The position numbers and the translations under genes were made by a program. The notes beneath the pieces were generated by a model. The model did not search any database. It worked only from the letters and a program-made list of their open reading frames with translations, and had not been told where the DNA came from. A stretch of 38,350 nt of DNA from Chiloscyllium plagiosum (taxonomy: Eukaryota): NCBI RefSeq assembly GCF_004010195.1, contig NC_057754.1, positions 11,662,008-11,700,357 of the forward strand, given 5' to 3'. This document shows, in pieces, positions 1 to 38,350 of the stretch (within the stretch, counting starts at the first letter, position 1; each line of letters starts with the position of its first letter).

Positions 1-980
1 GTTAGCTTTTAATTCCATGTTTCTTTTTCCCCCCAACACCATTTCCCTGTGAAAACTGATTTCTTTCAGTTCCTCCATTTGTGTTACCCAGCATTTTAGG
101 AATATTATTTGTCATCCTTTGAAAGAACTAAAAAATGTGGTCAATTGTTCTGCATCTCATTATTTCACATTGTAACTTTCCCTGTTTCTGACTGTAAGGA
201 ACCTGTATTAATTTTCACTAACTTTTTTATGTACCGTTTTTAGAAGCCCTTACAATTAATCTGTTCCCTTTAAGTTCATTCTCAGACTTTTTTTTTCCCT
301 CTTAATCAATGCTTTAGTCCTCTTGCTGAAACCTGAACTTTGGTTAAAAAGAGCAGCAGACTTGAAGACAATTTGTATGCCCCATCCTTGGATCCAGTAC
401 TATCCCTAATATCCCTTGTTAGCCATGGCAGGGTCACATTTCCCATTTCATTTTGTTAGGCATTTGCAGTTCCTCTGAGTGGTCTTTAAAAGTTTGTGAT
501 TCCAATTTATTGTAGCCTAATTATATTTCATACCATTGTAATTTCCTCTGTTTAGATTTTGGCCCCTAGTCTCAGAATCAACTGTCACACTCCATCTTAA
601 TGAAGCATTCCATCACTTTTTTTCCCACAAGGTGCCTCACACAGCCAGATGACCAATTATTCCTTTCTCATTACTTAGGATCATAGGACTGCTCTCTCAT
701 TAGAAAGATGAGTAGTGGTGCTTTAACTTGAGGGTCACCATGCCTCAGGCAAGGGACAAGGTTCAGAACGTGGGACTTTGGTGGTGACCTCAGCTGGTAC
801 AGAAATTGAGCATGTGCTGTTGGTGTCATTCTGCATCCAACCAGCGTCCAGCCAACTGAGCTAAGCCATTTGGATCCTCAATGTATTGATTCAAATAAAT
901 CTACACACTCCAGGAATTTCTCCTGTACGGTATTTTTATGCTTTGATTTGCTCAATTTAGACACAGATTGGAGTCACCCA
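1..980 (-). mobile_element. Heavily decayed CR1-type LINE ORF2 fragment (endonuclease to RT-proximal region)
   Basis: Resembles other CR1 copies in the window (e.g. ctgtttctgactgtaaggaacc is the reverse complement of the ggtcccttacagtcagaaacag motif near 33702); no open frame; interrupted by a SINE. Confidence 0.6.
700..868 (-). mobile_element. tRNA-derived SINE (same family as 33037-33255)
   Basis: Reverse complement starts ttagctcagttggctgg (tRNA A-box-like head) and shares ggtgaccctcaagttaaagcaccac with the copy at 33037. Confidence 0.65.
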
Positions 981-2306
981 TAAGACCACCAGATAGTCAT
1001 TGAGATGTACAGCACAGAAACAGACCTTTCAGTCCGACTCATCCATGCTGATCAGGTGTCCTAAATAAATCTAGTCCTATTGGCCAGCATTTGGCCCATA
1101 TCCCTGTAAATTCTCTTATACCCATCCAGATGCTTTTTAAAATATAATTGTACAGGCCTCAATTTTCTCTGGCAACTCACTTCATACATGGAGCTGCATG
1201 AAAAAGTTGCCTCTTAGGTCCTTTTCTAAATTCTTCCCCTCTCACCTTAAATCTATGCCCTCTAGTTTTGGACTTGCCCACCCCAGGGAAAAGACCCTGT
1301 CTATTTACCCTATCCATGCCACTCGTGACTTTATGAACCTCTATAAGGTCACCCCTCAGCCTTTGATGCTCCAGAGAATATAGTCCCATTCTGTTCAGCC
1401 TCTCCAAATAGCTCAAACTCTCCAACCCTAGCAACATCCGTGTAAATCTTTTCTGGAACCCTTTCAAGTCTTGAGCATCCTTCCTGTGGCAGGGAGACCA
1501 GAATTACATGCAATATTCCAGAAGTGGCCGAACAGAGCTGCAACATGACTTTTTAACTTCTATACTCAATACACTGACCAATAAGTGCAAGCATACCAAA
1601 CTTCATCTTCACTATCCTACCTACCTGTGACTCCACTTTCAAGGAACTAAGAACCTGCAGTCCAAGGTCTCTTGTTCAGCAACACTCCCCAGAATGTGAC
1701 AATTAAGTGTATAAGTCCTGCCCTGATCTGCCTTGCCAAAATGCAACACCTCACACTTATCTAAATTAAACCCCGTCAACCGTGCATTGGCCCATCTGAT
1801 CAAAATCCCGTTGTAATCTGAGGTAACCTTTTTTGCTGTCTACTACACCTCCACTTTTGGTTTCATCTGCAACTTAGTGACCATACCATCTACGTTCACA
1901 TCCAAGTCACTTGTATAAATGATGAGAAGCAGTGAACCCAGCACTGATCCTTGTGGCGTACCACTAGTCATAGACTTCCACTCTGAAAGGCAACCCTCCA
2001 CCACCACCCTCTGTCTTCTACCTTCGAGTCAGCTCTATGTCCAAATGGCTAGTTCTCTCTGTATTTCATGTGATTTAACCTTGCTAACAAATCTACAATG
2101 AGGAACCTTGTCAAATGCCTTACTGAAGTCCACATGGATTATGCAATGCTCTGCCCTCATTAATCCTCTTCGTTACTTCCTTTAAAAAAAGACTCAATTA
2201 AATTTGAGATGTGATTTCCCATGCACAAAGCCTTGCTAACTATCCCTAACCAATCCTTGCCTTTCCAAATGTGGTACATCCTGTCCCTTGGGATTCCCTC
2301 CAACTT

Positions 2307-2509
2307 TGAGAGAAAGTGAGGGCTGCAGATGCTGGAGATCAGAGCTGAAAATGTGTTGCTGGAAAAGCGCAGCAGGTCAGGCAGCATCCAAGGAACAGGA
2401 GAATCGACGTTTCCTTCCTGAAGAAGGGCTTATGCCCGAAACGTCGATTCTCCTGTTCCTTGGATGCTGCCTGACCTGCTGCGCTTTTCCAGCAACACAT
2501 TTTCAGCTC
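2307..2509. mobile_element. Penelope-like element terminal fragment as a fold-back palindrome, inserted in CR1
   Basis: Perfect 72-bp inverted arms 2342-2413 and 2438-2509; 14-bp TSD attccctccaactt at 2293-2306 and 2510-2523. Confidence 0.85.
2416..2447 (+). ncRNA. Minimal type I hammerhead ribozyme motif (PLE-associated)
   Basis: CTGAAGA (2418-2424), extra A, stem II GGGC-ttat-GCCC, GAAAC, GTC cleavage triplet (2443-2445); palindromic ACGT in place of stem III. Confidence 0.7.
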
Positions 2510-2638
2510 ATTCCCTCCAACTTGCCCACCATTGATATCAGATTCACCGGTCTATAGTTCCCTGGTTTGTCCTTCTACCATTCTTAAACAGTGGCACCAT
2601 GTTAGCCAACCTCCAGTCTTCCAGCACCTCACCTGTGA

Positions 2639-3048
2639 ACATAGAACATAGAAAAATACAGCGCAGTACAGGCTCTTTGGCCCTCGATGTTGCGCCGATC
2701 CAAGCCCGCCTAACCTACACTCGCCCACTATCCTCCATTTGCCTATCCAATGCCCGTTTAAATGCCCATAAAGAGGGAGAGTCCACCACTGCTACTGGCA
2801 GGGCATTCCATGAACTCACGACTCGCTGAGTAAAGAATCTACCCCTAACATCTGTCCTATACCTACCACCCCTTAATTTAAAGCTATGCCCCCTCGTAAT
2901 AGCTGACTCCATACGTGGAAAAAGATTCTCATGGTCAACCCTATCTAAACCCCTAATCATCTTGTACACCTCTATCAAGTCACCCCTAAACCTTCTTTTC
3001 TCCAATGAAAACAGCCCACATTGCCTCAGCCTTTCCTCATACGATCTT
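2639..3048 (-). mobile_element. 5'-truncated CR1 3' end nested in an older CR1
   Basis: RSYEERLRQCGLFSLEKRRFRGDLIEVYKMIRG...FFTQRVV; atagaac repeat tail at about 2640; TSD cctgtga at 2632-2638 and 3049-3055. Confidence 0.85.
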
Positions 3049-4052
3049 CCTGTGACTATCAATAATACAAATATCTCAGACAGGGGCCCAGCAATCCCAT
3101 CCCTAGCTTCCCACAGATTGGGGGTACACCTGATTTCAGGGGATTTATCCACTTCTGTGTTTTAAGATGTCCAGCGCCACCTCTAATATGAACATTTTTC
3201 AGGATGTTGCTGTTTCCTTCTCCATGTATCCTTCTCCATGTTTATCTTCCATGTCCTCCTCCACAGCAAACACTGATGCAAAATACTTGTTTAGTATCTC
3301 CCCCAAGATTGACTTGCTGATCTTTAAGGTGTCCTATTTTCTCTCAAGTTAGCCTTTTTGTCCTTCATGTATTTGTAGAATTTCTTTTTTGGATTCTCCT
3401 TAACCCTATTTACCAAAGCTATGTCATGTTCCCTTTTTGCCCTCCTGACTTCCCACTTAAGAATACTCCCACTCCCTTTGTACTCTTTGAGGGAATCACC
3501 TGATCTCTGCTGTCTATACCTGACATATGCTTCTTTCTTAGTATTGATCAAAACCTCAATTTCCCTCATCATCCAGTCTTGCCCTTTAGCCTAACAGGAA
3601 CATACTGTCTCTGGACTCTCATTTTTGAATGCTTCCCATTTTTCTAGCTGTCCCTTCACCTGTGAATATCTGCCCTCAATCAACTTGTGAAAGGTCTCAT
3701 CTCATACTGTCACACTTGGCCTTCCTCCAGTTTAGAACTTTAACCTTTAGATCCAGTCTATCCTTTTCCACCACTACTTTAAAAGTAACAGAATTATGGT
3801 CACTGGCCCCAAAGTGTCATCTTATTTCCCAAGGGTAGATCAATACACTAGTATTTATATCTATATAGTGAATCAGAAAAGTTTCTTATACACACTTAAC
3901 AAATTCCTCTCTATCCGATCCTTTAACACTTTGGCAGTCCCGATCTATGTTCGGAAAGTTAAAATCCTCTACCATAACCACCTTATTCTTACAGATAACA
4001 GATCTCCGAAGAAATGTCTCAATTTCCTGCTGACTATTGGGCAGTATATAGT

Positions 4053-4240
4053 ACAAGGAGAAAGTGAAGACCATCTACATCTACCCATGATCCGCCTTTC
4101 CACCTACCTTCACCCCCAACTCCATTATTTATCTCTCAGCCACCTTGCCTTTTCACATTCCTGATGAAGGGCTTATACCTGACACATTGACTTTCCTGCT
4201 TCTTGGATGTTGCCTGACCTGTTGTGCTTTTCCAGTGCCA
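4053..4240 (+). mobile_element. PLE terminal fragment with degenerate hammerhead
   Basis: cctgatgaagggcttatacctgacac at about 4160-4185, followed by the same tail as 2446-2495; short inverted end ggagaaagtgaagac at about 4056. Confidence 0.7.
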
Positions 4241-7200
4241 GTTGGCCCATTGAGTCTGCTCCACCGTTTGATCATAAATGATGTTTCTTGACCCCATTCT
4301 CCTGTCTTCTACTTGCTTTTGGAACTATTGATCCCCTTACCAATCAAGTCCTAACTATCTCTATCTTGAACACACTCAATGACTTGGTGTCCACAGCCGT
4401 CTAAAGCAATGAATTCCATGGAATCACCACCCTGTGGCTGAAGAAACTCTTCCTCGTTTCAATTCTGATGGGCATCTCTTCACACTCAGATTGTGCACTT
4501 GGATTCTAGTCTCTATGGAGATAGGCCCTTTTGGACCAAACTGTTCCATGCTGACCAAAATGTCCATCCACGTTAACCCCATTTCCCTGCACTTGGCCCA
4601 TGTCTTTCTAAGCCTTTTCTATCCACATACCTATCCAAATGCCTTTTAAATGTTGTTGATATACCTGCCTCAACCACTTCTGGCAACTCATTCCGTATGC
4701 TTACCATCCTCTGCGTAAATAAAATGGCCCCTCTTTCCCTTATCTTCAATTGTTGCCCTCTAGTCCTCAATTCCTCAACCCTGGGAAAGAAGATGGAGTG
4801 CATTCACCCTATTCATGCCTCTCATGATCTCATACACTTCCATAAGATCCCCCTCAGTCTCCATGCTCTGAAGAAAAACTCCTAATCTGTCCAACCTCTC
4901 CCTATAACTCAGACAGTCGAGTCCTTGCAACATCCTTGTATTTTTTATTATTCATTCTTTCCAGTTTGATAATATCCTTCCTATAACAAGGTGACCAAAC
5001 AGAACACAATGCTCCAAGTGTGGCCTCAGTGTCCCGTACAACTGTAACATAACTTCCCAACTTTTATACTCAGTGCTCTGACTGATGGCCAGTGTGCCAA
5101 AAGCCGCCTTCACTGCTCTGTCGACCTGTGACTCCACTTTCAGAGAACTGTGCACCTGAACCCCAAGGTCCCTCTGTTCCAATACACTCGTTTAAGGCCG
5201 TACCATTCACCGTGAATCTGCTAGCTTGATTTGAATTTTCAAAACGCAAGACCTCACATGTATCTATATTAAACTCCATTTGCCACTTTTTGGCCCAGTT
5301 CCCCAGCTGATCAAGGTCCTACTGCAATTTCTGAACCTTCTTCACTGTCCACAATACTGCATACTTTATTGTCATCTGCAAATGTACTAATCATGCTTTG
5401 TACATTCTCATCCAAATCATTGATATCGATATCAAACAGCAATGGGCCCAGTACCGACCCATGAGGCACTCCACTACTCACAGGCATCCAGTCTGACAAG
5501 CATCCTTCCAGTATTAACCTTTGCTTCTTATCATCAAGCCACTTGTGTATCCAATTTGCCAGCTTCCCCTGGATTCCATGTGATTGAACTTTCCAGAGCA
5601 GTCTACCATTGGAACCTTGTCAAAGGCCTTACTGAAATCCATATACACTACCATACTGCCCTGCCCTTGTCAACCTTCCTGGTCTCCTCATTAAAGAACT
5701 TTACCAAATTTGTGAGGCATGATTCCTCACGCACAAAGCCATGCTGTCTCCTCCTAATCAAACGCTGTCTTTCCAAATGCCTGTATATCTTATCCCACAG
5801 AATCTTCTCAAGTAAATTTACCTATCATAAATGTTAGGCTTACTGGTCTATAGTTCCCAGGTTTTTCTTTGCAGCACTATTTGAATAAGAACACAATATT
5901 CACTCCCCTCCAGTTTTCTGGGAACCTTACCTGTGGCTAACGATAATGCAAAAATATCACAATTTCTTCTCTAGCCCCTTGCAGTGTTCTTTGGATATAT
6001 TTGCTCAGGCCCAGGAGATTTATTTCCCCTTCACATGTTCTAATATATTCAACACCACCTCTACTGTGTTATGGACTGTCCCCCAAGGTATCACCACTAA
6101 CTTCCCCAAGCCTTTGTCTTTCTCCATGGTAAACACAGGAGAAATATTCATGGTGAATCTCAGCCCCTCCATGTGGTTTGACACATCCATGTCCACTCTG
6201 GTCCTTGAGGGGTACTATTTTCTCTGTAGTTATTCTTTTTCCTTTAACATAGTTACAGAACCACTTTGGATTCACCCTAATCCAAGCCAAGGCTATCTCG
6301 TGCCCACTTTTTGCTGTCCTGATTTCCTCCTTCAGTAAGCTCCTGTATCACCTATATACCTCCAGGGATTCCCTTGATCTCAGCTGCCTGTAGCTGAGCC
6401 ATATCTTCTTTTTTCTGGTCAAAGCCTCAATATCTCTTGTCATCCAGGGATCCCTATTCCTGCCAACCTTGCTCTTTACCCTCACAGAAACATATAGACC
6501 TTGAACTCTAGCTATCTCATTTTAAAGGCCTTCCACTTGCCGGAGTCCCATTTGCCTGCAAACAAACTACTCCAATCAACCCCTGTAAGTTCCTGTCTAA
6601 TTCCATTGAAATTTACTTTGCCCCAAGTTAGGACTTGAACCTTAGACCAGTTTTGTCCCTGTCCATAACTTCTATAAAATTAATAGAACTATGGGCATGA
6701 GTCCTAATATGTTTCCCCACTGTTACCTCCATCACTTGTCCTGCCCTACTTCCCAAGAGTAGGTAGAGTTTTGCCCCTTCCTGAGTAGGACCCTCTATAT
6801 ACTGCTTGAGGAAACTTTGCTGAATGCACTTAACAACTTCCACCCCATCTAAGTCCTTAACGCTATGGCCGTTTCAGTCTGTGATAGGAAAATAAAATCC
6901 TCTGCTCTGACAACTCTATATTGCTCCTGCAAGTCTCCCCAGTCTTCCTATATATTTGTTCTTCTAATGTTTGTTGAAATTTGGGGGCTTATGGTACAAC
7001 ACTAAAGTCACTGTCCCCTTAGCTCCACCCACAAAGCCTCAATTGGATGATCCCTAGTTATTTAATCTGATGACTGCTGTTATACTTGTCTTAATCAAAA
7101 ATACAACTCCCCCTCCCCTCCTTCCACCACCCCTGTCCTGCCCAAAATCTGTACCCTGGCACATTAAGCTGCTGGTGCTCTCCCGCCCATAGCCATGTTT

Positions 7201-7740
7201 CTGTAATGGCTATAATATCCCAGGTCCACATACCTAACCACTTCGAGATCATTGACCTAGCCTGTCAGCTGCCTTGCATTGAATTAGATGAGATTTAATT
7301 TTGCACCCTGTTGTGTTCCAGCCTGACCTGTTCTTCAACTGATTATTTCTGATTACTGTATCTCCTTTCAGCCTCACGCTTGCCTCCCTGCTGTTAAGGA
7401 TGCACCCCCGCCAATCTAGTTTAAATCTTCCCTGCCAGTACTAGCAAACCTGGCCACCAAGATATTGGTCCCCCTCCAGTTCAGGTGCAACTTGTCCCTC
7501 TTGAACAGGTCACCTCTGTCCCAGAGAAAATCTGATCTAAAAATCTGAATCCCTGCACCAATTACTGAGCCACACCTTCATCTGCCATATACTCATGTTC
7601 TTACCCTCACTATCACGTGGAACTGGAAGGAATCCAGAGATTATCACCTACGAAAGCTTGGAAATAAGTTAAAAACCAAACTCTCTGTAATCACACTGCA
7701 GGACATAATCTCTATTTCTACCTATGTCATTAGTGCATGT
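4241..7740 (-). mobile_element. CR1 LINE(s): a 3' fragment followed by a long decayed copy from the 3' tail to the ORF1 end
   Basis: [30 protein letters not shown] (RT domains 5-6); QRDLGVQVHSSLK; FLKQYIEGPTQEGAKL (endonuclease). Confidence 0.9.
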
Positions 7741-8199
7741 TTAGCACTACTTGTCAACAGGCCCATGACTATCTACTATGCAGTGCAGGTGACAACTTTC
7801 AGGCTGTAATGTATGTGTCAGGATGATGCCTCTCTCTCTCTTGCCCACTCTCTGCTGTTGAAACATCTTCTCCACCTCCATTCTATCCAGGCCTCTGTGT
7901 TCTTTAAATTTCGATCATGTCCTCCTGTTACTTCTAAACTCTGTTGGACCCAAGACTGGAGTCCTCAACTGCTCCTAGTATGACAAGACCTTAATCCCTG
8001 CGATCATTCTTGTCAACCCTCTATGAATCCCCTTCAAAGCCAGCACAACTTCCTTAGATATTGGGCCCAAAACTGCACACAATATTCCAAATATGGTCTG
8101 ATTGGAGCAGATATAGCCTCAGCTGTACGTCTCTGCTTTTGTATTCTAAGACCCTTTTGAAATAAATGTTAAAATGGCATTTGCCTTCTGAACTGCCAG

Positions 8200-8540
8200 A
8201 CATGATGGTCTTCCACATTCCTGATGGCAATGGTTAAATTCGTTAAGTTGGATGATGCCATCAGCACCCATACAGGATGACCAGTGGGCTGCCAAAAGAA
8301 TGTGGAAGCTGAATGTGAAATTGTTGCCCCAGAAAGATTGGGGGAAACCCCTCTTTGACTCTCAAGCAGACTGGTGGGAAACAGTCAAGAGGAACATCAA
8401 GGTTTTTCATCCTCAAATATGTTCAGAAGGTGAGAGAGATGGGGCAAAACTGTTCAAACTCCAGAAACGCATGCAGAACCTATTGCTGCTGCAGACAATG
8501 GGGATCGATGTCACTGAGGATCTCCATGGGATGAAGACAT
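8200..8540 (+). mobile_element. Tx1/L1-clade LINE ORF2 fragment just after the endonuclease domain
   Basis: MWKLNVKLL...DWWETVKRNIKVF matches the WKLN and WWE..K..IK motifs of Tx1/L1 ORF2. Confidence 0.65.
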
Positions 8541-9090
8541 TGATAGGGTCACTTATGGAATATAGTGTGCAATTCTGGGCTCCCTCCTGTGGAAAGATGT
8601 TGTGACCCTTGAAAGGGTCAGAAAAGATTTACAAGGATATTGCCAGGATTGGAGGGTTTGAGCTATAAAGATAGACTGGGGCTGTTTTCTCTGGAGCATT
8701 GGAGGCTGAAGGGTGACCTTAGAGATGTTTATCCTTTTCATGCTCATTATTTTATAAACAGACAAGGTCTTTTCCCTTGGAAGTCAAGAACTAGAGGGTT
8801 TAGGGTGGTGGGGGGAGGAAGTGAGGAAGATTAAAAAGGGACCTAAGAGGCAACTACTTCATGCAGGGGGTAGTACGTGCATGGAATGAGCTGTCGGAGG
8901 AAGTGGTGGAGGGTAGTACAATTAGAGCATTTAAAAGGCATCTGGATGGATTTATGACTAGGAAAGGTTTAGAGGGATATCAGCCAAGTGTTGGCAAATG
9001 GAACTACATTAGGTTAGGATATGTAGTTGGCATGGATGAGTTGGACCAAAGGGTCTGTTTCCATGCTGTACATATCTATGATTCCATGAC
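8540..9090 (+). mobile_element. CR1 3' fragment
   Basis: EYSVQFWAP, LEGLSYKDRLGLFSLE, VVRAWNELSEEVVE; tail ctatgattccatgac. Confidence 0.85.
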
Positions 9091-9099
9091 GCCCCTTAT

Positions 9100-9700
9100 T
9101 AACCTTATGAACACCAAGTCCCCTTGTGCTTAATTCTGAAGCCTCACCATTCAGAGAATAGTCTACACCTCCACTCTTCTGACAAGGTGCATAATCTCTC
9201 TTTCCCACATCATATTCCATCTGTCTCTTTGCCCACTCATTAGCCTGTTCCAAGTCATCCCCAGCCTCCCCGCTTCCTCAATACTACCTGTCCCTCCACC
9301 TACCTTTTGTCAACTGCAAGCTTAGCAACCATGTCCTCAGTTCCTTCATCAAAATTGTTAGTGTATAACATGAATAATTACAGTCCCAACACTGACTCCT
9401 GCAGAACTTCATGAGTACCAGTTACCATCCTGAAAAAGACCTCTTTATCCCTACTTGCTACCTTCTGCCAGTCAGCTTGTCCTCCATCCATGCCAGTACA
9501 TTGCCACTAACACCATGGCCTCCTGTTCTGCACTTCATCAAATGCCTTCTGGAAATTCAAAATTATCACATCCAGTGGCTCTCCTTTTGAAGAGGTAACC
9601 AACAAGTTAGACAAAGAATTCTAATATTTTTAGGTGTAACTTCCTCCTGACAAAGCCATGCTGACTCTGCCCTGTTTTACCATGCACCTCCACGTACTCT
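9100..9700 (-). mobile_element. CR1 RT fragment
   Basis: EWAKRQMEYDVGK; antisense FQKAFD motif (catcaaatgccttctggaaa). Confidence 0.7.
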
Positions 9701-10660
9701 GCATCAAACTGTGCATAGACCATCAGTGTACAAACACCAAGTGTTCCCACTTACTGAGGTTGTACCTGTCCCTGGCAGTATGAAGGAAAGGTTGAGCCTC
9801 CAAATAGTTGGATTGTCCCATATCACCTGTCCCTTGGAATTAGTGCAGGGGAAACCCCTTTGACTAGTCCATCAGGAAGTGGTTTGCATGTAGTGTCCTT
9901 AAGACCTTTCGGGAAAAGGAGAGGATTGATCTTGTTGGGAAGTTCCCTGAACACAGTCATTTCTGGTGATGAGACATTCAGCCAAAGTTTTCCAACAAGC
10001 ACCAAGATGTTGCTTGGCTGGTGGTGAGAAGGGCACTCCCTGTGAGATCCTTCATGGATGCGCAGACTCTGCATCACAACACAATGCCATTAAAATGACT
10101 GCATCCAGGGTGAGACTGTCTCACACCACCTGCTGGAATGTGCCTTTGCAAAGGAAGTCTAGAAGAAGATGCAGTGGTTTATGTCAAGGTTTGTCCTGAG
10201 CAGCTCTGACGCAGGACTCTGTGCTCTACAGTCTGTTCCCTGAGATGCACACTGAGACAAACATGTGCCTGAAGGACCATCAACTCAGTGAAAGAATCTC
10301 TTTGGTCTGCCTGAAACTTGTTGGTCTTCCAGATGAAAGAGTTAACCTTAACCAAGTGTTACAGATTGGCACAAACTACTACTGAGGGATGCAGTAAAGT
10401 TTCTGGCAGTTGCTGCTAAGGCACAGTGAGGAACTACTGTGAGGCCTTTCTGCCAAAGGACAATAGGGGTCAGTTCTCTTATTGGACCCTCCCGATGCCT
10501 CAGATGTAAATAGGTCCCAGTACTCAGCTTAATCAGAAATGCATTCAGGTTAGTTGGAACTGTTGAGCAAGTCAAACTCCAATGTTTCTCTTTGCACATA
10601 AAAAATGTATCAATCTGAATTGCTTTAGTAACTATGTACACAAAGATTTCCTTTGGCAAA
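9700..10660 (+). mobile_element. Tx1/L1-clade LINE ORF2 C-terminus (zinc-knuckle region) and probable 3' UTR
   Basis: SNKHQDVAWLVVRRALPVRSFM from 9991 and ETVSHHLLECAFAKEV from 10112; probably the same element as 8200-8540, split by CR1 insertions. Confidence 0.7.
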
Positions 10661-11051
10661 ACAAATTCTGAATAGTTCTAATCTAACTTGCATCAAATTT
10701 TATAACTGGGACATGAGCAAGGCTAAAGAGGCTAGCATTCACTGCTGTGACCATTCTCCCACAGTATTGCTCAGTGAGGAGTTGCAGGATTGTCAGGCAG
10801 CAGCTATAAAGAAACAGCAAGATGTTTCCACAAGAGGACATTGTATGCCTGGGAGGAGGAAGGTTTATAGGCGATGATTCCCCATACATTCTGCTTTTGA
10901 CCTTTCTTTTTGAAGGAATGATTTGTCACAGTTATTCCTGTGATGTAGATGGAGGAAACAGTTTCCTTAAGTATCCCACTGCTCTCACTGTCTCTACTCT
11001 TATTGTGGAGGTCAGTGTTGGATTGGGTGGATAATGTTTTAAAAAAAACAC

Positions 11052-11125
11052 CAGCGGCATTCCAAAAGCTAGTGCTTCCATACAAACCTGTTGGACTATA
11101 ACCTGGTGTTGTGATTTTAAAAAAA
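11052..11125 (+). mobile_element. Short terminal fragment of a second PLE family
   Basis: aaagctagtgcttccatacaaacctgttggactataacctggtgttgtg is shared with 13075-13122 and, inverted, with 18822-18875. Confidence 0.55.
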
Positions 11126-11162
11126 AAGTTTCAGCTTTCTCACCTTATTGAGGGCTGAGTCT

Positions 11163-11485
11163 TAGATTTCACAGAATCTCTACAGCATGTAAACAGGCTC
11201 TTTGGCCCTACAAGTCCACACCAACCCTTAGTATCCCACCCAAACCCATTCTGCATTACTCTACTCTACATTTACCCCTAATCTACACCCTGATTAGGGG
11301 TGAACACTACACTATAGGCAACTTAGCATGGCCAATACACCTAAACTGCACATCTTTGGATTGTGGGAGGAAACTAGAGTACCTGGAGGAGAATACGTGC
11401 AAACTCCACACAGTCACCCGAGGCTGGAATTGAACCTAGGTCCCTGGTGCTGTGAGGCTGCATTACTAAACACCTGAGCAACTGG
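11163..11485 (-). mobile_element. HE1-type tRNA-derived V-SINE, diverged
   Basis: Colinear with the 25064-25382 copy (tgtggagtttgcac core, ggttcaattcc B box). Confidence 0.85.
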
Positions 11486-11489
11486 GTCC

Positions 11490-11765
11490 CCGTCCCTGAA
11501 GGACATTCATGAACTGGTTGGGTTTTTATGACAGCTGAAAATGTGTTGCTGGAAAAGTGCAGCAGGTCAGGCAGTGTCCAAGGAGCAGGAGAATCAACGT
11601 TTTGGGCTCATGCCCAAAACGTCGATTCTCCTGCTCCTTGGACGCTGCCTGACCTGCTGCACTTTTCTAGCAACACATTTTCAGCTCTAATCTCCAGCAG
11701 CTGCAGTCCTCACTTTCTCCTAGGGGCTTTTATGACAATCCAGTAACTTTTCATGGTCACTATTT
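11490..11765 (-). mobile_element. Deu-core SINE fragment interrupted by a PLE
   Basis: Reverse complement gtgaccatgaaaag...ttgtcataaaa...atgtccttcaggga matches the copy at 23570-23635. Confidence 0.55.
11534..11727. mobile_element. PLE fold-back palindrome insertion
   Basis: About 75-bp inverted arms 11533-11607 and 11612-11686 around a 4-nt loop (tcat); TSD ttttatgaca at 11524-11533 and 11728-11737. Confidence 0.85.
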
Positions 11766-11844
11766 GAGTATTTTTCTCCATTTCACTACCTGCTTTTACT
11801 GTCTTAAACAGTTCTCTCTTTCTCATTACTCATCTTTTCCTGAT

Positions 11845-11861
11845 TTAAATTTGTTTTACAG
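11845..11861 (+). promoter_or_regulatory. Candidate splice acceptor for the zinc-finger exon
   Basis: Pyrimidine-rich tract ending ttgttttacag, upstream of the ZF ORF; position analogous to the acceptor of the second ZF gene. Confidence 0.5.
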
Positions 11862-12110
11862 AGAATCACGGAGGCACATTCACGAGCAAGAATTCCAAAC
11901 AAACATCCCATCAAGATCTGAATGTGAAAACCATTGGATATTCTGTTTTTTTTTGTGGGGGGAAAAATTACAAACATCAGTGTGACTGGAAATGGACAAA
12001 GACACATCCACAGTTGAGTTCTGGCGAACTGTCTGTGGCCAGGTCTTGAACCAGTTCCACAGCCTGAATAATATCACACTGTGGAGAGAGACTGTATCCC
12101 TGTCTTGTGT

Positions 12111-12764
12111 ATGAGTGAGGAGTCAGTTGCTCAAATGGAGGGACATGAGGATACCTGCACTACAGAGAAACCATGGAAGTGTGGGGACTGTGGGAAGGGA
12201 TTTAAACACCCATACCTCTTGGAAACTCATCAACGCAGTCACACTGGGGAGAGGCCGTACACCTGCTCTGTTTGTGGGAAAGGATTCACCCGGTCATCTG
12301 ACTTTCTGAAACATGAACGGACTCACACTGGAGAGAGGCTGTTCATCTGCCCTGAATGTGGGAAAGGCTTCAGGGACTCATCCAGCCTGCAAAAACACAA
12401 GCAAATTCACACTGGGGAGAGGCCATACACCTGCTCAGAGTGTGGGAAAGGATTCATTCGATCAGCCCACCTGCTGACACACCAGCGAGTTCACACTGGA
12501 GAGAGGCCATTCCCCTGTTCAGAGTGTGGCAAAGCGTTCTCTCAGCTATCCAACCTCAGGACACACCAACTGGTTCACACTGATGAGAGACCTTTCAAAT
12601 GTTTGCACTGTGAGAAAAGCTTTAAACGCACATGTGACTTGCTGATACACCAACAGATTCACACTGGGGAGAGGCCATTCCCCTGCTCTGTTTGTGGGAA
12701 ACGATTTATTCATTCAAAAAACCATCTGAGACACCAGCGAATACATACTAGTGAGAAGTTTTGA
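12111..12764 (+). CDS. Tandem C2H2 zinc-finger protein, 7 fingers, no KRAB/BTB/SCAN domain visible
   Basis: Seven CxxC-x12-HxxxH repeats with TGERP-type linkers in an open frame; first in-frame ATG at 12111 (alternative 12135); TGA ending at 12764. Confidence 0.88.
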   Translation: MSEESVAQMEGHEDTCTTEKPWKCGDCGKGFKHPYLLETHQRSHTGERPYTCSVCGKGFTRSSDFLKHERTHTGERLFICPECGKGFRDSSSLQKHKQIHTGERPYTCSECGKGFIRSAHLLTHQRVHTGERPFPCSECGKAFSQLSNLRTHQLVHTDERPFKCLHCEKSFKRTCDLLIHQQIHTGERPFPCSVCGKRFIHSKNHLRHQRIHTSEKF

Positions 12765-12955
12765 CCTGTTCTGGTGGGAAAGGAATTACTTTGTCATCCC
12801 ACCTGCTGAGACACTAACGTGCACAAATGACTGCAGGGCAGGGGTCTGTTGTTGTTGCTGTTCTTTAATTAAACTTTTCCTCACGTCACCTCTGCATATC
12901 TTTCCCAAAACCTTTTAATTGCACCTCCCTAATCTTTGGATCATCATGATGTGGA

Positions 12956-13130
12956 GGTGCTGGTTTTGGACTGGTCTGGACAAAGGCAGAAGTTGCACAA
13001 CATCAGGTTATAGTCTTAACAGGTTTATTTGAAATCCCAAGCTTTATCACTTCACCTGACAAAGGAGCACTGTGGTTTCAAATAAATCTATTGGACAATA
13101 ACCTGGTGTCATGTGACTTCTGACTGAGGC
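12956..13130. mobile_element. Older PLE fold-back element (second family) in the probable 3' UTR of the ZF gene
   Basis: Imperfect inverted arms at about 12987-13036 and 13075-13122; eroded hammerhead start cctgacaaaggagca in the spacer; diverged TSD catcatgatgtgga / catcacaatatgga. Confidence 0.65.
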
Positions 13131-14031
13131 CATCACAATATGGAACCAATATTTTATTTCTGTACCTGTAAACTAGTACACTTGAAGCATGGTATCAGAC
13201 CGGGCCTGTAGTTGTGAGCGAAAGAGATATTTTTTTTAAAAAGAGGCCAGCAATTTTTCCCTGGTTTGCTCCCTGATATCTCCATTTTGAAGTTCAAGCA
13301 TCCATATGTTTTGCTCGCTGCTTTCTTAAGTCCCACCTGCTTTGAAGTGGTTTAAAACAGATTGTGTTTTTTTTATTCCTCAGTTGATCATTGACACATG
13401 TCCATGGGTCTGTTTCTGCTGAAAGTAATGCCAAAATTCAAGGAAGTACCATTCTTGATGGCAGTGAAACAAATCCACTTTGTGTTAAATGCACTGTATC
13501 AAGTCTTGATCACCCAGTTCTCTGGGGTGGGGTGGAAATAATCCCCAGTTAGTGGTGTTGCCACCATCATTTACACCCATTGATGCTGTCACTTATGCAA
13601 TCAATCCAACACAGTGGACTGTTTCTCCATGCTGGAATGCTATATTTCAGGCTGTCTAATCCAGTCCAAATTTTTTCCAAAGTCAATGGACTGGAATGTT
13701 CTCAGTTGATTGAGTGTTTCTCAATACTTTTCCAGTGAGGTTCATCTGAGATCTTTTCCCAGTGACAAGCATTTGTCCTTTCTCATTTAAATGCCAATAC
13801 AATGAAGGTTGTGACAAGTGGCTGTTTGATTTTGACATGACTGGGTTGGTTTCCTGTCTGCCAATCCTAACCTGATGGTATCCCTGCAAATGAAGGATCG
13901 GAATTTGGAAAACCGAATTCAATCATCCTTTAACTATCTTGCTCCCTGTCTCAGTGGTGGACTGTGAGATGGATTATAATAGTGCTTAACCAATGCCCTG
14001 GAGACCTAATTGATCAATGTGACAGGATTGA

Positions 14032-14416
14032 CACACAGCATTGCCCTTTGCTGTGAAGGGCACTGCTTGTCACTGGCCACCCGGGTGTTTTCCTATCTTC
14101 CTGGTGGTGGAAATTGAATAAAGATTCGTGCACTTTGTGTCTCTCACTATGTCTCACACCTGCACACACACACACCCCATGGGTGCTGGGAAAAAAATAA
14201 GCACTACCGCAGTTAGGCGGTAGTGTGGGGGTTAAAAAAGGAAAAATAAAAAAAAGCGAAAAAGAAAAAAAAACAGGAGTGTCAGAGGTTCTGCTCACTC
14301 TGAGAGCTGGTTCTGTTTAAACTGGATCAGTGTGTGCGTGTTCAAGGACTCTCCTCCTTGAAGGTATCTGAGAGGAAGGGAACTGTCTTTGGACCAGCTG
14401 CGAAAAGAAAAAAAAA
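14032..14416 (+). mobile_element. Retroposed non-coding insertion (3' end of a non-LTR element, possibly with a 3' transduction)
   Basis: 13-bp TSD gtgacaggattga at 14019-14031 and 14417-14429; AATAAA at about 14117; A-tracts at 14235-14273 and 14403-14416. Confidence 0.8.
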
Positions 14417-14964
14417 GTGACAGGATTGATCTATCCACCTGGAGGGCCAGAAAGCAGATGCAGTGGAACAGTGAAATGTGGTGCAGGTGATGTGACAGGG
14501 GAAGCCAGCAGAGGGTGACACTGTATCATTTTAAACAGCAAATGGCCAGAGAGAAAGAGAGACAGACACTCTGACTTAGAATTGATGAATCAAAGCATGT
14601 CCCATTGCAGGCAGAGCTGGGTGTGCAGACATACTGACACAGGCACAAAACCAGATTCATTTACACAGACACATTCAAACTTCCCTCCGTGTTGCAGAGT
14701 TGGTCACATCAAGACACATGCACAAGATAGAAAAAAATGCACTTGGACAAAGCCGTGCAGATACTCACAAACACATCCTTACAGAGATACACAATGTCCC
14801 ATGGTATATTGATCTGTTTAATAAACAGATTTTGTACATTAGATCTGTGTAATCACTTTATTTGTAAAATGGATCGATTCAGATGTCGATTTCTTAGAAA
14901 TTTAATTAAAAGTAAACTTGCTGACTTTACTCGTTCATTTCAGTCCCATTAACACCTAGTGATG

Positions 14965-15830
14965 GTTATGGATCAGACCAGATCCCCTCAAAATAGAGAA
15001 GGTAGACTGGACCCTCACTTTTCTTATTTTAAAAGATAAATGTCAGGTGTTGTATTCCAGATGCAATTTGATTGGTCAAACTACTCTATGCTAAGCAAAA
15101 CACAATTTATTCAAATGCTGTAGTTTAAATACAATGAAAAAGAAGAAATGGATTAACAACTCTATTGTAAAACTTGAGACTAAAAGGTACAATATATATT
15201 ATTAATTAAATGTTCCAATATAGTAACATTCCATAAACACACCCTCAGCAAAAGGCAAATTCAGAAAAGAGATTTTGTTCTCACACGCAATGCAGCATCC
15301 GAGGGACAGAGGCCCCAGCTTTTGGTTTAGTCTGTTCTGTTCTCATGCAAGCTCGTGTTATAAGAAAATTGCCTCACAGCAGCACCATTTAAACTAATGG
15401 GGCCAGGATCATTTTATAACCAATACACGCTTTAAACGTTTGCACTTTAGAAACAGTGTCCCCAGATCGTCCATCTCGTTAGTGAAATTGCATTAACATA
15501 ACACTCAATTATATGTCGTTCTGCTTTAATGCAACAGGGATAAACTGCTTCCACTTTTTCAAGACCCCAACAGCAACAACTGCCGACAGCTAGCTAAAAA
15601 TCCTAGATTAGTGAGAGCCTGAACACCAACTCAGGTTGCATCTACTGTTCCAACGATCTTTTTAAGAAAAAAGGCCTCAAAGGTTGTTTATCTTCTCATA
15701 GACTGCTTGTTCCTTCTCTCCAGCTAAAACTAATTTAAACCTGGAATAGTCTCACTGTCTATTTTGGTTCCTGAGTCACTTCAATTAATGAAGAAAACCA
15801 GTCTGACACCAGGATAAGACACAAACAGAC
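14965..15830 (-). mobile_element. Probable solo LTR, decayed
   Basis: Non-coding; starts gttatggatcagaccagatccc (TGTTA-like terminus) with an antisense poly(A) signal tttatt at about 15106; far end and TSD not resolved. Confidence 0.35.
15325..15535. mobile_element. Probable Tc1/mariner-pogo type MITE remnant inside the LTR-like region
   Basis: Tigger-like sub-terminal motifs (gtgttataag, ttataacc, gtcgttctgctttaatgc); recognised by recall only. Confidence 0.35.
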
Positions 15831-16070
15831 TTGAAACAAGATCTCAAACCTAAAGTGCATTGTCTGACCTGAGAGACCAGTGAGCCTGTCGTCAGTGGTG
15901 GGCAAGTTGTTGGAGGGAATCCTAAGGGTCAGGATGTACACGTATTTGCAAAGGCAAAGACTGATTAGGGATGGGCAACATGGCCTTGTGCGTGGGAAAT
16001 CATGTCTCACAAACTTGATTGAGTTTTTTTGAAGAAGTAACAAAGAGGATTGCTGAGGGCAGAGCGGTAG

Positions 16071-16694
16071 ATAGAGTCATAGAGATGTACAGCAAGGAAA
16101 CAGACCCTTTGATCCAACCCATCCATGCCCGACCAGATATCCCAACCCAATACAGTCTTACCTGCCAGCACTCGGCCCATATCCCTCCAAACCCTTCCTA
16201 TTCATATACCTATCCAAATGCCTCTTAAATGTTGCAATTGTACCAGCCTCCACCACTTCCTCTGGCAGCACATTCCATACACGTACCACTCTCTGTGTGA
16301 AAAAGTTGCCCCTCAGGTTTCTTTTATATCTTTCCCCTCTCCCCCTAAACCTATGCCCTCTAGTTCTGGACTCCCCAACCCCAGGTAAACACATCCTTAC
16401 AGAGATACACAATGTCCCATGGTATATTGATCTGTTTAATAAACAGATTTTGTACATTAGATCTGTGTAATCACTGTTTGCCTATTTACCTTATCCATAC
16501 CCCTCATAATTTTTTGAACCTCTATAAGGTCACCCCTCAGCCTCTGACGCTCCAGGGAAAACAGCCCCAGCCTGTTCAGCCTCTCCCTATAGCTCAAATC
16601 CTTCAACCCTGGCAGCATCCTTGTAAATCTTTTCTGAACCCTTTCAAGTTTCACAACATCCTTCCGATAGGAAGGAGAACAGGATTGCATGCTA
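16071..16694 (-). mobile_element. 5'-truncated CR1 3' end nested in the opposite orientation
   Basis: KLERVQKRFTRMLPGLKDLSYRERL...RTRGHRF..FFTQRVV; atagagtc repeat tail at 16070-16085; splits the host AVD..YMDFSKAF motif. Confidence 0.88.
16387..16475 (+). repeat. Exact 89-bp copy of 14769-14857 inserted into a CR1
   Basis: Base-for-base identical by inspection (aaacacatcc...gtaatcact). Confidence 0.95.
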
Positions 16695-17769
16695 TATTCT
16701 ATATGGACTTCAGTAAGGCATTCAAGGTTCCCCATGGGAGACTGATTAGCAAGGTTACAGCTCATGGGATACAGGGAGAACCAGCCATTTGGATACAGAA
16801 CTGGCTCAAAGGTAGAAGACAAAGGTGGTGGTGGAGTGTTGTTTTTCAGACTGGAGGCCTGTTACCAGTGGAGTGCCACAAGGATCAGTGCTGGGTCCTC
16901 TACTTTTTGTCATTTTCATAAATGATTTGGATGCAAGAATAAGAGGTGCAGTTAGTAAGTTTGCAGATGACACCAAAATTGGAGGTGTAGTGGACAGTGA
17001 AGAGGGCTACCTTAGATTACAAACATGATCTTGACCGGATGGGCCAATAGGTTGAGAAGTGGCAGATGGAGTCTAATTCAGATAAATGCGAGGTGCTGCA
17101 TTTTGGGAAAGCAAATCGGAAAGACGTTGTGAAACTTGAAAGGGTTCAGAAAAGACTTACAAGAATGTTGCCAGGGTTGGAGGATTTGAGCTATAAAGAA
17201 AGGCTGAACAAGCTGCGTCAGAGGCTGAGGGGTGTCCTAATAGAGGTTTACAAAATTATGAGGAGCATGGATAAGATAAATACACAAAGTCTTTTCCCTG
17301 GGGTCGGAGAGCCCAGAATTCGAGGGCATAGGTTTAGGGTGAGAGGGGAAAGATATAAAAGAAGCCTAAGGGGCAACCTTTTCACACAGAGGGTGGTACA
17401 TGTATAGAATGAGCTAACAGAGGAAGTGGTGGAGGCTGGTACAATTGCAACATGCAAGAGGCATTTGAATGGGTATATGTATAGGAAGGGTTTGGAGGGA
17501 TATGGACTGGGTGCTGGCAGGTGGGACTAGATTGGGTTGGGATATCTGGTCGGCCTGGGTTGGACCGAAGGGTCTGTTTCTATGCTGTACATCTCCATGA
17601 CTCTGTCATTTTATACTGATCTTGGGGCAGCGACTTGAAATAAAATCTGGGATTTACATATTATCAATTGAAACCTGCATCTCCATTCTTACAGATTAAA
17701 GACTTAATAACAATCTAGGTTTGTTCAATATATTTGGATATGTTTTATAACCGTTTTACTTATAAATTC

Positions 17770-19500
17770 TTTATGCTGTACAATCTCAACATCACTTCCC
17801 AACTCCTGTACTCAAAGCAATGAAGGCAAGTGTGCTCAACACCCTTTTAACCACCCTGTGTATATGTGACACAAATTGCAAAAATTATGGACCTGAACCA
17901 CTCGGTCCCTCTGTTCTACACTAACTAAGACCCAACCATTAATTGTATAAGTCCTATCCTTGTTTGTTTTACCAAAATGCAATACCTCACATTTATCAGA
18001 TTGGATTCCATCTGCCATTTTTTAACGCATTGACCCATTTGCTAAAGATCCCGGTCTAATCTTAGAAAACCCTCTTCGCTGTCTACTATGCCACAGATTT
18101 TGATGTCATCCGCAAACTTACTAACTATACCTTATGCAGAATCCCTACAGTGTGGAAACAGGCCATTTCGCCCATCGAGTCCACACTGACCCTCCAAAGG
18201 ACGTCACACCTACCCTTCAACTCTGCATTTCTATGGCTAATCCACCAGATCGCGCACTCTCTGGAAACTCCGGCCAATTTAACATAGCCAATCCAGCTTA
18301 CCTGCACATCTATGGACTGTGGGAGGAAACCCATGCAGGCACAGGGAGAAGGTGCAAACTCTTCACAGACAATCTGTCCTGACTAACCACTATGCCATTG
18401 CTCTGCCCTCAATCTTTTTGGTAACTTCCTCAAAAAACTTCGAGACAATTTTCCTCGCATAAAACCATGCTGACAATCTCTTAGCAATTTTTGCCTAAAT
18501 GTCCATAAATTCTATCTTTTAAAATCACCTCTAATAATTTATTCACAACTGAAGTCAGACTCAAATCTATACTCCCCAGTTTCTTGTTACAACCTTTCTT
18601 GAACAAAGGTATAACATTAGCCATCCTCCAGGCACCTCACCCATAGTTATAGCAGCATTCAAGAAGTACCTGGACAAATACATAAATAGGAAGGGAATAG
18701 AGGGATATGAATTCTGTAAGTGAAGACTGTTTTTGTATGGAAGGGTAAAATGTGTTGGTGCAGGCTTGGAGGGCCTTGGGGCTGTTTCTGTACTGTATTG
18801 TTCTTTGTGTTTTTTTATAGATTCAGAAGTTACATGACACCTGGTTATAGTCCAACAGGTTTATGTGAAATCGCAAACTATTGGACCACCCCAAATTTTT
18901 CTGTAAGTGTTTTTGCAGTTTCTTCCCTTACATCCCACATTCTGGGATATATTTGATCAGGTCCCAGATATTTATCTACCTTTATACTCTCTAAGATCTC
19001 AACCTTTTATTCTGTAATGTGAACTATGTTAAAAAGCATCAAAATGTATCTATCTAAATTCTCCATTTCTTTTTGCACAATAAAAACTGACATCAAATAT
19101 TCATTTAGTATCTCTCCCATCTCCTGGGGTTCAACACAAAGTCGACCTCCTTAATCTTTAAGGGGCCCTACCATTTTACTCTGTCACCATTTTACTCAAT
19201 ATATTTGTAGAATGTTTTTGGATTATCCTTAACCTTATCTGCTAATGCTACCTCATATCCTCTCTTTGCCTTCCTGATGCACTACACTGGCTGGCATACT
19301 CTATATAATGATTAAAAGATTCAATTGAACCACGTTGTCTATATCTAAAATAAGATTCTTTATATTCCTGACTTGAACCTCAATATCTTTATCCATTGTT
19401 TCATAATCTTATCAGCCTTACCCTTCACTCTAACAGGAACATAATGCCTCTGAATGCTCATCATCACATTCTTGACAGCCTCCCACTTGTCAGACATCTC
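17770..19500 (-). mobile_element. Decayed CR1 with nested HE1 SINE (about 18138-18380), a CR1 tail (about 18650-18815, +) and a PLE end (about 18822-18875)
   Basis: DKCEVLHFGKTN, EQRDRVVQVH; HE1 core ctgtgggaggaaacccatgcagg. Confidence 0.75.
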
Positions 19501-19765
19501 CATCAGCAAAGTGATGGAAGGAACAATAACAGTGTTATCGGGCACTATTCACTCAGCAATAACCACCTCACTGATGCTGTGCGTTCCACCAGGGCAACTC
19601 AGCTCTTAATCTCATTACAGCATTAGCGTAAAATGGACAAAATGCTAAATAGGAGACATGCAGTGAGACCAACTACCCTTCACATCAAGGTAGCATTGAC
19701 TGGCTAAGACATGAAGGAGCTGTTGAAGCCGATGGGAATCAAGGGCAGAGCACTCTCCTGGAGCT
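19500..19765 (+). mobile_element. Ancient CR1-group RT fragment, distinct family
   Basis: ISKVMEG...LSNNHLTDA...IKVA...MGIKGRAL.W, frameshifted. Confidence 0.6.
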
Positions 19766-19929
19766 TGAACAATTCAGTGTTTGGGATGATGTGTAAATAT
19801 GGTCAGGAGCTCAGTGTAGTGGAATACAAGACTCAGATTATGAACAGTGTGATTCACCCTCAGGTCTCCTGCAACAGGATAGACACAAGAGTTAGGGAAG
19901 AAAATTAAGTGGTAATTTTCAATGTTTTT

Positions 19930-20220
19930 ACATTTTTATCCAAGAATATGGAAGACAGAGTCTGATAAATTAGCAACAGTAGAGGAATAGAGAAGTGAGG
20001 CTGGGGTGATGTCAGTGGATGTGTGAAACTAACATAGTGTCTTTGGATGATGTCACTAAAAACAGGAAGAGCCAAGGATAGATCCTTGGGGACACCAAGT
20101 TCCAGATCTTTTTTGGAGGAAAGGGAGTTTGGAGATGAGGCCAAGGTCTGATTTCAAAAGAAGGATTTCAGGTGAGAGGAACTGCAACACATGAAAGCAA
20201 GAACTGTTAACAACATCAGC
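19930..20220 (-). mobile_element. L2/CR1-group RT fragment
   Basis: Antisense ggtgtccccaaggatctatccttggc = GVPQGSILG. Confidence 0.55.
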
Positions 20221-20222
20221 CA

Positions 20223-20442
20223 ACAGGCATCCCGACAAGGCCATGAGTATAATCAATCCGTTTGAGGGTGACATCTTCAAGCACCTGGCCACCGAGGCCA
20301 CCCACCTGGTCCACTACACTGGCTGGCATACCCTGTCCTCCTGGGAGATTCAGCTGCCTTCTATCTGCTGCTGCCTGGTCTGCTGGCCAAATACACCGTC
20401 TCAGAGGGCATGAATGTGGGAACAAAATAGAGCAGCTCAAAG
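20223..20442 (+). pseudogene. H2B: Histone H2B pseudogene (5'-truncated, frameshifted)
   Basis: TGI/KAMSIINPFEGDIFKHLATEATHLVHYTGWHTLSSWEIQ/AFYLLLPGLLAKYTVSEGMNVGTK*SSSK aligns with H2B [74 protein letters not shown]. Confidence 0.88.
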
Positions 20443-20836
20443 TTGAGTTGTCTGTCCCCTTTCCCCATGGGGATTAGACATTAAGATCTATTAAAACCAC
20501 CCTAAAAAGAAAATAGCTTTACAAGAGCCACTCGTAAAAATAAATGGCAGGTTGGATATTCAGTGATTGAGTGGAAAGTGTGTCTTGGGACTACAATATG
20601 GGTCTCATGGATGCAAGGAGCTCTGGAGGTAGGAGAGGAACCGGAGAAAAATGCATGTCCAGGGCTCAGACAAGGTGGAACTTTAGAGACAGTTTCAGAG
20701 AAAGGAGAGACATGGAAGAGGCAGGTGATTGGATTGTCTCAAACTGATTGACAAAGGAGCTCCATGAGCTCCATATAAGATGAAGGAGGTACAATGGGCA
20801 AACACTACAAAAGAAAGTGAAGACATTAGATAGCCT

Positions 20837-20960
20837 GACGAAGGGCTCATGTCTGAAACGTTGACCCTCCTGCTCCTTGGATGCTGCCTGACCTGCTGCG
20901 CTTTTCCAGCAACACATTTTCAGCTCTGATCTCCAGCATCTGCAGTCCTCACTTTCTCCC
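20837..20960 (+). mobile_element. PLE terminal insertion starting at the hammerhead core
   Basis: 14-bp TSD acattagatagcct at 20823-20836 and 20961-20974; CTGACGA-A-GGGC-tcat-GTCT-GAAAC-GTT at 20835-20862. Confidence 0.85.
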
Positions 20961-21024
20961 ACATTAGATAGCCTCAACAGGCTGTGCGTTTACCACAAAC
21001 TTGATGTAACTGTATGTTCATCTC

Positions 21025-21030
21025 TTTATT
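21025..21030 (-). promoter_or_regulatory. Candidate poly(A) signal for the 11-finger gene
   Basis: AATAAA on the minus strand about 275 bp past the stop codon. Confidence 0.45.
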
Positions 21031-21304
21031 AATACCTATAACTAAGTTGGAATTTATACAGACCAACAGAAGATGGTCCCAGGAAACATGGTTCTGTCCT
21101 GGATAAGATTAACAGCAAAATCCAATTCCTGCAGTCAGAAATAGATAATGTGAAAGAGCACTAACATACATTAGAGATATTAAAAAGACTTGATACAGTA
21201 TGTTTAACACAAAGTGACATTTCATTGTCATACAGACCCTTTGGCAGAAAGGGAAGGACACTATGAAACAGGGATATATTCACAGTAAAAACCAGCCACT
21301 GTCA

Positions 21305-22258
21305 TCACTCATGAGAACGCTGGTGTTTCAGCAGGCTGGACTTCACAGTGAATCCCTTCCCACACTCAGTGCAGGTGTATGGTCTCTCCCCAGTGTGAGA
21401 TCGCTGATGTGCAGTGAGTTGGGTTGACCACTTGAACCCACTCCCACAGTGAGAGCATCTGAACGGTCTCTCGACACTATGAACACGTTGATGTGACATC
21501 AGGTCCCCAGATCGTTTAAAGCATTTCTCACAGTCTGGGCATTCAAAAGGTCTCTCCTCTGTGTGAAGTTGTTGGTGTTTCAGCAGGTTGGATTTCTGAG
21601 CAAATCCCTTCCCACACTCAGTGCAGGTGTATGGCCTCTCCCCAGTGTGAGATCGCTGGTGTACAGTGAGTTGGAATGATCGCCTGAACCCAGTCCCACA
21701 GTGAGAGCACCTAAATGGTCTCTCATCAGTGTGAACACGTTGATGTAACATCAGGTCCCCAGATCTTTTATAGCACGTCCCACAGTCTGGGCATTTAAAA
21801 GGTCTCTCCTCTGTGTGAACTTGCTGGTGTTTCAGGAGGGTAGATTTTCGAGCGAATGTCTTTCCACATGCTGAGCAGCTGAATGGTCTCTCCCCAGTGT
21901 GGATCCGCTGGTGTTCGATGAGATCAGATGATTGCTTGAATCTAGACCCGCAGCGAGAACAACTGAAGGGTCTCTCACCAGTGTGAACACGTTGATGCAA
22001 CTTCAGTGCGCCAGAACTTTTATAGCACTTTCCACATTCTGAACATTTAAACAATCTCTCCTCAGTGTGAACTTGCTGGTGTTTCAGCAGGGTGGATGAT
22101 GGAGGGAATCCTTTCCCACACTGGGAACAGACGAATTGCCTTTCCCCATTGTGACTGTATTTATGTTCTGACAAGGCAGATGACCTGCTGAAGTCCTGTC
22201 CACACATACAACACGTGGACAGTTTCTCCCCACTGTGAATGGTGCTTTTCCCTTCCAT
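21305..22258 (-). CDS. Tandem C2H2 zinc-finger protein, 11 fingers, no effector domain visible
   Basis: ATG at 22258 (aacATGG); 11 C2H2 repeats with TGERP/TEERP linkers in an open frame; upstream acceptor ttcacag ending at 22366, with stops in all frames between it and the ATG. Confidence 0.92.
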
Positions 22259-22424
22259 GTTCAAGATCCAATAATATTAAGGCTGCAATCAACTGGCAAC
22301 TCTCTCAGACTCTGGTGATGTTTGATTTTAAGTCTCCCCACTACAAATTCTCCTCTTCAAATACCCTGTGAAACTGGTTGTAAATGAAAAAGGGGAGAGA
22401 GAGAAAAGAAAAACAAAAAGATAA

Positions 22425-23500
22425 GATCATAAAACACAAGAGCAAAGTAGGCAATTCAACCCATAAATCTGCTCTTGCCAATGAGATCAGGGTTGGTCTG
22501 ATAATTCTCAGCTCCACGTTCTGGTCTTATCTCCTAACCTTTGGTTCCCCATCTGATTAAAAATTGGTTTATCTCAGCCTTGGATACAACCCGACCTCTA
22601 CAGTCCTCTGTTGCAGTAAAGAATTATACAGATTCAGTGCCCTCCTAAAGAAAGAATTCCTCCACATCTTGGTGTTAAATAAGTGACTCCTTATTCTGAG
22701 ATTATGTCCTCTGGTCCTAGACTCTCAAACAAGGAGAAGCAATCTCTCTGAATCTATCCAGTCAAGCCCCTCAGAATCATATCTTTCAATAAGGATTCCT
22801 TTCATCCACTGAGAAAATTCTCCCAAGTACAGGATCATTCGCGAACATTCTCTGGACTGCCTTTCCTAAAATAAGGGGACTAAAACTGTTGACAGGATTC
22901 CAGGTGTGATCTGACTAATATCATGCATAGTCTTAGCAAGCCATCCCTATTTCCTTTATTTAAAGGCCAACAGACCATTTGCCTTTCTGATTACCTGCTG
23001 AACTTGGATGCTAACTTTTTGTCATTCATGTATGAGGACCCACAATTCTATCTGTACTGCAGCTTTCTGCAGTCCTTTTCCCTAGTTAAATAATATTCAC
23101 CTCCCATAACCTTCCTGAGAAAATGCACAAAAATGAATAAAACTGAATTTTTTCCCACATTATTTTTCACCTTCTGAGTTTTTGTCCACTCACTTAAGCT
23201 GTCTCTATCACTATCATCTCAGTGTGTCATCCTCACTACTTCCCTTACCAACAACTTCCAACAGTGTGGATTCATGGGTTCTTTTCGTATGACATAGTCT
23301 CACATACAATGCCTTCTGGAAATATATTGCATCCACTGGTTTCCCCTTATCTATCTTGCTCATTACCTACTCAAAGTATTTTAACAAACTTGTCAGCTCC
23401 AATTTCCCCTTCACAATACCGTGCTGACTCTGCTTGATTTTATGATGTATTTCCTAATGCCTTGTTATTCCAATTTTAATAACAGACTCGAATATTTTCC
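22425..23500 (-). mobile_element. Decayed CR1 (3' tail to RT)
   Basis: Tail ataagatcataaaac; antisense TRGHNLRI (ttctgagattatgtcctctggtcctag) and FQKA (gccttctggaaa). Confidence 0.75.
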
Positions 23501-23509
23501 CATAACCAA

Positions 23510-23870
23510 GTAGCTTGTGAAACTGAGCTGAATTAAACTGGTAGTGAGTGGGCCTAGGCACTCAAAAAAGGTGACCATAAAAGCTACAGATTGTCATAAA
23601 AGTTCAACTGATTTACTATTGTCCTTCAGGGAGGGGACCTACCACTCAATCTGGTCATACAGACTTGGGCTCCATGTGATAGTGGTGTTGGGAGGGGGTG
23701 GGGTGGGGAAGAGGAGCGATGCTGGAGGGAGGAGGTGGTGAATGAGACGGGTTTTATTGACCAACAGCTTTAGCAAAATCTCCCAAACCAGGCACTTCCA
23801 ACTCCATGGAGGACCAGGCAATTGTGACCGTCATCACCTTGAAGCGCCTTCCAATTCACATAATGTCCTG
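23510..23870 (+). mobile_element. Deu-core SINE remnant plus ancient CR1 tail remnant
   Basis: ggtgaccataaaagctacagattgtcataaaa...tgtccttcagggagggg matches the 11490-11765 copy. Confidence 0.5.
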
Positions 23871-24530
23871 GTATTCAGTACTGGATGCATATAAATCTTC
23901 TCTCATTTAATCTGGATCTTGTTGTGAACATAGAAAATTATAATGCAATACAGGCCCTTGAACCCTTGATGCGGTGCCAACCTGTGAAACCAATCTGTAG
24001 CCCATCTATTCTGCACTATTCCATTTTCATCCGTATGTTTATCCAATGACCATTTAAATGCCCTTAAAGTTGGCTAGTCTACTACTGTTACAGACAGGGC
24101 ATTCCAGGCCCCTACTACTCTGAGTAAAGAAATTACCTCTGACATCTGTCCTATTATCTATCACCCCTCAATTTAAAGCTATGTCCCCTCGTGCTAGCCA
24201 TCACCATCTGAGGAAAAGGGCTCTCACTGTCCACCCTATCTAATCCTCCAATCATCCTGTATGCCTCTATTAACCTTCTTCTCTCAAGTCCCTCAGCCTT
24301 TCCTCATAATATGATCCCTCTGTACCAGGCAACATCCTAGTAAATCTCCTCTGAACCCTTTCCAATGCATCCACATCTTTTCTATAATGCGAGACCAGAA
24401 CTGTATGCAATACTCCAAATGCAACCGCACTTGAGTTTTGTACGGCTGCACCATGACCTCATGGCTCCAAAACTCAATCCCTCTACCAATAAAACCTAAC
24501 ACACCGTATATGCCTTCTTAACAACACTAT

Positions 24531-24618
24531 CAACCTGGGCGATAACATTCAGGGATCTATGCACATGGATACCACAACCTGGGCGATAACATTCAGGGAT
24601 CTATGCACATGGATACCA
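24531..24618. repeat. Perfect 44-bp tandem duplication inside CR1 ORF2
   Basis: caacctgggcgataacattcagggatctatgcacatggatacca at 24531-24574 and 24575-24618. Confidence 0.95.
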
Positions 24619-25063
24619 AGATCTCTCTCTGTTCATTCACACTACCAAGAATCTTACCATTAGCCCAGTACTCTGTATTCCTGTTACTCCTTCCAACGTG
24701 AATCACCTTACACTTTTCCGCATTAACCTCCGTTTGCCACCTCTCAGCCCAGCTCTGCAGCTTATCTATGTCCCTCTGTAACCTACAACATCCTTCGACA
24801 TTATCCACAACTCTACCAACCTTACTGTCATCCTCAAACTTACGAACAAATCATTTTACGCCCTCAACAAGGTCATTTATAAAAATGACAAACAGCAGTG
24901 GCGCCAAAACAAATCCTTGTGGTACACCACTAGTAACTGAACTCCAGGATGAACATTTCCAATCAACCACCACCCTCTGTCTTCTTTCAGCTCACCAATT
25001 TCTGATTCAAGCCACTAAATCACCCTCATTCCCATGCCTCTGTATTTTGTGCAATGGCCTACC

Positions 25064-25382
25064 ATTAGATTAGATTAGATTACTTACAGTGTGGAAACAG
25101 GCCTTTTTGCCCAACAAGTCCACACCGACCCGCCGAAGCGTATACCACCCAGACCCATACTCCTACGTTTACCCCTTCACCTAACACTACGGGCAATTTA
25201 GCATTCACCTAACCTGCACATTTTTGGATTGTGGGAGGAAACCGGAGCACCCGGAGGAAACCCACGCAGACACGGGGAGAATGTGCAAACTCCACACAGA
25301 GAGTCGCCTTGAGGCGGGAGTTGAACCCGGGTCTCTGGCGCTGTGAGGCAGCAGTGCTAACCACTGTGCCACCGTGCCGCCC
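25064..25382 (-). mobile_element. Full-length, CpG-rich HE1-type V-SINE inserted in CR1 RT
   Basis: Head GGGCGGCACGGTGGCACAGTGGTTAGCAC (A box), GGTTCAACTCC (B box), V-core GTGTGGAGTTTGCACATTCTCCCCGTG, LINE-like tail ending in AATCT repeats. Confidence 0.92.
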
Positions 25383-28304
25383 ACGGAATGAATCAAACAC
25401 TTTACTGAAATCCACATACACCAGATCAACTGCTTTACCCGCATCCACCTGTTTGGTCACCCTCTCAAAGAACTCAATACAGTTTGTGAGGCAAGACCTC
25501 CCCTTCACAAAACCGTGCTGACTATATCTAATCAAATTATTCCTTTCCAGATTATTATATATCCTATCTCTTATAATCCTTTCCAATAATTTATCCACAA
25601 CAGACGTAAGGCTCACTGATCTACAATTACCAGGGTTGTCTCTACTCCCCTTCTTCAACAAAGGGACATTTGCTATACTCTAGTCTTCTGGCACTATTCC
25701 AGTAGACAATGACAACATAAAGCCAAAGTCTCTGCACTCTCCTCCCTAGCTTCCCAGAGAATCAGAGGATAAATCCCATCCAGCCCAGAAGATTTACCTA
25801 ATTTCACACTTTCCAGAATTGCTAACACCTCCTCCTAATGAACCTTAATCCCATCTCGTCTAATAGCCTATATCTCAGTATTCTCCTCAACAACATTGTC
25901 TTTTTCCTGTGTGAATACTGATGAAAAATATTCATTTAGTGCCTCTCCTATCCCTTCTGACTCTAAGCACAACTTCCCACAACTTCCTTGACTGGCCCTA
26001 ATCTTATTCGAGTTATTCTTTTATTCTTTACATCTCTCGAAAAAGCTTTAGGGTTTTCCTTGATCATCCGACATGCCAAAGACTTCCCATGCCCCTCCTA
26101 GCTCTTCTTAGCTCTCTCTTTAGGTCTGTCCTGGCTAACCTGTAAATCTCACATGCCCTAACTGAGCCTTCAACCTCACCTTTACAGAAACCTCCTTCTT
26201 CCTCTAGACAAAAGACAAACCTCTTTAGTAAATCACGGCTCCCTCACTCAACCACTTCTTCCCTGCCTGACAGGTACATATTTATCAAGGACACGCAGTA
26301 GCTATTCCTTGAACAATCTCCACATTTCAGTTGTGCCCATCCCCTGCAGTTTATTTCCCCATCTTATGTATCCTAAATCTTGGCTAAACATCTCATAATT
26401 GCCTTTCCCCCAGCATTAACTCTTGTGCTGCGGTATATACCTATCCCTTTCTATCGCTCAAGTAAACGTAACCAAATTGTGGTCACTACCACGAAAGCGC
26501 TCGCCTACCTCCAAATCTAACACCTGGCCTGGTCCATTACCTAGTACCAAATCCAATGCGACTTTGCCTCTTGTTGGCCTGTCTACATACTGTGTCAGGA
26601 AACCCTCCTGCGCACATTGGACAAAAACTGACCCATCTAAAGTACTCGAAATATAGCATTTCCTGTCAATATTTGTAAAATTAAAGTCCACTATAATAAC
26701 TACCCTGTTACTTTCGCTCCTATCCAGAATAATCTTTGTAATCCTTTCCTCTACATCTCTGGAACTTTTCGGAGGCCCATAGAAAACTCCCAATAGCATT
26801 ACCTCTCCTTTCCTGTTTCTAACCGCAGCCCACACTACCTCAGTGGACAAGTCCTGAAAAGTCCCTTCTGCTACGGTAACATTGTCCTTGACTAACTGTG
26901 CCACACCTCCCCCACTTTTACCACCTCCCCTGATCTTACTGAAACATTTAAACCCCTGAATCTGCAACAACCATTCCTGTTCCTGCTCTAAGCATGTCTC
27001 CCAAATGGCCACAACATTGAAGTCCCAGATACCAATCCATGCTGCAAGTTCACCCACCTTATTCCAGATGCTCCTGGCATTGAAGTAGACACACTTCAAA
27101 CCATGTTCCTGCCTGCCGGTACACTTTTGCAACCTTGAAACCATATTCATGACCGCACTACACTCAACTTCCTGTAGACTGGAGCTACAATTCAGGTTCC
27201 CAACCCCCTGCTCAATCAGTTTAAACCCTCCTAAAGAGCATTAGCATACTTCCCCTCCAGGATATTGGTACTCCTCTGGTTCAGGTGTAGACCATCCCAT
27301 TTGTAGAGGTCCCACCTACCCCCAGAATGACCCCTAATTATTCAAGTATCTGATTCCCTCCCTCCTGCACCATCCCTATAGCCACTTGTTCAACTCCTCT
27401 CTTTCCCTATTCCTCGCATCGCTAGCACGTGGCACGGGTAACGAGCAAGAGATAACAACTCTGCTTATTACAGCTCTAAGCTTCCACCATATCTCCCTGA
27501 ATTTCTTCCTTAAATCCCCGATCCTTTTTCCTACCTATATCTTTAGTACCTATGTGTACCATGACTTGGGGCTGCTCCCCCTCTCCCTCAAGGATCCCCA
27601 AAACATGATCTGAGACATTACGGACCCTGGCACCTGGGAGGCAACACATCAATCAAGAGTCTCTCTTGCTCCCATAGAATCCATCTGCGCCCCCAACTAC
27701 ATCCGCCTGTCCCCAATGACCAATGCTCTGCTCCTCTCCTCCTTCCCTTCTGAGCAAAATGGACAGATTCTGTGCCAGACACCTGCACCCATGGCTTACC
27801 CCTGCGAAGTCGTTTCTCCCCACCCTCAACAGTATCCAAAACGGTATACTTGTTATTGAGGGGAATGACCACAGGGGATTCCTGCACTGTCTGCCTGTTC
27901 CCTTTCCGACCCTCAACTGCAACCCATCTACCTGTACTGATGTGTGACTACCTCCCTGTAACTCCTCTCAATTATCCAAACTTCATCCAGCTCGAGCTCC
28001 AGTTCCCTAATGCGGTTTCCAAGGAGCTGCAGTTGGGTGCACTCCTCGCAGATGAAATCAGCAGGCTCACTCGTGGTGACCCTTACCTCCCACATCCGAC
28101 AGGAGGAGCATTCAACTGCCCTACCATCCATTCCCACTGTTCTGAATGCCCAAGCAGACTATATTTTAAAAAAACTAGAAAAAAAATTGGCACTCAGAAC
28201 CTTTGTTTTTGGTTACAGGAGGATACCGAAGTAGTGCTTCAGGTAAAGTAACCGCCCAAATATATTACCTCACTTACTCAACTGTCCCGTGTCCACTCCT
28301 GCTC

Positions 28305-29095
28305 AGATTTACAAGCATGTTGCCAGAGTTGAAATGTTTGAACTAAAGAGAGGGGCTGCTTTCCCTGTACAGTCAGAGGCTGAGGGATGACCTTATAGAG
28401 GTTTGTAAAATCATGAGGGGCATGGAGAGTGTAAATAGACAAGGTCTTTTCCGTGGGGTGGGGGACAATAGACAATAGGGGCAGGAGTAGGCCATTCTGC
28501 CCTTTGAGCCTGCACCACCATCCATTATGATCATGGCTGACTTATCTCCATAACCCTTGATTCCACTATCCTTGAGAGCTCTATCCAACTCTTTCTTAAA
28601 TGAATCCAGAGAACTGGGCCTCTACTGCCTTCTGGGGCAGAGCATTCCACACAGCCACCACTCTCTGGGTGAAGAAGAACTCAAGGGTATACAAGCCCAG
28701 TCACTCCAGTCTTTCAGTGTAAGATAGTCCCGCCATTCCAGGAATTGACCTTGTGAACCTACGCTGCACTCCCTCAATAGCCAGAATGTCTTTCCTCAAA
28801 TTTGGAGACCAGAACTGCACACAATACTCCAGGTGCGGTCTCACCAGGGCCCTGTACAGAACTAGAGGGCATAGAGAGGGGAAAGATTTTAAAGGAACCG
28901 AAGGAGCGACATTTTCCCACGACTGATGGTGCATGTATGGAGTGAGCTGCCAAAGGAACTGTTGGAGGCTGATAAAATGATAAAATTTAAAAGGCATCTG
29001 GACAGGTATATGAATAGGAAGGGTTTAGAAGGATATGGGCCAAGTGCTGGCAAATGGGACTAGATTAGGTTCGGATATCTGGCCAGCATGCCCAT
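28305..29095. mobile_element. CR1 3' fragment (+) interrupted by an antisense CR1 3' fragment (about 28466-28858)
   Basis: LYRALVRPHLEYCVQFWSP..LSYTERLE on the minus strand; caataga repeat tail at 28466; plus-strand host resumes at agaactagagggcatag. Confidence 0.8.
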
Positions 29096-29199
29096 GTTCA
29101 GGTTCTCACATCTTGGCTGCAGAGGAAAATGGAGTAGAAAGGGAAAGATCCAGTTGTTGTGGTCCACATAGGTATGAATGAAAAAGGTAAAAAGAGGAA

Positions 29200-32100
29200 A
29201 GAGGTTTAACTGAGGGAATATGAGTGGCTCGGGGCCAACTTATCGAACCAAAAAGCTAATAATCTCTGGATTACAACCTGCGCAAGAAACTGGCACAAAA
29301 TCAATGAGATTAAAGAGAGAAATGTATGCAAAGATTGGTGTGGAAAAAAAGGTTCAAGTTAATGAGACATTGGTGTCAGTACTGGGGAAGGAAGAGCTGT
29401 TCCAATGGATTTTGCATCATCAGAATAACACTGGGGCCAGAGTTCTGGTGAATCACATAACTAGAGTCTGTGGATATGGCTTTAAATCATGTTGGGTGGG
29501 TTCAGATGTGGTGAAAATCATAGAAAAAGTTAAGGGAGTGTGCGATTGGGGTGGACTCAGCACAGGTTAAAGTTTCCAGAACAGACTGCAGGACAGAAAG
29601 TATGGAAAAGATTAAGAATCTAATTTCAGACACAGCAGATATGGGGACAACAATGAGAAGAGGGGCAGTCAATGCAGATTTGAGGGTGTTGTATCTAAAA
29701 TGCATGAAATAGATGACGCAAGGTAAATGAGCTCATAGCACAATTTGAAAGTTGTAGTTACAGACTCGTGGGCAGAGATGTGGCTGCAAGGGGATCAAAG
29801 CTGGGAACATAATATCCAAGGATAGACATCCTATCAAAACGTCAAGCAGATAGGCACAGGTGTCAGGGTTTCTTGTTAGTAAGAAAGAAAACTAAGTTGA
29901 CAGCAAGGAGTGAGATAGAGTCAGAAGGCATAAAATCTGTGTGTTGTGGAAATGGAAAGGATAAACAACCCTGATGGAAGTTGAATACAGGCCTCCTATC
30001 AGTTGTCAGGATGTGGGGAAGAAAATAAATTAGGAGTTTAAAAAAATGTAAGAAAGGCACTATTGCAATAATCATAGGGGACTTCAAATGCAGGTGAACT
30101 AGGAAAATCAAGCTGGCAGATCTCAAGAAAACTCACTCATGGAATGTCTATGAAATGGTTGTTCTGGAGAAGTTTGTATTAGAGGTGACTGAGGAACAGG
30201 CGTTTAGTGATGTGGCATGAGGAGACTTGATTTGGGAGCTTAAGATGAAGGAACCCCTTGCAGGCAGTGACCATAATATAATAGAGTTCACCCTGTAGTC
30301 TGAAAGGGAAAAGATTAAATCAGATGTAATGGGATTGCAATGGAGTATAGGTAACTACAAAGGTACATGGAAGGAGCTGATCAGAGTTGACTGGAAGAGG
30401 ATTCGCATGTGTGGCGCTGGAAAAGCACAGCAAGTCAGGCAGCATCCAAGGAGCAGGAGAATCGACTTTTCGGGCATGAGCCCTTCATCAGGAAATATGG
30501 AAGACTGGAAGAGGAGCCTATCAAGGAAAATGGTGGAACAGCAGTGGCAGAAGTTTCTCAGGGTAATTGAGGAGACACCTCAAGGAAAAAGAAATGTCCT
30601 TAGTGGAGGATGAGACAACTATGGCTAACAAGGGAAGTCAGGGAGAGCATAAAAGCAAAACAAAAAGCACACAATGCAGTGAAGATTAGTGGAAGCCAAA
30701 AGATTGGCAGGTCTTTAAAAATATAACTAAAAAAGCAATAGGCAGGGAGAAGATGAAATCTGAGAGGAAGCTAGCTAATAATACAAGATTGTAAGTGTTT
30801 TTTAAAATATATCTAAATTCTAAGAGAGATGCAAGAGTGGACTTTGCCCAGCAGTCCAATGAGGCTGAAGAAGTCGTAACAGGGAGCAAAGAAATGCTGG
30901 AGGAACCGAACAGGTGCTTTGGATCAGTTTTCTCAGTGGAAGATATACTAGACCTTCAAGACAGTCATGGAGCAGAGGTGAATGGAGTGCCATCACTCAG
31001 AAGAAGGTGCTAGGGAAGCAGAAAGGTCTGAAGGTGGATTGATCACCCAGACTAGATGGACTACACACCAGAGCTCTAAAGGAGACAGTGGAGGCATTGG
31101 TAGTGATCTTTCAGAATCACTGGAGTAAGGGAGGGAGGCAGGACTTAGGAAACCACAGGCCAGGTAGCCTGATGGCAGTCATTAGGAAGACTTTAGAGTC
31201 CATTATTAAGGATAAGATTAAAGAGCACTTGAAACTGCATGGTAAAATAGAGCAAAGTCAGCACAGCATTGTCAAGGGTAAAGAGCAAGTAAGACAAATG
31301 AGAGCCAGTGGACGTGATCTATTTGGATTTCCAGAAGGCCTTTGACAAGGTACTGCATAGGAGGCTACTAAATAAGACAGGAATCCATGGTGTTAGAGGC
31401 AAGGCAGAGGCATGGATACAGGATTGTTGAGGAAGTGGGAAGCTGCAAAAGGCAAGAGTGCAAAGAAGTGCCAGATGGAATACAATGTGGGAAAGTGTGT
31501 GGTCATGCACTTTGTTGGAAACTAAAGAGATTTTGACTATTTTCTAAATAGGGAAGGGCTTCAGAAATCTGAGGCATAAAGGTCAGGTGAATTGGCCATG
31601 CTAAATTGCCCATAGTGTTAGGTGCATTAGTCAGAGGGAAATATGTCTGGGTGGGTTACTCTCCAGAGGGTCAGTTTAGACTTGTTGGGCCAAAGGGAAT
31701 CTAATCTAATCCTAGTTCAGGATTCTGAAGGTTAACATGCAGGTTCAACTGGCAGTTAGGAAGACAAATGCCATTTTAACATTTATCTCAAGGGGCCTAG
31801 AAAACAAGATCAGAGATGTATTACTGAAGCTGTATCAGCGGTAATGAGACTGCTGCACAGGAGGCTGCTGAGTAAGATTTGGGCGGATGGTGTTAGAGGC
31901 AAGGTACCAGCATGGATAGAAGCTTGGCTGTCCAGCAGAAAGCAGAGAGTGCAGATAAAAGGGTCCTTCTTAGGATGGCACCAGTAGGATGGCTCCACAA
32001 CGACCTAAATGAAGGAACTGAAGGCATTCTGGCTAAGTTTGCAGATGATTCAAAAATAGGTAGAAGGACAGGTAGTATTAAGGAGGCTCAGAGGCTGCAG

Positions 32101-32930
32101 AAAGATTTAGACAGGTTTGGAGACTGGGCAAAGAAGTTGCAGATGGAACACAACATGGGAAAGTGCAACTTTGGTAGCAAGAATAGAGGCATGGACTATT
32201 TTCTAAATAGGGAAAAAAATGCAGAAATCTGAACTGCAAAGGCAGTCGGGAGTTCTTGTCAAGGATTTTCTTAAGGTATACTTGCAGCTGAGTCATTAGT
32301 TAGGAAGACAAATACAATGTTGGCTTTTATTTCGAAAGGATTAGAATATAAAAGCAGGGATGTACTTCTGAGACTTTATAAAGCTCTGGTCAGACCACAT
32401 TTAGAGTACTGTCAGTAATTTTGGTCTCTATACCGCAGAAAGGATGTGCTGGGCCTGCAGCGGGTCCATAGGAGGTTCACGCAAATGATCCCAGGAACGA
32501 AAGACTTGATATCTGAAGAATGTTGGAAGAGTCTGGGTCTATACTCGATGGAGTTTACAAGGAAGAGGGGTCATTTCATTGAAACTTACAGAATACTGAA
32601 CGGCCTGGACTGAGTGGACGTTGGAAAGATATTTCCATTGGTAGGACCCGAAGGCATAACCTTCAAGTAAAGGGAAGACTCTTTAGAATGGAGATAAGGA
32701 GAAACGTCTTCAGCCAGAGTGGTGAATCCATGTAATTCATTGCCACAGAAGGCTGGGGAGGTCAGGTCATTGAGTATATTCAAAATAGGGAAAGATAGGT
32801 ACTTGATGATCAAGGGTAACAGAGAGAAAATAGGAGAATGAGGTTGAAAAACTTATCAGGTATGATTGAATAGTGCAGCAGACTCGATGGGCCGAATAGC
32901 CTAAATTCTGCACCGGTGTCATATGGTCTA
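29200..32930 (+). mobile_element. Decayed CR1 copies (ORF1 esterase relic through ORF2 to 3' tail)
   Basis: RTKKLIISGLQP (SGNH-like ORF1); IIGDF; HRPGSLMAVIRKTLESIIKD; LAKFADDSKIG; HE1 tail fragment at about 31583-31712. Confidence 0.8.
30402..30502 (-). mobile_element. PLE terminal insertion with hammerhead motif
   Basis: 13-bp TSD gactggaagagga at 30389-30401 and 30503-30515; minus strand reads CTGATGA-A-GGGC-tcat-GCCC-GAAA-A-GTC (30464-30491). Confidence 0.85.
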
Positions 32931-33036
32931 CGAGACATCCCTGGAGGATTAGATGGGTTTTCTAGATTGGTACATTGAGGAACCAAATGAAGCACAGACT
33001 ACCCTAGGCTGTGTATTCTGTAATGACTGGGAATGG

Positions 33037-33255
33037 GTTAGCTCAGTTGGCTGGGTGGCTGATTTATGATGTAGAGCGACGCTAAGCGTACGTGCTGAAT
33101 ACATATACTGGCTAAGGTCACTATGAAGGTCACACGTTGTCAACCTTGTGCCTTACCCAAAGGTTGGTGACTCTCAGGTTAAAGCACCACCAGTCGTCAC
33201 TCTCCCTCGTGACAGAGCAGTCTTGTGGTCTTCTGGAACAATGGCAACTTTAACA
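33037..33255 (+). mobile_element. tRNA-derived SINE
   Basis: ggttagctcagttggctgg head; homologous to 700-868. Confidence 0.65.
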
Positions 33256-33299
33256 TGAAAACTTTAATTGTGTGATGAGAAGAGAATAATTAATTGACA

Positions 33300-36105
33300 A
33301 CCTTGTTGTGGGGGGCCCCTTGTGGAAGAGTGAAAAACAGAGTTGATTCGGAGACTAGGGGCCAAAATCTACGATGGTATGAAGCATGAGTAGGCCACAA
33401 TAAATTGGGGAACAGAACTTAAAGGGATGATAAATGTTTAAGGAGTACATGGAGAAACTGCAACTGTGTTCAATCCTGTCTGACTCAAAATAAAACAGGA
33501 AGGTGGCCCTGTCATGGCCAAAAGGGATAGTATTAAATCCAAGGAAGAGGTGAACAAATTGGCTGAAAAGTGCAGCAGAGCAGAAGGCTGGGAGCAGTTC
33601 AGATTTCAGCAAACCATGACAAAGGGGGATAAGAGTGTAAGCCTGTGGGGAACATACAAACTGTGTGTGAAGAGAAAGCAAGATTAGTGAATACAAATGT
33701 AGGTCCCTTACAGTCAGAAACAGGGGAAGTTATAATGTGGAATAAAGAGATGGCAGAACAATTAACAACATATTTTGGTTCTAGCATCACAAAGGATGAC
33801 TCAAATAGCATCCCTAAAATGTTAGGGATCACATCAGAGGAAGCAACAGAAGGAAATCAGTCTTAGCAAGGAAAAAGTGTTGGGAAAAATAATGGGATTA
33901 AAAACCAACAAATCCCAGCACCTGGTAATCTACATCCCAGAATACTTAAAGTGAACACATTATGAAACTAAGGCAGATGAATGATAATGGAGATAAATGG
34001 GAGGTGAACCAATCTGATCATAAAAACAGACAGATTAATATCTGAATGGTGATAGGTTGGGAAAGGAGGAGGTGAAATGACCTGCTGTCCTTGCACACAA
34101 GGCACTGAAAATAGGTATGCAGGTGCAGCAGGTGGTGAAGGGGGTAAATGGTATATTGGCCTTTATAGTGAGAGGATTTGAGTACAGGAGCATGGATGTC
34201 TTGCTGAAATTGTACAGGGATTTGATGAGACCGCACCTGGAGTGTTGAGCGCAGTTTTGGAAACCCTACTGAGGAACAATGTTGTGGCTATCGAGGGAGT
34301 ATAACAAAGGTTTACCAGACTGATGACTGGAACAGCAGGTCCTTTGTATGAAGACAGACTGAATTGGTTAAGACTGAACTCACTGGAATTTAGAAGAATG
34401 AGGGAGGATCTTATAGAAACCGATAAAATTCTGACAGGACTAACAGGATATATGGAGGAAGGATGTTCTGAATGAGCAGCGAGTCCAGAATCAGGGACTC
34501 ACAATCTAAAGATATGTGGTAGGTTTTTAGGACTGAGAGGAAGAAAACTTTCTTTCCCCAGAGCGCTCAGCCTGTGAAGTTCTCCATCAGACAAAGCAGT
34601 TAAGGCTAAAGCACTGAATGTTTCCAAGAATGACATACAGTTCTTAAGGCTAAAAGAATCAAAGGGTATGGGGTGACAGTGGGAACAGGGTACTGAGTAG
34701 GATGATCAGTCATGACCATAATGAATAGCAGAATACGCTCAAAGTGCGAAATGGCCGCTCCTGTTCCTACTTTCCACATTTCTATTCTGTTGAGGGTGGG
34801 ATATAAAAACAAAATGATCATAACTGAGACAGGTCTCAGCACCACCTTATCATCAATGGATGAAAATTCTGTAACTCATCAAACAGCAATCTGGGAGCAG
34901 TTTCACCACACGGGACTGCAGCAGTTCGAGAAGGTCAAAGAGCGATTTCAGAAGCTTAAAGTCACAAAGTCATAGAGTCCTACAAAATGGAGACCAGCCC
35001 TTTGGCTCAAACCAGTCCATGTCGGCTAAAATGTCCATCCACCCCATCCCCATTTCCCAGCACTTGGCCCACATCTACAAATTGAGAGGGATAAGGTAGA
35101 ATCAGAGGTATTGGTATTGCAGCTGAATAAAAGCAACTACAGAGGCATGAGGGAGGAGCTGGGTAGAATCGACTGGGAGAGTAGCCTAGCAGGATAGATA
35201 GCAATGGCAGGAGTTTCTAGGAGTAATTCAGGAGACACAGCAGAGATTCATTCTGAGGAAAAAGAGGCATGATACAGGGAGGATGAGGTGACCATGGCTG
35301 ATGAGGGAAATCTGGGTTAACATAATAACAAAAGAGAAAGCATATAATGTGGCGAAAGGCAGTTGGAAACCAGAGGATTGGGAAACTTACAAAGACCAAC
35401 AGAGGGCAACAAAGAAAGAAATAAGGGGTAAAAGATTAAATATGAGGGTAAGCTAGCCAGTAATATCAAGGAACACTAAGAGTTTCTTTAGATATATAAA
35501 GGGCAAAAGTAAGGCAAAAGTGGACATTGGGTACTGGAAAATTTCACTGGAGATTGGGTACTGGGAAACAAGGAAATGGCTGAGGAACTGAATAATTACT
35601 TCGCGTCAGCCTTCATGGTGGAAGACATGAGTAATATCCCAAAAATTAAAGAGAGTGACGAGGCAGAGCTGAATGTGGTGGTTATCAGCAAGGAGAAACT
35701 GCTAGAAAAACTGAATGGCCTGAAGGTGGATAAATAACCTGGAACAGATGGACTACATCCCAGAGTTCTAAGGGAGATTGCGAAAGAGATAGTGGCAGTA
35801 TTAGTGTGAACTTCAGGAATTGCTAGAATCAGGGAGGGTCTCAGCGATCTAAAAAATCACTAACGTGACACCTCTGTTTAAAAAGGGAGTAAGGCAAAAG
35901 ACAGAATGTTACAGACTGATTAGCCTAACCTCAGTCATGGGTAAGGTCCTGGGATCCATTGGAAAGGTTGAGATTTCTGAATACTTAGAAGTGCATGGTA
36001 ATATAGGGCAAAGTCAACATGGTTTCATCAAGGGAAGGCCATCGCTGACAAATCTGCGAGAATTCTTTGAGGATGTAACAAGCAGGTTAGACCAAGGACA
36101 GCCAA
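33300..36105 (+). mobile_element. Several decayed CR1 ORF2 fragments
   Basis: NVGPLQSETGEVI; RPHLE; TPLFKKG.RQK.ECYRLISLTSVMGKVL..QSQHGFIKGRPSLTNL. Confidence 0.8.
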
Positions 36106-36711
36106 TGAATTGCTGGTCAAGGATGATATCACGCCTTTGCTAAAGGAGCACACTATGGAGGTCTTGGGTAGTGAGGCATTATGGGTAGAGCTGAGAAGTA
36201 AGAAGGGTGCAGTCACACTGTTGGGGCTGTATTACAGGCCTCCCAACAGTGAGTGTGAGGTTGAAGAATAGGTAAACAGATGTGGAAAGGTGAAGAGGCA
36301 ATAGGGTAGTGGTGATGGGAGATTTTAATTTTCCCAACATTGACTGGGATACACTTAACGCCAGAAGTCTGGATGGGGTAGAATTCGTAAGAAGCGTCCA
36401 GGAGAGTTTTCCAGAGCAATATGTCAATAGTCTGATGAGGGAAGGGGCAATATTGGACTTGGTACTGGGGAACGAGCCAGGACAGGTGGTAGAAGTTGCA
36501 GTGGGAGATGTCTTTGGGAACAGTAACCACAATTCTGTAAGTTTTAGAATACTCGTAGATAAAGAAGAGAGTGGTCCTAAGGGAAGAGTACTAAACTTGG
36601 CCAAGGCCAATTATATCAAAATTAGGCAGGAGCTTGGAAATGTGGATTGGACACAGCTATTTGAAGGGAAGTCCACATCTGAGATGTGGGAGGCTTTCAA
36701 AGATAGGTTAA

Positions 36712-37026
36712 GGTTCTGTTCGCCGAGCTGGAAGTTTTTGTTGCAAACGTTTAGTCCCCTGTCTAGGTGACATCCTCAGTGCTTGGGAGTCTCCTGTGAA
36801 GCGCTTCTGTGGTGTTTCCTCCGGCATTTATAGTGGTCTGTCCCTGCCGCTTCTGGTTGTCAGTTTCAGCTGTCCGCTGTAGTGGCCGGTATATTGGGTC
36901 CAGGTCTATGTGTTTGTTGATGGAGTTTGTGGATGAGTGCCATGCTTCTAGGAATTCCCTGGCTGTTCTTTGTTTCGCTTGCCCTATAATAGTAGTGTTG
37001 TCCCAGTCAAATTCATGTTGCTTGTC
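36712..37026 (-). mobile_element. Penelope element 3' portion: GIY-YIG endonuclease C-terminus plus terminal region with hammerhead
   Basis: Minus frame reads DKQHEFDWDNTTIIGQAKQRTAREFLEAWHSSTNSINKHIDLDPIYRPL, typical of the PLE C-terminus. Confidence 0.85.
36743..36782 (-). ncRNA. Hammerhead ribozyme motif, third PLE family, with a core substitution
   Basis: gca-CTGAGGA-t-GTC-acctagacaggg-GAC-TAAAC-GTT-tgc; stem I gca/tgc; GAAA has become TAAA. Confidence 0.6.
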
Positions 37027-38350
37027 AGAAAAGATTTACAAGGATGTTGCTAGGGTTGGAGGATTTGAGCTAGAAGGAGAGGCTGAATAGTCTGGGGCTG
37101 TTTTCCCTGGAGCATCAGAGGCTGAGGGGAGCTACAAATCTTCTCACAAACTTTGAAGATAGGTTAAAGATAGTGCAGGATAGGCATATCCCGTTGAAGG
37201 CAAAGGATAGGAAGGGCAAGAGAAATTGTACGACTAGCCAAGAGGAAAAGGGAAGCATACATAAGGTCGAGGCAGCTAAGAACAGAACAGGCCCTGGAAG
37301 AATATCAGAAGAGTAGGACAAGTCTTAAATGAGGAATCAAGCGGGCGAAAAGGGGTCATGAAATAGCTTTAGGAGCAGCATTAAGGAGAATCCCAAAGCA
37401 TTTTATTCTTATATAAGAAGCAAGCGGGTAACTAGAGAAAGGATTGGTCCACTAAAAGATAATGAAGGAAGGCTGTGTGTCAAACCTGAGAGAATGGGTG
37501 AGATTCTGAATGATTACTTTGCAACAGAGGAACATGATGAATGTCGAGATTGGAGTTAGAAGTTTGATTAGTCTGGATCACGTTGACGTAAGTAGGGAAG
37601 ATGTGTTGGGTAGGCTAGAGGTTATTAAGGTGGACAAATCCCCAGGACCGGATGGGATCTATCCAAGGTTGCTGAGGGAGGCGAAAGAGGAAATAGCTGG
37701 GGCACTGACAGATATCTTTGTGGCATCCTTAAATACAGGTGAGGTGCCAGAGGACTGGAGGGTTGCTCATGTTGTCCCCTGTACAAGAAGACTAGTAGGG
37801 ATATTCCGAGTAATTACAGACCAGTGAGCCTGACGTCAGTGGTGGGAAAGTTGCTGGAGAAGGTACTGAGGGATAAGATCTACTTATATTTAGAAAAGAA
37901 TGGGCTTATCAGTTATAGGCAACATGGTTTTGTGTGGGGGAGATTGGGCTTTACCAACTTAATAGAGTTTTTTGAAGAAGTGACCAAGTTGATAGATGAA
38001 GGAAGGGCTGCTGATGTCATATACATGGACTTTAGTGAGGCGTTTGATAAGGTTCCCATGGTAGACTAATGGAGAAAGTGAAGTCACATGGTGTTCTAGC
38101 TAGGTGGATAAAGAACTGCTTGAGCAACAGGAGACAGAGAGAAGTAGTTGAAGGGAGTTTCTTGAAATGGAGAAAGGTGACCAGTGGTGTTCCACAGGAG
38201 TCAGTGTTGGGGCCACTGTTGTTTGTGATATACATAAATGATCTGGAAGAGGGCATTGTTGGGATGATCAGCAAGTTTGCAGATAACACGAAGATTGGTG
38301 GAGTAGCAGAAAGCATAAGGCACTGTCAGAGAATACAGGAGGATATAGAT

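Follow-up and report, generated by a model that had tools for sequence, protein, structure and literature searches.

A hammerhead-bearing palindromic insertion in the Chiloscyllium plagiosum genome as a likely truncated end of a Penelope-like element

RESULTS

Genomic context and structure of the insertion

The window analyzed here, that is, the whole 38,350-nt stretch of Chiloscyllium plagiosum DNA (contig NC_057754.1, positions 11,662,008 to 11,700,357), contains nine ORFs that were compared with Pfam. Two of them encode C2H2 zinc-finger arrays, one (25212-25679, minus strand) matches RVT_1, two match APE-type endonucleases and four returned no match; GIY-YIG was not matched by any of the nine. 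The zinc-finger arrays are convergent, at 12072-12764 (plus strand, 230 aa) and 21305-22276 (minus strand, 323 aa), and the second has a 252-bp higher-order repeat. The insertion under study, here termed copy A, interrupts a decayed LINE, which we take to be CR1-like, and is made up of the following features:

2180..2636, minus strand: host site, a decayed RT-region remnant of an APE-type LINE, split by the insertion (flank alignments)
2293..2306: left TSD, 14 bp, with a single counterpart in the LINE paralog without insertion (15874-16030)
2307..2341, minus strand: PLE-type tail of 35 nt, carried by the inverted copy and not by the forward one (aligns with the tails at 11.7 and 20.9 kb)
2342..2413, minus strand: inverted, 5'-truncated copy of the element end (perfect-repeat search, copy alignment)
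2414..2417, plus strand: head-to-head junction, GTTTC/CTTC-CTGA (sequence)
2418..2445, plus strand: putative minimal type I hammerhead core (motif and features given in PMC4209133; without an Rfam match)
2438..2509, plus strand: right arm, a tailless forward copy of the element end (repeat search, copy alignment)
2510..2523: right TSD, 14 bp, same as the left one (direct-repeat search)

The flanks of copy A align to LINE paralogs at 15.9, 5.7, 25.5 and 37.8 kb. In one of these the match is contiguous (left flank at 16030-15909, right flank at 15920-15874, minus strand), and the TSD sequence is found there once, with 3 extra nucleotides. The direct repeat of copy A is a true target duplication and, given a LINE paralog with a single TSD sequence, copy A must have inserted after the decay of the host LINE had begun.

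The longest perfect inverted repeat between 2250 and 2560 pairs 72 of 72 bp (2342-2413 with 2438-2509) around a 24-nt loop (2414-2437), and it lies within an insert of 203 bp (2307-2509) bounded by the 14-bp direct repeats. An earlier note on this DNA had described a TSD-flanked palindromic element of 203 bp; its 72-bp arms and 14-bp TSD stand, but the palindrome covers 168 of the 203 bp, and the 35 nt at 2307-2341 have no partner. As RNA, the insert has an MFE of -158.6 kcal/mol (z = -19.1), a stability matched by none of 200 shuffled sequences. There are no mismatches among the 86 paired sites of arms and TSD, which sets divergence at 3.4% or less (95%); the insertion is young, though a very recent age is not required. 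Gene conversion, considered as a cause of the perfect arms, is unneeded, because the T at 2456 that both arms share is a common variant, present at 31-51% of depth in contigs of related organisms.

The inverted arm ends at the 3' foot of the hammerhead stem II, so that GAAACGUC is kept and the rest of the hammerhead is absent from it, and the junction that follows is a short local repeat (TTCC-TTCC) and a remnant of the 5' strand of stem I. On the minus strand, 2307-2387 forms an ATG-led frame of 27 codons that runs uninterrupted across arm and tail and is also open in a second palindrome described below; it may represent the start of a parent ORF, as in other PLEs.

The hammerhead motif

The motif consists of CUGAAGA (2418-2424), an extra A (2425), stem II (2426-2429 with 2434-2437; 4 bp, UUAU loop) and GAAAC-GUC (2438-2445), with the canonical cut predicted after 2445. 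The signatures of minimal hammerhead ribozymes (min-HHRs) found in 2418-2445 are the core boxes, the extra base between positions 9 and 10.1, the G10.1-C11.1 pair and a palindromic 15.2-16.2. The spacer between the arms had been credited with supplying the core, and CUGAAGA-A and stem II do lie in the loop, whereas it is the right arm that begins with GAAACGUC (8 bp). Likewise, what had been called an intact hammerhead core has its catalytic nucleotides intact without being an intact ribozyme: stem I amounts to 2 bp (C2417-G2446 and U2416-A2447, followed by U.U), short of the 4-5 bp of helix I by which min-HHRs are recognized. A change of T2448 to A would, together with an upstream ATTC such as that of copy B of the unit described next, give a stem I of 4 bp. 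The search with hammerhead models proposed in the earlier note came out negative, since the Rfam covariance models at E<=10 returned no hammerhead among 12 matches in 2000-2800, nor in the one match in 2408-2470; the matches were generic hairpins, all under the gathering score. The hammerhead is thus identified by its motif and by published features of minimal hammerheads.

Five copies of a ~130-nt unit

Copy A is built from two pieces of a unit of ~130 nt (hammerhead, ~64 nt and a tail of ~35 nt) that is present at five sites in the window, at 2.3, 4.1, 11.5, 20.8 and 30.4 kb. The right arm and loop of copy A represent the unit in forward orientation, and the left arm with its 35 nt represents it inverted. 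The other four copies are:

4057..4240, plus strand: copy B, older and decayed (copy alignment)
11534..11723: copy C, a second palindromic insertion, 190 bp (repeat search, copy alignment)
20837..20960, plus strand: copy D, a single forward copy with tail, 124 bp (copy alignment, 14-bp TSD)
30402..30502, minus strand: copy E, a single tailless copy, 101 bp (copy alignment, 13-bp TSD)

TSDs of 13-14 bp flank four of the five copies, with inserts of 203, 190, 124 and 101 bp, whereas none was found for copy B (4057-4240). The 5' junction of the unit is different in every one of the five, two of which (A and C) are palindromes. A tail is present on one end only of each palindrome (35 nt in A, 38 nt in C) and on copy D; copies E and B are tailless. 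Copy D joins its target at the front of the hammerhead through a CCT microhomology, copy E starts 11 nt upstream of CUGAUGA, and copy B has an upstream part that is longer and rich in pyrimidines, together with a short inverted remnant of the tail end (4057-4071).

Copy C has a 14-bp TSD with one mismatch (11520-11533 and 11724-11737) and 74-bp arms with three mismatches, the center of the palindrome falling in the stem II loop and the tail on the right arm. The ends of the short arms of A and C agree within 2 nt; center and tail side differ, so that the arm bearing the loop is tailless in A and tailed in C. In copy C, CUGANGA is gone and G12 is changed to A in both arms. Its arms differ at 3 of 74 sites and have two uncommon changes in common (G12 to A and a CpG-type change), one of which makes up 3-9% of depth in contigs of related organisms; either the hammerhead of the source RNA was already dead or the arms were homogenized after insertion.

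The pattern CTGANGAAGGGC matches four times in the window, against 0.81 expected, and none of 100 shuffled sequences reaches four; all matches lie in copies of the unit. Core, stem II and GAAACGUC are all kept in copy A alone of the five. Copies B to E carry core-breaking changes without compensatory ones, a pattern that would be expected of neutral decay.

A 13-mer one mismatch away from the antisense end of the tail was observed just upstream of copies D (20812-20824) and B (4059-4071). Beside copy D it lies outside the TSD apart from an overlap of 2 nt, an arrangement suggestive of insertion into an older tail remnant. Allowing at most one mismatch, the 13-mer has five matches in the window, all at unit copies, against 0.05 expected by chance, and its position beside D and B may reflect a preference of the endonuclease for tail sequence.

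The unit in related organisms

In a word comparison with sequencing runs, 20 of 24 runs shared part of the stretch, the best of them 0.49 of its words; with less than half of the words present in any run, these represent relatives or partial carriers. Records were aligned to 2050-2800 (751 bp) at 88% likeness from three DNA-type contig runs (X1, X5 and X14) and one RNA run (X22). The contig runs yielded 82,775, 112,464 and 92,545 aligned records, respectively, for a 751-bp stretch that also includes other repeats, and no read of the RNA run aligned, from ~6% of that run. Summed depth in the loop bin reached 5-10 million, whereas pieces that are apparently single-copy had 8-30; such depth is no copy number. 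A rough estimate of the order of 10^5 copies of the unit agrees in order both with this depth and with one copy per 8 kb of window.

Loose ends of alignments accumulate at three places. Among the 18 rows listed of 1952, those before 2310 number 1138 in X1 and 372 in X14, in line with a pile of family ends at this point of the tail, those before 2337 number 200 in X5, and those before 2415 number 455, 447 and 413 in X1, X5 and X14, the last pile being partly forced by the reference, in which no further unit sequence exists upstream of 2415. Flanks at these piles are unlike one another (agreement 0.34-0.41). From the piles at 2310 and 2337 it follows that the unit has two 3' ends ~30 nt apart, with and without the tail. 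A further pile behind 2344 points to a sister subfamily.

Joints within contigs reveal the head-to-head arrangement directly. All 15 listed of 808 connect a point in the inverted arm (2336-2385) with one in the forward copy (2415-2457), which 14 of these 15 enter at 2415-2437. Each listed joint is found in 1-7 contigs per run; the sides of the joints are shorter than 30 nt, and 10 of the 15 have unknown letters between them. The count leaves out the exact 2413/2414 junction, which aligns without a joint, and contigs break in repeats. A few joints reach a depth of 430-910, as compared with 8-30 for apparently single-copy pieces, and these junctions may be multicopy. Head-to-head junctions are hence common and varied in the related organisms; an empty-site allele was absent among the 15 joints listed of 808.

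The T2448A variant accounts for 38% of the depth in X1 but for 3% and 0.2% in X5 and X14, respectively, a lineage-specific turnover of subfamilies at a site relevant to the ribozyme. Outside these runs, a metagenome scan with a 30-nt core pattern found no loci, and the 17 loci found with a 20-nt pattern, all of which match just 20-26 nt of the unit, were taken as chance.

DISCUSSION

Affinity with Penelope-like elements

Copy A is likely to be a piece of a Penelope-like element (PLE). Four structural traits of EN+ PLEs are found in it, namely a hammerhead in the terminal repeat, an inverted copy, a tail, and a TSD combined with 5' truncation, and an adjacent inverted, 5'-truncated copy in head-to-head arrangement recurs in copies A and C and in 15 of the 15 joints listed of 808. 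The earlier reading of the locus as a young, non-coding PLE derivative is supported, in the form of a fragment from the element end that carries a motif of the minimal type I hammerhead.

As described in Craig et al. 2021 (PMC8557442), PLE insertions are strongly 5'-truncated, often carry an inverted truncated copy at their 5' end and have a 30-40-bp tail at one end, which is ascribed there to EN-mediated resolution; strong 5' truncation is presented as the rule also in PMC8969392. The rotifer element Pen2a_Av combines an inverted pLTR with a 31-bp tail and a 9-bp TSD, and palindromes at inverted rotifer PLE junctions are ascribed to self-priming in the same account (PMC3846280, Arkhipova et al. 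2013). The EN+ PLE insertion units of these sources (PMC3846280; PMC8557442) resemble copy A in being head to head, within a TSD and with a hammerhead in the repeat, and their tails of 30-40 bp at one end compare with the 35 nt of A and the 38 nt of C. Copy A departs from them in having no ORF between the repeats, of which just the last 96 and 107 nt are present; TSDs are also longer here (13-14 bp, as compared with the 8-10 bp of the rotifer cases), and the copies number, roughly, 10^5.

The Poseidon PLE of Anolis (PAc) offers a further parallel, as far as its published description goes. In vitro, its protein cuts and extends both strands, reverse transcription starts at two adjacent sites whose spacing equals the tail, and the main substrate is uncleaved RNA, the hammerhead being cut only with the protein (PMC11167929, Frangieh et al. 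2024). Compared by description only, the unit shares with PAc two adjacent 3' ends a tail length apart, copies that reach 5' of the hammerhead cut site (as an uncleaved template implies) and a possible reading frame of 27 codons (ATG at the equivalent of 2387) that begins close to the hammerhead and continues across the tail. Unlike those of PAc, the target sites of the unit show no clear AT richness.

Minimal hammerheads were described in PMC4209133 (Cervera and De la Pena 2014) as mostly solo motifs of truncated PLEs, with pairs on opposite strands 100-700 bp apart. The metazoan PLE min-HHRs set out in that paper share with copy A CUGANGA, the extra base, G10.1-C11.1, a palindromic CG at 15.2-16.2 and the lack of a stem III loop, whereas stem II has 4 bp in copy A as compared with 7-8 bp in the Schistosoma families, and stem I has 2 bp. 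The account of host species drawn on from that source makes no mention of sharks. Penelope is present in the whale shark, in which CR1 is dominant according to the summary in PMC8455134.

Two other classes were weighed. Non-LTR retrozymes (Li et al. 2026, bioRxiv 10.64898/2026.07.22.740005), which in that description are reported from one chondrichthyan genome, are likewise non-coding, hammerhead-bearing and related to pLTRs, but they form head-to-tail arrays with at least two complete hammerheads, whereas copy A is head to head with one; none of the seven tandem arrays of the window overlaps a unit copy. The second class is that of MITEs.

MITEs are short, non-coding, hairpin-forming and TSD-flanked elements, and copy A is all of these. 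The unit differs from them in an inverted repeat that is non-terminal on one side, in copies that are non-uniform and mostly single-armed and in a 5' truncation of the retroelement type; with an inverted repeat offset by 35 nt on the left and inserts of 203, 190, 124 and 101 bp with different ends, a MITE was rejected.

Searches for coding capacity and for a SINE-type head were negative. The window contains no long copy of the unit in which a direct partial-tandem order (pLTR-ORF-pLTR) could be read. PLE protein motifs had no match in six frames of the 38-kb window, and the 40-aa tail frame of copy C, compared with longer proteins, gave five candidates, none at E<=0.01. A 35-aa frame had one match (E 3.4e-4) among 1.84 billion protein representatives, to a tandem-repeat protein, and this was set aside as due to chance. 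ARAGORN, used to look for a tRNA-like head, found no genes in the window, a weak test for decayed heads.

Copy A is real yet ordinary for its class, and its pattern is already described for PLEs. As a single locus, one among very many PLE end fragments, it is of little weight; it is useful as a young and clear-cut case for studying the formation of inverted PLE structures. On a shark-specific unit, or on twin priming in PLEs, no paper was found in the open-licence literature.

Origin of the palindrome

With good confidence, we regard copy A as a dead-on-arrival insertion of an endonuclease-bearing PLE, cut down to its hammerhead-bearing 3' end, in which the palindrome is a by-product of insertion. 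The palindrome was most likely made at insertion rather than inherited from a self-copying family, because the 5' junctions in the window, the fold points and tail sides of A and C, and the joints in relatives all vary. The self-propagating palindromic family envisaged in the earlier note is unsupported in view of the same facts (five different 5' junctions in five window copies, the differences between A and C, and many distinct joints in relatives); unique junctions, which that note had named as evidence against such a family, are what the window copies have.

It seems reasonable to postulate the following course of events. The PLE endonuclease would make a staggered cut of ~14 nt, and both DNA 3' ends would prime reverse transcription, one at the end of the tail and the other ~35 nt upstream. 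Synthesis of each cDNA would end prematurely at the hammerhead, in one case at the foot of stem II and in the other just past CUGANGA. A microhomology of a few bases would then serve to join the two 3' ends, and the gaps would be filled. The template would be uncleaved RNA, since both arms of copy A reach 5' of the cut site at 2445. Microhomology is seen at other junctions as well, in copy C through the complementarity of stem II GGGC/GCCC and in copy D through the CCT shared with the target.

The most serious alternative, although an unlikely one, concerns the template, which would be a short non-coding RNA of ~130 nt headed by the hammerhead; SINE-like and parasitic on a PLE, it would be initiated on its own, immediately in front of that motif. 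The starts of copies A, D and E, within 4, ~0 and 11 nt of CUGANGA, and the piles of loose ends at 2415 in all three contig runs (rows listed) speak in its favor, as does the failure to find a PLE ORF in the window frames or in protein searches with the tail frame. Copy B, however, reaches at least 85 nt further upstream; the inverted arms stop at stem II (at its 3' foot in A and in its loop in C), which fits stalling of the RT on structure; strong 5' truncation is in any case usual for PLEs, in the accounts of PMC8557442 and PMC8969392; and ARAGORN detected no tRNA-like head in the window. A short template can be compatible with formation of the palindrome at insertion. Somewhat less probable again is the full scenario in which such a hammerhead-headed RNA parasitizes a PLE and the palindromes preserve traces of two-ended priming in vivo, with cDNAs joined where the RT stalls on the hammerhead; if it were true, ~10^5 copies would make the second-strand step of PLE transposition statistically testable.

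About as doubtful as that scenario is the proposal that a single cDNA (or an antisense template) folded back and primed itself at the hammerhead hairpin, with asymmetric resolution by the endonuclease leaving the tail on one side. Self-priming of this kind has been proposed for palindromic junctions of rotifer PLEs (PMC3846280), and the ascription of the tail to EN-mediated resolution (PMC8557442) is congruent with it. Copy C, moreover, is centered exactly on the stem II loop and has two uncommon variants in both arms, yet shared variants are also explained by one source RNA copied twice or by later conversion from arm to arm. The loop of copy A continues into the tailless arm, and a single cDNA that is primed at the target and folds back would need a further step to give the opposite arm its tail. 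The placement of the loop in A as compared with C therefore bears on the choice between two target-primed cDNAs and one self-primed cDNA. Two primers account for both palindromes; the cases number just two, however, and a fold-back resolved later may also apply.

That the palindrome is itself mobile, as a MITE-like element or RNA-hairpin parasite spreading with fixed ends, is very improbable. The perfect arms with a TSD, the palindromic state of two of the five window copies and the few joints at depth 430-910 in relatives would fit such an element, but all five window junctions differ, three of the five copies are non-palindromic, the inverted repeat is non-terminal on one side, and the joints, though many, are each tiny next to a body depth of millions. 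A helix of 72 bp is, furthermore, a poor template for an RT. A few palindromes may nonetheless have been re-mobilized as units.

Fate of the hammerhead motif

The proposal of the earlier note that the long hairpin sequesters GAAACGUC and blocks folding of the ribozyme agrees with the folding predictions, in which 2438-2445 is unpaired with a probability of at most 0.7%. Free folding gives -166.1 kcal/mol, against -146.1 kcal/mol when a hammerhead-compatible fold is forced, a penalty of 20 kcal/mol, and in a growing transcript the blocking helix is the most stable structure once 2445 (GUC) has been made. The block would hence be permanent rather than a switch, the full palindrome RNA is not predicted to cleave itself, and the ribozyme motif of copy A would be a passenger, unable to fold in a read-through transcript. 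The conformational switch suggested in the same note is unsupported, because stem I is limited to 2 bp, the penalty on the hammerhead fold is 20 kcal/mol and the core is paired as soon as GUC is transcribed.

A functional switch that would gate cleavage by the hammerhead, in a transcript of the host or of the element, is scarcely credible: the catalytic nucleotides are intact and the long helix could in principle, in a forced fold, replace an extended stem I, but beyond the energetic cost min-HHRs are described as inactive as monomers and barely active as dimers (PMC4209133), the anole hammerhead needed protein in the assays of PMC11167929, and copy A, the opposite (minus) strand transcript of which is without ribozyme, is a young insertion within a decayed LINE.

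As far as folding predictions go, copy A would have no function beyond that of a possible source of dsRNA if transcribed. Copies of the unit scatter long perfect hairpins in a zinc-finger gene region, and these could likewise be a source of dsRNA if they are transcribed.

Two further repeat structures were observed in the window. The LINE 3' ends at 16119-16389 and 17293-17563 are inverted relative to each other (271 nt, 88% complementary, 903 nt between them) and probably represent a twin-primed or tail-to-tail LINE insertion, and a LINE remnant harbors a perfect 44-bp tandem duplication at 24531-24618.
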